Of a stretch of DNA of 64,000 nt, positions 1 through 64,000 are shown in pieces. The stretch lies in contig CP147780.1 of assembly GCA_037310415.1 (NCBI GenBank), forward strand, positions 2,368,001 to 2,432,000, read 5' to 3'. Every line of letters starts with the position of its first letter. Within the stretch, counting starts at the first letter, position 1. Origin of the DNA: Candidatus Atabeyarchaeum deiterrae (GTDB lineage Archaea > Asgardarchaeota > Atabeyarchaeia > Atabeyarchaeales > Atabeyarchaeaceae). The notes beneath the pieces were generated by a model. It was not told the DNA's origin and did not search any database. It worked only from the letters and a program-made list of their open reading frames with translations. Made by a program: the position numbers and the translations under genes.

Positions 1-903
1 TGGCGTTATCGTGAACTCCACGATCTTTTCCCCACGTAGCACTGCAATCTTGGTTTTCTTTCCCACTACTTCCTCGCTGAGCAGATTCGGCAACTCAGAT
101 ACGTCTCTGATTGGTTTGTCATTGAATCGAACTATGATATCGCCGAAAGCGATGCCTGCTTTCTTGGCAGGACTGTCATGCTCAACCTTCAACACCATTA
201 CCGCTGTTTCCTGATCTAGCTTTGTTTCTTCGGCAACTTCCTCTGGTATCGGAATTGTGTTCATGAATATGCCTAGATATGCTCTCTTGACTTCTCCGCC
301 TTTCATCAGTCTTTCAACAATGGCTTTCACTGTGCTGATTGGGATTGCGATCCCTCTGGACCATGCGTAGGCCGTGTTCATTCCTATCATTCTGCCCGAG
401 GCATCGATAAGCGGACCTCCTGAGTAACCAGGGTTTAGTCTAGCGTCAGTTATGATTACGTTCTCCATATTCATTCCTCGCATTCCTCTTAGCGTAGTCC
501 TAGTGTTTGTGACTATGCCTGAGGTTGCCGCAGGCTTCCTGTTGAAAGGATTCGCAAGTGCGAGAACGAATTCTCCTACGTTTATTCTCTCAGAGTCTCC
601 AGTCTCAATAGCTTTGAATGATTCGCCTTCGATCTTCAAGAGTGCTATGTCAGAGTAGGGGTCACGACCGACTACTTTCGCATCTACCATGTTGCCGTCT
701 CCGAGACCAACTTTTGTGTTGCGGGATTTGTGCACAACATGGCTAGCTGTAACGATATACCCATCAGCGCTCCATAGTACGCCAGTTCCTCCACCCATGC
801 CAGAGTGAACACTGACCACTGATGGTGATGCTCTGCTAACCACATCCACCGTCGCATCAGATATTGACCTTAGAATCTCTAACGATGAAACCTCACTGTT
901 CAT
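1..903 (-). CDS. HtrA/DegP-family (S1C) serine protease with PDZ domain, 3' end runs off the window
   Basis: Not in the ORF track. Manual translation from ATG at 903 (SD GGAGGTG upstream) gives GGTGVLWSADGYIVTASHVV (His), GRDPYSDIALLKI (Asp) and LNPGYSGGPLID (Ser), then a PDZ-like region. Confidence 0.9.
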   Translation of the reverse strand, partial: MNSEVSSLEILRSISDATVDVVSRASPSVVSVHSGMGGGTGVLWSADGYIVTASHVVHKSRNTKVGLGDGNMVDAKVVGRDPYSDIALLKIEGESFKAIETGDSERINVGEFVLALANPFNRKPAATSGIVTNTRTTLRGMRGMNMENVIITDARLNPGYSGGPLIDASGRMIGMNTAYAWSRGIAIPISTVKAIVERLMKGGEVKRAYLGIFMNTIPIPEEVAEETKLDQETAVMVLKVEHDSPAKKAGIAFGDIIVRFNDKPIRDVSELPNLLSEEVVGKKTKIAVLRGEKIVEFTITP

Positions 904-969
904 ATTCTTCACCTCCCATGCATAGATCGTGTCGGCGCTATTTGTTGACTAGGAAAAGGAGAAAGTCAG

Positions 970-1599
970 TCACATCCACATCATCGTCGAGTTTGCGCCG
1001 AAGTAGGTGAAGAAAGCAACGTGCTGAACCCTTCCAGACCTTGAGTACATCTTGGAGATGTATCCCATGAGTTGGTAAGACGCCAAAAGGGCATCGTTCA
1101 TATTATTGCCAGATAGCATCTTTGCTTCGATGCTGAGCGCACCGTCGGAAAAGTCAGCGTCTAACTGGATTCCGCCGTCCTCAGTAATCCACTTTAGTGT
1201 GATGCTCTCACCATTCTCTGCAAAGCCAAACCAACGAAGTGTCCCAAACCATTTTCCAGCAAGATCCTTGATAACCTGCTTTACTGGAACATCAGGCGGG
1301 AGTAGTGTTTGAAGCAAAGGCAGATTCTCCTGTTTTTTGCCCAATGGTTGTAGTCTGGGGGATTTTGCTGCCTTTGAGGTTACCCTGTAACCGTCAACTT
1401 GCTTTTCCAGCATCCCTTGTTCTTCTAGTCTGCTCAAAGCCCTGGAGAGTGTCTCAGGATGCACTCCTAGTCTCCGCTTCAAGCCGTCAAAGGTAAATCG
1501 CGTTAGGGACTCATCACTAATCAAGTCAAGGACATTTGTGTCCCATTCGCTAAGCGATAAGTCGGGAATGTAAGGCATCTCATTATTCACTATTGTCAT
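970..1599 (-). CDS. Winged-helix DNA-binding protein (putative regulator), probably co-transcribed with the protease
   Basis: FTFDGLKRRLGVHPETLSRALSRLEEQGMLEK...GYRVT is an HTH plus wing; same strand, 66 nt upstream of the protease gene. Confidence 0.7.
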   Translation of the reverse strand: MTIVNNEMPYIPDLSLSEWDTNVLDLISDESLTRFTFDGLKRRLGVHPETLSRALSRLEEQGMLEKQVDGYRVTSKAAKSPRLQPLGKKQENLPLLQTLLPPDVPVKQVIKDLAGKWFGTLRWFGFAENGESITLKWITEDGGIQLDADFSDGALSIEAKMLSGNNMNDALLASYQLMGYISKMYSRSGRVQHVAFFTYFGANSTMMWM

Positions 1600-1894
1600 C
1601 TCTTCTTATAGATCTTAAATCATTTTCCTTCTCCGAATCTAATTCTGTACATACACACCCTTTCAATTAACGCCATGTGTGTTGCGATTCAAACTCTCAA
1701 TGGTCTACTATTTGGCGTGTCTTCGTACAAACCCTTGAGGAATGTGTTTCATGGCGTGAAAAACAAGCACTGATCTAAGATTCTATCAACACCAACTTCA
1801 AGGCTACCAGAAAAATGTTCCAACAAGACTTTCGAGACTATCTTTAAATGCTTCTGAGGTTTGATGTGGTCAAGAAGCTATCCGAGATGATAAA

Positions 1895-2353
1895 ATGTCA
1901 GAACAGAAGAAATTCTCAGAGGAAGACCACAAGAAGTTTGCAAAAGCCCTGTTTAATCTCACTTGGGATCTTCTAGACAAGAAGGATAGAACTAAAGAAG
2001 ACAACGACAAGATGATTCATGCTGCTCATGCCTCTCGTTTTCACTGGGGAGAGATAGGGGAACCACTGCAATTTGAAAGAGGAGAATGGCAGATTTCCCG
2101 TGTATATTCAGTCCTGAAGAGAAGTGAACCAGCGCTGTATCATGCTCAGAGGTGCATGGAGATCTGCAAAGAGAACAACATCGGAGACTTTGACATCGCC
2201 TTCGCCTATGAAGCCATGGCCAAGGGAAACGCCGTGGCGCAAAAGAAAGCTGAATGCAAGAAGTACCTTGACCTAGCAAAGAAGGCTGGCGAGCAGATCA
2301 AGAAGAAAGAGGATAGAGATTATTTCATGGGCGAACTTCAAACGATCACGTGA
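1895..2353 (+). CDS. Conserved hypothetical all-alpha (TPR-like) protein
   Basis: 152-aa ORF with ATG start; HAAHASRFHW...GEWQISRVY and AFAYEAMAK helical repeat pattern. Confidence 0.7.
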   Translation: MSEQKKFSEEDHKKFAKALFNLTWDLLDKKDRTKEDNDKMIHAAHASRFHWGEIGEPLQFERGEWQISRVYSVLKRSEPALYHAQRCMEICKENNIGDFDIAFAYEAMAKGNAVAQKKAECKKYLDLAKKAGEQIKKKEDRDYFMGELQTIT

Positions 2354-2397
2354 TGAGACAAGAAGACCCGACGGTGCCGACGTTTCCTACCATATTC

Positions 2398-3363
2398 TTA
2401 TCCTCTGAATATCTTGTACATAGGGTGCTCTCTGGTCAATGGGTCGATCTTGTATTCTTGCCTCATGGCGTGTGCAACATACGCATCCGCTAGCCCGCAG
2501 TAGAAGTATGCTTCATGTGCACTTTCTATAGGTCCGTAGAGTGAGAAGCTTGCTCCCATAATTATCGGGAGAATGTTTGCCACTGTACTCGCCATTAAGT
2601 GCTGTTCTGGTTCAAGTTTGCGTCTTTTTCTCCACATGTTGACGGCGTTGTGCGTTCCAGCTCCTGCGGGCAGGCCATATTTCTCCTTTACTAAGTATGC
2701 AGCTTTGCTAACCGGGCCAGGATCAGGTATGTCGATATTCGCTGTATCCACGAGTATGTTCTCGATGCCTGCTCTGCGGGCGATCGGAAGTAATTCATCC
2801 AGGGCTTGAATCCTTCCTAGTACTGTGGGGTTTTTCGTGTTAAGCGCCAAGAGAATTGAGGATTTCACTCCCGCTTCTTTGAGCGCAGTAATCTCCTCCT
2901 GGGTGGCCCTTGGAGCTATCGAGTTATATACAGCTCGATTCGATAGGCCAACTTCTTTAACATAATTCAGCCCGGCGATCCTTACTTGATCATTGATTCC
3001 GTCCAGAGTGAATGGTCCTTCAATGGTGCTCGCTACGAAGTCTATAAGTCTTGGAAATGCCTGGGGAGCTGAGGCACACACGTCCACTATCCGGGGGTTA
3101 CCTGTCCTCCGCGACAGGTCTTCTTCATTTCTAAGCAGCGTCTCGGCCGCTTCTCTGTCGAATTCGCCAGTTTTATCATCTTTCAATAGTTTCTGCTTGA
3201 AATAGAAAATGCTTCCTATCATAACAGTAGGGTTCTGGCCCGGCTGACCGCCGACTTTCACGCCAGATATGTCAAAGATGCTCTGTTCTTTACTGAACTT
3301 GAACACAGCTGCAACCTCCATACTTTTCGTTAGAACCATCCTCTCTTCGGCAGATGGCATCAT
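2398..3363 (-). CDS. mtrH: Tetrahydromethanopterin S-methyltransferase subunit H family (MtrH/MtxH-like pterin-binding methyltransferase)
   Basis: N-terminal FKFSKEQSIFDISGVKVGGQPGQNPTVMIGSIFY, YNSI, LVDTA, GLPAGAGTHNA and LYGPIE motifs are typical of MtrH. Confidence 0.85.
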   Translation of the reverse strand: MMPSAEERMVLTKSMEVAAVFKFSKEQSIFDISGVKVGGQPGQNPTVMIGSIFYFKQKLLKDDKTGEFDREAAETLLRNEEDLSRRTGNPRIVDVCASAPQAFPRLIDFVASTIEGPFTLDGINDQVRIAGLNYVKEVGLSNRAVYNSIAPRATQEEITALKEAGVKSSILLALNTKNPTVLGRIQALDELLPIARRAGIENILVDTANIDIPDPGPVSKAAYLVKEKYGLPAGAGTHNAVNMWRKRRKLEPEQHLMASTVANILPIIMGASFSLYGPIESAHEAYFYCGLADAYVAHAMRQEYKIDPLTREHPMYKIFRG

Positions 3364-3500
3364 TTTACTAGCGCGCGTTGTGAAATCTTTTTCATTAGAT
3401 TAACTTGGTTTGTCATTTGTCCAAAATGCTATATAATAGGTTAATAATGGTCAGCATACTATATAGGAGTCGCCTGAAGCGTCGTGGGTGTGTACCTAGC

Positions 3501-4520
3501 ATGAGGTTTGACCTTATTGGGATCGGAGTACTGTTTGAGGACTTGCTCTTTGATACGAGGTCTAAACGTCGTCTCACGCAAGAGTTTGAGCACGACCAGC
3601 TTAACTTTGTATGTATTGAAGCTGGTGCCAAGACAGGTGTCATGCGTTTCACGAGAGCAACAGGAGGTTCCTCGGCAAATCTCATCTGCAGTGCCTCTAG
3701 GCTCGGCAATTACAACTTAGGATATTTCACCAAACTGAGTGATGATCCAGTCTCCAAGTGGCTTATTGAGGATCTTCAAACCTTTGGAATCGACACTAGC
3801 GGAATAATAACCAAAAAGGATTTCATCGGCCCAGGTGCCAGCGCCATAATAACCGATCCAAGCACGAAGGACAGAAGTATCCTGATGTACCGCGGGATAG
3901 GTGATGAAATATACCCTGACGACGTTAGAGCAAAAGAGGACTACCTGGCTAACGCAGAATGGCATACTATAAGCAGCTTCTCCAACACGGACGCAATCAA
4001 AGCATTGAAAGACATAATCGAAATCGAGAGGAAAAACGGAATAGAACTATTCTTCGCGCCAAGCATGTCAATGATAAGCCCGTTGCTTGATGAAACGATA
4101 GAGATCGCGAGGGAAGCTTCCCTAATTACATTGAATGACACTGAAGCAAGAGTGCTAACTGGCAACAAAGACCTTCGCAAAGCCGCAGAGAAACTTCAAG
4201 ATCTGGGACCTGACTTCGTTCTCATCACCCGTGGAAGGGAAGGCATTCTTGCAGCGGACAAGAAGAAGGTCTATGCCGCGAACCAAACGTACAACGTTGA
4301 AGTAAGAAACACCGTAGGAGCGGGAGACGTATCAGGAGCAACTCTGTGGCATTATCTTCAGGAGGGACTTGAGAAACCAAGGATCATGCAGAAAGTACTC
4401 GCGGCGGGCGCGATGAAGGTACAGTTTACAGGAGCGAAAATAGGTCTACCGACTGAGAATGAAATAGATGAGTTCATCAAGGAAAGAGGGGAAATCCAAG
4501 TTCAGGTCTCAGAGAGATGA
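3501..4520 (+). CDS. PfkB/ribokinase-family carbohydrate kinase
   Basis: GGSSAN, LNDTEA, ITRGREG and NTVGAGD signatures; ATG 3501 preferred over the upstream TTG 3405. Confidence 0.9.
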   Translation: MRFDLIGIGVLFEDLLFDTRSKRRLTQEFEHDQLNFVCIEAGAKTGVMRFTRATGGSSANLICSASRLGNYNLGYFTKLSDDPVSKWLIEDLQTFGIDTSGIITKKDFIGPGASAIITDPSTKDRSILMYRGIGDEIYPDDVRAKEDYLANAEWHTISSFSNTDAIKALKDIIEIERKNGIELFFAPSMSMISPLLDETIEIAREASLITLNDTEARVLTGNKDLRKAAEKLQDLGPDFVLITRGREGILAADKKKVYAANQTYNVEVRNTVGAGDVSGATLWHYLQEGLEKPRIMQKVLAAGAMKVQFTGAKIGLPTENEIDEFIKERGEIQVQVSER

Positions 4521-4527
4521 AGATTTC

Positions 4528-5304
4528 TCACTTTAGTGTCAAAGCATCAGCCAAACCCTTGTTTTCAATTACAATTGACCTCAGCTTCTCAGCCATCTTC
4601 AACGGCTCCTTGCTTTGCCAAACGTTTCTTCCGACTGCAATACCTGTCGCGCCAGCATCCATAACTTCCCGTACTTGTATCAAGAACTCTCTTTCAGTAT
4701 CAGCCTTTGGTCCCCCAGACATGAATACTCTAACTTTTCCAGCGCATTTCACAGCCCACCTGAAAGACTCAACGTCACCAGTGAATTTGATCTTCACTGC
4801 GTCGGCACCAACCTCGAGTCCAGCTCTTGCAGCATAGGCAATTATCTCCGGCGCAGTATCAACCTTGATCTTTGCGCCCCGAGGATACATCCAAGCCATA
4901 ACGGGCAGACCCGCTCTGTGTGACTCCTCGACGATCTTCCCGAGTTCTTGTAGCATTATGCTCTCATGAGCGCTACCAAGGTAGACCGTATAACCCACAG
5001 CCCTAGCCCCAAGTGAGATAGCCTCTTGAACCGAGCAGATCTGGCGTGATACGGGCTCGCCTTCCACGAGTTCAGTCTTGCCATTTAGTTTTACTATAAG
5101 AGGCACAGTGCCATCATAATATGCTTCAGCCACTCCTTTCTGGAAGACGATTCCATTAAAACCGCCTTTTGAAGCCAAATCCATGATAATCGATGGATCA
5201 ACTGATCTCTCGTCCAAGTCCCTTGGACCATGCTCCAAACCGTGATCATAAGCAAGTACCATACTTCGATCATTCGTCAAAAAACGCTTAAGCGGAACCT
5301 TCAT
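4528..5304 (-). CDS. Archaeal-type class I fructose-bisphosphate aldolase (DhnA family)
   Basis: LAYDHGLEHGP, WMYPRG, GADAVKIKFTG (Schiff-base Lys), MSGG and GIAVGRNVWQ motifs. Confidence 0.9.
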   Translation of the reverse strand: MKVPLKRFLTNDRSMVLAYDHGLEHGPRDLDERSVDPSIIMDLASKGGFNGIVFQKGVAEAYYDGTVPLIVKLNGKTELVEGEPVSRQICSVQEAISLGARAVGYTVYLGSAHESIMLQELGKIVEESHRAGLPVMAWMYPRGAKIKVDTAPEIIAYAARAGLEVGADAVKIKFTGDVESFRWAVKCAGKVRVFMSGGPKADTEREFLIQVREVMDAGATGIAVGRNVWQSKEPLKMAEKLRSIVIENKGLADALTLK

Positions 5305-5597
5305 TGATAAGCGACCTCCTCTTTGGAATGGAATAGTTAACGCTTCAAACTTACAACGAATATTCTAATTAATGTTTACTTTTAGTAATCGTCGTCCAGT
5401 TAATGATAGGTCCTTTTTCAGGGAAAGCTGATCGATTTGTTCAAACTTCTTGTCCTCTTTTTGAAGTTGCAGGCGTATCCCCAGGGATAAGGTCTCTTCA
5501 ACGTTACAGAGAACACCTAGATAGAAAAGACTGCATTACGCTCCAAAAAAAAGAAGGGCTGGCGCGCGGCGCCATCTATATAGGAAACTCTATCCTC

Positions 5598-6284
5598 CTA
5601 CCTTCTTCGACTACTCTTCCCTCGCCTGATCAAAAGAACCAGACCAACTACCAATGCTATTATTGACACGCCCTCGATCAACGCGACAATTGTGAAGTCA
5701 AACGGAGCACTAGCGAAAGCCGTAGTTGATGTCAATGTCTCATTAACCCATCCAGTTGGTAAGGCGAAGTCACCTTTTACCACGAGGCCAGTCGCCTTAT
5801 CGAAATACATGTCAAAGTATGTTACCACGAGACCACCTCCAGTCGCATGGAGTACAGGTCTTGCCACACCAGCAACAATCATTGTTAGACTATCTGTTAC
5901 GTAGACGCCAAAAGCGGTGTCAGGGAGAACATTGTCGCCATTTGCGAAGTCTTTGCCCACAGCCCAGTAGAAGACTGCGAGATTGTAGCTTGCGCCACCG
6001 TAGCTGTCGACGCTCCAGTTAGCGTAATTACTCGAGTCAATTGCACCATTAGACTTAATGTTCGTTGCAACTAGGGCCACGTAAGATCCATATATGCCCC
6101 ATATCTGAACGTGGGTTTTGCTGTAGGTTAGAGGTGGGTTTCCAACGACACTATAGTCAGCTGTGACTCCGGTGCTCAGCCCTGATACGTAAGGCGGGGC
6201 CGCGGCCGCAGGCGAAGCTATTGTGACTGTAAGGATTACAAGCATTGATAGCATTGCAAGGGAAATTGCCATTCTTCTTCTCAT
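5598..6284 (-). CDS. Secreted/surface protein with signal peptide and C-terminal TM anchor
   Basis: N-terminal MRRRMAISLAMLSMLVILTVTIASPAAA signal, beta-rich body with YFDKATGLVV, C-terminal TM followed by RRGKSSRRR; paralogue of 19846-20565. Confidence 0.8.
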   Translation of the reverse strand: MRRRMAISLAMLSMLVILTVTIASPAAAAPPYVSGLSTGVTADYSVVGNPPLTYSKTHVQIWGIYGSYVALVATNIKSNGAIDSSNYANWSVDSYGGASYNLAVFYWAVGKDFANGDNVLPDTAFGVYVTDSLTMIVAGVARPVLHATGGGLVVTYFDMYFDKATGLVVKGDFALPTGWVNETLTSTTAFASAPFDFTIVALIEGVSIIALVVGLVLLIRRGKSSRRR

Positions 6285-6616
6285 TCGGTTTACGCTCCTT
6301 TCTTATCTACTCATTCATACGTTAGGAATCATGCATGAGTGAGATAGGTATTTTACCCTCTGCTTGAGCCAAAAAGTGCGACATTTGATGAATAACCCGA
6401 AGAAAAGCGTCAACTCGCCAAGTGCCATAATGCATCGCGTATTCGAGAGGTATCCTGACCATCCAGATCGATTGCTTCGTCAAGCACAGAGAACCGATCC
6501 GCATGACGACAAAATCACAAGCAAGACAAAGGATAAGCGACTTCAAGGGATCCAGGCAGTTTGCCTTTCAGTTCCCTTTCGCGGAGTAGTTGAAGCTCGA
6601 CCAGGGCTTCGCATGG

Positions 6617-7519
6617 CTAATGTGTTCTTCTAAGCTCGTAGTTTGGAATCGCGTGCAGCGCTAACTCGATGATCAGCAAAACTATCGCTACCGGGATCAT
6701 TGCTGGGATCGCTATGTATATGTTGGCAATAAACAAGGTTATTAGAAACACTACGTGGAAGGTTAGCTGAATGATTGGCATTGGTAGTTCAACTCGGCTG
6801 CGTATTTTGAGCCCGCGGCGAATAGTGGAAGCAAGGACCATCAATGCAAAGACCGCTATCTGAATTGCAACTATAATCAGCCGTTGCACCTCGGTTGCGA
6901 ATAGCGTGGTAGCTATTATGAGGTAGACAATTAGGAAACCGTAGAGAGCAGAGTAGCATATTGGCGGTGCAATTAGCTGCAGCACCAGAAACCGTTTGTC
7001 CTTCTTCCTTTCAACGAGATGTCTTATCAGCCTTGTGTAGCTTGAGTAAATAGCTACGACAAACATCCAACCAAAGAAATTTCCTGCAGGGACGCCGAAC
7101 CATCCGTCTGTCAGTGCAATGGGCCAGCGCCAGAATCCGAGGCGGATTGCAACTGCGTCCATTGAAAGATCGATTAGAATAGCTTGGATGGCGTCGAAGA
7201 ATGGTTTCACTCTTTCGTCGAGACCATACGCATCTGAGATTGACATGGCGGAGTAGATTATCACGGCCCAGCCCAGACCTATTGCTAGCGGGGCTTGATC
7301 GAGAATTATCAGGAAATCTCTGCCGTAGACGTAGTAGCCTCCACTCAGAAGAACATTCAGTTCCTCAAGGAGAACGCCAAAGACGGCAGCCATTATGAGT
7401 TCAAGGAATCTCTGTTTGCTGTGTTTCACTTTGAGAGCGTGCCATGAACAGATGACGAACAGGGATATGCTCATGATTTCCATTCCGATGAAACTGAGTT
7501 GCATGCACACACACCCCAA
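6617..7519 (-). CDS. Multi-pass membrane protein, CruF/DUF422 (carotenoid hydratase-like) family
   Basis: GVLLEEL, PLAIGLGW, IDLSMDAVAIRLGFWRW and WFGVPAGNFFGW motifs; many TM segments. Confidence 0.7.
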   Translation of the reverse strand: MGCVCMQLSFIGMEIMSISLFVICSWHALKVKHSKQRFLELIMAAVFGVLLEELNVLLSGGYYVYGRDFLIILDQAPLAIGLGWAVIIYSAMSISDAYGLDERVKPFFDAIQAILIDLSMDAVAIRLGFWRWPIALTDGWFGVPAGNFFGWMFVVAIYSSYTRLIRHLVERKKDKRFLVLQLIAPPICYSALYGFLIVYLIIATTLFATEVQRLIIVAIQIAVFALMVLASTIRRGLKIRSRVELPMPIIQLTFHVVFLITLFIANIYIAIPAMIPVAIVLLIIELALHAIPNYELRRTH

Positions 7520-7931
7520 CGCAGTGCAATACTCTCAGCTTTCGAGAATTTAAGTCTTCTCGAATAATCACTTCAATCAGCATGTCTTGGGACGAGTCGA
7601 TCCGGGAAAAGGGAAGAAGAGTTAATAACCAGACTCAACGAATAAGTAGATGCATGAAATCACAAGCGTCCCTGAAGTGTTAGATCGAACCATTTAGGAA
7701 ATAAGGAACACACCACATGATGACTAATCAAGCAGATTGTTAAAGGCATAATTAGAACCTGAAAATGAGAAGTCTCCCAGAAAAAGGGAGTTCTGCAAAT
7801 ATAATTAGATAACGTTCAACATGTCGACACTGTTGGGGGGACAAGGGCTACAACCCATCTTAAGTTCAGTCCTTTGCACTAGATCTGAAGGTCGCGGAAG
7901 TTCGAAGGGGGCTTGTGCAGGTAGCTGGGAG

Positions 7932-8471
7932 ATGAACCGTACGTCAGATGAGAGAGTTTGCGTTTTCATCGATGGGCAAAACCTGTATCACTCGCAGAAG
8001 CAGGAAGGCGTGGGCATAGACTATCTCAAGCTAAAGGATTTCTTAGCCGATGGCAGAAGACTTGTCAGACCGTACTACTACAGTTCAAGCATAAACGATC
8101 AGAAGCAGGAAAGGTTCTTCGACATGTTGCGCACTGCTGGTTACGAGGTGAAAGTTCTTCCTCTTATGCAGTACGAGGACAAGAAGTATGAGAAGGGCAT
8201 AGACGTTATGCTCGTCACAGACATGTTAGTCTTTGCTCACAGGGAATTCTATGACGTGGCTGTATTGGTCGCCGGAGATAGAGACTATTTGTATGCTATT
8301 AAAGCATTGAAAGAGATGGGGAAACGGGTAGAAGTAGCTTCGTTCGATCGTTCATGTTCAAGAGAACTCAGGCTATCTGCGGACAGAACTATCTCACTTA
8401 GCCAAATGGCTGAGAAGATTAAGAGGGTCAAAACAGAAGAACCTTACGACTTTGCTGACACCCCTGAATAG
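7932..8471 (+). CDS. NYN-domain (LabA/DUF88, PIN-like) putative ribonuclease
   Basis: FIDGQNLY, EKGIDVMLVTDM, LVAGDRDY, GKRVEV and SRELRLSAD motifs; ATG 7932 preferred over the ORF-track start at 7821. Confidence 0.9.
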   Translation: MNRTSDERVCVFIDGQNLYHSQKQEGVGIDYLKLKDFLADGRRLVRPYYYSSSINDQKQERFFDMLRTAGYEVKVLPLMQYEDKKYEKGIDVMLVTDMLVFAHREFYDVAVLVAGDRDYLYAIKALKEMGKRVEVASFDRSCSRELRLSADRTISLSQMAEKIKRVKTEEPYDFADTPE

Positions 8472-8675
8472 GGGGCCAGAGTCGGCAGTATTGATTTCTG
8501 GCGCTTCTAGAATTCCGGTCTCAAGTGAGCCGTAAACTGTGAGGATCTGGGTCACTTTGACTTGTTGGACGAAGTTATCTGTAGAGGACGCGTAATTTAT
8601 GTCATAGCGGGCGCTTATTTGGTGCTGGCGTGTTGAGCTCCACTGCAGCAGGAGGATTGTAGGAGGACACTAAAC

Positions 8676-9185
8676 GTGAATTCCCACTTCGCAGAAATCT
8701 CGCCGAAGTTGCTGGCACGGATACAAAGGTCCTTTGAAACGTTGAGCAAGAACTTTGCGGAAGCGTTGGCTAGACTGGATGCTGCCACTACTAGGATCTC
8801 TGCGCTTGGCGAGATCCATTTTGGACTGGCCAAGACCCTAATGAATGCCTTTGGCTTTCCTGAAGAAGGATTGTATTCGTTGACTGGCTATCCGAGACAC
8901 ATCGAAGCGATATCGTCAGCGGAGAGAACAGTAGTTAATGTAAGTGGGTTATTTCGTCCGATGATAATGAGTCTTAGAAAGCCTCGTGGAGAAATAGCTG
9001 AGGCAATTCGCGCTACAAAAGACAAAGCTGTTGAAGTCTCGAATAACCTCGACACCAAAGAGATGGAAGCAGTTGCTAGAGAACTCAATAAGAGTCCAAA
9101 CAGACTCCTTGACCTAGACGAACAAGTGGCCTATAGGAACAAGATGAACGAATGGTCTCAGCAACTCAAGGATGCAATTAGATAA
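8676..9185 (+). CDS. Hypothetical coiled-coil + C-terminal helical domain protein (family copy 1)
   Basis: GTG start after SD GGAGGA; colinear similarity to 9303-9818 (RISALGEIH vs RISSLGEIH, VSGLFRP vs VSGLLRP). Confidence 0.8.
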   Translation: MNSHFAEISPKLLARIQRSFETLSKNFAEALARLDAATTRISALGEIHFGLAKTLMNAFGFPEEGLYSLTGYPRHIEAISSAERTVVNVSGLFRPMIMSLRKPRGEIAEAIRATKDKAVEVSNNLDTKEMEAVARELNKSPNRLLDLDEQVAYRNKMNEWSQQLKDAIR

Positions 9186-9302
9186 CCCTGACCGCATGTA
9201 GGAGGATCAAGCCAAGTACACCATTGCCAGACTCTCGCCTTCCCAGGCCTTACCGCAAAGCTAAAACACCTGTTTTACTAAAGAGGAAAAAGGAGAGTAA
9301 CG

Positions 9303-9818
9303 ATGGAAGGAAGTTCAGCAGACGAGACCCTCAAAACTTTGACTTCTATTAAGGAGTCGTTGCGAAGGCTAAATAGCAACCTCTCAGAGTCGCTGCAGAA
9401 GCTACAGGAGGCCATCGTGCGGATCTCTTCTTTGGGTGAAATTCACATCAAGTTGGCTGTATCAATAATGGATATCTTGGGAATCCCACAAGAAGAGAGG
9501 CCATCCCTTGATTTTCCTGCTGCTCCGATTGAAGCAGTGGAATCGCAGGAGCGAGCGGAGGCGAAAGTCAGCGGATTGCTTCGCCCCATAGTCAAGAGTT
9601 TACTCAAGCCTTGTGGAGAGATCGCCAAAGCCATTATTGCATCTAAGGAGGAAATCAACAGATCAATTGGTAACTTCGATACGTATGAGTTGGAGATTCT
9701 GGCAAGAGAACTGAGCAAGGAACCTGAGAGGGAACTTGACTCCGATGAACGCATCGCGTACAGGGAGAAGATTAGGGTCTGGCATCGCGGGTTGAGAGTG
9801 GCGTTCGAGAAACCATAA
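9303..9818 (+). CDS. Hypothetical coiled-coil + C-terminal helical domain protein (family copy 2)
   Basis: Tandem paralogue of 8676-9185; ATG start with SD-like GGAGAG. Confidence 0.8.
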   Translation: MEGSSADETLKTLTSIKESLRRLNSNLSESLQKLQEAIVRISSLGEIHIKLAVSIMDILGIPQEERPSLDFPAAPIEAVESQERAEAKVSGLLRPIVKSLLKPCGEIAKAIIASKEEINRSIGNFDTYELEILARELSKEPERELDSDERIAYREKIRVWHRGLRVAFEKP

Positions 9819-9913
9819 ATGAAAACCTTTACCCATAAGCACGGCGAATCATATTGAGTTGGAATCGAGAGTTCATTGACCCAGAGTATAATGCTGGGCC
9901 GGGTCTTATCTTG

Positions 9914-12559
9914 CTACATGTGATTTGTCAATCCTTTCACGAAACTCGATTGCTCCAATCGGTGGGCATATTTCTTGAAGAACCACCATTTCAGCAATTC
10001 CGCTAGGATCAGGTATGAGAAAACAAGTCCAAAGAGAACTACCAAATATGTATTCGGAGGACTCACGAATCCGAAGAGTTCTTGACCGAGTTTTGTGAAT
10101 GGAATCGCCAAAGCCACTAAAGCTATCGTGATGCTACTTAGGAACAGCCATTTGCTGGGTCGGCTTCTGAAGAAAGGCGTCTTCCTCGTTCTTATCACGA
10201 ACACAACAAGAGTCTGTGTCCACAGTGATTCGAGGAACCAAGCCGTCTGGAACAATTCTGGCGTTGCGCTGAAAATGAACAACATTATGGCGAATGTAAG
10301 GAAGTCAAAGATCGAGCTAATAGGCCCGAAGTAAAGCATGTAGTTCCTTACAAAAGATATGTCCAGTCTTTTTGGAGTGTCAAGGTATTCCTTATCAACA
10401 TTATCTGTTGGTATAGATATTTCAGACATGTCATACATGAGGTTGTTCAGCAGTATCTGCACTGGTTGCATCGGAAGGAACTTTAGGAATAGTGAGGCTC
10501 CAGCAGCACTAAACATGTTTCCGAAGTTTGAGCTCATTCCCATCAGAATGTATTTCATTGTATTGCCAAATGTCTTTCTGCCTTCCAGCACTCCTCTAGC
10601 AAGCACAGTTAGATCCTTGTGTGATAGTATGATGTCCGCGGTCTCCTTGGCAATGTCAACCGCATTGCTGACAGATATGCTTACGTCTGCTACTCTCATG
10701 GACGGTGCATCGTTGATGCCGTCTCCCATGAAGCCAACAACATGCCCGATTTTTTTGATTACATTAATGATTCTGTCTTTCTGAGCAGGCGTAACCCTCG
10801 CAAATATGTTCGCCTTCTCAGCTGCGGCAGCGAGCGCTTCATCAGACATTCTGTCGATCTCGTTCCCAACAAGGACCCCTTTGACCTCAAATCCTATTTG
10901 CTCACAAACACTCTGCGTGACTAGCTCATTATCGCCTGTAACGATCTTGAGCTCGATTCCAGCTCTCTTCAATAACCGCAGGGATTTCTTGGCAGTCCTC
11001 TTAGGTGGATCGGTGAAAGTGTCAAACCCAAGAAACACCAAATCACTTTCGTCCTTGACTGAATAAGCAGGCTTGCACTCCCTAAACTTCTTGTACGCGA
11101 CTGCGATGAGTCTGAGTCCTTTGGAGCTTATGGCGTGGAACCTTTCCTCTATTATCTTTCGTGTTTCCTTTGTTAAATCGGTTATCTCTCCGTTGAGTTC
11201 GTGGTGTGTACACACTTTGACAATCTCTTCCGGTGCTCCTTTGGTAATGATGATGGTTTCTCCTTCATGCTTGACTACAACTGAAACCCGTTTTCTCGTG
11301 AAGTCAAATGGGACCTCGTCGATTTTCTGATACTCGTCCACTTTTTCCTCCTTGTGTTTCAGAATTGCGTCATCGAGCGCCGTTGAAACTCCTGTTCGGT
11401 AGTGGCTGTTCAGGTAGGAGTAAAGTAGTGCTTTCTCGTTGTCTCTCCCTTTAGCATCTATATGTTGTTTCAGTGTCACTCTGTTTTCAGTTATGGTGCC
11501 AGTTTTGTCAGTACACAAAGTATCCATACTGCCGAAGTTCTGAATTGATGCAAGGCGCTTCACTATGACGCCCTTCTTGGCCATTTGGATAGCTCCTTTG
11601 GAAAGATTTATGGACACAATCATTGGCAGGAGCTCAGGCGTCAATCCGACTGCAAGTGAAACTGCAAAAAGCAAGGACTGCAGACCATCTTGGGGGAAGA
11701 TCAATGCTCTCATAAAGAAAACAAATATCACCAAGACAAATGTTACCTGCATGATCAGGTAGCCGAATCTTTTCAGGCCCCTTTCGAACTCGGTCTCAGG
11801 TCTTCTTTCAGCAATTCTCTTGGCAATTCTACCATATTGTGTGTAACTCCCAGTCCTGACGACGAGGGCAAGAGCTGAGCCACTCACAGCAGAGGTCCCC
11901 ATGAAGAGGTAGTTGGTCCACTCAGTTATTGCACTCGCATCGTTTCCCATGAGAGGTTCACATGTCTTCTCTGCTGGAAATGATTCTCCAGTCAAAGTCG
12001 ACTGATCTACGAAGAAATCCTTGGCGCTAATCACTCGTGCGTCTGCAGGCACAATGCTGCCTGCTGACATGCACACAATGTCACCAGGGACAATATCGGC
12101 CAGCTTGATTTCCCGTGGGTTTCCGTCTCTGAAAGCTGTAGTCGTGGTTGCGACCCTTTCCTTCAGCTGCTCAGCCGCTTTTCCAGCTCTACGTTCTTGC
12201 GCAAAATCCAAGACTACACTCATCAATACAATCGTGAAAATGATCATGGCAGGCGCCACTTGATTAAAGAAAAGGAGTGCTATCGTGCCGGCTATTAGCA
12301 GTATTATAACGAGGGGGTTCTTGAAACGGAGAAGGAAGTCAACGACGGCAGACCTCTTCTTTCTCATCACTATTTCATTATGTCCATAGGTCTTGAGCCG
12401 CTGATCAGCTTTCTCAGTTGTGAGACCTGTTTGGCGACTTCCGAACTCTTCCAAGATCTCATCGCACGACAGACGAATAGCTTCATCAGTGCTCGGTAAT
12501 TGTGCCCAACCTGCAATTCTCTGCGCATCTCTGTTCCGCATGTCCCCTGCAGGCTTCAC
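9914..12559 (-). CDS. mgtA: Magnesium-translocating P-type ATPase (P3B)
   Basis: TGES, PELLP, DKTGT, KGAPEE, TGDN and GDGINDAP motifs; SSNFGNMFS and ILLNNLMYD are typical of MgtA. The true start may be a few codons downstream. Confidence 0.93.
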   Translation of the reverse strand: MKPAGDMRNRDAQRIAGWAQLPSTDEAIRLSCDEILEEFGSRQTGLTTEKADQRLKTYGHNEIVMRKKRSAVVDFLLRFKNPLVIILLIAGTIALLFFNQVAPAMIIFTIVLMSVVLDFAQERRAGKAAEQLKERVATTTTAFRDGNPREIKLADIVPGDIVCMSAGSIVPADARVISAKDFFVDQSTLTGESFPAEKTCEPLMGNDASAITEWTNYLFMGTSAVSGSALALVVRTGSYTQYGRIAKRIAERRPETEFERGLKRFGYLIMQVTFVLVIFVFFMRALIFPQDGLQSLLFAVSLAVGLTPELLPMIVSINLSKGAIQMAKKGVIVKRLASIQNFGSMDTLCTDKTGTITENRVTLKQHIDAKGRDNEKALLYSYLNSHYRTGVSTALDDAILKHKEEKVDEYQKIDEVPFDFTRKRVSVVVKHEGETIIITKGAPEEIVKVCTHHELNGEITDLTKETRKIIEERFHAISSKGLRLIAVAYKKFRECKPAYSVKDESDLVFLGFDTFTDPPKRTAKKSLRLLKRAGIELKIVTGDNELVTQSVCEQIGFEVKGVLVGNEIDRMSDEALAAAAEKANIFARVTPAQKDRIINVIKKIGHVVGFMGDGINDAPSMRVADVSISVSNAVDIAKETADIILSHKDLTVLARGVLEGRKTFGNTMKYILMGMSSNFGNMFSAAGASLFLKFLPMQPVQILLNNLMYDMSEISIPTDNVDKEYLDTPKRLDISFVRNYMLYFGPISSIFDFLTFAIMLFIFSATPELFQTAWFLESLWTQTLVVFVIRTRKTPFFRSRPSKWLFLSSITIALVALAIPFTKLGQELFGFVSPPNTYLVVLFGLVFSYLILAELLKWWFFKKYAHRLEQSSFVKGLTNHM

Positions 12560-12875
12560 GATTCTCGCCGTCCTTAACTCGATGATTCAAGAGTCAGGGC
12601 ACCCAATTCAAGCATTCTCGTGGTGATTATGAATTGCTAATTCTTGTTGCGGTTACGATATACGCTTTATGGTTGTATTATCAATCCCGACGACTGTCAG
12701 AACATGAGATGAAGAACAACGATGTTAGTCAGTTAAAGCTTCCCTTCGGATTTGCACGCGAACCCCAAGGGTTCCCTTCACCAAAGGAATCAGCAGGAAA
12801 GCAGATTGTACAATTCCGTTTGCTAATGCGCCACTATTTGCCCTGCCATAAGTATTTATTCGTCGAAAGTAGAGA

Positions 12876-13667
12876 ATGGAAGTGTGTGGAACTGAGGTGT
12901 CAAAAATGGGGATCAGAGTAGAGAAGAAGGATGTCGTCACAACCGTAATCATAGATATTCCTGAAGCAAAGAACGCAATTGATGGCCCAACAGCGTTGGC
13001 ACTTGCAGGCGCTTTTAGACAGTTCGAAGACGACAAGGAAGCAAGGGTCGCAGTTCTTTGGGGAGCAAATGGAACCTTCTGCGCCGGCGCCAACCTAAAG
13101 GCCATCGCAAGCGGATACAGTAATCGAGTAGCCAAGACAGGCGGCGGACCAATGGGACCCTCAAGAATGCAATTGTCGAAACCAGTTATAGCAGCAGTCG
13201 CAGGACATGCTGTTGCAGGAGGATTGGAACTTGCCCTATGGTGTGATCTACGTATAGTTGAGCGAAGCGCCATTTTTGGAGTCTTCTGCCGAAGATGGGG
13301 TGTACCATTGATCGACGGGGGCACCATAAGATTGCCAAGACTCATTGGGTTGAGTAGAGCGCTCGACATGATTCTCACAGGTCGACCGGTGACCGGAGAG
13401 GAAGCTCTCCAAATCGGTCTCGCTAATCGACTAGTAGACGATGGGCGCTCCAGATCTGAGGCTGAACAACTCGCCAGGGAAATTGCAGCTTTCCCGCAAA
13501 CCTGCATGCGAGAGGACAGACTTTCTACGTATGAGCAGTTTGGACTGCACATGAAAGAAGCTCTGGAAAACGAGCTTGAGCATGGGTTAAAAACCCTTGC
13601 AAGTGGGGAGATCTTCGAAGGCGCGAAGCGCTTCGCGAAAGGTGAGGGTAGACACGGGCAGTTCTAG
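12876..13667 (+). CDS. Enoyl-CoA hydratase/crotonase-family protein
   Basis: FCAGANLK, AVAGGLELALWCDLR and GVPLIDGGT motifs; the start may be ATG at 12906. Confidence 0.9.
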   Translation: MEVCGTEVSKMGIRVEKKDVVTTVIIDIPEAKNAIDGPTALALAGAFRQFEDDKEARVAVLWGANGTFCAGANLKAIASGYSNRVAKTGGGPMGPSRMQLSKPVIAAVAGHAVAGGLELALWCDLRIVERSAIFGVFCRRWGVPLIDGGTIRLPRLIGLSRALDMILTGRPVTGEEALQIGLANRLVDDGRSRSEAEQLAREIAAFPQTCMREDRLSTYEQFGLHMKEALENELEHGLKTLASGEIFEGAKRFAKGEGRHGQF

Positions 13668-13800
13668 GTTGCATCACTCTTACTTTGACTCACTCACAGG
13701 CTTCAACAGCATGTTTTAAAAGCTTCTCAACAATAGGTTGAATACAAAATAATGAATATCGGTATTGATACAATGAGTCCACAATGGGAGGGACTCGCAT

Positions 13801-14265
13801 TTGGTAAAGTTGCAGGAAACAATTGGCAAATACATGAAGACCGACTTAGTGATCGTTAGTCCAGCTTCAACATTGGCGCAGGCTGCCAAGGGCATGGCTG
13901 AGAAGGACACAGATATAGCTGTAGTCAAGTCTGGGAAGGATATCATGGGCGTTATCACGGACTCCGACATATTTCATTCAATGAAAAGCTACGTTTTCAA
14001 AGACGTTCTCGAGAATCTACCCAAAGATGTCAGCAAAGTCAAGGTGGAGGAGATAATGCACGGCACACTCTCGAAGGAATTCATGAGTGTGTGTCAATTG
14101 ACAGGATTGAAACCATGTCTCATGTTGGGCGAAGACGAAACCATAGAGGTCGCAATCAAGACAATGGGTGCAAGTGAGGCCCACCACTTGCTTGTCATTG
14201 GTTCTGACGGCTCTTTGACCGGAACGCTGTCTGCACACGACCTGCTGAAGAGTTTCATTGAGTGA
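13801..14265 (+). CDS. CBS-domain pair protein
   Basis: GVITDSDI and GTLSAHDLL CBS motifs; TTG start with SD GGGAGG. Confidence 0.85.
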   Translation: MVKLQETIGKYMKTDLVIVSPASTLAQAAKGMAEKDTDIAVVKSGKDIMGVITDSDIFHSMKSYVFKDVLENLPKDVSKVKVEEIMHGTLSKEFMSVCQLTGLKPCLMLGEDETIEVAIKTMGASEAHHLLVIGSDGSLTGTLSAHDLLKSFIE

Positions 14266-14538
14266 GAATAGCACAGAATCATGAATACCAGATTCAGAAA
14301 CTCATGTCTTGCTTTCCTTTTTTTCTATAGTTGTGTCAATGAGAAGGTTCGCTTGCCAACCATGCTATATGAGCCCCAGCGAGTTCATTCTACAGAGGGA
14401 AGCAAAAGAAATAGTAAATAGAAAGTATATATCTCCGATCGATGACAAATGTCGGATAACTGCCGAACAAATGATAAGGACAATTAAAGAGAGTCTGCAA
14501 GAATCATGTGAACAGTTGCGCGATGGAGTTCCGGAAGT

Positions 14539-14841
14539 GTGAATATGTACGAGGGTTTCGAAAAGCTCGGCACAGGTCCTTCTTCTATGTACAGTATGAT
14601 GAAGAACTATCAAAGACAGGTGGATAGACTAAAGGAAAGAATGTTGTCAAACTACTTCTCACCTGACGAGATCAGATCGATTATTTCTAACATTCGTGAA
14701 GCTCTGAAGAAGCTTGGGGGAGAGGCATCGGCAAGCCAGTTCGGACTGATTCGCAATCTGATCATGAAGCTTGAGGAGCTGACCTCGATGATGAAGGAGA
14801 AGTCAAGGTGGGATAGGCGATTCGGCAAGAGCCCAAGCTGA
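14539..14841 (+). CDS. Hypothetical ~100-aa helical protein (paralogue A)
   Basis: Strong similarity to 16138-16434 (SNYFSPDEIR, KLEELT, KSRWD). Confidence 0.75.
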   Translation: MNMYEGFEKLGTGPSSMYSMMKNYQRQVDRLKERMLSNYFSPDEIRSIISNIREALKKLGGEASASQFGLIRNLIMKLEELTSMMKEKSRWDRRFGKSPS

Positions 14842-14871
14842 GAGTCTGTGATGAAGCCACTCCTCGAGGAG

Positions 14872-15891
14872 CTACTTTGTAGCTACCTTCGGTCCCTTTG
14901 GACAGAAGTACTTCTCCTTCCTGATGACCTTTTCTTTGCTAATGAGACCTTCGAGATGTTTTTCAATCATTTTTCCTTCCCAGTAGCGAAGAAGTGGTTC
15001 GGCGTAAGGGTACTTCCCGTATATTGGGGCCATCTCTACGAGTTGGTCAATGGTCTTCCCCTTTGGTTCAAGTAGACTCAGAACCCGAGTGTCCCGCTCA
15101 TCGAATTTCGAACTGAAGGCGCTGAGTTGATCTCTGATGTCTGTCTCTATGACATTGCCATGACCCGGAACCAGGATTCGTATGTCTAGTTTTCTCAGTT
15201 TCTCTATTGAGTTCTTGAATAGGGGAATGCTCGACTCTCTGTGTCCATACCATGGACCGAAAGGCGATAGGTCATAGTCAAACGAAAAGAGGATCCGTTG
15301 ATTTGGTTCATAGAGGCAGTAGTGATCCAAGGTATGTCCAGGTGTGTGAATAGGCAATAGGGCAACTGTCCCAAATTCGAATGACTTCTTCTCGTCGTAC
15401 ATGTCCGTTGGTCTACAATTCCTGAAATCCATGACCTTTGCGACGAAGTCGCGCCAATACTCTGCGAGAAAACCTGGTTCGGCAAGTCTTTCCGACAATG
15501 CCACGATGTTACCACTCGTATCATAGCCCTCTCTGGGTACGTAGATGGCGCTGACACTATCCCTGAATAACCAATTGCCGGCAGAGTGGTCGGGATGGGT
15601 ATGTGAGTTAATGATGCAGTTGACGTTGAACTTTTCTTTGATTGTTCTCAGAACATCAATTCCACAGCCGGTATCCACAAGCGTAAATTTGCCTTCGTTC
15701 CCTGCGACAAGTACTGAGTTGGAGTACGGAAATCTGCCATTGTTTTTTCCATGAACTAGGAATATGTTCGGCGCAATCTGTTCAGACTCTTTCTGATCCT
15801 TTGTCAATGGGCTCTTAGCGGTCATAAGACACCAATTACAGGTACAACCAACTTGCCATATTTCGTTTCCTAGACGTTGAGAGTGAGACAT
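14872..15891 (-). CDS. MBL-fold metallo-hydrolase with C-terminal wHTH
   Basis: SHTHPDHSAGN, HTPGHT and PGHG metal motifs; the real start is probably the Met of MTAKSP. Confidence 0.88.
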   Translation of the reverse strand: MSHSQRLGNEIWQVGCTCNWCLMTAKSPLTKDQKESEQIAPNIFLVHGKNNGRFPYSNSVLVAGNEGKFTLVDTGCGIDVLRTIKEKFNVNCIINSHTHPDHSAGNWLFRDSVSAIYVPREGYDTSGNIVALSERLAEPGFLAEYWRDFVAKVMDFRNCRPTDMYDEKKSFEFGTVALLPIHTPGHTLDHYCLYEPNQRILFSFDYDLSPFGPWYGHRESSIPLFKNSIEKLRKLDIRILVPGHGNVIETDIRDQLSAFSSKFDERDTRVLSLLEPKGKTIDQLVEMAPIYGKYPYAEPLLRYWEGKMIEKHLEGLISKEKVIRKEKYFCPKGPKVATK

Positions 15892-16137
15892 GAGAAAAAC
15901 GCGAAATCATCGGCTTGAGAATCATTCTATTGTTTCTTCATAGTCCGAGCTTCCCCCCTCCCCCTCACTTGAGAAGATCGAAATCAAAGACATCAAAACA
16001 GTGGTCGAATAAGAAAAGGGTATATCTACTGAATAATCAAAGTTCTATTGTGGTACTTGCTCGGCGCCGCTCAAATTGCGACAATCGCTGACTATAGCAG
16101 TTTGAATCCAATGAAATACCTGAATTGGTGTGCTATC

Positions 16138-16434
16138 ATGAATCGGAGCTTCGTGGAACGCAACTTGGGGTCTCCTCTGATTGACAACGAAATGAAGGAC
16201 TACGAAAGAGAGATAGCTAGGCTTAAGGATGAGTTGGTCTCTAACTACTTTTCTCCGGAGGAGATTAGAGGAATCATCTGTAACGTGCGCGAAGCTCTCA
16301 CAAGACTTGCGGAGCAAGCATCATTTGACCAGTGTTGCCTGATACGTGATCTGACTGTGAAACTTGAGGAGCTAACCATGGTCATGCAAGCCAAATCAAG
16401 GTGGGACAAACGACTTTCGACGGGAGCACACTGA
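16138..16434 (+). CDS. Hypothetical ~100-aa helical protein (paralogue B)
   Basis: Paralogue of 14539-14841; ATG 16138 gives a matching length (ORF-track start 16048). Confidence 0.75.
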   Translation: MNRSFVERNLGSPLIDNEMKDYEREIARLKDELVSNYFSPEEIRGIICNVREALTRLAEQASFDQCCLIRDLTVKLEELTMVMQAKSRWDKRLSTGAH

Positions 16435-16651
16435 CTACGCGGTAAATCCGTACACTACCGAATCCGATTCGTTGTTCTTTACGAGTTCTAACATCATTCT
16501 AATTCCATCAATATAACTTCAATCTCTATCCGTCCACATGAATCAAAGCAAAAAAAAACTGAGGAAAAAGAGAAGATAACAGGTGAGTTGCGTCTTTAGA
16601 GATATCATTGGAAAGCATTTATATGAACAGGGAGCAAGAGAAATCGAGGAG

Positions 16652-17008
16652 ATGGAGAGAACGAGCAAGAAAGCTAAGCACATGGGTATGAACTTGTCGG
16701 AAGTCGAACATGAGAAATGGCATATAGAGCATCCGGAAATGACTCCAGACCAGCACAAAGCATTCATGAAGAAGATGGGTATTAGTGAGGAAGAGGATAA
16801 GGAGTGGCATAAGACTCGAGAGACAACCATAGTAACAACAGGTGAGCCAAGCAAGAAAATGGTGAATCCATTCGCCATAGGTGGAGCCTTTTTGGCCTAT
16901 TGTGTTAAACAAGGTTGGTTGATTCAAGAGGGCAGTGGAAGAGATGCCAGATACTTTGTGACTCGGACAGGCGAAGTAGAACTCAGGAAGTACGGTGTCA
17001 ATGCCTAA
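16652..17008 (+). CDS. Hypothetical protein with His/Trp motif repeats and a C-terminal wing-like segment
   Basis: Repeated SEVEHEKWH / SEEEDKEWH; C-terminal VKQGWLIQEGSGRDARYFVTRTG. Start uncertain (16583 GTG, 16652 or 16682 ATG). Confidence 0.65.
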   Translation: MERTSKKAKHMGMNLSEVEHEKWHIEHPEMTPDQHKAFMKKMGISEEEDKEWHKTRETTIVTTGEPSKKMVNPFAIGGAFLAYCVKQGWLIQEGSGRDARYFVTRTGEVELRKYGVNA

Positions 17009-17097
17009 AATGAGTGGTTAGGCTCACTGTACCAGTATACAATCTGTGACGGAATGGAAGAAGACGCCACGGAACACTTGCGTTTTCAATGTAAGCT

Positions 17098-18108
17098 CTA
17101 TTTCTCTAGGCGTTTGTCAATTTGCGCAAGCTTTCTTACAATGACAGCAAGGAGATCCTTCAGTTCCTTTATGTCGCGCTTCGATGATTCTACTTCCAGC
17201 TTCAACCTTAGAATCTCGTCACCTATCCCTATCTGAGTGTCTCCTTTCTTCTTCCCACTTCTCGCAATTACCAGACTTCCTCTGATTATCCTGATCATGT
17301 CATCTCTGGCTGTTGGACTTGTCGCGGAAAGCCCATAGGTAGGAACTCCAAGAACCCTTTCAATGAGACTCGGGTTTCCTGCTGAGGGCATGTCCTGCTT
17401 GTTTGCAATGGCAAAGACTGCAACTCCTTTCGCAGCATCAGATATTCTGCTTGCGAGGTTCTTAGCTCTTACAGTGTTCTCTATTGTTGAATCTAGTACG
17501 ACAAATACTATCCCTGCTCCGCGGATGAGTTGCTCCCACCCTTTGCCGTCAATACCCTCGCCTGGAATGTCCCATACCACTGCCTCAAACTTGTCGAAAG
17601 TGGACTTCTTGATTGTCGCCACTGTTGATGGCTCATAATTTGGTGAGATCTGTTCCTTGGCTAGGCTTTTGGCAATCGTTGTCTTGCCTACTTTCGGGTC
17701 GCCTATGAGAACGATCTTCACTTTTGCTTCTTCATGGATCACCTTGTCGAGTTCAGCATCGTATGCTTTGAATTTTGATAAGTCGCCACCTTTCAGCTGT
17801 GAGACTTGGTCTCCATACTGGTAAAGGAATTGGCTGGCAATCTTTCGGATGTCTTCTCTTACATACTGGTCGTCGTCATCTCGGTCTACGTAGAAAATGA
17901 TCATTATGTTTTCGAATGCCCCATAGACGAACTTGAGGTTCTTCATCACTATGGAGTCCATTTCTCCACTGCCCAACTCCGAAGAGAATCTAGACACTGC
18001 TACAAGAAAACCCGAGACTAAAACTTCATCGAGCTTCTCTTGGCTGTATGCCTTGTGGAAGACGATCGCTCCGTCACTCTTGCGCAGGATGTATACTCCG
18101 CGGATCAT
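17098..18108 (-). CDS. Longin-like domain + small GTPase + C-terminal coiled coil
   Basis: N-terminal MIRGVYILRKSDG...LVSGFLVAVSRFSSEL longin pattern; G1 GDPKVGKT, G3 WDIPGE, G4 NKQD, G5 SAT; heptad tail. Confidence 0.85.
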   Translation of the reverse strand: MIRGVYILRKSDGAIVFHKAYSQEKLDEVLVSGFLVAVSRFSSELGSGEMDSIVMKNLKFVYGAFENIMIIFYVDRDDDDQYVREDIRKIASQFLYQYGDQVSQLKGGDLSKFKAYDAELDKVIHEEAKVKIVLIGDPKVGKTTIAKSLAKEQISPNYEPSTVATIKKSTFDKFEAVVWDIPGEGIDGKGWEQLIRGAGIVFVVLDSTIENTVRAKNLASRISDAAKGVAVFAIANKQDMPSAGNPSLIERVLGVPTYGLSATSPTARDDMIRIIRGSLVIARSGKKKGDTQIGIGDEILRLKLEVESSKRDIKELKDLLAVIVRKLAQIDKRLEK

Positions 18109-18184
18109 GGAGGAATATTCACGCTCCTTCTATCATCTTAGTTCGAGGGAGCATAAATATTCATTCCAAGTGTTGCGATTTTCG

Positions 18185-19648
18185 CTAATCCTCTGGCATT
18201 CTAGTGAGACCATACTTTTTCAGTTCTGCCAACATGGTTTTGTTGAGTTCCAATTCTGTGTCGTGGGCAATGACTTTCCTGAGTCTTGTCTTCTCCAGTA
18301 TGTTCTGAACTTTTGCCCTTGCTCTCTGCAGTGTGTCTTTGCTTCCTTGCTCTTCCCATTGTTTTCTGCTTGCTCTGTCAATGATCTCGGAGGGCATGTA
18401 GTGTTCTTTTCTGAACCATTTGAGAGTGTGTGGCAGTGACATGAAGCTTCCCTTCTTGCCTCTGCCTCTCAACTCTTCCACTGCCATTGTATCTTCGTTT
18501 ACCTCGAAGCCCTTAGCTATTCGCAGAGCCACTCCACATATTTCATCATCAATGACAAGTTTCTCTATGGATTGGCAGCTTTCGAATTCGAGCATCCCTG
18601 GACCTGAGATAATGTTTATTCTGGCGAGAGCCCCCATCGTGGCGCTTATGCCGCTTTCAAAGCCAGATTGAACATCAACAACTTTCGAATCAGACATTCC
18701 GAGATAAGCGTGAGTGGGTAAACCCAATCTTTTTCCAATCTGAGCGTAGGCTATGTCTATCAGAATCGTCTCAGGCGCTCCCATCGGGGTTGTGCCGTAG
18801 TGCATGTCGAAGGCACTCGGCGAACCACCATACACGACAGGTGTTCCACGCTGAACGGCCTGTGCGAGGACGATGCCACTCAGAGTTTCGGCAGTGTGTT
18901 GAACCAGTGAACCTGCGATGGTGACTGGACCAGTTGCACCCATGAGAGGCATCGAGATGAGTTCGACTGGCACCTTGTGGTTTGCACAGTCAATCAGACT
19001 GTCTGCTGTTATCTCGCTGAACATAAGTGGTGGTGATGGGCAACAGTCGAATATGGCTGTCGGATGGCTTGCCAGCCTATCCTCTCCTCCAACAACAAGA
19101 CACAGCATGTTAATCATTGCGTTTGTCCCGTCGATGGTGAATGTTCCCGTGATCACAGGTTTCGTAGAATACTTCAGAACGAGAAACAACCTGTAACGAT
19201 CTGCAACCTCTTGTGGAACATCGCTGCAAACCAACGCCGTGCTCTGAGCGCGGATATTTGGCAGTTCTTCTGCGACTTTGATGAAATTCACAAAGTCCTT
19301 TGTCACAGGTCTTCTCGACGTGCATGATTCGACGTCCAAGAAGTTGAGCGCAGCTGAGCCGGGGTTAAAGTAAACGTTGTCTCCGCCTACGCAGAGCTCT
19401 TCTTTCCCGTCCCGCGAGGACAGATTAAACGAACTTGGACAACTCTGCAGACTTCTCTTCACAAGATCCGTTGGAAACCTTGCCACTCCATTCTCCGCGT
19501 CAACATCAGCCCCCGCGACATGAAGCAGCTCCAGAGCTCTTTTGCTCTTGAATACAACTCCAGTTGCGGATAGTATAGCCATTGACGCTTCGTAGACTTC
19601 TTCCATGTCCTCATCTGAGAGGACTCGTATTGATACCTTACCTGTCAA
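18185..19648 (-). CDS. Trimethylamine methyltransferase (MttB) superfamily protein, non-pyrrolysine type
   Basis: CPSPPLMF, GATGPVTIAGSLVQHTAETLSGIVLAQ, SDSKVVDVQSGFE and EKLVIDDEI motifs; no in-frame TAG. Confidence 0.9.
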   Translation of the reverse strand: MTGKVSIRVLSDEDMEEVYEASMAILSATGVVFKSKRALELLHVAGADVDAENGVARFPTDLVKRSLQSCPSSFNLSSRDGKEELCVGGDNVYFNPGSAALNFLDVESCTSRRPVTKDFVNFIKVAEELPNIRAQSTALVCSDVPQEVADRYRLFLVLKYSTKPVITGTFTIDGTNAMINMLCLVVGGEDRLASHPTAIFDCCPSPPLMFSEITADSLIDCANHKVPVELISMPLMGATGPVTIAGSLVQHTAETLSGIVLAQAVQRGTPVVYGGSPSAFDMHYGTTPMGAPETILIDIAYAQIGKRLGLPTHAYLGMSDSKVVDVQSGFESGISATMGALARINIISGPGMLEFESCQSIEKLVIDDEICGVALRIAKGFEVNEDTMAVEELRGRGKKGSFMSLPHTLKWFRKEHYMPSEIIDRASRKQWEEQGSKDTLQRARAKVQNILEKTRLRKVIAHDTELELNKTMLAELKKYGLTRMPED

Positions 19649-19845
19649 CCAGAATCCCTCTTTTCTTTGAGTTCTGCCCTCTATTACTCTGATTTCTCAA
19701 TGGAGATTGAGATACAATGTTGCATATATTTCTTCAGTTCTCTTACTTGCCAAATGAGTAAGACATAAGATCTAAGGATCTTAGATCGTAACTTGTTTTG
19801 AGATCACGAAAAAAAGAAGGTGAGAATGCCCCCAAGATAGCAAGC

Positions 19846-20565
19846 TCACTTACGCCGCGTAGTCACAGCAAACGAAGCAATCAATATCGCCGCAAACCCA
19901 ACGCAACCAACAATGATGTAGACCGCCATAGGATCGCTACCAGAACTCACTGTAGCAAGGGACATAGATGTTATAGTCCAATTGAACCATCCCCCAAAGA
20001 TCATCCCTTGCTGCATGAATACGTTTGCCTTCACCGTTAACCCTGTAACCTTGTCCCAATACATTTCATATCCTTCTATAAAATCTGTGTCTGTGCGGTA
20101 GTAACTAGAATTCATGAAGCCATCTATGACCAAGAGGTAGCCTCTGTAGTTGACAGTCCTCTGCGATCCTGCAACATCTATCACCATAGTCTCGTTGATC
20201 GCCCTGTAGTAGCCTCGATAGTTCGATATCACGTCTCCCACCGTCAGATTTGCCGCAAGGACGTACGGCACAACATAGTCGTTATAATGCTGAACGTCAA
20301 AAGTGCAATGCCATGTGTCAGCTATCGTGCCACTTGAGTGCAAGAAGATCACATCGTATGAGACTGAAGTTCCTTCGATTCTGGTGATCGATATATTGAA
20401 TATATCCCAGTCAGGGAAAGCCGTGCAAACAAGACTGTAGCTCGCCATATCTCCTACGTGGACACCAGGAGACCTGTCAGTTGCGGCTTTAGCGCCATTT
20501 ATTGCAGTGGAGAATGCCAGAATCGCCAATAGTACCACGAATGCGAAGATCTTCTTTTTCACCAA
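19846..20565 (-). CDS. Secreted/surface protein with signal peptide and C-terminal TM anchor
   Basis: Signal peptide, GVHVGDMASYS, NLTVGD, YWDKVTGLTVK, C-terminal TM followed by TTRRK; paralogue of 5598-6284. Confidence 0.8.
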   Translation of the reverse strand: MVKKKIFAFVVLLAILAFSTAINGAKAATDRSPGVHVGDMASYSLVCTAFPDWDIFNISITRIEGTSVSYDVIFLHSSGTIADTWHCTFDVQHYNDYVVPYVLAANLTVGDVISNYRGYYRAINETMVIDVAGSQRTVNYRGYLLVIDGFMNSSYYRTDTDFIEGYEMYWDKVTGLTVKANVFMQQGMIFGGWFNWTITSMSLATVSSGSDPMAVYIIVGCVGFAAILIASFAVTTRRK

Positions 20566-20758
20566 CGGATTGTCTCCTCCAGCTTTTACCCTCCGTCGTT
20601 AGACAGTTCTGTCTGAAATGTTGTCGGCAAAAGTGCCTATATAAGTCTAACTTATATTGTTGCTTTGCCTCCGTTTTGGACATCTAAGTCCTACCTTGTA
20701 AGATATTGGATAGGTGGCTTCAAAGACCGCAGTTCACTGTATGCGACTACAAAGGTGA

Positions 20759-21688
20759 GTGAACGTGTTGGTCAGTCTTCGAGAAATCCTTGCTCGGATA
20801 GTTCCTTCGCAGGAAGCTCGGTTAATGTATCATTCTTATGATATAGTCGGTGATATTGCGATAGTCAAGATACCCTGCGAACTCGACGAGTACGAAGCAC
20901 AGATCGGGAAAGCATTTCATGAGGCACGTCCCAAGTTGAAGTCGGTGTTCAGAGTCGTTGGGGAGACAGAGGAGATTGAACGCAACCGGAAACTGAAGCT
21001 GATTTGGGCTAGACGACTGCCATCTGAAGGAAATGTTCAAGCTGACCCAGAGACCCTCGGTCGCACGGTTTACCGTGAACATGGTTGCAGATTCGCTGTA
21101 GACGTTAGGAGAGTGTTCTTCACACCAAGGTTATCATATGAGAGAATGAGAATTGCGAAGCAAGTGAAACCGGGCGAAGTTGTGGCGAACATGTTTGGCG
21201 GTGTCGGAACCTATGCAATCATCATAGCCAAGACGTGTCCAGAGGTCGGGAGAGTCTATACGATCGATGTTAGCCAGCTTGCGCATCAGCTTGCCAAGGA
21301 GAACACTATCATTAACAGGTGTCAAGGCAAAGTCATCTCCATTCTGGGAGACGCTCAGAAAGTTTGCAAGGACCAGTTAAAGGGAGTTTGCGATCGAGTG
21401 ATAATGCCGCTTCCAGAACATGCTAGCTCATTTCTAGATGGCGCCGTAGCGGCGCTTAAAGAAGGAGTCGAGTGCGTGGTGAACTACTATACTCAGATCT
21501 CGGGAAAGGAAGTAGAAGGGAAGGTAGACAGTGCCATCCAAAAGACTGAGGCTCAAATGAGGGACTTTGGAGTCAAGGAATTTGAAGCAGATAAGTGGCG
21601 AATTGTTCGTGAAGTTGGTCCTAGAAGATATCACGTATCTATAGACTTGATAGTTACAGTGAGTCAAGGTGCGAGTTCCTTGAAGTAG
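20759..21688 (+). CDS. Trm5/Tyw2-family tRNA SAM-dependent transferase (position-37 modification)
   Basis: YDIVGDIAIV, EHGCRFAVDVRRVFFTPRLSYER, NMFGGVGTYAI and DRVIMPLP motifs. Confidence 0.85.
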   Translation: MNVLVSLREILARIVPSQEARLMYHSYDIVGDIAIVKIPCELDEYEAQIGKAFHEARPKLKSVFRVVGETEEIERNRKLKLIWARRLPSEGNVQADPETLGRTVYREHGCRFAVDVRRVFFTPRLSYERMRIAKQVKPGEVVANMFGGVGTYAIIIAKTCPEVGRVYTIDVSQLAHQLAKENTIINRCQGKVISILGDAQKVCKDQLKGVCDRVIMPLPEHASSFLDGAVAALKEGVECVVNYYTQISGKEVEGKVDSAIQKTEAQMRDFGVKEFEADKWRIVREVGPRRYHVSIDLIVTVSQGASSLK

Positions 21689-22590
21689 ACTAGCTCACTG
21701 GGCTCATCCTTGTCCACTTTGAAACCGATCTTCTCCAAGGATGCAAGTACACCCTCATCAAAGCATGTCCAGAGGTCGACACTTTCAAGATGCTTGCTTG
21801 AGGCGAGATTCAGGAAAGATTTGGCCAGCTTAACAGCAATCTCAGCATCGTCATAGTCCATGTAGCAAGATTGAAGACCTTTCCTATTCCATATCCTTCT
21901 CATACTGTTGTCAACGATCATGACGCCACGGATCTTATCGTTCTCTGCGTACACTAATACTCTTTTCTTCGAAATGAACTTGCGCAATTCCTGTTCATTG
22001 AGGCTGAACCATACGAAGAGGATGGTAAAGAGACCGCCACACTGACTGTAGATTGGGGATCCTTTAATGTGTCTCCAGATTTCCGTTGCAGATTCCTTGT
22101 CCGCCACCTTGACGTTGTTCAGTAGCTCTATGTCTTTCATTCGCGCTACTTTTCTTCTCATCAGGGAGAATTTCGAAAGTAGTGTGAATCCCAGATTCGC
22201 GAATAGGGCTTGGGCAGGCAAATTTGTCTCGTAAGTGGCCAACCTGATTGTCTTCGCACCCATCTTCATCGCTGTTTTCACGCATTCTGTCATCATGGCT
22301 GAGGCGATCCTCTTTCTCCTATGTCCTGGGTGGACTCTTAGCCCTTGAATCCAAGCCTCTCTTTCACTAGTCTGTCTGACAAATACGATCCCAACGACGA
22401 CCCCATTCCTCTCTGCTGTGATCAGTCGACCTGACTTGTCCCCGAACCAAGTATTGAACCTTCGACCGACATAGTCGCCCCAAGAAAAAGTGTTCTGAGT
22501 AAACTTGAGCACTTGAGCGCGGTCTTCTCTCTTGGCGCTTCTAATCACAAGTTCAACCATGATTCTGTGCACCTCGCTTATGAATCTCAC
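21664..22590 (-). CDS. GNAT-family N-acetyltransferase
   Basis: GLRVHPGHRRKRIA acetyl-CoA motif and NLPAQALFANLGF. Confidence 0.85.
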   Translation of the reverse strand: MRFISEVHRIMVELVIRSAKREDRAQVLKFTQNTFSWGDYVGRRFNTWFGDKSGRLITAERNGVVVGIVFVRQTSEREAWIQGLRVHPGHRRKRIASAMMTECVKTAMKMGAKTIRLATYETNLPAQALFANLGFTLLSKFSLMRRKVARMKDIELLNNVKVADKESATEIWRHIKGSPIYSQCGGLFTILFVWFSLNEQELRKFISKKRVLVYAENDKIRGVMIVDNSMRRIWNRKGLQSCYMDYDDAEIAVKLAKSFLNLASSKHLESVDLWTCFDEGVLASLEKIGFKVDKDEPSELVYFKELAP

Positions 22591-22879
22591 CTCATCTATA
22601 CTGGACCTGAGTGGAATAGGTTTTTGGGTTTAGCAGAAGCTAGGCTGAGAAGTGAACCGACAACAAGACTAGAAAAAGACAAAGAAACAGTCTGTAAGAA
22701 CGCCCTTTGATCAATTCGCAAGACCCAGAAGAGTTTTCCAAGGATTGTGTATCCTTCCACCTATGGAGAAAACTAAGACAGATGCCGATTCCCCCAGCGA
22801 ATTTCATGGGAATCGACTTGATTGGACCGCGCGCTTTTCTCATATCACTGGGGCTGGCGTCGTGAAAACGGTTCTATTC

Positions 22880-23017
22880 TTATTGTGCAGATCTCAGTAT
22901 CTCCAAGACAATCATTATTACCCCAGCGATAAGCATGCCGGCTGTATAGCTGTCATAGGCTGAAACTAGATTCGACAATTTCCTCTTTAAGCTAGTTTTG
23001 ATTCCTATCGCTACCAT
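22880..23017 (-). CDS. Putative 45-aa single-pass membrane microprotein
   Basis: ATG 23017 gives MVAIGIKTSLKRKLSNLVSAYDSYTAGMLIAGVIMIVLEILRSAQ: basic N-terminus then a TM helix; sits in an otherwise empty gap. Confidence 0.4.
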   Translation of the reverse strand: MVAIGIKTSLKRKLSNLVSAYDSYTAGMLIAGVIMIVLEILRSAQ

Positions 23018-23125
23018 ATTGTTGTCATCACTACTATTCGGACTTTTACGTCCAACTATTGTACGAGCATAAAACACTATTTAAGGATAAGGTGTGACAT
23101 CTCTAATTGATGGGCATGTATCATA

Positions 23126-23767
23126 GTGCCTTCCCCAAGGAAAGTGGTTTTCATAATAGTGTTTGGAATTGTTGGCAGTCCGAAGAAGAGCGGCAACGTA
23201 GATCTTCTCGTATCCGAAGTGTTGAGAGGTGCCGCGAGCCAAGGAGCAGAAACACATAAGATCTACTTGAATGACTTACATATCAGACCTTGTCAGAGTT
23301 GTGGAGTCGATCCTTACCCCAAACACTGTCTTTTAGAAGACGACATGAAAGTTGTATATTCTGCGCTAGAAATCTCTGATGCATTGGTCCTGGGTTCGCC
23401 GGTATATTTCGATTCCGTAAGTGCACAGACCAAGCTTATGATAGATAGGATTAACTGCCTGATGCCCTTCGTGGAGCGAGCGGATGGAACATCTGGCTTT
23501 GAGAGAAGATTGAATAAACGTAAGAGGGGCATCTTCATAGCCGTTGCGGGAACAGAGCAGGAGTTCAACACGATTTCCACGACAGTGAAGGGTTTCTTCA
23601 GTTGGGCAAATGTCGAACTTATCGAATCGATTCTCTACCCGCATGAGGATAGCAAATTGGGCAGCGTAGCGAAAGACCTAGGAAAAATGGATCAAGCTTT
23701 CCAAGTTGGGGTTCGGATCACTGGAGATGAAGCGGCCGCGAAGGGGAAGAAAAAGAAGAAGACTTAG
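23126..23767 (+). CDS. Flavodoxin family / iron-sulfur flavoprotein (NADPH-dependent FMN reductase-like)
   Basis: GSPKKSGN, CQSC...C and LGSPVYFDSVSAQTKLMIDR motifs. Confidence 0.85.
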   Translation: MPSPRKVVFIIVFGIVGSPKKSGNVDLLVSEVLRGAASQGAETHKIYLNDLHIRPCQSCGVDPYPKHCLLEDDMKVVYSALEISDALVLGSPVYFDSVSAQTKLMIDRINCLMPFVERADGTSGFERRLNKRKRGIFIAVAGTEQEFNTISTTVKGFFSWANVELIESILYPHEDSKLGSVAKDLGKMDQAFQVGVRITGDEAAAKGKKKKKT

Positions 23768-23891
23768 CTAGTCTTGGCTGGATTCTTTGCGACAACCATG
23801 ATTTCGATCTCAACCAAGTCGATTGTTCGTTTCCCCACGTTGCCTGCCATGCCGCCCCCGCGAAGTCTGATAATCAGTACGTTCTACCTCG

Positions 23892-24239
23892 TCATGATCT
23901 AATCATTGTCAAAATCATCTTGAATCGCCCTAGTGCCTTGAGGGCATGTGGCTTCTTTGCTGGCATCAGGATCATTTCACCTTCCTTCACGTTGAAGGGT
24001 TTGCCTGCGATGATGATTTCTGCTTGTCCATCGAGAATCTGAACCATCGCATCGTATGGTGCCGTATGTTCGCTTAGACCTTGTCCTTCATCAAAGGCGA
24101 ACAGAGTCACCGTTCCCGTCTTTCTGCTAACTATTTCGCGGCTCACAACGGAACCATCATGGTAGTCCACTAGGTCAGTCAACTTTGCGGGTCGTGCTTC
24201 TAGCCTTGCCTGTGTCTTGCCTTCTTTGTTTTTTGCCAA
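23892..24239 (-). CDS. Cupin-domain protein
   Basis: TLFAFDEGQGLSEHTAPYDA and MPAKKPHAL motifs. Confidence 0.9.
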   Translation of the reverse strand: MAKNKEGKTQARLEARPAKLTDLVDYHDGSVVSREIVSRKTGTVTLFAFDEGQGLSEHTAPYDAMVQILDGQAEIIIAGKPFNVKEGEMILMPAKKPHALKALGRFKMILTMIRS

Positions 24240-24309
24240 GAATTATCATCTCATAGATTTGAATAGCATCTCTGAGACATCTCTATTCTTTTACACTTGT
24301 GGTCTCTAC

Positions 24310-25227
24310 CTAGAACAGTTCTCCCTTGGCAACATTTATCACTTTTCCACCCACATGGACGTCTATTCTTTCTCCCATTCCTTCCGCCTTGAGAAGAAGT
24401 AGTGAAGGTCTTCCTATCTCATATCCTTGCTCGACGCGGATGTTGATGTTAGGTTTCCCGAAGTAGAGATGCTTCACTAGGTAACCTGCCAGACAACCAT
24501 TTCCACTACCTGTGGCAGGATCTTCTGGGATTCCATAGTAGTCAACGAAAACTCGGACACTCAGATCGTTTCCCGATTTGTGTGTTTCACGGCAAAAGAC
24601 AAGTATCGACTTGGCTTCTATCCTGTTTATTAGCTCGAGGTGCTTTTCTCTCACAATCCTGACTTTCTTCAGTGTCTCTAAGTTCCTCAGGGGGACTATT
24701 AGGAAAGGCACTCCGGTCGATACTTCTTCGATTGGAACTCTGGAGTCTATCTCGTCAGCATCTATTCCTAGAACTTGACAGACCATATCCTTTTCGAGGG
24801 TATGACCGAAAATTGGGGGTAATTGATGCATCCAGAGAGTATCTGGCTCCTTTCCCGCGTAGCTGAGGCTAACATGGATCTGACCGACTTTCAGGTTCAG
24901 TATTATCTCTTTTACTTCTCTTCTGATGATTTCGCGTTGGATTATGTAGGCTGTTCCTAGTGTTGGATGTCCAGCGAAAGGCAGTTCATTGGCGGGCGTG
25001 AAGATGCGAACATTATATCCGCCGTCCTGTTTCACGTCTGACAAGATGAAAGTGGTTTCCGAGAAGTTCATCTCTCGCGCGATATGTTGCTTCATTTTAT
25101 CAGGTATCGCTTTGGCGTCTCTGACAACTGCGAGTTGATTGCCGGCATATTTCTCTTCAGCAAAAACATCTACAATATGGTAAGGGATCTTCTTCATTGT
25201 TAACATCACCAATTGATTGTTTTTCAT
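24310..25227 (-). CDS. PhzF-family isomerase
   Basis: GNQLAV, NFSETTF, ELPFAGHPTLG, EDPATGSG and EQGYEIGRPS motifs. Confidence 0.92.
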   Translation of the reverse strand: MKNNQLVMLTMKKIPYHIVDVFAEEKYAGNQLAVVRDAKAIPDKMKQHIAREMNFSETTFILSDVKQDGGYNVRIFTPANELPFAGHPTLGTAYIIQREIIRREVKEIILNLKVGQIHVSLSYAGKEPDTLWMHQLPPIFGHTLEKDMVCQVLGIDADEIDSRVPIEEVSTGVPFLIVPLRNLETLKKVRIVREKHLELINRIEAKSILVFCRETHKSGNDLSVRVFVDYYGIPEDPATGSGNGCLAGYLVKHLYFGKPNINIRVEQGYEIGRPSLLLLKAEGMGERIDVHVGGKVINVAKGELF

Positions 25228-25232
25228 ATTCT

Positions 25233-25808
25233 CTATAACTTACTAGTTTTGTCAGCTTTCATGCTACTCCATTCGTAGTCAAGAATTGAATATGGAAATG
25301 AATCACGCCACTTTCCGCCTTGCATTCTGTAGTCTCTCAGACGGCCCTCTCGTTTCATTCCGATCTTCTCCATAACACGGGATGAGGCGATATTCTCCAC
25401 GTCGCACCAAGCTGAAATTCTATGCAAGCCCAATTCCTTGAAACCGAAATCGAGAAGCGCTAGTGAGGCTTCCGTTGCGTATCCTTGTCCCCAGAAATCT
25501 CTGCTGAAGATGTATCCAATCGACCCTTCGCGGTTCTGTGGATCTGATATGCTGATTCTGCATCCGCCTATGAGGATATTCTCCTCCTTCAAAGTCACTG
25601 CCAGAGAATAAATCGTACGCGGTTCCTGCTTTTGAGACGCGATTGTGCGCTGTATGAAATCTTTAGAATCCCCTTTGGTATTTGGACCCCAGCCTACGTA
25701 GCGAACTGTTTCTGGATCAGAGGCATAATTATGAACCGATATCCAATCATCTTGAGTGAAGTCTCGTAATTTGAGACGATTGGTTAGAATAGTGAACGTT
25801 AACCTCAC
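25233..25808 (-). CDS. RimJ/RimL-type GNAT acetyltransferase
   Basis: FWGQGYATEA and ENIASSRVMEKIGMKREG motifs. Confidence 0.9.
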   Translation of the reverse strand: MRLTFTILTNRLKLRDFTQDDWISVHNYASDPETVRYVGWGPNTKGDSKDFIQRTIASQKQEPRTIYSLAVTLKEENILIGGCRISISDPQNREGSIGYIFSRDFWGQGYATEASLALLDFGFKELGLHRISAWCDVENIASSRVMEKIGMKREGRLRDYRMQGGKWRDSFPYSILDYEWSSMKADKTSKL

Positions 25809-26001
25809 CCGTGCTTGTAATCACGCAATAATCTTTTCATACGAGCTTATTTGTTTCTTCTCTATTGTGGTGCTCAATTAAAATTGATTTTCTTCTCTAA
25901 TGAGCCTATCGTTCACCGTTCACTTTGCGCTAGGTGTCTAGTTCCTCATTTACTGGTTTGTTACTCTTCCTATGTTGGAGTTTAAATAGCTTCTATGGAA
26001 A

Positions 26002-26814
26002 TTGGTGGGCAACGGGAGGTCAGCGAAGTTGCACGAGCATGGCACATATCGTTCCCAGATTCTGGTTAGTACTAGCATTAGTGACGTAGATGACATGCTC
26101 GGAGGAGGCTTTGAACCAGGGTTATTCAACCTAGTCTACGGAGAGGCGCATGCCTCTGTAACTTCGTTGTTACTATCAGCTTCTGTAACTTCTCAGCTTC
26201 CTAGCTTCAATAATGGTGCGGGGAGTAAAGTTGTCTTCATTGACGTGTGGAATAGTTTTAACCCCTACACTGTAAGCTGCAAAGCAGCGAGTTTAGGTTT
26301 AAACCCAGAGACGGTACTTGAAGGAATTCTCGTGTCAAGAGCTTTTACAAGTGGACAGGTTGAACAGCTTATCTTGAAGAAGGTTGAGGAGGAGATTGAG
26401 AGAATTGGTGCCCGTGTCCTGATCGTCTCAGGACTTCCAGCTCTACATTTAGCTGACGATCCTAAAGGGCCGAAACAGGAAACGCTCAGTAAACTTGTTG
26501 AGATTTATGGTCAGCTTCATCGCCTTAGTTTTCAGAGGAACATTGTTGTCGTAGCATCAACAGGGCTAGCTGAAAACTCTGAATATAGGCCGGCTGGAGG
26601 TAGAGCGCTATCACACTACGCGAATGTTCACTTGATGGTGAGGGAAAGACCTAGGGTTACAGAGTATATTCTCGTGAAGCACCCAGCTATCTCGGAACGT
26701 AAGGCTTTGGTTTGGAAAGGGCGACGAGCACATTTTATGCCAACTCTTGACGCATACTTCTTGAATTATCATGATAAGAGTTCCAAGTCCAATACGATTT
26801 TGGCTGGAACTTGA
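26002..26814 (+). CDS. RadA/RecA-like protein with degenerate Walker A (PolB2-associated)
   Basis: DDMLGGGF, VVFIDVWNSFNPY, ILVSRAFT, GGRALSHYANVHL and LVKHP motifs; Walker A reads GEAHASVT. The start may be TTG 26029. Confidence 0.85.
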   Translation: MVGNGRSAKLHEHGTYRSQILVSTSISDVDDMLGGGFEPGLFNLVYGEAHASVTSLLLSASVTSQLPSFNNGAGSKVVFIDVWNSFNPYTVSCKAASLGLNPETVLEGILVSRAFTSGQVEQLILKKVEEEIERIGARVLIVSGLPALHLADDPKGPKQETLSKLVEIYGQLHRLSFQRNIVVVASTGLAENSEYRPAGGRALSHYANVHLMVRERPRVTEYILVKHPAISERKALVWKGRRAHFMPTLDAYFLNYHDKSSKSNTILAGT

Positions 26815-26846
26815 GTGGACAAGGAAGAGTGGAGGCATGTTAGGTT

Positions 26847-27116
26847 TTGGGTAGAACGGTTCCAAGTTTTAGAATGGCTGTTGAACAGGAGCTTCAGAAG
26901 TGGAAGGAGTTTCGCCGAGGTTTACGGGCTGAAGAGCAAGACATCTTAGATGAATTGCTTGATGCTGTGAGGAAACATGCTGATGCTGGCTCGCTTGTCT
27001 GCTCGTCTTCTATTTCGGAGATAGCCGTTATGTCCATTTTGGTTGAGTTGACTAAGGAATTCAAGAAACTTGCAGCTAAAACTGGAGCATCTATGCCCAA
27101 GGGTGATGAGCATTGA
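26847..27116 (+). CDS. Small PolB2-associated protein (arCOG07300-like)
   Basis: MGRTVPSFR...W..FRRGLR...DEL...RKHADAG signature; lies directly upstream of PolB2 and overlaps its start (TTGA). Confidence 0.85.
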   Translation: MGRTVPSFRMAVEQELQKWKEFRRGLRAEEQDILDELLDAVRKHADAGSLVCSSSISEIAVMSILVELTKEFKKLAAKTGASMPKGDEH

Positions 27117-29443
27117 GTACTGTCGAAGGTTGGATCTTGGATGCCAATGTTGATAGTGGCAAGAATGCGCTTTCAATCTGGGTCAAAAGGAGATCTGATG
27201 GGCGGGTCGCACAGGTATTAAGTGACTGGAAACCATGCTTCCACGTTTATCCTAAGAGTTCTTTTTGGGATAACGATGGGTTAACGTATGCGATTTCTCA
27301 GCATCCCAATGTGAGTGAAGTTGAAGTTGTTGATAAGTTTTTGAGTTTAGAAGATCGTGAGAGGAGTCGAGTTGTTCAAGTTAGAGTTGATGGTGTGAAT
27401 TCATTTAAGAGAGTTGCAAAAGATGTTGAGAGACTGGGTGGCGTAGAGTTATTTAACACTGATATTTCGTTGGAGCAGATGTTCTTCTTCTCAACTAACC
27501 TCTTCCCATTTGCTTATGTTTCGCTTGACGTTGATGCCAATCACCGACTTCAAAACTATAAACTCATGGATTCCAGAATGACTGTGGAGTATGATATTCC
27601 TGCGCTGAGGAAACTCGAAATCATGTTAGATGGAGCAGGTAAGCCCGTACTCTCACCTATGGAACCAATTAAACAGATCACCTTGAAAATAGAAGACCAA
27701 GGTAAGCTCGACATACTGGTATTGGAAGGCAAGTCCGAAGACGGGTTGCTTAGAGAGTTATCGCAGAATGTAAGCAACTTGGATCCAGATGTGGTAATGA
27801 GCTGTGAAGGAGACGCTAAGCTCTTCCCTTACCTTCAAGCTAGGGTGAACGCAAATCAACTCAAGGATGAGTTCTCTTTCTCGAGGGACGGAGCACCGCT
27901 TTACCCAAACACGTATAAGCCGAGTAAAAGTGGAAACTCATACTTCAGTTATGGAAAGATGTATTATAAGCCATCTTCAAAACTGATACTTCATGGCAGA
28001 CTGCATGTAGATGGGGCTACAACTTTTCTACTTGATGAGGGTGGCCTTGAGGGACTGATTGAATCTTCTAGACTTTCGTTGATGCCTCTTCAGCAGAATT
28101 CGAGAGCAACAGTTGGTAACATGGTAACTTCGATGCAGAACTACCAAGCTTGGATTGATGATGTGTTAATTCCGGTGGTTAAGAGAAACACTGAAGGATT
28201 CAAGACTGGGACTGAATTGATTAAGCAGGATAGGGGTGGATTCATCTTCGAGCCGAAGATGGGCGTCCACCAAGATGTGGCTGAATGCGACTTCTTCATG
28301 ATGTATCCAAGCATAATGCATCACTTCAACATATCCCCTGAGACGGTGAACTGCAAATGCTGTAAGAATGTTGGCACCAAAGTCCCTGGGGTAGATCTAC
28401 ATATCTGCAGGGAACGAGTCGGTTTAGTTCCAAGAGTGGTTTCGATTCTTCTCGAGAAGAGAAGAGCATGTAAGAGGCTAATGAAGGAAGCTGAGGGTGA
28501 GAGAAAAGAGAGACTCATGAGGCTGCAAACGACAGTGAAGTGGGGCGGAGTAGTTTCTTTTGGCTACTTGGGGTTCAAGGGTTACAAGTTTGGAAAGATC
28601 GATGCTCACATAGCTGTAACAGCCTTTGCCCGAGAACTACTCCTGAGAAGCGCAGCAATAGCACAGAGAAGGAACTTCGACTTAATTCATGGGATCGTTG
28701 ATTCCCTTTGGGTGAAAAAGAATACCACTACCGCAGATCCAAGTGAGTACAAGGAGTTATGCAAAGAGATCTCAGAGGACACGGGATTACAGTTGGATTT
28801 CAAAGGGATGTACAAGTGGATAGTGTTTCTCCACTCAACCACTAACCCAGATTTACCTGTTCTCAACCGCTACTACGGTGTATTGAGTGATGGCGAGATT
28901 AGAGTGCGTGGCTTGGAAGCTCGGAAACATGATACCCCCCGATTAATTCACGATGCGCAGATGGACATGATTAAAGCGCTCTCAATCGCTTCGAACCGTG
29001 AGGAATTTATCGATGCAATTCCTAGGGCACGAAAAGTGCTTCAGGAGTACATTGAGAGAGTTTGCGAAGGAAAGGTGGATCTAGAGGACCTAGTTATATG
29101 TAGAAATTTGTCGATGTCTCCTTCAGAGTATTCTGTGATGACAAAGCAAGCAGCTGTCGCCGCGCAACTTAAAACCTATGGGGTTAATCTTCAAGCTGGG
29201 CAGAAAGCTAGATTCGTGGTTTTGAATTCAAGTGCAAGAAACCCAATTAGAAGAGTCATCGCAGCTGAGTTATCAAAACATGGTTCAAAGACTCTCTACG
29301 ACAAGGAAGAGTATGTTAAATTGTTGCGAAAAGCCTTTGACCACTTGTTTCCTCAGATAATAGAGAAGCAATTGCACAATTTCCCGAGAACCCAGTCAAG
29401 CAGCAATTCCAAGGATCTGAACCGACTTGCGCCCACCCACTAG
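27113..29443 (+). CDS. polB2: Family B DNA polymerase, PolB2 subgroup
   Basis: DRGGFIFEP, DFFMMYPSIM (motif A), NISPETVNCKCC, SFGYLG (motif B), HGIVDSLW (degenerate YGDTDS motif C) and RGLEARKHDTP; exonuclease motifs degenerate. Confidence 0.92.
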   Translation: MSTVEGWILDANVDSGKNALSIWVKRRSDGRVAQVLSDWKPCFHVYPKSSFWDNDGLTYAISQHPNVSEVEVVDKFLSLEDRERSRVVQVRVDGVNSFKRVAKDVERLGGVELFNTDISLEQMFFFSTNLFPFAYVSLDVDANHRLQNYKLMDSRMTVEYDIPALRKLEIMLDGAGKPVLSPMEPIKQITLKIEDQGKLDILVLEGKSEDGLLRELSQNVSNLDPDVVMSCEGDAKLFPYLQARVNANQLKDEFSFSRDGAPLYPNTYKPSKSGNSYFSYGKMYYKPSSKLILHGRLHVDGATTFLLDEGGLEGLIESSRLSLMPLQQNSRATVGNMVTSMQNYQAWIDDVLIPVVKRNTEGFKTGTELIKQDRGGFIFEPKMGVHQDVAECDFFMMYPSIMHHFNISPETVNCKCCKNVGTKVPGVDLHICRERVGLVPRVVSILLEKRRACKRLMKEAEGERKERLMRLQTTVKWGGVVSFGYLGFKGYKFGKIDAHIAVTAFARELLLRSAAIAQRRNFDLIHGIVDSLWVKKNTTTADPSEYKELCKEISEDTGLQLDFKGMYKWIVFLHSTTNPDLPVLNRYYGVLSDGEIRVRGLEARKHDTPRLIHDAQMDMIKALSIASNREEFIDAIPRARKVLQEYIERVCEGKVDLEDLVICRNLSMSPSEYSVMTKQAAVAAQLKTYGVNLQAGQKARFVVLNSSARNPIRRVIAAELSKHGSKTLYDKEEYVKLLRKAFDHLFPQIIEKQLHNFPRTQSSSNSKDLNRLAPTH

Positions 29444-30513
29444 AGTGTCTTTTGCATGAAGATTTCTCTAACGTATCTGCTTGACAGCCAGCCGGGTACC
29501 TCTCCTCGGTATTTGTAACCTCCTTTCTCGTAGAGTTTCTTTCCCACTTCGTTGTTCTCGAAATAGCTCAATACGAGGCTTTGTAGATGAAGCCTCTCTG
29601 CGAGTGTATCTATTTCCTTTAAGAGTGCTGTTCCTGCCCCCAAGCCTTGGTATTGAGCATTAATGTGGATGCCTACATGGCCCGTGTGGCTCGAAACATG
29701 ACCAGGCATGATTCCCACATCTGACATTCCAATGACCTTTCCTTTCTCCGAGTCCATGCATACTATAGCGTGATTCTGACCGCTTCTTTTTCCCTGTTCA
29801 ATGAATGCGGCAGATTCGTTCTTGGTCATGAAGCCTTGGTATACTCCCATGCCCAGTGTTCTGAAGGTGTTTTGATGTGAGATTGACTCGGCTAGGTCTG
29901 CGCCGTCTTCGGGAGTCGCCATTCGGAAACTCAGTTTTAATGGTTGCCTCATCTTCTCAACTGGAACTATTGGATACAGATCCCCCTGCGCTGCATACTT
30001 TAGTCGTGGCGAGATCTCGTATTCCTTCTCCAAATCATAGTACAAGTAGAGGGTGTCATAATACTGCCCTTCTAGGCAAGCAGTGTTTGCTGTTGATGCG
30101 CCTTGAACGTATCCCAGGTCGAATAGGGTCTCAATTTTCTCCTCCTCGTATCCGTAGATGTTGTAGGCTACTATTGTTAGTTTTCTCTCGGTCTTCGCCA
30201 AGGTCTTGATTAACGGGTGGACACTCTTGATTAGCTGCGAGTCGTCCAAGGCGAACTTCACACTGATCCTTGGTCCTGTCTTCCCAGGGCGACTCATGAT
30301 TCTCACCACTCCATGAATATCACTGCTACTCGCTGACTTGTATATCAGCTTGTACGTTGCACTCAGCGGAAACAGGTTCTTCAAGTCATCTAATGTTGGA
30401 GGCAGTACAAATCCTACCTGTCGCTGAGCATAGTCTGAGGCTTCAAAGTAGCGCATCAAACATCCGCTATAATCCTCTTCGCGCAAAGGTGATAGTCTTG
30501 TTGCTACGTCCAT
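29440..30513 (-). CDS. Tandem GNAT-domain acetyltransferase
   Basis: C-terminal YQGLGAGTALL and NEVGKKLYEKGGY; N-terminal degenerate GNAT domain. Confidence 0.8.
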   Translation of the reverse strand: MDVATRLSPLREEDYSGCLMRYFEASDYAQRQVGFVLPPTLDDLKNLFPLSATYKLIYKSASSSDIHGVVRIMSRPGKTGPRISVKFALDDSQLIKSVHPLIKTLAKTERKLTIVAYNIYGYEEEKIETLFDLGYVQGASTANTACLEGQYYDTLYLYYDLEKEYEISPRLKYAAQGDLYPIVPVEKMRQPLKLSFRMATPEDGADLAESISHQNTFRTLGMGVYQGFMTKNESAAFIEQGKRSGQNHAIVCMDSEKGKVIGMSDVGIMPGHVSSHTGHVGIHINAQYQGLGAGTALLKEIDTLAERLHLQSLVLSYFENNEVGKKLYEKGGYKYRGEVPGWLSSRYVREIFMQKTL

Positions 30514-30707
30514 CGTGTTCTCCCAGCTGAAAACGACGAAAGCTCAAAGTTATAATTCGTATTGGGAGAAAGGAGCTTAGCTCATAAAAAAGCTTTGGTC
30601 AATAACAACTAGCTATGATATCGCGGGGATTTCATTGGTGACTTCTATCAACTCATGAAGTTTGTGGAGGTGATTCAGCGTTGTGATTGAAGGCGTTTGT
30701 CGACTCT

Positions 30708-31385
30708 TCACTTTCTAAGGTGAACAGCCATTGCTCTCACTTGATCTATCGTGTATTCGCATCTGTCAGCCACATTTTCAACTGCTTCAAAAAACTGGCT
30801 TAGCAGGATGATTTGCCCAACCTTATACTTGTCCCCCCCAAGTTCTGATAGTATTCTTCTGGCTTCGAGGTACTTTTCGTCAACTTCTTCTTCGAGTCTC
30901 TCAACATCGTCTGCTACCTTCAGTGCCTCATCCATTTTCTTGTCCGCTAACAAACCTATGCATTCTACGGTGGCCTTCGTGTCATCGCGACCCATTCTGC
31001 ACATTTGAACGGCGTTATCTTGGATATTCTTTGGCATTGTGTGCAGGTCAATTAGGATTAACACTCCTTCGGCTTCGTGGGCATAGTCCGAAATCCAGTT
31101 GGTTTCTCTAGCCAAGGTCACCAAGTCGGATCTGTCCTGCGGAGCGAGGTAACCCTTGCTAAGCTCAAGGATTATTTCCTTTCTAATGGTGTCTGCGTCC
31201 TTGTCAAGTCGAGTTTGAGACTGATAGCTAATTTGAACTTCATTCTTTCTTCCTTTTACGGCAAGCTCCGTGCCCTTCAGGAGTTCCTCGGTTGATGCTG
31301 CGGCTAACTGCGCGTGTTTACGAATTAGACTGATTACTCTGAGTTCACGCCTTGCTTCAAACCACCTAGACAAGCTGGATGACAA
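30708..31385 (-). CDS. DUF47 (PhoU-like phosphate transport regulator) family protein
   Basis: DKDADTIRKEI...PQDRSDL, VERLEEEVDE and ENVADRCE motifs. Confidence 0.85.
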   Translation of the reverse strand: MSSSLSRWFEARRELRVISLIRKHAQLAAASTEELLKGTELAVKGRKNEVQISYQSQTRLDKDADTIRKEIILELSKGYLAPQDRSDLVTLARETNWISDYAHEAEGVLILIDLHTMPKNIQDNAVQMCRMGRDDTKATVECIGLLADKKMDEALKVADDVERLEEEVDEKYLEARRILSELGGDKYKVGQIILLSQFFEAVENVADRCEYTIDQVRAMAVHLRK

Positions 31386-31656
31386 GTCTCCAATTTCCTC
31401 CGATCATATCTATCATTTGTTATCTACTTATGCTGTGTGGTATTATCCTATAGCATGCGTTTATTTAAGCAGTATCTCAAGTTTTCTGTAGTTTTCTCAT
31501 CGATATTTAGGCAGCACCCACGTTTTTATAGAACGCACACTTATTGGAGAAACAGGAGAAGAAAAGGAATAGTAATTGCTTTGAATGATTAGCCAGAAAA
31601 AAGTTCAGACGAGAGGAACTGCTTAACCTACAGAGAGACATGGAGACAACCCTCAG

Positions 31657-32814
31657 ATGCCTAATAGAGAATACGAGTTACTATACGAAGGTAAGCTAAG
31701 AAGAGAGGAATTGCTGAGCAACACGCCAAGTGCCAGGCTGCAGGTGGTCAATGCACACGGGAAGATTGGTTTTCAAGATAGTAACTGGACCAACATACTT
31801 ATTCTTGGAGACAATCTGCCTGTCTTGAAGACGCTGATTGGCGACCCTTCCATTAAGGGCCAAGTCAGACTGGTTTACATTGACCCCCCTTTCTCCACAG
31901 GTCAGGAGTTTCATATTGGAAATTCGCGTTCTTCAACTGTGAGTTCGAGTAAGTCAGATCAGGTTGCGTATAGCGATAGACTGGTTGGAGCAGGATACCT
32001 GGAGTTCCTGAGACGAAGACTGGTTCTGTTGAGAGAGGTCTTGGCGGAAGATGGTTCCATTTACGTTCATGTTGATTGCAGAATTGGACATTATGTTAAA
32101 GTTCTGATGGATGAGGTATTTGGAGATGACCGCTTCATAAATGATGTTGCAAGAATAAAGTGTAATCCGAAGAATTTTCCAAGGAAGGCGTATGGGAACA
32201 TCAGGGATATGATCCTTTTCTACTCCAAGACCAGCAAATATGTTTGGAATAATCCAAGAGAGCCGTTCACTGAACTGGACATTGAGAAACTGTTTCCCAA
32301 GTTTGATAAGAATGAGCGGCGTTACACGACGAATCCGCTTCATGCTCCTGGTGAAACGGGTAGTGGTTCCACTGGGCAAGCTTGGAGAGGAATCCCTCCT
32401 CCTCAAGGCAGGCATTGGCGCTATCCCCCTGAAATGCTTAACGAGTTGGATCGAGAAGGACTAATAGAGTGGTCCAGCAAGGGGGTCCCCAGAAAGAAGA
32501 TATATGGTGATGAGTTCCTCAAGAAGGGAAAGAAGCAACAAGATGTCTGGCAGTTCAAGGATCCGCAATTTCCATCTTATCCGACAGAGAAGAATATTGA
32601 GATGCTTAAGATGATAATCCGAGCTTCCTCCAATCCAGGTGACCTGATTCTGGACACGTTCTGTGGGTCAGGGACCACCCTCGTAGCGGCTGAGCAACTC
32701 GAAAGGAGATGGATAGGGATAGACAGTTCGCCTTCGTCGATCAAAACGACAACTGAAAGAATTCTGAAGCTTGGGCAGAACAGGTTTTTCAAGTTCTTGA
32801 AGACCGCGCGTTAG
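31657..32814 (+). CDS. Site-specific DNA amino-methyltransferase (beta class, probably m6A)
   Basis: GDNL, YIDPPF (motif IV), YPTEKN and LDTFCGSGTT (motif I), in beta-class order. Confidence 0.92.
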   Translation: MPNREYELLYEGKLRREELLSNTPSARLQVVNAHGKIGFQDSNWTNILILGDNLPVLKTLIGDPSIKGQVRLVYIDPPFSTGQEFHIGNSRSSTVSSSKSDQVAYSDRLVGAGYLEFLRRRLVLLREVLAEDGSIYVHVDCRIGHYVKVLMDEVFGDDRFINDVARIKCNPKNFPRKAYGNIRDMILFYSKTSKYVWNNPREPFTELDIEKLFPKFDKNERRYTTNPLHAPGETGSGSTGQAWRGIPPPQGRHWRYPPEMLNELDREGLIEWSSKGVPRKKIYGDEFLKKGKKQQDVWQFKDPQFPSYPTEKNIEMLKMIIRASSNPGDLILDTFCGSGTTLVAAEQLERRWIGIDSSPSSIKTTTERILKLGQNRFFKFLKTAR

Positions 32815-32830
32815 TACAGACTTGACCCGT

Positions 32831-34021
32831 CTACTCCAGACTGACTTCTCTCGCTAGTCCAATCCTAGGATAGGGGTACACGAGGATAGCGTTCGGGTCG
32901 AATGTTGCAGCGAGTTCCTCACCAGTTCTTAATGGTTTTTCTGATTGATCAAATGGCATTCTGCAAGCCACTCTGTCTCCTTCCTCAAGAGTTAAGTCAC
33001 AACGAATGGTTCCACCAGAGAATATTGCATCATTCACCGTTGCATTTAAGGTGTTTGTTCCTCCGTGTGCTTTCCCACCTGATCCTCTGCTAATTGATAT
33101 GAACTCAGGTCTAATGACCGCAACAATAAGCTGATTCGTGTGGAACTTTTTCTCTTCTCCTGTTCGAAGCTTATCCGATTGCTCACCTTCTTCCCTTTCC
33201 TTTCGGTCCCACTCTTCCTGTTTCAGCGACACTTCGATCACCATACTACCCTTAATTCTGATCGTTAGGGAGCTTTCCTGCATCTTGATAATCTTTCCTT
33301 CGAGAAAGTTTGCTTCGCCCAGAAAGTTTGCGGTGAAAAGCCTCTTGGGTTTGAAGTATAACTGTGTCGGTGTCCCAATTTCAACCATCTGCCCCCTCTT
33401 CATTACTATGATTCTGTCGGCGATAGACATTACTTCCTCTTGGTCATGAGTAATGTGAACTGCTGTAAGCTTCAAGTCCTTTACGAGTCTTCTGAGTTCG
33501 TAACGAAGATTAACCCTGACTTTGGCGTCGAGCGCTGAGAGAGGCTCGTCAAGAAGCAGTAACTCAGTCCTCGATGCGAGAGCCCTTGCAACGGCCACCT
33601 TCTGCTGCATCCCGCCACTAAGCTCACGCGGATACTCTTTGGGATCTGCGTTGAACTTTATCAGTTCAATCATCTCGCTCACGAGTCTGCGGGACTCTTC
33701 TTCATCGACTTCTTTTACTCTCAAGCCATATCCGATATTGTCCCTAACATTCATGTGTGGGAAGAGCGCTATGTTCTGAAACACGTATCCAATTCCCCGG
33801 TCTTCCGGAGGAACTCCATCAACCATTTTTTCTCCTATGTATACGTGTCCTCTGTCTTGTGCAATGATACCGGCAATGCATTTAATCAGAGTTGTTTTGC
33901 CGCAACCGCTTGGCCCTAGTATTCCCACGTATTCCCTGTTTCTCACTGAGAAGGTTACCTTGTCTAGGGCAACGACCTTACTGTATCTTTTGTTCAAATT
34001 GACAACTCTGATGCTGGGCAT
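32831..34021 (-). CDS. ABC transporter ATP-binding protein (PotA/FbpC-like, TOBE)
   Basis: GPSGCGKT, LSGGMQQ, LLLDEP and HITHD motifs. Confidence 0.93.
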   Translation of the reverse strand: MPSIRVVNLNKRYSKVVALDKVTFSVRNREYVGILGPSGCGKTTLIKCIAGIIAQDRGHVYIGEKMVDGVPPEDRGIGYVFQNIALFPHMNVRDNIGYGLRVKEVDEEESRRLVSEMIELIKFNADPKEYPRELSGGMQQKVAVARALASRTELLLLDEPLSALDAKVRVNLRYELRRLVKDLKLTAVHITHDQEEVMSIADRIIVMKRGQMVEIGTPTQLYFKPKRLFTANFLGEANFLEGKIIKMQESSLTIRIKGSMVIEVSLKQEEWDRKEREEGEQSDKLRTGEEKKFHTNQLIVAVIRPEFISISRGSGGKAHGGTNTLNATVNDAIFSGGTIRCDLTLEEGDRVACRMPFDQSEKPLRTGEELAATFDPNAILVYPYPRIGLAREVSLE

Positions 34022-34026
34022 GGCTC

Positions 34027-35130
34027 TTAGATCACTTCAATCTCCTTGTACAAGCCGTGTCTTGGAGATGGGAATACCACACAGTCCTCAGCATCAAAAT
34101 GCACATAAACCTTGTCGCCTACGTTGAATTGCTCGGTTGACTTGGAAGGAATTCTTGACGAAACTGTTTCACCTAAGCGGTCTAGCTTTACGTCGTACTT
34201 CCTGAATTCTCCGAGAAATGTCGTGGTCTGAACCTCTCCTTCCAGGTTATTAACCTTGAAGGGCTCTCTTCTCAACTTGGTCTTTTCCAGTCTGGTGCAG
34301 AGAACGATAAGTCGGCTTTTGGGGTAGTCGTGGCAAGAAACATGCAATTCGTTTTCATGACCGAGATCGACTAGTGACCCTTGGGCGCTGACTCTCTTGA
34401 TAACCCCTTCAAGCAAGTTGGCGCCCCCAAGAAAGTTGGCAGCGAAAATAGTTTTCGGGTGATTATAGAAATCCAGAGGGGTATCAACTTGCTCGATTCT
34501 TCCCTCTCTTAAAAGAGCGATTCTATCCGCGATTGTAACAGCTTCATCCTGATCATGAGTGACATGGACTGCGGTCAGATGTAGGTCTTTGACCAAGCTC
34601 TTCAGAACGTACCTAATCTCCATCCTCAATCTTGCATCAAGAGCTCCGAGCGGCTCATCCATTAGAAGTACCTTTGCTCCTGATGCAAGTGATCTTGCTA
34701 GCGCGACTCTCTGTTGCATTCCACCGCTAAGCTCCGCGGGATATGATTTGGCTCTGCGGGCAAGCTTAACCATGTCCAAGGTGTCCATTGCGATCTTGAA
34801 GGCTTCTTGATGTTCCATACCCTTAGATTCTGGACCAAATAGAACGTTGCCCAGTACCGTTAGATGTGGAAACAATGCAAAGCTTTGATACACAAGGGCC
34901 GCATTCCTATCCTCAGGCGGAACGTTATTCATGGTTTTGTTGTCGAAAGAAATCGTTCCCTCACTTGGCTTCAGGACACCAGCCAAGAGCTTGAGCAGGG
35001 TCGTTTTCCCAGCACCCGTAGGTCCCAGCACACAGAGGTATTCTCCCTCGTTGACCACTAGGGAGAGATTGTCTATGGCGCTCACCTTTCCGAACTTCTT
35101 GCTCACGTTCTTCACTCTAATGGTGGGCAT
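34027..35130 (-). CDS. ABC transporter ATP-binding protein (PotA/FbpC-like, TOBE)
   Basis: GPTGAGKT, LSGGMQQ, LLMDEP and HVTHD motifs. Confidence 0.93.
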   Translation of the reverse strand: MPTIRVKNVSKKFGKVSAIDNLSLVVNEGEYLCVLGPTGAGKTTLLKLLAGVLKPSEGTISFDNKTMNNVPPEDRNAALVYQSFALFPHLTVLGNVLFGPESKGMEHQEAFKIAMDTLDMVKLARRAKSYPAELSGGMQQRVALARSLASGAKVLLMDEPLGALDARLRMEIRYVLKSLVKDLHLTAVHVTHDQDEAVTIADRIALLREGRIEQVDTPLDFYNHPKTIFAANFLGGANLLEGVIKRVSAQGSLVDLGHENELHVSCHDYPKSRLIVLCTRLEKTKLRREPFKVNNLEGEVQTTTFLGEFRKYDVKLDRLGETVSSRIPSKSTEQFNVGDKVYVHFDAEDCVVFPSPRHGLYKEIEVI

Positions 35131-35131
35131 G

Positions 35132-36841
35132 TTAGGTCTTCCTCCTTACTCTGACAAATCTCCCAAGTGCGACGAGGATCAGGATGGAAAACAGTATGAG
35201 TATTCCGCATCCAAGTCCTATGTCAGTGGGACTGGCGATAGGATTTGTCCCCAGAAAATGGCTGTTTAGCAAAGACTTAACCCAGTCTACGATTAGAACT
35301 GGTGCGGTTTTCAAGTTGGTTGCGAGTGCAACTGTCGCCCCAGTCTCCGCTAAGCTCCTCGTGAACACGATGATCGAGCCAGCCATTACGGAGTACTTCA
35401 TGAGAGGAAGAGTCACCCTTCTGAAAGAAGTGAACGGATGTCCCCCAAGGGTTCTTGCAGCATTCTCAAGCTCTGGATTAATGTTTTCTATTGCTGCAAT
35501 AGCAGAGCGGACAAAATACGGGTAGGTTATGCAGAGATGAGCCAAAACAACCAACCCAAAGTCTCCTCCAGGGCTGACACCAACAGCCTTCCAAAAGAAT
35601 GGCAAAGTGACTCCCAAGGCGACAGACGGAACAATTATAGGTATATTTACGAGTGAGTCCAGGATTGATGAGCCAAGTGACCCTACTTTTTTCCTACCTA
35701 TCAAGACTGCCACTGGCAGACCGCTCAGAATCACCAGAATGGTGACTACCGCAGCAATAGAGAATGAGTTGACGATGCTACTCCAATAATTGCTCCAGAT
35801 TCCCTGAGCTTGAATTGCCTGTGCCAGAGTTCCGCTTTCGACTGCTGAAAATGATGGAATAGCCACATATAGTGACGGCAGGACTATGATCAGAATGAAG
35901 ATGATAATCGACGCAGAGTCTCTCAGTTTTCTTGTGGGCTCTCTGCTGAGTTTCCTCTCAGGATTGGGCCAGACTTTCTTAATTGGGAATCTTATTCTTG
36001 GAGCCAACAGACGCACGGCAGTGAAGATCAATAACGAGAATATAATCAACATCGCACTCACATAAACAAGTGCGCCAACGCCAAGTTGACCAGGCAATGA
36101 TTTGTTAAGTTGTATGAACACCGGACCGTTCTCGAATGGAGGGACTGTTCCTGTTGGTATCGAAAAGGCGCCTGCAACTATGAGAGTTGCTCCTGTCTCA
36201 GACAAGGATCGGGAGAATGCCAAGAGAAATGAGGCAATCATGCCTGACTTTAGGATGGGGAGTGACACCGTTCTTGCGACTGTGAATGGAGGAGATCCTA
36301 GGGTTCTTGCAGCCACTTCATATGTAATGTCGTACTCCATTATTTCGCCGACCATGACTCTAACGACAACTGGATAGGAAAAGGCAAAGTGTAGCATTCC
36401 TACGAGCAACCAGCCAGGACTTATGATAGGCGTGCCAAAAAGGAAATCCAAGCCCCCTGGTCCATTCCAGAATACCAGAAGAGAGTATCCCAAAGCGGAT
36501 GTTGGTAGAATGAAGGGTATGTTTACCATGGTGTCCAGGATTCCGAGCAACCTTTGCCTATGACCACGAACAATGAGCCAAGCCATCGGTACACCAAGGA
36601 AGACATCTATTATTGACACGACGATTGCTAAGGTGAACGAGTTCAGGATAGCTGAATTTGCGCGATCCAAAAGACTGGGATTGTTTACAACCGCTCCTAT
36701 GGTTCCGCCTTGAGAGAGGATTCCCAGAATCGGGGGAAGTAGAATCAAGCCAAAGAAGAAAACGACTGCAACGCCATAGACTGCCAGTCGAACAAAGCGT
36801 TTTGAAGAAAGTTTATCGAGAGACCGGGTGATTGAAACCAA
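35132..36841 (-). CDS. ABC transporter fused permease (Fe3+/thiamine/polyamine type, two TMD halves)
   Basis: Two EAA loops (EVAARTLGS, ENAARTLGG) and two SLSETGAT/SLAETGAT motifs. Confidence 0.9.
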   Translation of the reverse strand: MVSITRSLDKLSSKRFVRLAVYGVAVVFFFGLILLPPILGILSQGGTIGAVVNNPSLLDRANSAILNSFTLAIVVSIIDVFLGVPMAWLIVRGHRQRLLGILDTMVNIPFILPTSALGYSLLVFWNGPGGLDFLFGTPIISPGWLLVGMLHFAFSYPVVVRVMVGEIMEYDITYEVAARTLGSPPFTVARTVSLPILKSGMIASFLLAFSRSLSETGATLIVAGAFSIPTGTVPPFENGPVFIQLNKSLPGQLGVGALVYVSAMLIIFSLLIFTAVRLLAPRIRFPIKKVWPNPERKLSREPTRKLRDSASIIIFILIIVLPSLYVAIPSFSAVESGTLAQAIQAQGIWSNYWSSIVNSFSIAAVVTILVILSGLPVAVLIGRKKVGSLGSSILDSLVNIPIIVPSVALGVTLPFFWKAVGVSPGGDFGLVVLAHLCITYPYFVRSAIAAIENINPELENAARTLGGHPFTSFRRVTLPLMKYSVMAGSIIVFTRSLAETGATVALATNLKTAPVLIVDWVKSLLNSHFLGTNPIASPTDIGLGCGILILFSILILVALGRFVRVRRKT

Positions 36842-37219
36842 ACTAGAATCTTCCCCAACTTGGTTATATCGTTCTGCTTTCTTCTCGTCGCGGATTGATC
36901 GGTTGTTCTGATCATTCAGGAGTCTGTGGCACTCAAATCCGATAGGGGTATGCTTACTTTCGAATGCTCCCTGTCTTCATTACTTCGATTTGATGACAGT
37001 CCATAGAGTCGGTATTCGAAGACCAACTTTCTGTTAAACTGCCAGGAGGATAAATCGTTTATGGTTACGAGCAGAGCGCCTCCATAAGGTAGTAAGGCAT
37101 TGTCCTACCTTCCATTCAACCCATTAAATGGCGAACATTACAACTGCGTCTATTTTCGCTGAAGATATCGGGAGAAAGAGAGCTGCACTTATCGAGATGC
37201 TACTCCCTATTGTTAAGTC

Positions 37220-37867
37220 TCAGCTGCTGGTTCTTGAGATGAAAGCGCTGTTCTTTATGCAGAATCTCCACAACTTTTCTTTCCCTTTGTTTACTCCAAT
37301 TCTTGGGGTTGAGCATATCTCTAATCGGGCGTCCTCCCTAGGTTGATTGCATATGAAGATCTCCGACGCATCATTGGTGAAATCTTCTCCATTCAGCTTT
37401 CGAGTGATTTTCATTGCTTTCGTCAGCTTACCTGGTCCGTTTGTGATTTGAACTGGAGGCATGCCTTGTTTCATTCTTTTCATTGATTGTGGATCATCTT
37501 CGAGCTCTCTGTTTCTTAACATGTGGCTTGTTCCCTCGATTGGCTCGATGGCTCTCAGCAAGACGGCGCCAGCCTCCTCAGAGCGTTCTCTTGCTGACAC
37601 ATTTAGGCAACAGTGGAATCCGTAAATAAGGTAGATGTAAGCCAATCCGACTTTTCCAAACATGATCTTGTTTCTGTCAGTAGGTCCTCGGTAGGCATGA
37701 CTTGCGGGATCGTCCCTGCCACGATATGCTTCAACCTCAACTATTCTACCCTCTAAGTAAACGCGTTCTCGAAGATGTCTGACAAGAGACTTTCCAAGGA
37801 GCCCTTTGGCAACTTCCACTGTCTCTCTGAGATAGAAGTCTCTAGGTAGGGCGACATAGTGGCGCAA
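37220..37867 (-). CDS. mpg: DNA-3-methyladenine glycosylase (AAG/Mpg family)
   Basis: IVEVEAY...DPASHA, YIYLIYGFHCCLNV, AVLLRAIEP, NGPGKL and TPRIGV motifs. Confidence 0.93.
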   Translation of the reverse strand: MRHYVALPRDFYLRETVEVAKGLLGKSLVRHLRERVYLEGRIVEVEAYRGRDDPASHAYRGPTDRNKIMFGKVGLAYIYLIYGFHCCLNVSARERSEEAGAVLLRAIEPIEGTSHMLRNRELEDDPQSMKRMKQGMPPVQITNGPGKLTKAMKITRKLNGEDFTNDASEIFICNQPREDARLEICSTPRIGVNKGKEKLWRFCIKNSAFISRTSS

Positions 37868-37868
37868 G

Positions 37869-38624
37869 CTATCCGTCTCCTGTTAGCTTGGAATCACAGA
37901 GAATTGGAACGATGTCTTTCAACTCTTGGATGATGTAAGCTGGCTTGCTCAGGTTTTGATGCATCTCTGCTCTCCCATGAGTGACCAGAATCGAGTGCAA
38001 ACCCATGCTGTTGGCTCCTGTCACATCGAATTCTTGGCTATCCCCAATGTGACATGCGTTGACTGGTCTGCAATTCATCCTTGCCAGAGCAACTTTGAAT
38101 ATCTTTGAATTCGGTTTGTATGACTCGGCCTCCGAACTTGTCGTGATAGTGTCGAAACATTGCAGTATCCCTGCAGATTCTAACTGAAGAGTCAGATCTT
38201 CTTTGTCAGCGTCGCTTATGATACCAACCTTGTAGCCTTCGCGTTTGAGTGCTTCAACTGTTTCACGGACATCTGGATACGAGATGGCGTTCTTGTTAAC
38301 GTAACTAGTGACCCTCTCTATGATTTCCCAGATATCTTTTGGTGATAGCTGCAAGTCAACCTTTTTTCCCACGGCTGTAAAGGCTTCGAAGAACAGTTCC
38401 CTAATATTTCGAAAAGGTTTGTCTTTCCTGACTTCTTCGTTTACTTTTTTCCACTCGGCGCTCCAAACTTGATATATATCGTCTAGCTTCACATTGTGGG
38501 TTTTGGATAAATCTGAGAATTCCCTCGTCATCGCCGTGACCCAAGGTCTGAGGGCTAGGATGGTCCCCATGGCGTCGAAGAAAACTGCGCTCAATTCTCT
38601 TCTGTTCATTGATCTTAGCCCCAT
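37869..38624 (-). CDS. HAD-superfamily hydrolase
   Basis: FFDAMGTI, ISDAD, KPN and HIGDSQEFDVTGA motifs. Confidence 0.9.
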   Translation of the reverse strand: MGLRSMNRRELSAVFFDAMGTILALRPWVTAMTREFSDLSKTHNVKLDDIYQVWSAEWKKVNEEVRKDKPFRNIRELFFEAFTAVGKKVDLQLSPKDIWEIIERVTSYVNKNAISYPDVRETVEALKREGYKVGIISDADKEDLTLQLESAGILQCFDTITTSSEAESYKPNSKIFKVALARMNCRPVNACHIGDSQEFDVTGANSMGLHSILVTHGRAEMHQNLSKPAYIIQELKDIVPILCDSKLTGDG

Positions 38625-38664
38625 CTAAACAACCGAATAACGCGCCAATCTTCATGTCATGTCG

Positions 38665-39765
38665 CTATATCAGGAACTTGCCATCTTTCAGAATCGTTTT
38701 TCCACCTATTTCTACTGTCGGCTTAGTCATTATGAAGTCCCAATGAATTGATGAGTCATTTTTCCCTCCATATGCTGGCCCCTTGTTGTTTCCTATAGCC
38801 ATATGGACGGTACCAAGCACTTTCTCATCTTGGGTTATATCATTGATGAAGGTTGCATTCGGGTTTGTTCCCATGGCGAATTCAGCAAACATGTCTTTGT
38901 CACCCGTTGCGGACTCCAGGATTTTCCTAAGGTTCTCTTCTCCTTCTTCAGCTTTGAAGCCAGTTACTCGCCCGTCTTTGAATGTCAGCGTGATATTGTG
39001 AACACCCCAACCAAAGTAGCTTGTCGGGACATCGAAGAACGCGACTCCATTTGCACTCTCTTCTATAGGCGAAATGAACACCTCTCCAGCTGGCAGATTC
39101 ATTCCCACGTCTTTACTTGCTATGTCTTCGTCATCCATGATGCCGTCATCATTAAGCCACTTCCGGCCAGTGGCATCGAAAGTGATGTCTGTGCCTCGGT
39201 TGGAGGTCACATGAACGGTCTTTGCATCTGAGGTGGCGCGTATTATCTCTTTCCCTCGTTCCGAGATCTTCGTGTAGTCCACATCAATAGCGTTCAAGAC
39301 TGCTTTCTCGAACTTGCCTAAAGACATTCTAGACTCTTTCGCTCTTCCTTCTGTCGGGTAGGAGACACCGATCCACCTTATTCCCCGAGAGTCCATTACG
39401 TCCGACATTGCCTTTCTGGACCGTCTCCATGCTCCTATTCGCTCTAGTGGGACTCCAGCCAGAGCTGGTTTGCCGAGGCCAATGTAGACATCCACAGCAT
39501 TGAAGGCCTCGACCACTTGCTTCTGAGGTGCCTCGAGAAACTTCACTTCAGTTTCCATTAATGATTGTTTCATGTAAGAGTCCGACTGAACCGCGATTAG
39601 AGGTTTGGCACCTTTCTTGTCACACTGAACGGCAACCGCTTCGGCTAGGTCAAGCGCGTCACGAAGTGATGCGATCCAAACCATCTCGCCCTCAGCAACT
39701 CTTACGCATTGATCAACTATCTGTTCAGCGAGTCTCTTGTTCAATTTCGCTTTCTTATCTGCCAA
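38665..39765 (-). CDS. Aminopeptidase, M29 (AmpS/AmpT) family
   Basis: NLPAGEVF, AEFAMGTN, DEKVLGTVHMAIG and SSIHWD motifs. Confidence 0.9.
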   Translation of the reverse strand: MADKKAKLNKRLAEQIVDQCVRVAEGEMVWIASLRDALDLAEAVAVQCDKKGAKPLIAVQSDSYMKQSLMETEVKFLEAPQKQVVEAFNAVDVYIGLGKPALAGVPLERIGAWRRSRKAMSDVMDSRGIRWIGVSYPTEGRAKESRMSLGKFEKAVLNAIDVDYTKISERGKEIIRATSDAKTVHVTSNRGTDITFDATGRKWLNDDGIMDDEDIASKDVGMNLPAGEVFISPIEESANGVAFFDVPTSYFGWGVHNITLTFKDGRVTGFKAEEGEENLRKILESATGDKDMFAEFAMGTNPNATFINDITQDEKVLGTVHMAIGNNKGPAYGGKNDSSIHWDFIMTKPTVEIGGKTILKDGKFLI

Positions 39766-39926
39766 GATTCATCAACCACCAATTCAAAGTGTCTTGAACA
39801 ATTTCAGTAGCATCTATAGATGTATTAAGATAGGATAACAGCAAGAGATATTTAAAACAGTACGATTCTCTAATTGACTCCGTTGTTCGACCCCCCTGAA
39901 CCAACTAAGTCCTTGGATGGAGAAAG

Positions 39927-40559
39927 ATGGTACTGGAAGAAGTGTTGGAATCAGTACGAAACCTGAAGCAGAGTGATGTGCGAAGTCTAGTAGAATCTCG
40001 GCTGAAGGAGTTCGAGCAGAATGGTAGAAGAACAAGCAACGAGATCTTCAAGGAGCTCTGCTTCTGCATACTAGCAGCGAATTTCAATGCTGAAAGAAGC
40101 ATGAAAATCCAAATGCAGATAGGAGATGGATTCCTCTTTTTTCAGAGAGGAATGCTGGCCAGGAAGCTGAGGGCGCTAGGTCACAGATTTCCCAACACAA
40201 GAGCGAAATATATTGTGCAAGCAAGAGAATACAAAGACTCACTGAAGGAGATAATAAGATCCCACGAAAACGAGGATGAGCTGAGAGAATGGTTGGCTGA
40301 GAATGTGATGGGAATCGGCTACAAAGAATCAAGTCACTTTCTCAGAAACATAGGGTACAATGGTCTTGCGATCCTTGATTTCCATATTATAGATATTATG
40401 GTTAGATGTGGACTGATCGATGAACCGAAGACACTAACCAAAAGGAGATACCGCGAAATAGAAGGCATCCTCCGGAAAGTTGCAGAGAGATCTAGTCTGG
40501 AATTGGGTGAACTGGACTTGTATTTGTGGTACATGGAAACCGGGAGGGTCCTGAAATAA
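39927..40559 (+). CDS. ogg: 8-oxoguanine DNA glycosylase/AP lyase (Ogg2 type)
   Basis: ELCFCILAAN, GHRFPNTRAKYI, GIGYKESSHFLRNIG, AILDFHI and ELDLYLWYMETG motifs. Confidence 0.93.
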   Translation: MVLEEVLESVRNLKQSDVRSLVESRLKEFEQNGRRTSNEIFKELCFCILAANFNAERSMKIQMQIGDGFLFFQRGMLARKLRALGHRFPNTRAKYIVQAREYKDSLKEIIRSHENEDELREWLAENVMGIGYKESSHFLRNIGYNGLAILDFHIIDIMVRCGLIDEPKTLTKRRYREIEGILRKVAERSSLELGELDLYLWYMETGRVLK

Positions 40560-40702
40560 AAACACCAGAGATCTGCATTCAATGTTTGTGTTCCACAAGC
40601 TTTTTTTACAACCTATTGATAGAGTCTATCTCAATAGAAATCAGAGAATGAGAAGACGGAATCAAGTGTTAGCGGTTTCCGAGTAAGGAGGTATATCCGA
40701 CA

Positions 40703-41407
40703 ATGGTTGAAGTTCCAATTGACTTCTATGCAGAAATCATCGCATCAATCACACTAGGAGTAGTGTGGCTCGGAATGCTGAGGGCTTACTTTAAGGATCG
40801 TGAAAGAGACAAGCGGACATTGGCTTTATCAACTGGATATGGGTTCTTCTGTTTTGCCATTATTGCAGGATTCGCAGGGATTCTCCTAGTCTTGATGGGC
40901 TATGCACCTGACAGCATGCCATTGTTCATCGAGAGATTTGTTTACGTATTCTCCGCGTTTGCGACGGTGCCATTCACATACTTTGTGGTCAAGCTTTTCT
41001 TTGCCAGAGGAAGGTGGGCAACCTATCTGATGCTTGTTTATGCGATCGTACTTACAGGTGTATATCTGGTCATACCCAGTACGGTGATTTCGATGGCCCC
41101 GGAGGCTCCTACGGTCTGGAACACTGACTTGCTACCAGGCATAGCGTTGTTGTCAATAACATGGGTCGTCTTTATTATGCTAGCGGTTAAATGTTTCCAG
41201 ACTGCCAGAAAAGCAAAAGAGGGTCCTTTGAAGACAAGGTTCAGATTAATAGGTCTTGCAGGAGTTCTTGGGATACTGATCTTCTTCATTAATGCTGTGA
41301 CTGTCTTGGCTCCTCCGACATTAGTGCCCTACGTCTCCGCTTCGTCTTGGAGTACTGCAGCAGTGGCTGGCATAGTATCATACATAGGATGGCTTAGATA
41401 CAAATAG
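40703..41407 (+). CDS. Hypothetical ~7-TM membrane protein
   Basis: SD AAGGAGGT; about seven hydrophobic segments with short basic loops and no soluble domain. Confidence 0.8.
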   Translation: MVEVPIDFYAEIIASITLGVVWLGMLRAYFKDRERDKRTLALSTGYGFFCFAIIAGFAGILLVLMGYAPDSMPLFIERFVYVFSAFATVPFTYFVVKLFFARGRWATYLMLVYAIVLTGVYLVIPSTVISMAPEAPTVWNTDLLPGIALLSITWVVFIMLAVKCFQTARKAKEGPLKTRFRLIGLAGVLGILIFFINAVTVLAPPTLVPYVSASSWSTAAVAGIVSYIGWLRYK

Positions 41408-41454
41408 CGGAAATCTCACTCAATAGCAGAACTAAGTAATCGTCGTACCCTCAC

Positions 41455-41489
41455 AGAGGCAAACGAAAAGCCTCTTCCCCTTATTTTTT
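41455..41489 (+). terminator. Putative terminator between convergent genes
   Basis: AGAGGC-N9-GCCTCT hairpin followed by a pyrimidine/T6 tract. Confidence 0.4.
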
Positions 41490-41495
41490 CGGCGC

Positions 41496-42206
41496 TCATA
41501 TACGCTTCAAGAAGTCTATTGCTTCTTCTTCACCTGTTTTCTTCTCTTCCCGTAGTTCGAGGGATCCACGTTGCGAATATTGATAGATTGTCTCTATGAC
41601 TATCTTAGCTTCCATCTTTGTCTTCTTCGAGATATCTTCGATACTGAATCGCCCTGTGCAAAGTGACAGTATCTTCTTGTCGTCACCTGACGCATTTTTC
41701 AGAGCTGCTCTATCAAGCAATACGGGAGCCATGAATGTTGCAATGCCTGGTGTTTGTCTAGGAGGGAGATGAGCGAGCTCTTCTGCCACAGCAGCGCTGG
41801 ACGCAGGCGCCATCTCTTCGGGTTGGGGAGCCGTTTGTATCTGGGTTCTAACTGGCTGAGTTAGAAGAAGTTCGTCTAGATACGTCCCGTATCTACCCAC
41901 GACTTCTTTCAGCTTGACCAGAACAGTGCCAATTCTCTGAGAGGTCACAACTATTAAGACGGCTCTCTCCGATATTTTTGAAACAACTATTAGCTTACTA
42001 TCTTCGACAGTCAAGGAAAGGTTGTCACCCAGACGCAGTAACATGAAACTCTCAGCAAAAGGGATTATCTTTCCCAAGGACGGTCGGCTGAGATCAGAAT
42101 AGACTTCATTTCTTCCACTGTAAATGGCCATCTCCAGAACGATTGGAACTCCAAGCACAAATAGTGCGTTCCTTATCTGGCCGGCCAGTTTGTCGATACT
42201 ACTCAC
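41496..42206 (-). CDS. Roadblock/longin-like domain + linker + C-terminal wHTH protein
   Basis: IVVSKISERAVLIVVTSQRIGTVLVKLKEVV resembles a roadblock C-terminal beta/alpha unit; P/A-rich linker; ILSLCTGRFSIEDISKKT...QRGSL wHTH. Confidence 0.6.
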   Translation of the reverse strand: MSSIDKLAGQIRNALFVLGVPIVLEMAIYSGRNEVYSDLSRPSLGKIIPFAESFMLLRLGDNLSLTVEDSKLIVVSKISERAVLIVVTSQRIGTVLVKLKEVVGRYGTYLDELLLTQPVRTQIQTAPQPEEMAPASSAAVAEELAHLPPRQTPGIATFMAPVLLDRAALKNASGDDKKILSLCTGRFSIEDISKKTKMEAKIVIETIYQYSQRGSLELREEKKTGEEEAIDFLKRI

Positions 42207-42454
42207 TAGGGTGCACGCCTCGACAGCGTTGTGTCTGATGATTGAATATGATTATGTTCTATTTAACATTTCTTCAACTGTACGAAAAGTCATTAAGCAA
42301 TCAGTGCCTTCTCGAGTAGTAGACTCAAACCGCTTTCGGAGGCTAGGCTACGAACAAAACGCGAAAGATGAGTAAAAACTAAATAGTATTATCGGGACAA
42401 AGGGATATACGGTAAAAGTGCTGGAAACCGCAACTTGTTCCTTGTATTAGGGAA

Positions 42455-42592
42455 GCCGCCGTAGCTCAGCCGGCAGAGCGCCAGCCACAGAGGCGAAACA
42501 TGGTGTTTTGCCTCCAACTGGAATCGTATTTGCAGACTTGGGTCAGACGGGCAAGTTGGTGGTCGCGAGTTCAAGTCTCGCCGGCGGCTCCA
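42455..42592 (+). tRNA. tRNA-Thr(CGT) with two BHB introns (42487-42523 at 32/33; 42529-42553 at 37/38), CCA encoded
   Basis: Acceptor GCCGCCG/CGGCGGC + T73 + CCA; D stem GCTC/GAGC; anticodon stem CCAGC/GTTGG; T arm GCGAG-TTCAAGT-CTCGC. Removing both introns gives the loop C-T-CGT-A-A. Confidence 0.9.
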
Positions 42593-42743
42593 AGACCTCC
42601 CAGCAAGTGGACGATTGCAGCGTCAATGCCGTGAAAGGCGATCGTCAATGTCTCAACTTCTGACTCGTCCGCATTGGCAATGAAGAACGAGTCTGAAAAC
42701 TTATCTGAAAAAAGGAGAAGGTTCAACGAAGTAATTGCGTGTT

Positions 42744-43556
42744 CTATTTGAGTTTATTATGAGAGAGTGCTATGCCTCTGCCTGTGTCGATCTCCAATGG
42801 CATCATGTCTATGTAATGCGCAGTGCCACGCATCTTGCTAATCTCTATTGTTCTTAGTCGTCTAGTTCCTCTTTCGACCATCCGCAATATGATGACTCCA
42901 GTCGAAATAAATTCCTCAACTCCGAAACGTCCAAGCACCTGTGCGCCCCTGCTGATCTCTGATGTCAGTATTGACGTGACGCCGAGCTGCGTTAGGAGTC
43001 TTGAGAGACCGAAGAACTCTCTCCGAGCTTCTATTGGGTCCCTAAAATGAAGACCGATGACTGTGATTGGATCTATTACTATTCTCTTCGCGCCTATCTC
43101 CTTGACTGCCGTCTCGAGATCTCCGTAGAAGTCCTCCATCAAGTACTCACTAAGGTCAAATGGTTTCACTCTGGTCGGAACCTGTTTGGACAAATTCAGA
43201 GGGTACGAAATGGACGCATCTATGAACCTGAGCTTGTCTTCACCCATTATTCGCCCAAGGTCCCACTTGAATTGAGCCATGTTTTGGAAGACTGCATGAG
43301 GCGGTTCCTCAAACGTAACATAGACTCCTGGCTCATTGTACATGGAAGCGCCTTTGTAAAGAAACTGCATGCCAAACGTTGTTTTTCCTGATCCTGGTTC
43401 ACCAGCTACGAGAACTTGGCTGCCGAAGGGTATTCCCCCGCACAGAACCTCGTCTAACCCGTCTATGCCACTCTTTATTCTCTGAGTAACTGCACCTTCC
43501 CGTTCACCCTTGTTGGAACTCGAACCAAACTCTGAAGATTTTGGAATAGACCTCAA
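42744..43556 (-). CDS. KaiC/RAD55-like RecA-superfamily ATPase (single domain)
   Basis: SGIDGLD..LCGG, GEPGSGKT, TFEE, RIVIDPI and KMRGT motifs; the real start is probably GTG at VTQRIK. Confidence 0.9.
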   Translation of the reverse strand: MRSIPKSSEFGSSSNKGEREGAVTQRIKSGIDGLDEVLCGGIPFGSQVLVAGEPGSGKTTFGMQFLYKGASMYNEPGVYVTFEEPPHAVFQNMAQFKWDLGRIMGEDKLRFIDASISYPLNLSKQVPTRVKPFDLSEYLMEDFYGDLETAVKEIGAKRIVIDPITVIGLHFRDPIEARREFFGLSRLLTQLGVTSILTSEISRGAQVLGRFGVEEFISTGVIILRMVERGTRRLRTIEISKMRGTAHYIDMMPLEIDTGRGIALSHNKLK

Positions 43557-44023
43557 CCCCTCGAAATTTATGAGCTAAGGCTCTCTGCCACTATTCAATC
43601 ATAACAGAGGAATAGGCATTTTTCTTGTGAGGAGCTCTTAATACTGCCTTATTTATGTCTCCCCTAGGTAGTTTGCTATACTACATTAGCCTGCAGAATA
43701 TTATATGTGTTGTGTGCGTTCAGCGATACGCCGTTTATCGATCCCCTTTTGTCTTCTGAATGAGAATGTCCAAGCTCAGGTAACTGAGGGTTTCTCCTGC
43801 GATTTTCCAAATATCGAGAAAGAATCACCCGCCCTTACGCACTTGCGAAGATCGTAAGCGAAACTAAACATTTAAGAAACACTTCTAACAAGAGACTTTA
43901 CAAGCGAGATGGCCCGAAGAGACTTTTTCGAGGCTATCCGAAATCTGACCCAAGCGGATATATAATAAAATTCGAGTGCGCAGGAGGTAGTCAGATACGT
44001 CTTCAATCCCAGCAGTTATAAAG

Positions 44024-44320
44024 TTGAGTTTTAAGGAAAAAGGCTTCATTGAGGGTTCAACAAGCGCAGATATACTTCTCACCGTTGACGTGCAAGCGAA
44101 GAAAATGTTACTGAGAACAAGCCCGGGCACAAGCTTCATTGATGCAAGAACTGCTGAAAGGCAAGCTAGGGCATTTCCTAAGTCTGGTATCACTCTAAGG
44201 AACGGAACCCGAATAGGTCAAGGATTCGAACTCGTTATCGAGAACGATGTTGCCCCACCTGAGAAATTGCGTCATTCTCCAAGAGAGGTATATGTTGGCG
44301 GTCGCAGAGATGAGCACTGA
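44024..44320 (+). CDS. Hypothetical 98-aa protein, possible divergent single gelsolin-like domain
   Basis: Beta-hairpin ILLTVDVQAKKMLLR followed by SPGTSFIDARTAERQARAF helix mirrors the gelsolin core; TATA-like TATATAATAAA at about 43959. Start codon uncertain. Confidence 0.6.
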   Translation: MSFKEKGFIEGSTSADILLTVDVQAKKMLLRTSPGTSFIDARTAERQARAFPKSGITLRNGTRIGQGFELVIENDVAPPEKLRHSPREVYVGGRRDEH

Positions 44321-44481
44321 AAGACCGGATATATGTCGCTTAGAAGGGTGCCGATGCGAGGCGGGAAGCTGAGACTTGTTACCTAACTAGGTTTCTCCAT
44401 GATTCACCCATTTTCTTGTTGATTCAACTTCTCCAGAGTTCTTCTGCTAGATCGCCTCGTATAGCAGGCTCTTAACCCGCT

Positions 44482-45321
44482 TCATGTTTTTTTGACTTTA
44501 ATTGTATTCTTTACAAAGGTCCCTATGCATTCGTCGACTTCGTCTGGTTTCTCGTGCATAATCATGTGTCCTGCTCCGCTTATCACCTTGAGTTGGGAGT
44601 TTCTGATATTTTTGCGAAGGTATTCGGACCATTTCACCGGGGTGAGTTTATCTTCGTCTCCGACTATAATTAGAGTCGGGAGACCTATCTGGGAGACGTG
44701 TTCCCTTATATCGAAATCATTGCAGGCCTTGAAGTCTGCTATGGCAACTTCTTGCTTGCACTTGACCATCTCGTTTATTCCTTCTTGGATAATAGAACGG
44801 TCGGTCTTCTGGGCGTACGACCATGCTGCAACGCCAGTTCTTATAGCTTGTTTGAAGTTCTTTGATAGTCCTTCGATTATTGCTGGGTTCACGCCGAGCT
44901 TCGCACCTGTACCTATCAACACCAGCGCTTTGACCTTGTCAGGATAGTCCAAAGCGAATCTCATTGAGATTGCACCACCCATTGAGTGCCCCACGAGAAT
45001 CGTCGTGGAAGCGCTAAGCATTGACAAGATAGTATGAATATGGTCAGTATATGATTTTACCGAGACCAACTGGCCTGCGGCAAATGTGGCTGATTCGCCA
45101 TGGCCAGGCAAATCTACTGCCATTGTCTTGCTTAGAGATGATAGGACGGGCATTTGCTTTCTCCAAAGCGTGTGATTGTACGCTGCTCCATGAACTAACA
45201 CTATTGGAGTCTGACCGACTCCTTCACTCTGAATGGAAGTTCTGATGCCTGAAACGATAATAGAATTCAATTCCTCTCTTTCCTCCTTTATTATCTCGGA
45301 AGCTGGTGTCAGCATTTCCAT
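44482..45321 (-). CDS. Alpha/beta-fold hydrolase
   Basis: LVHGA, DLPGHGES, GHSMGG nucleophile elbow, GDEDKLTP and GAGHM motifs. Confidence 0.92.
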   Translation of the reverse strand: MEMLTPASEIIKEEREELNSIIVSGIRTSIQSEGVGQTPIVLVHGAAYNHTLWRKQMPVLSSLSKTMAVDLPGHGESATFAAGQLVSVKSYTDHIHTILSMLSASTTILVGHSMGGAISMRFALDYPDKVKALVLIGTGAKLGVNPAIIEGLSKNFKQAIRTGVAAWSYAQKTDRSIIQEGINEMVKCKQEVAIADFKACNDFDIREHVSQIGLPTLIIVGDEDKLTPVKWSEYLRKNIRNSQLKVISGAGHMIMHEKPDEVDECIGTFVKNTIKVKKT

Positions 45322-45448
45322 CCTTCACTAATATAAAGGTGTTTCATTGCAGATTACGCAATGGGACAAAAACCCATAAAAGTGATGATAGTCATATTAT
45401 TAACAAATTTGTGCACTTTGCAGTTCCTCATGGGGTGTAAAGTACAAT

Positions 45449-46078
45449 ATGTCTCAAAAGATTGGTGATAAGCCAACTGCCACCTCAGGTGGCGTTAAAG
45501 TCTACCACATTGTCAGAGGAAATCTCATTGAAGAAAAGACGATGCAATTCAATGATGGGGACACATACGTCATAGACAACGGCCTAGAAATATACGTTTG
45601 GCTCGGAAAAGATTCGTCTGTCGACGAAGATTTCGCTGGTGCGTGGGCCGCTGAGCAACTCGATCTGTCCAGAAGAGGTGCTCCAAAGGTCACTACTGTC
45701 GATCAGGGGAAGGAGCCCAAGAAACTCTTGGATCTATTAGGACCCAGTTTCAAGGTAGCGCATGGCGGAGTTGAAGGAATGCTTACGAAAGTTGAGCCAA
45801 AAGAAAAAGAGATTGCTCCCACCCTATATTCAGTCGGTGATGACAAGATAACCAAAACTCAGTTGAAGAGGTCCGCACTCAACAGCAGAGAATGCTTTGT
45901 TCTTGAGGCAGCCAAGACTATCTATGTTTGGGAAGGCAAAGACTCTCCCGCTAAGGAGAAATACATGGCTGGCCACTCGGCCCGAGAGTTAAACTCCAAA
46001 CGAAAGTTCATGGTTCCAATAAAAGTGATCCCCGAAGGAGAAGAATCAAAAGACTTTGATAGGCTGTTCGAAAAGTAG
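45449..46078 (+). CDS. Two-domain gelsolin-like actin regulator (Asgard 2DGel type)
   Basis: Two repeats: FNDGDTYVIDNGLEIYVWLGKDSSVDE...VDQGKEP and LNSRECFVLEAAKTIYVWEGKDSPAKEK...EGEESKDF. Confidence 0.92.
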   Translation: MSQKIGDKPTATSGGVKVYHIVRGNLIEEKTMQFNDGDTYVIDNGLEIYVWLGKDSSVDEDFAGAWAAEQLDLSRRGAPKVTTVDQGKEPKKLLDLLGPSFKVAHGGVEGMLTKVEPKEKEIAPTLYSVGDDKITKTQLKRSALNSRECFVLEAAKTIYVWEGKDSPAKEKYMAGHSARELNSKRKFMVPIKVIPEGEESKDFDRLFEK

Positions 46079-46120
46079 GGTAAACAAGATTTCGACGTCG
46101 CGAGCGGTGTGATGGAACTC

Positions 46121-46540
46121 CTACGACTCGCGTTCCACCTTGATTTTTTCTCCAATTCCAACTCTTTTGAAGATCTTTGGATCCCCGATGACTTTTCCGA
46201 AGACGTTCACGGGACTATATGCCATTGGTTTCTCTGTATCGCTGATTGGAGTTGGACCGAAGAAGATGCACATGGATTCTCCAGGAGGCCAATATGCCAC
46301 ATCACCTAGTTCAACGTCTTTTCTGGATTTCTCTTCCTGAACTTTGGCTGGGATCTTGAAATAAATCTCGTCTCCCCATAGTTCGGCCGTGGATTCAAAT
46401 GGTAGGGCTGTCCAAATGGCCTCTGCAGTCTTGGGATTTCTCTCAATCAACTCGACACGAACTTCGCCTGTGGACTTCGCACAGACTCTCATGACTCTGT
46501 TAGCCAAATCTGACCGCATGCCTTTTCTATTGGACAACAC
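46121..46540 (-). CDS. Cyclophilin-like fold protein (TM1367/DUF369)
   Basis: PKTAEAI..ALP, WGDEIYF, GDVAYWPPG..MCIFFGPTP and SPVNVFG motifs. Confidence 0.88.
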   Translation of the reverse strand: MLSNRKGMRSDLANRVMRVCAKSTGEVRVELIERNPKTAEAIWTALPFESTAELWGDEIYFKIPAKVQEEKSRKDVELGDVAYWPPGESMCIFFGPTPISDTEKPMAYSPVNVFGKVIGDPKIFKRVGIGEKIKVERES

Positions 46541-46687
46541 GTGTTCACTCTCCTAGTAGCTGGGATACATTTGCTTGGTCGTAACAATCCCTTTTTGTCT
46601 GATTTTCTCTCATTACCTAACCAGCGAAAATCACGGCACGTTCGCTGCTTTTGAATGTCGTGTTTATTTGCGGCAGGATGCGCTGAG

Positions 46688-47635
46688 TCAGGTCACGAGT
46701 TCTATCCCAGGTAATCTCGCTACCTTCCTCAAGTTCTCCATCGCTTCGTTTGTAGGAGGTTGTAGTCCTTCTAGCGGATACTTTAGGCCCAGTTTCCTGT
46801 ACTTGGGTTCCCCGAGACGATGGTATGGCAAGAGGTCGAGTCTTTCAACGTTGCCAAGCTCTTCGCATAGTTCTGCTATGCCTCTTACATTCTCGATGCT
46901 GTCAGTGTATCCAGGAACTATCGGGGTCCTAATCCACATGCGTTTGCCAAGTTCGGCTATTCTCCGTGCATTCTCCCAGATCAGCTCAGGGGTAACACCT
47001 GTGCATGTCCTGTGCGTTACTGGGTCTATCAACTTGAGATCATATAGCACAAGGTCAGTGTTGTTCAGTATCTTCTCAAGTGAACTCCATTTAGTTTGTC
47101 CACATGTGTCGAGCGCTGTATGAATTCCCATTAGCTTGCACCTAGAGAATAGTCCAGCAACGAATTCCGGCTGCATTGTGGGCTCCCCCCCTGAGGCGGT
47201 CACGCCACCGCCGGATGTTTCATAGAAAACTTGGTCCTTGAACACTTCGCTGAATATCTCATCTATTGTTACTCTCTGCCCGATTATTTCTCTTGCTTTC
47301 GAAGTGCATGCCTTGACGCATTCGCCACAGGAATTGCACTTCTTTCTGTTGGTTATCAGCCCTTCTGGTCTTGCTTCTATGGCTTGTTTAGGGCAAGCCT
47401 CAACACATGAATGGCAGCCTATGCATTTAGTGTCATGCCAGACAAGCTCGGGTTCGGAGCCAATCCCCTCGACATTGTGACACCAGAGACATCGCAGGGG
47501 GCAACCCTTCATGAAGACGGTAGTTCTAATGCCTGGGCCATCTTCAGTAGAGAACCTTTGAATATTGAAGATAATGCCAGTGATTCTTGTCGACACTGCA
47601 AAACCACCGAATGTGATTTCTCTGCATCCTTTCAA
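46688..47635 (-). CDS. Glycyl-radical enzyme activating protein (radical SAM with ferredoxin insert)
   Basis: DGPGIRTTVFMKGCPLRCLWCHN, two CxxCxxCxxxC motifs, GGGVTASGGEP and LLPYHRLG. Confidence 0.92.
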   Translation of the reverse strand: MKGCREITFGGFAVSTRITGIIFNIQRFSTEDGPGIRTTVFMKGCPLRCLWCHNVEGIGSEPELVWHDTKCIGCHSCVEACPKQAIEARPEGLITNRKKCNSCGECVKACTSKAREIIGQRVTIDEIFSEVFKDQVFYETSGGGVTASGGEPTMQPEFVAGLFSRCKLMGIHTALDTCGQTKWSSLEKILNNTDLVLYDLKLIDPVTHRTCTGVTPELIWENARRIAELGKRMWIRTPIVPGYTDSIENVRGIAELCEELGNVERLDLLPYHRLGEPKYRKLGLKYPLEGLQPPTNEAMENLRKVARLPGIELVT

Positions 47636-47782
47636 GAGGAAGAATGTGTATTCTTTCTTTTATAATGATGCTCGTTAACTGTCACACTCAGATCAGGAAT
47701 CCTAAGCACCATATGTCTCAGAATTCATAAGCATGTTAATCACATTTGAGAAGGCACACCGAAGAGAAAAAGAGTGGGAGGT

Positions 47783-49675
47783 TCAAAACTCGAGGTCATC
47801 AAACCTGATGATCTCATTCGTCGAACCAACCACAACGAATGTGCAGTTGATGTGGTTACCTATCGAGCATATCACTAGTTCCGTCCAGTCAATCGTTGGC
47901 ATGTTTGCCTGTACTCCATGGAGAATGCTCCAAGTCGAGTTGTATGTGGCATTGATGTAGTAGTTTGTGTTTCCTGCAACTTCGTACGACCATTTTCCTG
48001 TTATGGTTCCTCCATGAATCGAGACTCCCAAGTTTTGTTTTGACGACACCAGTGAGATGAAACTTGCGGTGGCTGCTTCAACCCCCATTTGACCAGACAT
48101 TCCTGTGACATCTTGAACCACAACATCTGATTGGTCCAAAGCGTTTACGATTCCGATATATTTCAGTTGCCAAGTGTCTCCCGTTACATAGTATACTGGC
48201 GAGAGCCACGACAGGTAGCTACTCATGTTGTAGAGAATGGGCATCTCAACTACGAACTCTCCCGCTGAAGGCTTGTAGAGTTGACTTTGTATGACATCCT
48301 TTGCCCTTGAGCCGGATAGCATGTTCGACTGTGAGACATCATAGTATCTTATTCCAGTATGGTCTGATATGAAGATCCCAGTAAGGGTTTGTTCAGTTGC
48401 ATATGGGTGCATTGATGTGAATGAGATCATTTCGTCACCATAACGGAGGAATCTAGTGTCTTCGTCCATGGCAACTCTATCGTTGCTCACTGAAATGCCT
48501 ATGAATCCTCCTGCAAATATGTCGAATGATGACCCTCTTCTTGAGGATCCCCAGTTGGTGATCTGGTTTTCAAGCCAACCTTCATCGTAAGGCTGAGGGA
48601 TCCATTTTGGCATACTTGTTAGGTTGTAACTCTCCAAGTAGGCTCCATTCACGGCATCCCAAACGTCAACGCCGAATGCTTGCATCTGCAGTGAGGGGTC
48701 AATCGAATACTTGGGTATGCAGTATACGAGCTTGCTGTCTGGTGTTTTTGTCAATATTGCACGATCGTACTTGTAGTTAGGATCCCGATAGTACGCCTGC
48801 AGCAGTATGTCTTTTCTATTGTTCAGTCCTGTTCCGCTGGCAAGCGCTAGTTCCTGATGCACAAGAAGTGGAGCCTCGTTGGGATCTGTGGCTGATAGGA
48901 CGATGTAGCCGTAAACATGTTGGTCGTATCCTGCTCCAAGCCAGTATTGCTGAACAACAGTCATCGTCCAAACGAGTTTGTCGTCCCATATTGCTATGTG
49001 AATGTTCTCGACCTGAACATTGCTGCCAAACGAAGCCATGTGCTGCTTTGCCTTGGCGTACGCAACATCAGTAGTAACGAGACGGACATCGGATGAGTTG
49101 AAAACGAAGAACGAAGGATATCCAGTGCGTTTCTCTACCATGCTGTCGAAGTAGTTGGCGTTTGCCAGAACGGCGGTCGTCCCTTGCATTACTGCGAAGG
49201 TCAGTGGAATACCAACGAGGAAGACGATGAGAAGAATTGATACGGCTTTGTGCCGTAACACCCCTGGTTTCTCATCTTCGCCTTCCCTTTTTCTGAGCGT
49301 TATTCTTCTTCTGTACCCCTCGCGAACCGTTTGGAACTCGAATCTGCTTGTGTATCTTGCAAGCAGTATGTTGAAAATCTTGATCCACACTATGGCAATA
49401 GCTATTTGCCAAGCAAGCCACTCGGATCCAACTAAGGAGAATACGATCAGCAATTCGACTACCAAGAACAATGACTTGCCAAATGAAAGTAGCTTGCCAG
49501 TAACGCTAAGGCTCTCAGGAATCACCAAAATGATAATCGAGATAATTGCTACTATGTCGAAAAATGCACCTGCACCAGTCACTGCTTTGGCGATGAGGTA
49601 GACAACAAGGAGTATCACCATGTTTATCATGAGTCCAACAAAATAGCGGTAGTAGATTGAGGTAGCTCTTGACAA
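47783..49675 (-). CDS. Hypothetical membrane protein (4-5 N-terminal TM helices + large extracellular domain)
   Basis: 630-aa ORF; hydrophobic N-terminus and a beta-rich C-terminal region with several N-x-S/T sequons. Confidence 0.8.
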   Translation of the reverse strand: MSRATSIYYRYFVGLMINMVILLVVYLIAKAVTGAGAFFDIVAIISIIILVIPESLSVTGKLLSFGKSLFLVVELLIVFSLVGSEWLAWQIAIAIVWIKIFNILLARYTSRFEFQTVREGYRRRITLRKREGEDEKPGVLRHKAVSILLIVFLVGIPLTFAVMQGTTAVLANANYFDSMVEKRTGYPSFFVFNSSDVRLVTTDVAYAKAKQHMASFGSNVQVENIHIAIWDDKLVWTMTVVQQYWLGAGYDQHVYGYIVLSATDPNEAPLLVHQELALASGTGLNNRKDILLQAYYRDPNYKYDRAILTKTPDSKLVYCIPKYSIDPSLQMQAFGVDVWDAVNGAYLESYNLTSMPKWIPQPYDEGWLENQITNWGSSRRGSSFDIFAGGFIGISVSNDRVAMDEDTRFLRYGDEMISFTSMHPYATEQTLTGIFISDHTGIRYYDVSQSNMLSGSRAKDVIQSQLYKPSAGEFVVEMPILYNMSSYLSWLSPVYYVTGDTWQLKYIGIVNALDQSDVVVQDVTGMSGQMGVEAATASFISLVSSKQNLGVSIHGGTITGKWSYEVAGNTNYYINATYNSTWSILHGVQANMPTIDWTELVICSIGNHINCTFVVVGSTNEIIRFDDLEF

Positions 49676-50004
49676 ATCACATCACACCTAGAACCTTCCA
49701 ATCTTGCATTTTTACTCTAACCTCTTGCTTCTTGCAGATATAAAGATTACTGCAAATGCAAACGCTTTTGTCAGAGGTAATGACTGACCATGGACATTGT
49801 GAATCCTTGTTCATGCGTCAAGAAAAAGCTAATAAAGCGGATGTTTCTTAACGATTCTTCTTATCAGAAGAGAAGGTTAAATAACACTATAGACAAAAAG
49901 AAGCACCATTGGGACAGTGGAACCTGACTGAAACCCACTCTCCATATGGTTTGAGGTAGCTGTAGATTGGACTCTCAGAAATCCAGAGAGGTGAAACATG
50001 CTCA

Positions 50005-50502
50005 ATGAGCCCAGTTCCCCCTCGATTCAAAGTTAACCGGCAGGTTGAAAGAGGAATCCACGCACTCACATCAGTCTTTGTTGGGCTCGAACAATCGAGT
50101 GCATTTATGAAAATCTTTAAGACAGAGCAGAATGTGAGGAAATTTCTTGAAGGCATGAATCTGAGGATTGAAGAGGGAGACGGATACATGTACGTTGACC
50201 CCTCAATTGGACACATAATCGTGAGCAAGAAATATCTCCAAGAAGGAGAAATAGAGATGCTTTACCTAGACATTATACACGAGTCAGTTCACGTGAAACA
50301 ATGGAGTGAGGGAAATAACTTGTACGACACGCAGTACAGCTATGTCGAGAGGCCAACTGAACTTGAGGCTTATGCAGTAGTCGTTGACGAGGCCCGGCAA
50401 ATGGGAATGACTGAAGAGCAGATTGTTGATTATCTAGAGGTTCCCTGGATTTCCAAGAAGGACTTGAGGTTGCTCGCAAAGAAACTAGGGATTGAGAAGT
50501 GA
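50005..50502 (+). CDS. Putative zincin-like metallopeptidase (HExxH)
   Basis: IIHESVHVKQ plus a downstream ERPTELEAY; SD GAGGTGA. Confidence 0.7.
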   Translation: MSPVPPRFKVNRQVERGIHALTSVFVGLEQSSAFMKIFKTEQNVRKFLEGMNLRIEEGDGYMYVDPSIGHIIVSKKYLQEGEIEMLYLDIIHESVHVKQWSEGNNLYDTQYSYVERPTELEAYAVVVDEARQMGMTEEQIVDYLEVPWISKKDLRLLAKKLGIEK

Positions 50503-51017
50503 CCTTGGCCGTCATCTTTGGAGGCATGCCATCAGAAGAGTTCCATCTGCGAGATTACCACAACAATGAAGCGGGACTGAGATGACTTCTCTAGTGACTC
50601 GTTGGGTCTGCAATCACCTCCTCAATAAGAAAAATAGGTCAATTGCTTCTTTGCAGTTCATCTGAACTGTGCTCCAGTCAATTATTGCTGCCAGTTGGGG
50701 ATTGGCCAAAATCCCTTTGATCCCAAGACTTACTATTGTAATCCTCGGTCGAAAAACCAACTGGCACGAACAAATATGCATGGCGGTGCTGCACCCACGT
50801 CAGATGATTACCGCAGAGCGAAGAGAAGTAATGCAAGCAGGAAAGCGGAATACTACGTCAGGCAATAGGGAGTGACAATCATTTCCGCACTTGGTCGCGG
50901 TGACGGTGTCGCGCGTACAGATTTACACGAGATCACAATGCATCAACTGCTCCTTATTTATTCTACTGGCAGTTTGCAAAACTCAAAATCTATAAGAATA
51001 GCCCCACCACCTTCATA

Positions 51018-51034
51018 ATCGAAATATATAAAAG
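51018..51034 (+). promoter_or_regulatory. Putative BRE/TATA promoter for the four-gene membrane protein operon
   Basis: CGAAATATATAAAAG about 90 nt upstream of the first ATG. Confidence 0.5.
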
Positions 51035-51119
51035 GGATCAAGTAAGCATATAGGGAATGAGTCCTACCTAATAGGGGGATTCGAAAAGAAAACATGAATA
51101 ACTAGAGAGTGAACAGCGA

Positions 51120-51431
51120 ATGTCCAAGAAAGTTTCGTTCCCAGTAATGTCGCTAACACTTACCGGAGTTCTATTCATACTTGGTCTTCTTGTGCTTGCA
51201 ATGAAAACGTTCTTGTTCGTAAATCTAGGATTGCCTGCCTCTACTAGCGCGCTCATCAATGGTCTATTCGGTTTCCTTGGTGCGTTCTTCATGCTCTGGG
51301 CTCTGACAAGCATATGCCTACACCCAGACATCGACGACAGCAACGTTAAAGCAATATTCGTAACCTTCACAGTGTTCATCATAATCTTGATCTTCACATC
51401 CGTGGGCTTCTTGACTTTAGCACTATACTAA
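51120..51431 (+). CDS. Small 3-TM membrane protein, tandem paralogue 1
   Basis: MSKKVSFPVMS...FLGAFFMLWAL...HPDID; SD-like GAGAGTGA. Confidence 0.85.
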   Translation: MSKKVSFPVMSLTLTGVLFILGLLVLAMKTFLFVNLGLPASTSALINGLFGFLGAFFMLWALTSICLHPDIDDSNVKAIFVTFTVFIIILIFTSVGFLTLALY

Positions 51432-51449
51432 AAGGAGTGATCTAGAAAA

Positions 51450-51755
51450 ATGTCTCAAAAATTAGGATTTCCATACCTTGGCCTCGGAATCTCAGCTATA
51501 ATCTTCCTTATCTTTGGCATACTATTTGCTACGTTGGTCCCAATCATCTATACTCTCCTTGGTGCATCGAGTGTCGTTCTCGCCGCGTGGAGATTCATAG
51601 GCATATTCCTGACCGGATGGGCTTTGTTAAACTTCATGGTCTGCAAGGATCTACTACCAATGCAGAGACTAATCGCAGCGTTCTTTGCCTTCTTGGCACT
51701 AGTAACACTATTCATCACGCCGCCACTGGTATACCTTTCGTTCACAGTAACCTAA
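51450..51755 (+). CDS. Small 3-TM membrane protein, tandem paralogue 2 (most divergent)
   Basis: MSQKLGFP...FIGIFLTGWAL...QRLIAAFF; SD GGAGTGA. Confidence 0.85.
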   Translation: MSQKLGFPYLGLGISAIIFLIFGILFATLVPIIYTLLGASSVVLAAWRFIGIFLTGWALLNFMVCKDLLPMQRLIAAFFAFLALVTLFITPPLVYLSFTVT

Positions 51756-51847
51756 CTTCCTTAGCCATAAGGAAGTGAGGGATCCTCCAAGGAGGATGGA
51801 TAAGTAAAAAGAATAAGCAGATTCGACTAAAAAGAGAGTGATAATGA

Positions 51848-52153
51848 ATGTCCAAGAAAGTTGCGTTCCCAGTAATGTCAGCTAGTCTAACTGGAATACT
51901 CTACATACTTGCATTGCTACTCGGAACATTAGCAATCCTCGTAGATGGACTTGCATTGCCAGCAGCAACCAGCGCTTTGGTCATCGGACTATTGCTCTTC
52001 CTAGGAGCATTCTTTGGAGGCTGGGCTCTAATCAGCTTTGCACTCCACCCGGGACTCGACAACAACCAGAGATTCGTCGCAGCGCTATTCACAGCACTAC
52101 TATTGCTTGTCTTCTTCAACCACGGCGGAAACACATTCAGCATTTCGTTCTAA
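51848..52153 (+). CDS. Small 3-TM membrane protein, tandem paralogue 3
   Basis: MSKKVAFPVMS...FLGAFFGGWAL...HPGLDNNQR; SD-like GAGAGTGA. Confidence 0.85.
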   Translation: MSKKVAFPVMSASLTGILYILALLLGTLAILVDGLALPAATSALVIGLLLFLGAFFGGWALISFALHPGLDNNQRFVAALFTALLLLVFFNHGGNTFSISF

Positions 52154-52176
52154 TAGATGGAGGTTGAAACGTAGCT

Positions 52177-52470
52177 ATGTCTAAGAAAGTTGGTTTCCCA
52201 GTAATGTCAACAATGATCACGGGTTTGCTCTTTATCCTAGGATTGCTACTGACTACACTCGGAATAGTCCTAGCCGCATTGGGATTGTCTACGCTCATCC
52301 TTGGTGTTCTTTGGTTCATCGGTCTGCTGCTCTTCGGTTGGGCACTCCTAAGCTTCGGCCTCAACCCTGAGCTTGAAGACTACCAGAGAAACATAGCGTT
52401 CTTCTTTGCAGTGCTATTAGTGACATTACTCTTCGGAGTCGGCATTAGCATCTCGTTCGGTTGGATGTAA
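52177..52470 (+). CDS. Small 3-TM membrane protein, tandem paralogue 4
   Basis: MSKKVGFPVMS...FIGLLLFGWAL...NPELEDYQR; SD GGAGGTTGA. Confidence 0.85.
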   Translation: MSKKVGFPVMSTMITGLLFILGLLLTTLGIVLAALGLSTLILGVLWFIGLLLFGWALLSFGLNPELEDYQRNIAFFFAVLLVTLLFGVGISISFGWM

Positions 52471-52517
52471 GCGTCTAACCATTTACTGGGGATATAGTAT
52501 AGGCCATACCTCAGAAC

Positions 52518-52533
52518 TCTCCCCCTTTTTTTT
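52518..52533 (+). terminator. Archaeal-type oligo-T terminator of the four-gene operon
   Basis: CTCCCCCTTTTTTTT about 50 nt after the last stop codon. Confidence 0.55.
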
Positions 52534-52652
52534 GGATACTCTTATGTCGGAGAGTCGAAACAATGTACCTGAGAAATATGAGTGGCCTCTGCCAATCTGT
52601 AATACAAAGAAAAGACTTACAGTCTGCGTTTGGGTCCCTGTTTGTCTCCTGT

Positions 52653-53912
52653 TCATCGTATGTATGGTGAGCCTTTTTCAATTGTGTTGTTCAACATCGC
52701 GCTGATCTGTTTGGGCACCGTCTTGTTGTTAATGAGTAAGCTTCGCGTCTTTCTGATCAGCTTCGGGGTGTCTATTTCCATGGGGCAGACTTCTTTGCAT
52801 CTTCCACATTGGGTACAGCTAAAGGCTTGCGTTGCCACCGAGTCGAGGCCCAAGGTAAAGAGCGTCCAAGGAACCCCTAATCCACCCATATAGGTGAATT
52901 CTCCATAATCATGGGCGACCAAGTTCCATACCGGGCAATCGTACAGACACGTACCACACCTTAGGCATGTGAAGGCTTCCTTGAAGTCAGCATCTTGAGC
53001 CATTTTTCTCCTTCCGTTGTCAAGCAGGATTACGTCTATCTCGGCTGGTCCAGCTGCAGGTTTCACTGAGAGCCTTTCTATATCCGAGCTGCTAGATATT
53101 CCCATTATCTGAGTTATGTACTGAGTAGTTGCATGACCCGTTGTGTAGAGTGGCATAACCTGACAGTAGAGATTAGCCGTGTCACGATCTGGCATGACCT
53201 TGTCTATGCCTGCTATAATGATGTGTTTCTCAGGCAACGATGTGACTAACCGATCATTGCCCTCGTTCGTTACCAAGTAGACGGTTCCAGTATCAGCTGT
53301 GATTGCATTCGCGCCTGAGACAGCAACTTTGGACTTGATAGATTTCTCCCGGATGAAATCTCTTACGAAGGCAACTAAGACGTTGGGATCTGGCGGCAGT
53401 TTTCTTCCTGCAAGCTTGCTGAAGTACTCCGCGAACACTTCTTTCGGAACTGAGATAGAGACTCCAGTCGGATGAGCCGCCTTTCTGTGTGCAACTTGCA
53501 GCAGCACTGCGCCCACATCGGTTTCCCAAATCTCTATTCCGTGTTCTTCGAGGAACTCGTTCAAACCTATTTCTTCGGTTGTTAGACTCTTAACTTTTGT
53601 TACAAGTTTCTCATTGCCGATAAGCTCGAGTGTCTTGCTGCAGGCTTCATGTGCGTCCTTTGCTTGGTAGACTTTCATTCCATTTTCTTGCATGATCTCG
53701 ACGGCTTTCTTGATATTCTCTTCGAGATGGTCGAGCGCTTCTCTTCTTCGGTTCTTCAGCTCCTTTGCCAAGTCTTGGATGTTTGTCACACGTTTAAGCC
53801 ATGTTTCTTTCCTAACTCTGTAGTTGGTTATCGCTTTCTCGACAGCGGTCCGAAGGAACGGGTCGTTCGCATCCTTAAGCAACTTCTGATAATATGAATC
53901 GAAATCAGCCAT
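52653..53912 (-). CDS. LutB/YkgF-like Fe-S protein (LUD domain + 4Fe-4S ferredoxin)
   Basis: KVKSLTTEEIGLN, ETDVG, SGANAITADTG...NEGN, LLDNGR, CLRCGTCLYDCP and CTQCGRCKEVCP motifs. Confidence 0.88.
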   Translation of the reverse strand: MADFDSYYQKLLKDANDPFLRTAVEKAITNYRVRKETWLKRVTNIQDLAKELKNRRREALDHLEENIKKAVEIMQENGMKVYQAKDAHEACSKTLELIGNEKLVTKVKSLTTEEIGLNEFLEEHGIEIWETDVGAVLLQVAHRKAAHPTGVSISVPKEVFAEYFSKLAGRKLPPDPNVLVAFVRDFIREKSIKSKVAVSGANAITADTGTVYLVTNEGNDRLVTSLPEKHIIIAGIDKVMPDRDTANLYCQVMPLYTTGHATTQYITQIMGISSSSDIERLSVKPAAGPAEIDVILLDNGRRKMAQDADFKEAFTCLRCGTCLYDCPVWNLVAHDYGEFTYMGGLGVPWTLFTLGLDSVATQAFSCTQCGRCKEVCPMEIDTPKLIRKTRSLLINNKTVPKQISAMLNNTIEKGSPYIR

Positions 53913-53953
53913 TGACCTTTCTTCCTCCTTATGCAGTCAAGTCCCTCGCTTCC

Positions 53954-54703
53954 TTACCACTCTTCTTCTCCTGTCAGTCTCCTGTAGATATAGGTACTAA
54001 GATCAAGAACCTGAATCTCCTTGCCAGTCTCTGCCTCTCTTCGAGATGCGCCCACTGTTAAGTTGAACACACATGATGGGCAGGCAGTTATGAGTTTGCT
54101 CACGCCTAGGGGTTCAATATCCTTCCGAATCCTGTTTTCAGCCATCTTCACAGAGAATTCTGGTTCGATCGCAAACATCGCGCCACCAGCTCCACAACAC
54201 CTTGATTCGACTCTAGTTGCCTGGGGCTCGACTAGTTCTGCCACTCTTGCTATTACTTTCCTGGGTGCTTCATATTCTCCAGCGAGTCTCCCCAATTCAC
54301 ATGGGTCATGATACGATACTTTCTCCTTCGTCGTGTCCTTGAAGTCCAGCTTCTCTATGTTCTCTGCCAAGATCTGGGACATGTGCTGCACTTTCGGTAT
54401 TCTTAGCCCGAGTTCAGGGTATTCTAGTGCAAGGACTCTATAACAACCAGCACATTCGGTTGCGATGAGATCAACCTTAGCCGAATTGAAGGCCTGAGTA
54501 TTCTTCCTAGCGATTTTCAGTGCATTCTCTTTGTCACCCGTCAGTAGTAGCGGGTCGCCGCAGCACCATTCGTTCTCAAGCCTCTTCACACTTAGACCTA
54601 TTCTTTTCAGTAGTTCTACGTGTTTGCCAATATCTTCGGAGAAACGGGCTCTAGCGGTGCAACCAGCGAAGTATAAGACAGTCTTAGGCATTTGCGAAGG
54701 CAC
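53954..54703 (-). CDS. CCG-domain Fe-S protein (LutA/GlcF/HdrB-like)
   Basis: YFAGC, WCCG, CAGC, YHDPCELGR, RCCGAGG and TACPSC motifs. Confidence 0.88.
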   Translation of the reverse strand: MPSQMPKTVLYFAGCTARARFSEDIGKHVELLKRIGLSVKRLENEWCCGDPLLLTGDKENALKIARKNTQAFNSAKVDLIATECAGCYRVLALEYPELGLRIPKVQHMSQILAENIEKLDFKDTTKEKVSYHDPCELGRLAGEYEAPRKVIARVAELVEPQATRVESRCCGAGGAMFAIEPEFSVKMAENRIRKDIEPLGVSKLITACPSCVFNLTVGASRREAETGKEIQVLDLSTYIYRRLTGEEEW

Positions 54704-54992
54704 CTTCCATCAACATGATGAATCAGAGTTTGCTCCTATCAGATGAGCGGTCTTTATGGGGTTTATTCTTCCCACTTTAATACTTAACTGAGCCTATCTC
54801 TCGTCTGCAATATGAATCGTTAGGTGTTTGGGCTATCTGTTACAGCGACCCAATTTCCTAAGTAAATCTTGCACTAGGACTTGCCGAGGCGCGTCGGACA
54901 CTGAGGGCCATTCTCCCTTCTCTGACGCCACGTCGGTTTACTGACGCACCTGTCGAAAAATCGGAGGTTGGGAGATTTGGTCAACTCTGGCT

Positions 54993-55046
54993 AAGTTTTC
55001 GGAACGAAAACTCATGTTGTTTTTCGTTTTCATTCCTTCCAAACCT
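54993..55046 (-). promoter_or_regulatory. Putative SECIS element (3' UTR of the UxxC peroxiredoxin-like gene)
   Basis: mRNA sense: helix I AGGUUU/AAACUU, internal loop GGAA/GA, 11-bp helix II GGAAUGAAAAC/GUUUUCGUUCC and A-rich loop GAAAAACAACAUGA. Begins at the first nt after the UAG stop. Confidence 0.65.
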
Positions 55047-55505
55047 CTATTCTTTTATTGTTCTGAGTACATCGAATATTTCCTCGTTCTTGGGAATATC
55101 TCTCATTGAATCTCCGTAATGCGCGTAACGGATGATTCCTTTCTTGTCTACTACCAGCAGAGCTGGCATCCTCCCGAACTTGTGGAGAATAACCTCTTGA
55201 TGCAGCATGTTTGCAACCTTCTTGCTTTCATCATAGTATATTGGGTACCTTCCTTTCGCGTACTTCTCCTCTAGCTTCTTGGCATTCTCTAGTTTGTCAG
55301 CGGTAATAGGGTATAGCAGCGCTTCAAGCTGCTCAAATCCACTGAACCCGCTTGCGAGACCGGCGATGTGTCCTCTGCAGTATGGTCAGTTTATGCCTCT
55401 TAGTAGGACAATGACAACGTTTTTCTTTCCCTCGAAGTCCCTAATGTTGACTGTTTCTCCTCTTGAGTTCGGGAGGCTAAACTCTGGGATCTTTGTTCTT
55501 ACCAT
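55047..55505 (-). CDS. Peroxiredoxin-like (AhpC/TSA/redoxin, thioredoxin fold) selenoprotein, Sec at codon 40 (TGA at 55388-55386)
   Basis: Manual translation: MVRTKIPEFSLPNSRGETVNIRDFEGKKNVVIVLLRGIN-U-PYCRGHIAGL...YPITADK...YPIYYD...MPALLVVDKKGIIRYAHYGDSMRDIPKNEEIFDVLRTIKE*. The frame is continuous on both sides of TGA. Confidence 0.85.
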
Positions 55506-55653
55506 CTGGAACTTGTCGTTCGTTTTGCAGGTGCCTCCTCTTGTTGCTAAGTGGTTAACATAGTATCCTCTTCAACTTATATTCGTAGCCATCGTAACGC
55601 CAGCGCACATTCTCAGAGGCACCCTTTAATCAAGGGCTGGCGCGATTCGAGTT

Positions 55654-56343
55654 CTAGATAGGATTACTCTTTGAGATTATGGACTCAACCTCGTACCAAT
55701 CCCTGGCTATAGGAACCCTGACTTTCGAAGTGATTTCCCTTGCAACTTGAGGAGACAATGCGATGCCAATGACCATAGGAATGAAATCGGCCATTACCTT
55801 AAGATCGCTCGGCTCATCATCGATTCCTACTGCAAGTTCGTGAACCTTGCCAAGTTCCTCAAGGGCGCCTCGTTTGTATTTCGCCGTAGACATCATCCTG
55901 TCAGGCTTCATGCAGAGCAGCACTTCGCGGTCATTTGGCATTGGAAAACCAAATTTCGACAAAGACGCGAGGGTCTCACTCCTCAAGGAATCTCTCTTTG
56001 AGTGATGCCTTCCTGTCAAATATGTGATGCCAATATTCATAGAACGCAGCCTGGAAAGGACCGCAACAGATCCCTTGACAGGGGTGTCGAGATCCATGTA
56101 TTTGCCAGACAAGAATACGTCGTAGAACTTACTTCGTTGAACCCTTGAAAGGTCACTGACTTCAGAGACCCTCGGAGCAGCATCCGTACTGCAATTCAAG
56201 GCTTCGGCGATGGATCGGTTGAATCTGACTCGACTGTCAATTACGGTGTTGTCCAAGTCGCTAACAAGAAACCATCTTTCGGAGGCCTTTGTGGATACTT
56301 TGCTTTCGCCTTGGTGCATAAACAAGTAACCAGCCTCCTGCAA
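55654..56343 (-). CDS. HAD-like phosphatase
   Basis: VSDLDNTVID, YLTGR, KP and GIDDEPSD motifs. Confidence 0.8.
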   Translation of the reverse strand: MQEAGYLFMHQGESKVSTKASERWFLVSDLDNTVIDSRVRFNRSIAEALNCSTDAAPRVSEVSDLSRVQRSKFYDVFLSGKYMDLDTPVKGSVAVLSRLRSMNIGITYLTGRHHSKRDSLRSETLASLSKFGFPMPNDREVLLCMKPDRMMSTAKYKRGALEELGKVHELAVGIDDEPSDLKVMADFIPMVIGIALSPQVAREITSKVRVPIARDWYEVESIISKSNPI

Positions 56344-56502
56344 TGGGAATGGTTAGAAGTCGAGATAAGCATTTATTAGTTCTCAATCCTCGACCATCGA
56401 TGGAATAAGATAAAAGATGGGAACTCTATATAATCAAATATCTATCGGAGTCATTCTTACTGGCTATTTGAATGCAGGCATAGGTAGGAGAAGTTCGACC
56501 AA

Positions 56503-57042
56503 ATGAATACCAAAAAGAATGGCGCTGATGCAGAGTACATGTTCAAGATTATCCTTGTTGGAGATGGCGCCGTCGGCAAATCCTCATTGATCCGCAAATA
56601 CATGGAAGGAAAATTCGAATCAGACTACTTGCCAACAATCGGTTCGCAGATCTACACAAAAACATTATCGAATAGAACCCATAGAAAGGTCAAACTCGTG
56701 GTGTGGGACATTTCTGGGCAACCAGTATTTGGTATAGTGCGACCAGACTACTACAAGGGGGCCACAGGAGTCCTCCTCGTGTTTGACCTGACGAGACCAG
56801 AAACTTACAGTCATCTCGATGGCTGGGTTGAAGAAATACGCAAAAACACTTCGAAACCTGAGATCATTGTCATTGGAAACAAATCAGATCTTGAGGTCGA
56901 CCGCAAAGTTTCACGGAAATCTGGCGAGGCGTATGCTTCCAAGGTCAATGGCTCCTATCTCGAGACGTCAGCGAAAGGTGGAAACAACGTAGAAAAGACC
57001 TTCAGTGATCTTGCAGACAGACTTGTGGAAAACATTCATTAG
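56503..57042 (+). CDS. Rab-like small GTPase
   Basis: FKIILVGDGAVGKS, PTIG, WDISGQ, YYKGA, GNKSDL and ETSAK motifs; no C-terminal Cys prenylation motif. Confidence 0.93.
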   Translation: MNTKKNGADAEYMFKIILVGDGAVGKSSLIRKYMEGKFESDYLPTIGSQIYTKTLSNRTHRKVKLVVWDISGQPVFGIVRPDYYKGATGVLLVFDLTRPETYSHLDGWVEEIRKNTSKPEIIVIGNKSDLEVDRKVSRKSGEAYASKVNGSYLETSAKGGNNVEKTFSDLADRLVENIH

Positions 57043-57153
57043 CCCGGCGCAAAAAGGATTTCCAGAAGGAGAATCTAGAGGGTGTTCTTTGCATTGTTTA
57101 CTGACATAAGATGTGTTCATGCACGACCTTGAGCAGGCTCAGAACTTCTCAGA

Positions 57154-57819
57154 TTGACTGCGAATATAGGATTAACCGTAGGAGACGAAACCAAGTTGGC
57201 AGGAATTGGCACGTGGTTGAACTCAGCGTTTGGAGAGAAACTCAAAAGAGAATACGCGGAAAGGAAATCTGAGTTAATATGCAAGTTCCTACGGAAAGAT
57301 GACAGGATTCTTGATGTTGGATGTGGTAACCCTGAAACGACAGACGATCATTGCACCAAGGTATTGATGAAGTATCCCAATTACTTCGGCTGCGACCTCA
57401 ATCCACCAGTTGGAGAGAAGTTTTTCAAGGCAAATCTCGAGAAGGATGACCTCAGCAAGCTCGGGAAGTTTGACATAGTTCTGTGTCTAGATGTTCTGGA
57501 GCACTTCAGGGAACCAAGAAAACTGGCTAGGAAGTTGATTGCCTTATCCAGACGTGAGATTATTGTAGTGACCCCCGTAATAAGTCATAAGACAATGAGA
57601 AGATTCATGAACTCTGTTAGAGGACTGCTTGGTAGACAAGTGTTTTCAGGTCATTATTGGGATTTCTTTGCGGGCGAAGTTATTGATGTTTTCCGCGAGA
57701 TGAAAGTGAGGAACATCTATTATGGATGGTTGCCCATCAGGTTCGTCAGCAAACTACTTTTCAAGGTAGGGATAGTCAGGGCTGGCATCTTTGTTTTCGA
57801 GAAGATGGATTCGACCTAA
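57154..57819 (+). CDS. Class I SAM-dependent methyltransferase
   Basis: ILDVGCG and FDIVLCLDVLEH motifs. Confidence 0.85.
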   Translation: MTANIGLTVGDETKLAGIGTWLNSAFGEKLKREYAERKSELICKFLRKDDRILDVGCGNPETTDDHCTKVLMKYPNYFGCDLNPPVGEKFFKANLEKDDLSKLGKFDIVLCLDVLEHFREPRKLARKLIALSRREIIVVTPVISHKTMRRFMNSVRGLLGRQVFSGHYWDFFAGEVIDVFREMKVRNIYYGWLPIRFVSKLLFKVGIVRAGIFVFEKMDST

Positions 57820-57943
57820 TTGGATAGTATGAACCTGCGCAAGCGAACAGGCTTCGCGTTGCTGCGACAACTAAAGAAAATGAAAGAATGTTACGATCTG
57901 AAGTGGCAGGGGTTTCTGGTGGACAAGCGATCTGATCAGTCAA

Positions 57944-59068
57944 TCACTTGAGAAGGTATCCTTGCAGCAGACTCTTTGCCTTCTCTCGTTTTTTCTGATG
58001 CTCAGCAAGAAACTTGATTACTCTCTCTGCCAATAGCACCTTGCACTCGCCGCAGAGTATCTCTCCACCTCTGCACTTGACATTGAGTTCCTCCATTTTC
58101 CTGTCGTCCTCTTCGAAAAGGAAGTAGAAGTACTGATGCACTGGGCAGATATCTGGATTTCCTCCCAATTTCTTCTGCTCTGCAACCGTCGGTCGCCCAC
58201 CTGTGAACGCATTCATGATCTTCTTCCTTGCTTCGATAGCAGTGTCGGTAGTATAGATGGCTGTCTCAGGAACGGAAGCAGACATCTTGCCAGATTGCTG
58301 CAAAGACGGAACGAATTTGCAGTGCATTTGTGCGGGCTTATAATACCCTAATCTAGGGGCAGCATCCCGCGCTATTCTCCAGTGAGGATCTTGGTCAATG
58401 CCTGCCGGGATGAGACACGGGACCTTCTTCCCACTGATAGAAGACTCGATGAAGCAAGGGGCTGACTGAACGGCAGTGTAGAATATGATCCCGATATTTG
58501 ACTCTTCCTTGAATCCGAAGACGGCCTTGGCTGTTGAGAAGGTTGTCAATTTGGCCACTTTCAAAGCCAGGTCGTAAAGCGCGCCGATATCTTTGGTGTC
58601 GACAATGATCTTCGTCGTGGCTTGCTGGAACCCAATGGCTATGACATCAAGAGCATTGTCATAGGCGTAGTTCCTAGAGCTATCGAGAGTCAAGTCTCGC
58701 CTGTGGAGAAACTTTTCATCATCTGTTAGCTGGAAATACAGTTTGACCTTGAATGCGTCTTGAAGATATTTTGTGAATATCCATGGGAGCAGGTGTCCGA
58801 TGTGGGTGTGACCTGATGGCCCTCTGCCCGTGTATAGTACAAAGGTCTCTCCTTTGTCGTATAGGTCTAGGAGATCACCCAAGTCCCTGTGTGAGAAGAA
58901 GATCTTACGTCGAAGCTGAAGGTGTCGGTAGCCAGCCACCTTCTCGATCCTCTTGATAAGGTTCTCAGTTAGAGGATGCGTGCCAAACTCTTTTATGAGT
59001 TTTTCGTAATCCACCTTGCCTGTGACTTCCCATGGCGTTACAACCATTTCTTCTTCGTTATTGACCAT
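57944..59068 (-). CDS. trpS: Tryptophanyl-tRNA synthetase (archaeal/eukaryotic type)
   Basis: VTPWEV, YTGRGPS..HIGH, TDDEKFL, GIDQDP and KMSAS motifs; ATG 59068 preferred. Confidence 0.96.
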   Translation of the reverse strand: MVNNEEEMVVTPWEVTGKVDYEKLIKEFGTHPLTENLIKRIEKVAGYRHLQLRRKIFFSHRDLGDLLDLYDKGETFVLYTGRGPSGHTHIGHLLPWIFTKYLQDAFKVKLYFQLTDDEKFLHRRDLTLDSSRNYAYDNALDVIAIGFQQATTKIIVDTKDIGALYDLALKVAKLTTFSTAKAVFGFKEESNIGIIFYTAVQSAPCFIESSISGKKVPCLIPAGIDQDPHWRIARDAAPRLGYYKPAQMHCKFVPSLQQSGKMSASVPETAIYTTDTAIEARKKIMNAFTGGRPTVAEQKKLGGNPDICPVHQYFYFLFEEDDRKMEELNVKCRGGEILCGECKVLLAERVIKFLAEHQKKREKAKSLLQGYLLK

Positions 59069-59401
59069 TGGATTGCAGTGACCCCTGCCAAGCACTCAAG
59101 GCGATTCGTTTTCAGTACAGTTGAAGTTGTCTTGTATTTAAGTTTTCGACCGATACTGAGGAAGTGGTATTCATACATTCGATAAAGAACAAATGCTCCC
59201 CTTAGTTCGCAAGAACACCTGAAACGACACATCTTTGCGTATTATGATTTTATAAGTGAAATAGTTCACTTAGATACTAGGGGATGTTGATGCCGTTTCA
59301 TTTGGCTGGAAGTGTTTTGAGTTGGCACCCATCTAATCTAGATGGTCTTTATTCCCTGAGAGAGGCTGATCGAAAGTTCGAATAAGAAAGCGCTATTCGA
59401 T

Positions 59402-60445
59402 ATGTTAGGGCTGGTTGAGATGAGTAAGAAGCAGGACAATCCGGGCTCAGGCAAGAAGAAGGACAAGGAAATAGATGACTTGGATGAGGCTGACGTAGTA
59501 GAGATCCTAAAATCCTTCAGCCCAGAAGAGGTTGAGCGCATGCAGGAGAAAAAGGAAGTTCACAAGGTCGCAGAGAAGCCTCAGCAACCTGCTCAAGTTA
59601 AACAACCACCACCCGCAGAGAAGAAACCCCAGCAGCCTACAGAAGTGAAACTGCAACCAGCCGCAGAAGCAAAACAACAACCTACGCCACCTAAACAGCA
59701 ACCAGCCATGGAGAAGAAGGAAGAAGAATCTTTGGAGAGGCTCGTAAGGAAGATTGATGAGACTTACGGGAATCTTGACGAACTGTCAACCGGAATTATA
59801 CACTTAAACAGTGACCTCAAAAACAGAATAGAATCTCTCATTTCGGAGATAGACAAACTTACCAATTATCTCAAGAGCACCTCAGGATACTTGCAGAGTA
59901 CTCTCCCGACGTTCCTAGGTGAACAAAGAGATCAACGCGGAGCTGGTCCTGTGACGCCTCCACCGCAACAGCAAGCTCCACCCCCACAGGGTTATCCTCC
60001 ACAACAGTACGGATACCAATCACCTCCGCCTTCCCAACAGCAGCAGTATCCTCCGAGACCACAGCCGGGCTATTACCAGCAGCAACAACCTCAGCAGAGC
60101 TACCAGCAGCAACAACCTCAGCAAGGTTACTACCAACAACAGCCTCAGGCGCCACCTTCTCTTGGAGTGACACCTGAAGATGCAATAGCAAAGGGTGTCG
60201 AAAGCCTCAAAGGAAGCATTTTCGATGATGTAGTCGCAGCTTTGGGTCAAGTTGCTTCTATAGTCTTCAGCAGGCTTCTCGATGCGCGGGAGAAAATCCT
60301 CCGTATAGATCCTACTTTTCCTGTTCAGGAGTTCGAACCTATCCTCAGCGAGATGAGGGCGAATCCACGTATGAAACTCTCACAGGTGGACAAGAGAAAA
60401 ATCGTTGAGAGAATGGTCTATTGGGTTGGCCGTCTGCCTCGATAG
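59402..60445 (+). CDS. Coiled-coil protein with P/Q-rich low-complexity regions and a conserved C-terminal helical domain (family copy 3)
   Basis: KPQQP repeats, heptad coiled coil and a Q/P/Y-rich tract; the C-terminus aligns without gaps to the 8676 and 9303 proteins. Start 59402 or 59420. Confidence 0.85.
   Translation: MLGLVEMSKKQDNPGSGKKKDKEIDDLDEADVVEILKSFSPEEVERMQEKKEVHKVAEKPQQPAQVKQPPPAEKKPQQPTEVKLQPAAEAKQQPTPPKQQPAMEKKEEESLERLVRKIDETYGNLDELSTGIIHLNSDLKNRIESLISEIDKLTNYLKSTSGYLQSTLPTFLGEQRDQRGAGPVTPPPQQQAPPPQGYPPQQYGYQSPPPSQQQQYPPRPQPGYYQQQQPQQSYQQQQPQQGYYQQQPQAPPSLGVTPEDAIAKGVESLKGSIFDDVVAALGQVASIVFSRLLDAREKILRIDPTFPVQEFEPILSEMRANPRMKLSQVDKRKIVERMVYWVGRLPR
60074..60148 (+). repeat. 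Coding 27-bp tandem repeat (YQQQQPQQx)
   Basis: TACCAGCAGCAACAACCTCAGCA at 60074 and 60101, plus a degenerate third copy ending at 60148. Confidence 0.85.
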
Positions 60446-60689
60446 GCTAGAGATCCGCAAGGCGCAAAGGTGTGCCTCTAATCATATTATTCATTCGGCA
60501 GCAATCTGGGTACGGCTTCAACCTTGATAAACAATATTGCTAGTTAGAAACGGTTTTTTGTTCCAGACCTGGAACTGAGCAAAGTGTTGAGAACCAAGGG
60601 CGTAACGTAACAGAAATAGGATAACAGCGCTAGTTAAAGTGGTCGAGTTGTACCTAGTCCAGTTAGTCAAAGTTGCGGAAGGTGCTTGA

Positions 60690-61757
60690 TTGCTGATTGC
60701 AGACAGTGGAAAGGAAGCCATGTTCTATCATTCCCTTGGAAATAGTAGTGTGAAATGCAACCTTTGTGCCAGAACGTGCACCATTTTGGATGGGAAGACT
60801 GGTTTCTGCCGTGTCAGGAAAAACGTGGGGGGGAAGCTCTATAGTCTGGTCTACGGCAAAGTCATCGCCGCCAGCGCAGACCCGATTGAAAAGAAACCGT
60901 TGTCACATTTCAACCCTGGTGCATTTGCATTCTCTATAGCCACGGTCGGCTGCAATTTTAGGTGCAGTTATTGTCAGAACTGGAATATAAGCCAAAGCGA
61001 AGAGATTGAGGGGGAGAACCTGCCACCTGAAGATGTCATAAGACTTGCGAAGAGAAGCGCCTGCCAAGGCATTAGCTACACCTATACCGAGCCAACCATA
61101 TTCTTTGAGTATGCCTACGACTGTGCTCAAGCTGCTCACCGAGAGGGTTTGTTCAATACCTTTGTGACAAATGGGTACATGACGACTGAAGCAGTAAAGA
61201 CGATTGCCCCCTACTTAGATGCTGCCACTGTTGACTTCAAAGGCGGCGGCGATCCAGAGTTCTACAGGAAGTTCTCGTCTGTTCCAGATGTACGGCCAAT
61301 ATTCGACAGCCTAAGAGAGATGAAGGCAAACAACATACACGTTGAAATAACAAACCTCGTTGTGCCAAGGCTCGGAGACTCATTTGATAGGATAAAAGAA
61401 CTCTCGGCATGGATCACGGAGAATCTTGGCGGAGAAACTCCGTTTCATCTTCTAAGATTCCATCCTGACTACACGTGCAAAGATATACCTGCAACCCCAC
61501 TGTCGACTCTTGAGAAGGCCAGGGAAATAGCGAAGTCTGAAGGTCTGAAGTATGTTTATACTGGAAACATGCCAGGGCACGAAAGTGAGAACACGTACTG
61601 CCCAAATTGTGAAGAACTCGTAATATCACGCTACGGATTCTACGTTGATTCCTGGAAACTCAAAGACGACATGAAATGCCCAAAGTGCGGAGAAAGAATA
61701 CCAATCAGAGGCAAATACTGGAAAGGAAAAGCGGCTCGGTCAGCTCTATTTTTCTAA
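60690..61757 (+). CDS. amrS: AmmeMemoRadiSam system radical SAM enzyme
   Basis: CNLCARTC...GFCRVR, DPIEKKPL, GCNFRCSYCQNW, YTYTEPT, FHPDY, YVYTGN, TYCPNC and CPKCG motifs. Confidence 0.9.
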   Translation: MLIADSGKEAMFYHSLGNSSVKCNLCARTCTILDGKTGFCRVRKNVGGKLYSLVYGKVIAASADPIEKKPLSHFNPGAFAFSIATVGCNFRCSYCQNWNISQSEEIEGENLPPEDVIRLAKRSACQGISYTYTEPTIFFEYAYDCAQAAHREGLFNTFVTNGYMTTEAVKTIAPYLDAATVDFKGGGDPEFYRKFSSVPDVRPIFDSLREMKANNIHVEITNLVVPRLGDSFDRIKELSAWITENLGGETPFHLLRFHPDYTCKDIPATPLSTLEKAREIAKSEGLKYVYTGNMPGHESENTYCPNCEELVISRYGFYVDSWKLKDDMKCPKCGERIPIRGKYWKGKAARSALFF

Positions 61758-62061
61758 TGCAAAGAGATCCCAAAGCGCAAATCCGATGATACAGGGAGCG
61801 GGCAGGGTCCCAAAAAGACTCCTTCACGAATCTGACTCTTGTATCTAGCTTGGTTGAGTATTCCCTCTTCCTCGCCCAAGGGAGAACCTGCCCATGTCAC
61901 GATAGCGCCAAACCATCTTAAATACTTTGATAGTCAACCTCTTGGAGCAATGGATATGTTACCAAGGCTTCATGATCCTTTGTAGAAACATTCGAGTCTC
62001 ACCAGAAAGTCGAAACCTTCACGGCTTGGATTATCTTGTACAGAGCACTCAAGTCTTGTGC

Positions 62062-63402
62062 TCACAGCCGAAGATTCGCCTTTGCATTCAATTTGTTCCA
62101 ATAGTATCTATAACTCAATGGCGCCACGTCGTTGCTTCCGATTCCCGCGGAATTGGAAATCCACTTGGGGATAGCATCATAGACCGTCTTAGAACATCTT
62201 TCCGTAAACTCACGCAATGACTTCTGTTCTGATTTTGAATGTTTCATTGTCTGTTGCCTTAGCGCATTAGCCTCTTTGATGAAGCTAATCTGAAGTTTTC
62301 TGATTTCATTCTTCACGGGAGGGGCCCTTTTGAGGTAGTCAAGTTGGACTACTCTGGCCAGTTTCTCGTGTATCCACCAAGGTGAACGATCATCGTACTT
62401 TGCTCCGCCCTCTGAGAATATCCTTGATGGTCCAGCACCGCTCAAATACACTGGTATGAAAACACTAACGCAGGGATAGGCCGTTCCTGTTAGCCAGTGT
62501 GTTGCAACGTTGTCAGCCAAGTGACCTACATAGCTTCCAGCAGATGAGCTGAAAGCCGCTGAACTTGCATGCATACAGACATTGCCCATTGTTGCTTTGG
62601 GTGGAGACCATAAATCTGATTTCTCACCATGGTCTCGCAGAATGTTCATCATAGTTTCAACGGTGACCGAACCCTTAGCCGCCATGAGGAGACCTAACGT
62701 TCTTTTGCTACGTTCCTCGCAAGCTGTGCCCAAGCGCATGCCCGGATTAGAATAATCTCTAGTGAAGTCGAAGTCGGCTTTGGACTTGCACCACCCTTTC
62801 TCTATGGCATGATCGACCAGGTCTGGCGACGCAAGATCCCACTTTGTTTGAATCGTGTACCCATTTGAAATACTACGCACGTCATGGACTCGCTCTGCAG
62901 CCCAGAAACGGTCAGCCGTTTCGAGAACCCATGCGTCACGTGGATCGGCGATTATGAAAGTATTGTGATATGTCTGCTGCTCCTCAGCGCTGGCATTACC
63001 ACCTTGCCCATACTCTTTCAATAGCAGAGTTATAATATCAAGCGCTTTCCTAGCAGTGTCAGCCCGTTCGAGTGCAATCCTTAGGAGGTCCATTCCCAAC
63101 AGGCCATTCTTCTGGTATGGTTCCTTGGACCATGCGGATTCGTTTCCAATCGCCACCCCAAATTCATTGGCGCCCATCTCAGCGCCCCATATCCAATAAG
63201 GCGCGGAAAGCACGACTTCATAGGTCTCAGGCGCTTGTGGTATTTCTATATAGGTGCAGCGAAGTGTTGAATTGGGAGGATACCTGCTTCGCGGAAAATA
63301 GCGTATGACCTGACATTCATTCGGGTCGCGGTCACTGTTCTTGGCAATAATCACGGAGCCATCTTCGGTCGAGTTGCCGAGTGCAACCAGAGTGTCACAC
63401 AA
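62062..63402 (-). CDS. Peptidase C69 (dipeptidase/secernin-like Ntn hydrolase)
   Basis: TTG start at 63402 gives MCDTLVA (N-terminal Cys nucleophile); AKNSDRDPNE, WGAEMGANEFGVAIGNE and LLGMDLLRIALERA motifs. Confidence 0.92.
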   Translation of the reverse strand: MCDTLVALGNSTEDGSVIIAKNSDRDPNECQVIRYFPRSRYPPNSTLRCTYIEIPQAPETYEVVLSAPYWIWGAEMGANEFGVAIGNESAWSKEPYQKNGLLGMDLLRIALERADTARKALDIITLLLKEYGQGGNASAEEQQTYHNTFIIADPRDAWVLETADRFWAAERVHDVRSISNGYTIQTKWDLASPDLVDHAIEKGWCKSKADFDFTRDYSNPGMRLGTACEERSKRTLGLLMAAKGSVTVETMMNILRDHGEKSDLWSPPKATMGNVCMHASSAAFSSSAGSYVGHLADNVATHWLTGTAYPCVSVFIPVYLSGAGPSRIFSEGGAKYDDRSPWWIHEKLARVVQLDYLKRAPPVKNEIRKLQISFIKEANALRQQTMKHSKSEQKSLREFTERCSKTVYDAIPKWISNSAGIGSNDVAPLSYRYYWNKLNAKANLRL

Positions 63403-63622
63403 CACGAATCAACTCCCCGTACTTGATGTGAGTCGATCTATTTCATGAGTCACCATATCAGCTCTAAGTATATTCGTTAAATAGGTTACTTAAGAATTCT
63501 CTTCTCAGAGAATTGATCAGGCGTAACATTTAGTGCGGGACTACTTGTTGAAGGTAGTTAGTAGCCTTCATGTTTTTATATGTGATAAGCTGATAGGTAA
63601 CCAACTAGGGGGATCTTGCTTA

Positions 63623-64000
63623 TTGAATCAGGAGGATGCCGAATCGGAGGACAAGAAGGGAGCAGCAACCTCCTTCAGTGAGCAACCTCCAGCAAAGGAG
63701 AACGCCTGCCCTGTCTGCGGCTCTGAGAACATAGTCTTCGACAGAGAAAGGGGAGAAGTGACCTGTGGTAACTGCGGAACCGTGATAGGCGCTTACATTG
63801 ATCACGGTTTGGACACAAGATCCAGAGTCACCGATAGAGGTGAGAAGATAGGGATAGGCTCGACTGAGACTCTAACAAGGGTCGACAAGGGGCGCTCATC
63901 GTTTATCAAAGGAGTAAAGGATGCACATGGAAAACAGATGTCTCCGACTCAGAGAGAGCGCGTAAGAAGAATAACTAGAGTTCAGAGGCAGTTGTACGTT
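63623..64000 (+). CDS. tfb: Transcription initiation factor IIB (TFB) paralogue, 5' part (runs off the window)
   Basis: Not in the ORF track. Zn ribbon CPVCGSENIVFDRERGEVTCGNCGTVI, then T..VDKG.S...KDAHGKQMS...RR..R.Q; TTG start with SD GGGGGA. Confidence 0.88.
   Translation, partial: MNQEDAESEDKKGAATSFSEQPPAKENACPVCGSENIVFDRERGEVTCGNCGTVIGAYIDHGLDTRSRVTDRGEKIGIGSTETLTRVDKGRSSFIKGVKDAHGKQMSPTQRERVRRITRVQRQLYV

Follow-up and report, generated by a model that had tools for sequence, protein, structure and literature searches.

Four paralogous membrane-protein genes of an Asgard archaeon are carried on a single discrete RNA of ∼1.47 kb that is very abundant in peat and wetland metatranscriptomes. 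The transcript unit and its ends are new here. To judge from sequence comparisons, the protein family is an orphan that resembles nothing known in the databases searched. Huge amounts of mRNA combined with the lack of any known likeness suggest that the four proteins are probably a major, undescribed building block of the cell membrane. We give roughly even odds to the more specific reading that they form an obligate hetero-oligomeric, very abundant complex with a structural or docking role.

Four genes on one abundant transcript

The window, meaning the whole 64,000-nucleotide stretch of DNA that was analyzed, belongs to the complete chromosome of Atabeyarchaeia-2. Four co-oriented open reading frames occupy the plus strand between positions 51120 and 52470 of the window, or 2419120–2420470 of the genome, exactly where the original prediction placed genes of 103, 101, 101, and 97 codons (Table 1). 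Each start is preceded at a distance of 5–12 nt by a Shine–Dalgarno-like GAGAGTGA, GGAGTGAT, or GGAGGT, and the unit contains only the four paralogues, with no enzyme or ATPase gene, as had also been claimed. The TATA-like box and T8 run proposed as flanking signals are matched by the ends of RNA contigs, which establishes them as true transcript boundaries.

The unit is defined by contigs from 12 metatranscriptome datasets of peat and wetland origin; these contigs extend from a common leader to the T-run (medians: leader 48 nt, trailer 47.5 nt, total length 1464 nt). One contig across four genes is not strict proof of a single transcript. In wetland run X2, genome-identical operon contigs have depths of 945.6 and 888.3 and five contigs of neighboring genes have depths of 5.3–18.7, values to be read with caution because contig depth reflects expression poorly and the operon's own gene served to find the runs. 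Full-length relatives of the operon can be assembled from metatranscriptomes of peat and wetland, whereas no full-length EF-1α of the same clade was found on an mRNA-sized contig; its only eight clusters all reside on contigs of 2.2–98 kb. The original prediction would have been weakened by a lack of expression, and the operon instead proves to be very strongly expressed. The operon RNA is therefore very abundant in situ and forms one discrete unit. Judging from this RNA, the four proteins should also be abundant in the cell. The four genes are not mentioned in the text of PMC11291895. Elsewhere in the 18-kb stretch, parts without RNA cover in these runs do not constitute evidence of silence.

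Table 1. Positions of the genes and RNA features of the operon within the window
Feature	Position	Strand	Remarks
TATA-like promoter box TATATAAAA	51025..51033	+	Preceded by purine-rich GAAA; 26–34 nt upstream of the 5′ end at 51059
Primary mRNA 5′ end and 5′-terminal hairpin (GAGUCCU...GGGAUUC)	51059..51082	+	Primer tail; predicted fold
Conserved leader	51072..51119	+	Second 5′-end cluster at G-run 51074–51078; SD-like GAGAGTGA at 51105–51112
Gene 1 (A)	51120..51431	+	103 aa, three-TM protein; orthogroup monophyletic, support 100; dN/dS 0.08–0.80 by region
Gene 2 (B)	51450..51755	+	101 aa, three-TM; most divergent paralogue; orthogroup monophyletic, support 99
Variable hairpin, gene 2–3 spacer	51755–51776	+	
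Conserved intercistronic hairpin (GAUCCUCC / GGAGGAU), 92-nt gene 2–3 spacer	51782..51797	+	Fold z = −2.84
Gene 3 (A′)	51848..52153	+	101 aa, three-TM; slowest-evolving paralogue; mean column identity 74%
Gene 4 (B′)	52177..52470	+	97 aa, three-TM protein
3′ stem (GGGGA...UCCCC), T8 run (52526–52533), and RNA 3′ ends (52537–52540)	52488..52540	+	Predicted fold; contig ends

Transcript ends and RNA hairpins

The 5′ end of the mRNA was located through run X1, where a Nanopore strand-switch primer tail abuts position 51059. A second cluster of 5′ ends is marked by an Illumina adaptor tail abutting 51075 (run X5) and by one X1 contig that begins at 51076. Overall, RNA-derived contigs start at 51059 or at 51072–51076 and end at 52537–52540, the contigs of X1 and X2 stopping at 52537 and 52540. 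Of the 44 full cassette contigs, most begin with (C/T)AGGGGGATTCG, with the same median leader, and the last letters of the JGI contigs are ...GAACTCTCCCC, immediately before the T-run.

Atabeyarchaeia-1 and isolate LC30 both retain the promoter sequence GAAATATATAAAAG. Likewise, GAGTCC...GGGGGATTC is kept in contig L063 and in every genomic locus that extends this far upstream (the window, L071, L007, and L072). The leader motif has no second occurrence in the genome, and thus it yields no co-regulated partner genes. We rejected a possible 5′–3′ "panhandle" pairing GGGGGAUUCG with GAACUCUCCCC, since its duplex energies are no better than those of shuffled sequences (z 0.09 to −1.1).

The spacer between genes 2 and 3 is similar to the 5′ UTR, with an equal or higher score in only four of 500 shuffles. 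The hairpin core GGAUCCUCC..GGAGGAU was found in all 42 distinct spacers between these genes. RNAalifold returned no consensus structure for the spacers because their alignment is gappy; it is the sequence of the core that is conserved, and covariation is not demonstrated.

An old duplication maintained by selection

Pairwise identities among the four proteins are 24%–48%, and gene 1 shares 24%, 48%, and 41% identity with genes 2, 3, and 4, respectively. The phylogenetic tree resolves four position-specific orthogroups with three label changes, the minimum possible, and separates {g1,g3} from {g2,g4} with a support of 96. A shared 4-residue indel in loop 1 supports this split. Together, the tree and the indel indicate an ancient A-B-A′-B′ duplication of a two-gene unit, a history that the likeness of the 5′ UTR to the gene 2–3 spacer also favors.

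All four genes are under purifying selection, with overall JC-corrected dN/dS values of ∼0.17–0.31. The same genes in the same order are present in 46 other cassettes, and the order is kept in the most divergent DNA contig and in 44 of 44 full metatranscriptome cassettes. Purifying selection and the identical gene order of these 46 cassettes argue that the operon is not a product of chance. The prediction of diverged but maintained paralogues is thus well founded: The four position-specific orthogroups, fixed in order in every cassette, are non-redundant.

Protein architecture and membrane topology

The motifs MS(K/Q)K(V/L)(S/G/A)FP and F(L/I)G-x5-WAL were recovered in all four proteins, as predicted. 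The HP..QR loop, which had been ascribed to most of them, is whole in genes 3 and 4, whereas genes 1 and 2 have only part of it. AlphaFold2 models agree with the expectation of about three transmembrane helices per protein. For gene 3 (pLDDT 91.3, pTM 0.79), the helices span residues 12–33, 39–65, and 72–92, and the gene 2 model (pLDDT 80.5) has the same plan, with helices at 12–37, 41–63, and 70–88. In these models the three helices fill the entire protein and leave tails of only 9–13 residues.

Lysine and arginine residues number 2.7–3.3 on the side of the N-terminal tail and loop 2, compared with 0–0.5 on the opposite side, and this N-in bias is common to all four paralogues. The N-tail and loop 2 are also the most conserved parts (dN/dS 0.07–0.25), whereas the outer face, short and without charges, is variable (loop 1 and C-tail, dN/dS 0.31–0.80). 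Charges and conservation together assign the N-tail and loop 2 to the cytoplasm. The helices themselves are rich in small residues and carry no conserved charged, strongly polar, or pore-lining residues. TM2 has an invariant Trp, several Ser/Thr residues are conserved in the family, and a His at the cytoplasmic end of TM2 is conserved in three of the four paralogues. Prediction of a four-chain complex (alignments A3–A6) gave a score of 0.01 against a mark of 0.32, a result that speaks neither for nor against binding.

An orphan family restricted to Atabeyarchaeia

The family occurs in all three genomes of its taxonomic family, always as exactly four tandem genes, and is absent from ∼396 other Asgard genomes. 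Among 185,579 species genomes, only two others carry it, and 1.84 billion representative proteins include only 16 clusters. No relatives were found among 2.9 million viral contigs, and no fused or longer forms of the family were found. The operon is thus specific to the Atabeyarchaeia lineage, and its four-gene clustering is conserved in related genomes, where a lack of clustering would have spoken against the original prediction.

Searches of Pfam, NCBIfam, PHROGs, PADLOC, and PDB sequences gave no match. A profile search of the PDB returned solely a designed coiled coil (E 0.12), and every hit in PHROGs or PADLOC had E > 0.03. The description of the family as unrecognized therefore holds for these sequence searches, and it appears to be undescribed. 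Comparisons with the gene 3 model were similarly unrevealing. Foldseek found nothing in the PDB at E ≤ 0.001. The best wide VIA-align scores reach Z 10.2 and belong to generic soluble three-helix bundles (MIT domains and designed proteins); Z values of 8–10 fall below the stated threshold of ∼13 for helical bundles. ESM Atlas yielded mixed, unnamed clusters that are uninformative, and the look-alikes suggested by a language model are unnamed small membrane proteins with scores of 0.87–0.90, which is the chance range. A 157-aa protein of genome G258 has two C-terminal helices similar to TM2-loop2-TM3 (E 9.7e-4), and this match was considered too weak to extend the family.

A candidate structural or docking complex

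Obligate co-occurrence and a single shared mRNA are most economically read as reflecting a hetero-oligomeric membrane assembly, as the original prediction proposed, and we regard association of the four proteins as a candidate property. The following scheme would accommodate the data. A pair of genes duplicated in tandem long ago to give A-B-A′-B′, and the one discrete, extremely abundant ∼1.47-kb unit now encodes four non-redundant three-helix membrane proteins. All four would insert in parallel, with the N-terminus and loop 2 inside and loop 1 and the C-tail outside, and would combine at a fixed stoichiometry to form one hetero-oligomeric complex integral to the membrane. As its working surface, this complex would present the charged and conserved cytoplasmic face made up of the MSKKVxFPVMS tail and the LHPxL(D/E)xxQR loop, whereas the outer face would be minimal, uncharged, and free to vary. 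Helices rich in small residues would suit tight packing.

Such a complex would most likely serve the cytoplasmic membrane as a bulk structural, organizing, or docking component, because the small-residue-rich helices lack conserved charged or pore-lining residues and because the message is far above that of its neighbors. A transporter, an enzyme, or a pilus is less likely. The assignment of a structural role is partly a diagnosis by exclusion. A bolder version, in which an A-B-A′-B′ ring or lattice "proteolipid" of a kind undescribed in any organism would be the dominant assembly of the cytoplasmic membrane and would dock Asgard actin/gelsolin or ESCRT at its cytoplasmic face, strikes us as improbable.

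Small heterodimeric transporters are typically encoded by tandem paralogues with three or four helices, which counts against a structural reading. The proteins could be three-TM units of a small-solute channel or transporter, with A/B and A′/B′ as heteromeric halves and high expression reflecting high-flux export (e.g., of organic acids) in a fermenting syntroph; we consider this unlikely. Units of ∼100 aa encoded as tandem paralogue pairs, the invariant Trp of TM2, and the conserved Ser/Thr residues would all suit it. However, an mRNA level apparently ∼50–180 times that of neighboring genes is unusual for such a protein. SemiSWEET (MtN3)/PQ-loop and MPC proteins (PF03083, PF04193, and PF03650) are unmatched in Pfam even at E ≤ 10, and TM1 lacks the Pro-Gln of the PQ motif; these proteins are not among the matches listed by Foldseek or VIA-align, which does not by itself exclude their fold, a triple-helix bundle whose TM3 sits between TM1 and TM2. 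The paired small multidrug resistance (SMR) proteins EbrAB and YkkCD and the Fluc (CrcB) proteins are likewise encoded by tandem paralogous genes of ∼100–120 aa that form obligate heteromers, but SMR and Fluc proteins have four helices, opposite topologies, and either a conserved membrane-embedded Glu (SMR) or a Phe-box and Na+ site (Fluc). The operon proteins have three helices, identical N-in orientation, no such residues, and no match to PF00893 or PF02537 at E ≤ 10. Vtc1/DUF202 (YidH-YidG) domains, from which the VTC polyphosphate channel builds its heteromeric TM ring, are comparable in outline: an up-down-up three-TM bundle of ∼100 aa and, as may be true here, paralogous subunits in one hetero-oligomer. 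DUF202 is among the nearest ESM Atlas shapes (TM-score 0.71–0.76) and the Vtc1 TM chain 9umg_F scores Z 8.5, but both values lie within the chance range for helical bundles, the structural matches as a whole being at this generic level (Z 8–10 vs. a threshold of ∼13). Moreover, PF02656 is unmatched at E ≤ 10, and the DUF202 N-terminal motif, conserved basic pore residues, and a cytoplasmic catalytic partner are all missing. The helices contain no conserved charged or strongly polar residue, which argues against a hydrophilic pore and not against every mechanism of transport.

Other roles are less likely still. The suggestion that the proteins are pilin-like supposes that an A24 peptidase cuts after Gly/Ser/Ala6 and that the resulting FPVMS... 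proteins polymerize into a lipid-associated filament, either type IV-like or VirB2/CedA1-like. Residue 6 is indeed G, S, or A in ∼95% of sequences and is followed by a hydrophobic helix, major pilins are typically very highly expressed, and archaeal type IV pilins and archaellins share the short lysine-bearing leader and the small residue before the helix. The genome has one A24 peptidase (a single PF01478 match at G000:542782-543099, 36.6 bits), necessary for pilin processing and unspecific, and no recognizable Pilin_N protein. The proposed class III prepilin site nevertheless fails, since position −2 is V, L, M, F, A, or T in 111 of 111 sequences and never the K/R required by the consensus. 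Some members have E, Q, K, or V at −1, and divergent gene 2 orthologues have a 3-residue uncharged leader or lack the FP motif. Nor does the build fit: Three helices without a globular domain resemble neither type IV pilins and archaellins, which have one helix and a globular β-rich domain, nor the two-helix hairpins of VirB2/CedA1 pilins. Genes of the PilB/FlaI, PilC/FlaJ, or VirB4/CedB type are absent from the syntenic 16–20 kb (window and contig L007), so no assembly ATPase is nearby, and the N-tail is under protein-level purifying selection together with loop 2, as expected for a face of the mature protein. Pilin-like subunits are accordingly very improbable. Scarcely better are the prospects for a role as membrane anchors or accessory subunits in some redox or energy-converting complex encoded elsewhere, either a LutB-like (LUD + 4Fe-4S)/CCG system or a group 4 hydrogenase. 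CCG-domain proteins often dock on membrane partners (HdrDE, DsrMK), the TM2 His could be pertinent, and a convergent LutB-like and CCG pair lies directly downstream in all DNA contigs seen, the most divergent one among them. This adjacency has little weight because synteny among the few known genomes extends over the entire region, and small hydrophobic neighbors are missing beside the LutB homologues of four other Asgard genomes, which belong to three families. The LutB/CCG genes have no RNA cover where operon depth is ∼900, a weak point given that contigs show presence only. The helices lack haem-type His pairs and Cys motifs, and Pfam and NCBIfam give no hit to small subunits of the Mrp, Mbh, Ech, or Nuo type (NuoK, NuoA, MrpC/F/G). 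The operon holds four paralogues only rather than an antiporter or hydrogenase operon, and MrpG chains appear just at Foldseek E 3.6–3.8. Finally, cargo of a mobile element, virus, or defense system, such as a holin-like protein or an abortive-infection membrane effector, is close to refuted. Holins are typically small three-TM proteins, and there are faint matches to PADLOC "2TM effector" and PycTM entries (E 0.07–0.13) and to one PHROG of unknown function (E 0.035), but the stable syntenic chromosomal position in all genomes, the lack of viral relatives, the very high in-situ expression across many samples, and the purifying selection on four fixed paralogues all speak against it.

Analogues and significance

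Two known systems help to picture an abundant structural or docking complex. The light-harvesting alpha and beta proteins of purple bacteria (pufBA, pucBA) are small paralogous membrane proteins encoded in tandem that form abundant (alpha-beta)n assemblies, and they are translated from stable, highly abundant stretches of mRNA that intercistronic hairpins delimit. These proteins have a single TM helix and bind pigment via an intramembrane His, whereas the operon proteins have three helices, no intramembrane ligand residues, and a source in dark anoxic soil; the resemblance is one of analogy and not homology. Ihomp1 (Imp1227), the dominant outer-membrane protein of Ignicoccus, is a tiny, very hydrophobic, helical orphan that forms stable oligomers. 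The operon proteins may resemble it as lineage-restricted, small hydrophobic helical orphans that would be a major membrane constituent. In contrast to Ihomp1, a pore-forming outer-membrane protein of ∼6 kDa from a single gene, they comprise four paralogues of ∼11 kDa that presumably reside in the cytoplasmic membrane, and no kinship in sequence is expected.

Asgard archaea draw attention as the prokaryotes most closely related to eukaryotes, and to our knowledge almost nothing has been reported about their membrane composition. The most conspicuous transcript seen in the window comes from a whole Asgard class. With only four genes in 1.47 kb, the system is directly testable. Its transcript is a sensitive marker of in-situ activity for Atabeyarchaeia, and for future Asgard genetics its promoter, leader, and hairpins together offer a candidate module for strong expression. 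Should protein abundance match that of the RNA, the four proteins would be a principal membrane component that metabolism-centered annotation has wholly missed.

Four paralogous genes encode three-helix membrane proteins

The four-gene operon described in the original prediction is a real feature. Its four ORFs agree exactly in position, strand, and length with an ORF listing, and the motifs quoted for it are all found in an alignment of the four proteins, which share 24%–48% identity over their full length. Sixteen columns are invariant across the paralogues, including M1, S2, K4, F7, P8, and the WAL motif. Each gene also has its own SD-like tract, located 5–12 nt upstream of the start codon in all four cases. 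The estimate of about three TM helices per protein is borne out by AlphaFold2, which, with the family alignment, models the gene 3 protein as a confident three-helix bundle (pLDDT 91.3, pTM 0.79; helices 12–33, 39–65, and 72–92) and the gene 2 protein on the same plan (pLDDT 80.5).

Features of the operon and its flanks (window positions; gene lengths from the ORF listing)
Feature	Position	Strand	Remarks
630-aa ORF	47783-49675	-	N-terminal hydrophobic segments
165-aa ORF	50005-50502	+	upstream of operon, outside its transcript
TATA-like box	51025-51033		conserved
5'-terminal stem-loop	51059-51082	+	GAGUCCU...GGGAUUC; primary transcript start; kept in every genomic locus reaching so far
SD-like tract, gene 1	51105-51112	+	GAGAGTGA
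Gene 1 (A)	51120-51431	+	103 aa
SD-like tract, gene 2	51434-51441	+	GGAGTGAT
Gene 2 (B)	51450-51755	+	101 aa
First spacer hairpin	51755-51776		differs among lineages
Hairpin in 92-nt gene 2-3 spacer	51782-51797	+	arms GAUCCUCC and GGAGGAU
SD-like tract, gene 3	51834-51842	+	GAGAGTGAT
Gene 3 (A')	51848-52153	+	101 aa
SD-like tract, gene 4	52159-52164	+	GGAGGT
Gene 4 (B')	52177-52470	+	97 aa
T8	52526-52533		terminator
LutB-like gene (LUD domain + 4Fe-4S) and CCG-domain gene	52653-54703	-	convergent to operon in every clade DNA contig

The operon RNA is discrete and abundant

Wetland metatranscriptomes contain 96% (X1, a Nanopore run) and 89% (X2, an Illumina run) of the words of the stretch, and a run search found relatives in peat metatranscriptomes. 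RNA ends were mapped by placing runs on an 18-kb stretch. A Nanopore strand-switch primer tail adjoins 51059, which lies 26–34 nt downstream from the TATA-like box, and also the G-run at 51076; an Illumina adaptor tail adjoins 51075. On the 3' side the RNA stops at 52537 and 52540, just past the T8, and primer orientation gives the RNA plus sense. The proposed single promoter and single terminator thus match the observed ends.

Nearly all recovered contigs measure 1.35–1.58 kb and hold the cassette alone. For 44 complete contigs, the median 5' leader is 48 nt, the 3' trailer 47.5 nt, and the length 1464 nt; the distance from 51059 to the T-run is 1467 nt. A typical contig starts with (C/T)AGGGGGATTCG and ends with ...GAACTCTCCCC, directly before the T-run. 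These contigs are assembled RNAs from 12 data sets, because the ends of random DNA contigs would not coincide in this way. The simplest reading is one primary transcript across the four genes, since the ends are shared and an internal promoter-like box is absent, although a four-gene contig alone does not strictly prove a single molecule.

Expression is seen as a discrete, very abundant RNA. In X2, operon contigs identical to the window's genome have depths of 945.6 and 888.3, versus 5.3–18.7 for five contigs of neighboring genes from the same organism, but the depth of a contig reflects expression poorly, and the runs were selected using the cassette gene itself. The evidence for an extremely abundant transcript is therefore strong but not quantitative. 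As a control, EF-1alpha of the clade (at least 85% identity) gave only eight clusters, all on contigs of 2.2–98 kb and none mRNA-sized, in contrast to the more than 40 cassette variants assembled full-length from RNA. The in situ expression evidence for this undescribed family and operon is unusually strong.

Many RNA contigs start 13–17 nt inside 51059, at the G-run, which points to processing of the 5' end or else to a hairpin effect on the library. The spacer hairpin, whose core occurs in 42 of 42 distinct spacers, has one arm like the 16S rRNA anti-SD tail and another like an SD. Its role may lie in processing or stability, or it may be left over from the duplicated 5' leader. Over their first 11 codons (51120–51152, 51848–51880, and 52177–52209), genes 1, 3, and 4 show lowered synonymous diversity (pS 0.30–0.39 versus ∼0.6 elsewhere), which hints at constraint on the RNA around the translation starts or at gene conversion among the paralogues.

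The four copies are ancient and always together

Exactly four tandem copies are present in all three genomes of the organism's family, and every complete locus among 54 recovered metagenomic loci carries four genes in identical order and spacing. In a maximum-likelihood tree of 186 sequences, these form four position-specific orthogroups; those of genes 1 and 2 are monophyletic (support 100 and 99), and three changes, the minimum, suffice for the four position labels. One bipartition separates genes 1 and 3 from genes 2 and 4 (support 96). This split is backed by loop 1, which is four residues longer in genes 1 and 3 than in genes 2 and 4, and by the 5' UTR, which resembles the spacer before gene 3 (equal score in only 4 of 500 shuffles). 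Together, these observations point to duplication of an ancestral hairpin-A-B unit into A-B-A'-B' that predates the divergence of the sampled lineages, with no copy lost since. All four genes are under purifying selection; gene 3 evolves slowest (mean column identity 74%) and genes 1 and 2 fastest. Even the most divergent contig (NCBI label Njordarchaeota) has four genes, of 116, 94, 99, and 97 aa. The copies are maintained paralogues rather than a recent amplification, as had been proposed.

The family is restricted to one lineage

Two complete Atabeyarchaeia genomes have been published from Californian wetland soil, in a description whose text does not mention the family (PMC11291895). The genome that holds the window consists of one 2,756,679-bp contig; the other, Atabeyarchaeia-1 (2,808,651 bp, CP147779.1), also carries the cassette. 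No credible match occurs in ∼396 other genomes of the phylum, and when each of 185,579 prokaryotic species is represented by one genome, the cassette is found in only two relatives. Searched exhaustively with an HMMER profile, 1.84 billion representative proteins gave 16 clusters only, all of 54–130 aa, and a word index of 5.8 billion clusters yielded 112, almost all of 87–121 aa; neither longer nor fused forms were found. The four proteins have no significant match in Pfam, NCBIfam, PHROGs, PADLOC, or PDB sequences, and thus none to a characterized family. The protein family and operon are undescribed, as the original prediction held. Since its relatives are confined to one Asgard lineage and match no known family, the three-TM family is a true orphan.

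A 157-aa membrane protein from another Asgard family (genome G258, locus L010, 535–1008) shows weak likeness (E 9.7e-4). Its final two helices, with the loop that joins them (..LSFALNDKFDEKARR..), resemble TM2-loop2-TM3; the match may reflect very distant relatedness or chance.

Among the flanking genes, the LutB-like and CCG genes are 85% and 77% identical between the two complete genomes. The 165-aa ORF, 58% identical in Atabeyarchaeia-1 and contig L007 and present in the divergent contig too, has no Pfam family; it carries an HESVH (HExxH-type) motif, and the product may be a small metallopeptidase. The 630-aa ORF, transcribed at a low level in X2, matches no Pfam family and has no equivalent at the corresponding site in Atabeyarchaeia-1 or in L007, which carries an SBP_bac_5 gene there. 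This is a variable spot within an otherwise syntenic region.

Constraint is concentrated on the cytoplasmic face

The N-tail and loop 2 together contain on average 2.7–3.3 lysines and arginines per protein, versus 0–0.5 for loop 1 and the C-tail combined. From this concentration of positive charge, the positive-inside rule predicts a cytoplasmic N-terminus and loop 2 in all four proteins, and hence parallel orientation. Acidic residues are almost confined to this same side, and the outer face, which is very short, carries essentially no charge. The dN/dS values are 0.09–0.25 in the N-tail (residues 1–11), 0.07–0.17 in loop 2, 0.15–0.37 in the TM helices, and 0.31–0.80 in loop 1 and the C-tail; divergent members have insertions in loop 1. 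The helices are rich in Gly, Ala, Ser, and Thr, with one invariant Trp, and the family alignments contain no conserved charged residue within them. With constraint and charge located there, the cytoplasmic face is probably the functional surface, and the membrane core looks suited to tight packing rather than to a hydrophilic pathway.

Possible functions of the operon

Every known family given serious consideration lacks at least one testable defining feature, or leaves only a fold-level comparison. By analogy, the nearest designs may include the VTC channel, a ring of paralogous three-TM DUF202 domains, and Ihomp1 of Ignicoccus, an orphan major membrane protein. The operon also seems to resemble purple-bacterial alpha/beta light-harvesting pairs, which are tandem small paralogues on abundant, hairpin-bounded mRNA.

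A transporter or channel made of three-TM units would fit the size and paralogue pairing and the shape likeness to DUF202/Vtc1, but is unlikely given the lack of sequence signal and polar pathway residues and structural scores only at the level of generic bundles. An anchor for a redox complex is suggested by the convergent LutB-like and CCG pair that always adjoins the operon; however, the whole region is syntenic among the few available genomes, LutB homologues elsewhere lack such neighbors, and the helices have no cofactor-ligand motifs, making this role improbable. The pilin-like filament and class III prepilin site offered in the original prediction were not supported. A small residue occupies position 6 in ∼95% of sequences, and the genome encodes a single A24 prepilin-peptidase homologue (G000:C1:542782-543099, outside the window). 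Nevertheless, no sequence has a basic residue at position −2, and −1 is E, Q, K, or V in some members. Divergent gene 2 proteins lack the leader, the modeled architecture has three helices, and linked assembly genes were not found at the locus, so that a pilin is very improbable. No Pilin_N (PF07790) protein was detected in the genome. That the operon is mobile-element or defense cargo is scarcely credible, given its stable position, its constitutive high expression, and the absence of copies from viral contigs.

We give about an even chance to a hetero-oligomeric complex that would be a bulk structural, organizing, or docking component of the cytoplasmic membrane. The four genes never occur apart and their order is constant, and each keeps its orthogroup identity and, within the common message, a translation signal of its own; for these reasons A, B, A', and B' would assemble in a fixed ratio. 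Such a role is favored because the message level is very high and catalytic or pore-type residues are absent. The lysine-rich N-tails and acidic loop 2 may clasp adjacent subunits, or may form a conserved platform for a partner in the cytoplasm. Through such a complex the operon would bear on the wider question of Asgard cell architecture, a link that we still infer.

Follow-up and report, generated by a model that had tools for sequence, protein, structure and literature searches.

Earlier work on Asgard selenoproteins has described the kind of gene considered here. PrxL was introduced as a selenoprotein of Lokiarchaeota by Mariotti et al. in 2016, and that article defines Prx-like proteins by a C/U-x-x-C box in place of T/S-x-x-C and treats the family as biochemically uncharacterised (PMC4989117). 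It also gives the lokiSECIS as a 3' UTR structure in which AUGA is followed by a 9-bp stem with an 11-nt A-rich loop and then by GA. In 2024, Huang et al. recorded PrxL in 43% of Sec-using Asgard genomes, with same-family sequences, a Jordarchaeia member among them, in suppl. 79 (PMC11227280). For the complete genomes of Atabeyarchaeia and Freyarchaeia, Valentin-Alvarado et al. 2024 list in each case Sec machinery, a tRNA-Sec, eukaryote-like SECIS and a UXXC selenoprotein named "peroxiredoxin family protein (Prx-like)" (PMC11291895).

The locus described here lies in a window of 64,000 nucleotides (the whole stretch of DNA that was analysed) from a 2.76 Mb genome in a single contig (G000; Table 1). 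Like the published Asgard PrxL proteins (PMC4989117, PMC11227280), its product would carry a U-x-x-C box with Sec first, no other Cys and about 150 aa. The published Jordarchaeia member (...LPNSRGETV...LLRGITXPYCRGH...) resembles it, and LPNSRGE...INXPYCR is common to the window protein and the published Jordarchaeia and Sifarchaeia sequences (PMC11227280). The host differs, since Atabeyarchaeia are absent from the 2024 PrxL dataset. The initial annotation referred to Lokiarchaeota, but the organism is an Asgard archaeon of the Atabeyarchaeia type: the genome locus closest to the window gene is in "Promethearchaeati archaeon SRVP18_Atabeyarchaeia-1", at 84% aa identity, and Freyarchaeia and Jordarchaeia come next, the Jordarchaeia loci being 66-73% identical to the window protein. 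The gene had also been called hidden, which is true of the open reading frame (ORF) track but not of the literature (PMC4989117, PMC11227280, PMC11291895). The identification as PrxL is correct but already known; what departs from the published descriptions is the unusual shape of the RNA element downstream, a three-way junction without the AUGA/GA core, unlike the PrxL SECIS stated in PMC4989117 and PMC11227280.

Taken together, the evidence favours, with a probability of about 0.88, a single Atabeyarchaeia-type PrxL gene whose UGA would be read as Sec, most likely under the direction of the three-helix RNA, to give a selenenylsulfide-type reductase.

Table 1. Features of the PrxL locus (window positions) and Sec-related genes elsewhere in the genome
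Feature	Position	Strand	Details
PrxL coding sequence	55047..55505	(-)	ATG 55505-55503 to TAG 55049-55047; 152 codons including one putative Sec codon; translation, Pfam, AlphaFold2
In-frame TGA, read as Sec (U40)	55386..55388	(-)	first position of U-P-Y-C redox box; N-terminus of model helix 41-52
Cys43, codon TGC	55377..55379	(-)	second residue of UxxC box; sole Cys of the protein
Shine-Dalgarno-like GAGGAGG	55534..55540	(-)	similarity to relatives at the nucleotide level begins at this box
ACG at the family's conserved start position	55521..55523	(-)	10 nt after the Shine-Dalgarno-like box, 18 nt upstream of ATG
Three-helix 3'-UTR element, candidate PrxL SECIS	54972..55046	(-)	75 nt; conservation, covariation
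P1 of 3' element	55045-55039 with 54980-54974	(-)	outer helix GAUUUGG/CCAAAUC
P2 of 3' element	55036-55026 with 55011-55001	(-)	A-rich loop GAAAAACAACAUGA at 55025-55012
P3 of 3' element	54997-54994 with 54986-54983	(-)	loop UAGCCAG at 54993-54987
Alternative eukaryote-like SECIS drawing, window only	54999..55033	(-)	AUGA 55033-55030, 8-bp stem, 10-nt loop ending AG, CC, GA 55000-54999
SepSecS	G000 209739-210863	(-)	PF05889, 397 bits
EFSec/SelB	G000 211584-212486	(-)	TIGR00475, 286 bits, over cut-off 242
PSTK-like	G000 203453-204235	(-)	TIGR03574, 167 bits, E 4.8e-49, under curated equivalog cut-off 290.5 bits
SelD	G000 899256-900152	(+)	TIGR00476, 237 bits; own TGA in HG-U-SCK
vhuD-like gene with two TGA	827015-827383		
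tRNA-Sec candidate	G000 208757-208935	(+)	within L019; about 800 nt from SepSecS, inside Sec gene cluster

A PrxL gene interrupted by TGA

The minus-strand frame contains a single TGA, in the context VLLRGIN-U-PYC-RGH when TGA is translated as U, and its translation has no Cys outside the redox box. The read-through product matches AhpC-TSA (PF00578, 7.4e-20, residues 2-127, on a 124-position model) and Redoxin (PF08534, 8.9e-15), so that one domain extends across the TGA. The code 11 ORF list holds only a 53-aa fragment at this place and an ORF track would therefore miss the gene. Translation and Pfam thus bear out the initial annotation's description of a 152-codon AhpC/TSA frame interrupted only by TGA 55388-55386 and absent from the ORF track, and its expectation that automatic annotation would split such a gene holds for the relative L023, which is called as 39-aa and 93-aa proteins, and for database entries of 89-93 aa.

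Protein conservation continues past the TGA, with 86% identity to L023 over the full length. Among 80 homologous loci, taken from species-representative genomes with protein alignment A3 as the search query and drawn from Atabey-, Frey-, Jord-, Loki/Prometh-, Hermod-, Thor-, Borr-, Hod-, Odin- and Helarchaeota as well as Anaerolineae, TGA occupies the corresponding column in 79, and the one exception has TGT (Cys). Recurrence at this exact column is not chance, and TGA also stands there in three more metagenome loci checked by hand. The apparent Sec/Cys pairing is typical of selenoproteins. The TGA stands at the first position of the CxxC-type box (GIN-U-PYC), where the initial annotation had placed it.

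Relatives in the protein databases are of two kinds: full-length sequences whose residue at the column is W, D or C, and sequences of 89-93 aa that hold only the part after the TGA. The DNA of two W-bearing homologues matches only if TGA is translated as W, so the W in both cases checked is TGA under code 4 and not a true Trp; the question of Trp versus Cys/TGA pairing raised in the initial annotation is answered in favour of the latter. Truncation has a similar origin in the one case checked (L023), where a 39-aa ORF ends at the same TGA just upstream of the shortened relative. Cys or Asp occupies the column in a group of four related homologues, of which two carry the label Helarchaeota; one Helarchaeota sequence reads CPFC and others have D.

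Could the TGA simply mark a pseudogene, an assembly error or the boundary between two small genes? Public gene calls are split in just this way, into a 39-aa protein and a C-terminal fragment (39-aa plus 93-aa in L023, and the truncated 89-93-aa entries). However, 79 of the 80 loci keep TGA at this column, and they belong to many Asgard lineages and to Anaerolineae; both the single domain and a single confident predicted fold extend across it. Contigs of four sequencing runs cover 55386-55388 with no difference, two of them (X7, X8) from strain variants that differ elsewhere and keep the TGA, which also disposes of the sequencing error considered at the outset. A broken or divided gene is barely credible on these grounds, and one continuous gene is the preferred reading.

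The start of the gene may lie slightly upstream of the ATG. At the family's conserved start position other Asgard loci have ATG (30), TTG (24), ACG (6) or ATT (5), the six ACG loci being L026-L031 of the Freyarchaeia/Jordarchaeia type, and the NDKF codons that follow the ACG vary synonymously among relatives. The position within the family, the Shine-Dalgarno-like box 10 nt before it and this synonymous variation suggest that ACG 55523-55521 may serve as a near-cognate start, which would add TNDKFQ (MNDKFQ if read as Met) to the protein.

Downstream of the gene on the same strand are genes for a CCG-domain protein and a LUD-domain/4Fe-4S protein (LutA/LutB-like); upstream is a HAD hydrolase gene, and a Ras-family small GTPase is encoded on the other strand (neighbour region 52653-54703 (-) and 56503-57042 (+)). 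Homologues in Anaerolineae/Chloroflexota (L093-L101, L103) are 40-45% identical, have TGA at the same column and lack the Asgard 3' element. Two contigs whose metagenome bins are labelled Deferrimicrobium and Nanopelagicaceae (L060, DATKTP010000126.1; L075, DATKTW010000112.1) carry an Asgard-type PrxL with the Asgard 3' element and are probably mis-binned Asgard contigs.

Sec machinery and the decoding of UGA

If the UGA at 55388-55386 is recoded, it would be decoded as Sec by the archaeal/eukaryote-type pathway of tRNA-Sec, PSTK, SepSecS, SelD and EFSec. The check on this machinery found matches for SepSecS, EFSec and SelD, a PSTK-like gene that scores under its cut-off and lies about 5 kb from SepSecS, and a candidate tRNA-Sec. 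That tRNA was located by short BLAST and alignment with the tRNA-Sec of relatives, not by a covariance-model score. Its acceptor stem pairs perfectly over 9 bp (GGCGCCCGA/UCGGGCGCC), its anticodon stem has 6 bp and carries the loop CUUCAAA, and a T stem GGAG/CUCC, a long variable arm, G73 and CCA are also present. The D arm is enlarged by an insertion of 37 nt and the T loop by one of 25 nt, and 17 nt match a relative's anticodon arm exactly. The assignment as a candidate tRNA-Sec is convincing by eye. A T-loop intron is also known from Lokiarchaeota tRNA-Sec (PMC4989117).

Automated searches behaved differently. The Rfam model detects intron-less tRNA-Sec genes in six relatives and returned nothing usable in this genome or in its Sec gene clusters; ARAGORN at default and relaxed settings gave no credible tRNA-Sec in the genome, and a pattern scan for the D arm and anticodon arm yielded only noise. 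The D-arm insertion, the long variable arm and the T-loop insertion account for the failure of Rfam and ARAGORN to find the candidate.

With introns allowed, ARAGORN does report a tRNA(UCA) at G000 246125-246215, the twin of a gene labelled "Trp(CCA)", and many database homologues have W at the column. Both observations could be taken to mean that a suppressor or near-cognate tRNA reads UGA as a standard amino acid, Trp or Cys. The twins (G000:C1:243848-243938 and 246125-246215; L002:849-939 and 3126-3216) are intron-bearing and differ only at the wobble base. Placing the intron at the canonical 37/38 position turns them into Arg(CCG) and Arg(UCG), two arginine anticodons otherwise absent from the ARAGORN list, and a separate tRNA-Trp is encoded at 487340; for these reasons a UGA-to-Trp suppressor was rejected, and with it the "SeC" label that ARAGORN had given to the tRNA(UCA) at 246125. 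The twins also carry A20 and G73, which we take, from general knowledge of identity rules, to go with the arginine reading. Further against reassignment, the column W's that were checked are TGA under code 4, the sole sense codon at the column among the 80 loci is Cys in a classic Sec/Cys pairing, and TGA is the commonest ordinary stop in the genome, ending 506 of 1265 long ORFs (40%). Decoding as a standard amino acid is most improbable, and the labels Trp(CCA) and SeC(UCA) on such twins show how automated annotation of intron-rich Asgard genomes can be misled into calling a suppressor or Sec tRNA.

Sec is almost certainly inserted at UGA 55388-55386, to judge from comparative sequence data. 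This recoding had been proposed in the initial annotation and is supported by the conservation of the column, the Sec genes and the unchanged contigs; none of the refutation tests named there went against it.

Fold and proposed chemistry

The AlphaFold2 model (mean pLDDT 87.3) has a thioredoxin fold of the BCP/PrxQ type, and Foldseek gives the model a TM of about 0.8-0.9 against the best Prx-type chains, for example Bcp1 (3drn) and AhpE. BCP/PrxQ-type peroxiredoxins such as Sulfolobus Bcp1 (3drn) and Aeropyrum BCP (2cx3) share the fold, with TM 0.83-0.88 to 3drn and AhpE and profile E-values of about 1e-10. In a profile alignment to 2cx3, U40 is matched with the Ser of S-P-V-C and Cys43 with the peroxidatic Cys, and an invariant Arg, R112, is present. 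The P-x-x-x-T/S-x-x-C motif of typical PrxQ/BCP is not found in PrxL: unlike in those proteins, the Thr/Ser of T/S-x-x-C would give way to Sec, which turns the motif into a UxxC box of the thioredoxin-like kind.

With Sec at the Thr/Ser place, PrxL is probably a reductase that forms a selenenylsulfide rather than a textbook peroxiredoxin. In the proposed scheme it would act as a thiol:disulfide oxidoreductase with its U-P-Y-C centre where the first helix of the BCP/PrxQ-like fold begins, Sec40 attacking and Cys43 resolving to close a selenenylsulfide; such a redox cycle is the probable one judging from the predicted protein. A subgroup of the family has UxxA, UxxS or UxxT (L064, L073, L075-L088, L092 and L021). 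The Cys aligned with the peroxidatic Cys is lost there, so Sec would be the sole redox residue. Two loci (L090, L091) have UxxU, and all loci of both kinds keep the 3' element where downstream sequence is covered.

The three-helix RNA element after the stop codon

The expectation that Asgard selenoprotein genes carry SECIS elements in the 3' UTR proved right for this genome in its canonical form at vhuD and selD, which have textbook eukaryote-like SECIS (AUGA-9 bp-loop-GA, and a type II form with a mini-stem). It did not extend to a conserved AUGA/GA core after PrxL, where the three-helix element is found instead. Neither strict nor loose scans for AUGA/UGA-stem-loop-GA/AA detected a conserved canonical eukaryote-like SECIS within 300 nt of the PrxL loci, the loose scan matching in only 19 of 72 loci and at scattered places. 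No SECIS family of Rfam matched in 54500-55700, where three chance-level matches fell on the other strand.

RNAalifold recovered only the outer helix from the 3' alignment, so the structure was set by hand and then tested. Over 59 sequences, 94.3% of cells are paired in the hand-set structure, compared with 35-55% when the partners are slid; compensatory changes occur in 16 of the 22 pairs, and none of 500 shuffles attains the observed values. P2 measures 9-11 bp across the family, UGAG is a frequent ending of its A-rich loop, and the P3 loop UAGCCA is near-invariant. A covariance model of the element finds a single match in its own genome (54972-55047) and 11 in 41 genomes, all 11 directly after PrxL genes, including both members of two tandem pairs. 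In these pairs (G010:C26:6319-7598 and G040:C4:673173-673915; L130/L138 and L133/L139) each gene has its own 3' element.

The element follows the window gene and all 70 UGA-bearing Asgard loci with enough downstream DNA. It is absent after the four Cys/Asp homologues, in two of which the next gene overlaps the stop; as these four form one related group (two labelled Helarchaeota), the contrast in presence and absence reflects few independent events. Of the four closest loci, L023, L025 and L026 resemble this locus at the nucleotide level from the Shine-Dalgarno box (55540 or 55521) as far as 54956-54975 and no further; for L024, the BLAST similarity already ends within the coding sequence, at 55064. 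Relatives show no conservation of the 268 nt that separate the element from the next gene.

Is this RNA the signal that recodes the UGA? It resembles the lokiSECIS in its place in the 3' UTR right after the stop and in its 9-11-bp hairpin, whose loop of 11-15 nt starts A-rich and often ends in AG. Unlike the lokiSECIS, it lacks a conserved AUGA ahead of the hairpin and a conserved GA behind it, it adds the outer helix P1 and a second hairpin with the loop UAGCCA, and it occurs only after PrxL genes. Because it does not fit the AUGA-9 bp-loop-GA model, the case for a SECIS role is one of association. Provided that Sec is inserted, the three-helix element is probably the PrxL SECIS, and the RNA at 55046-54972 would then most likely direct the recoding.

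A different arrangement is that Sec is inserted but the three-helix RNA is some other PrxL-linked cis element, acting in stability, termination or regulation, with recoding left to an AUGA...GA hairpin or an unrecognised signal. An AUGA...GA structure similar to the genome's own vhuD SECIS can indeed be drawn in the window, and PMC4989117 and PMC11227280 state AUGA_GA type I structures for prxL genes. Yet none of the closest relatives (L023, L024, L025, L026) has the AUGA of 55033-55030, whose G occupies a paired and compensated position of P2, and the drawing needs a 1x2 mismatch beside the core. The scattered matches of the loose scan likewise speak against such a hairpin or another signal of that kind, and nothing else downstream is conserved that could be an unrecognised one. 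The missing AUGA and its compensated G are the reasons for preferring the three-helix structure over the AUGA...GA drawing, and a role for the element outside recoding is unlikely, though it keeps some weight.

What kind of SECIS the three-helix element might be is a more tentative matter. It is possible, though doubtful, that it represents a distinct and undescribed type. One speculative form of this idea is a PrxL-specific SECIS, used by these genes throughout the Asgard archaea, in which the upper hairpin of the lokiSECIS is kept and a three-way junction of conserved sequence takes the place of the AUGA/GA kink-turn core; a second mode of SECIS recognition in the lineage closest to eukaryotes would follow from it. 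Published AUGA_GA descriptions for prxL may have overlooked the three-way junction.

For the family as a whole, standard gene callers split or mistranslate PrxL, and public entries appear as fragments of 89-93 aa or with a code 4 "W". If the three-helix element is a SECIS, a single Asgard genome would hold two structurally different Sec-insertion signals. Such an element would bear on the origin of the eukaryotic kink-turn SECIS and its binding partners.
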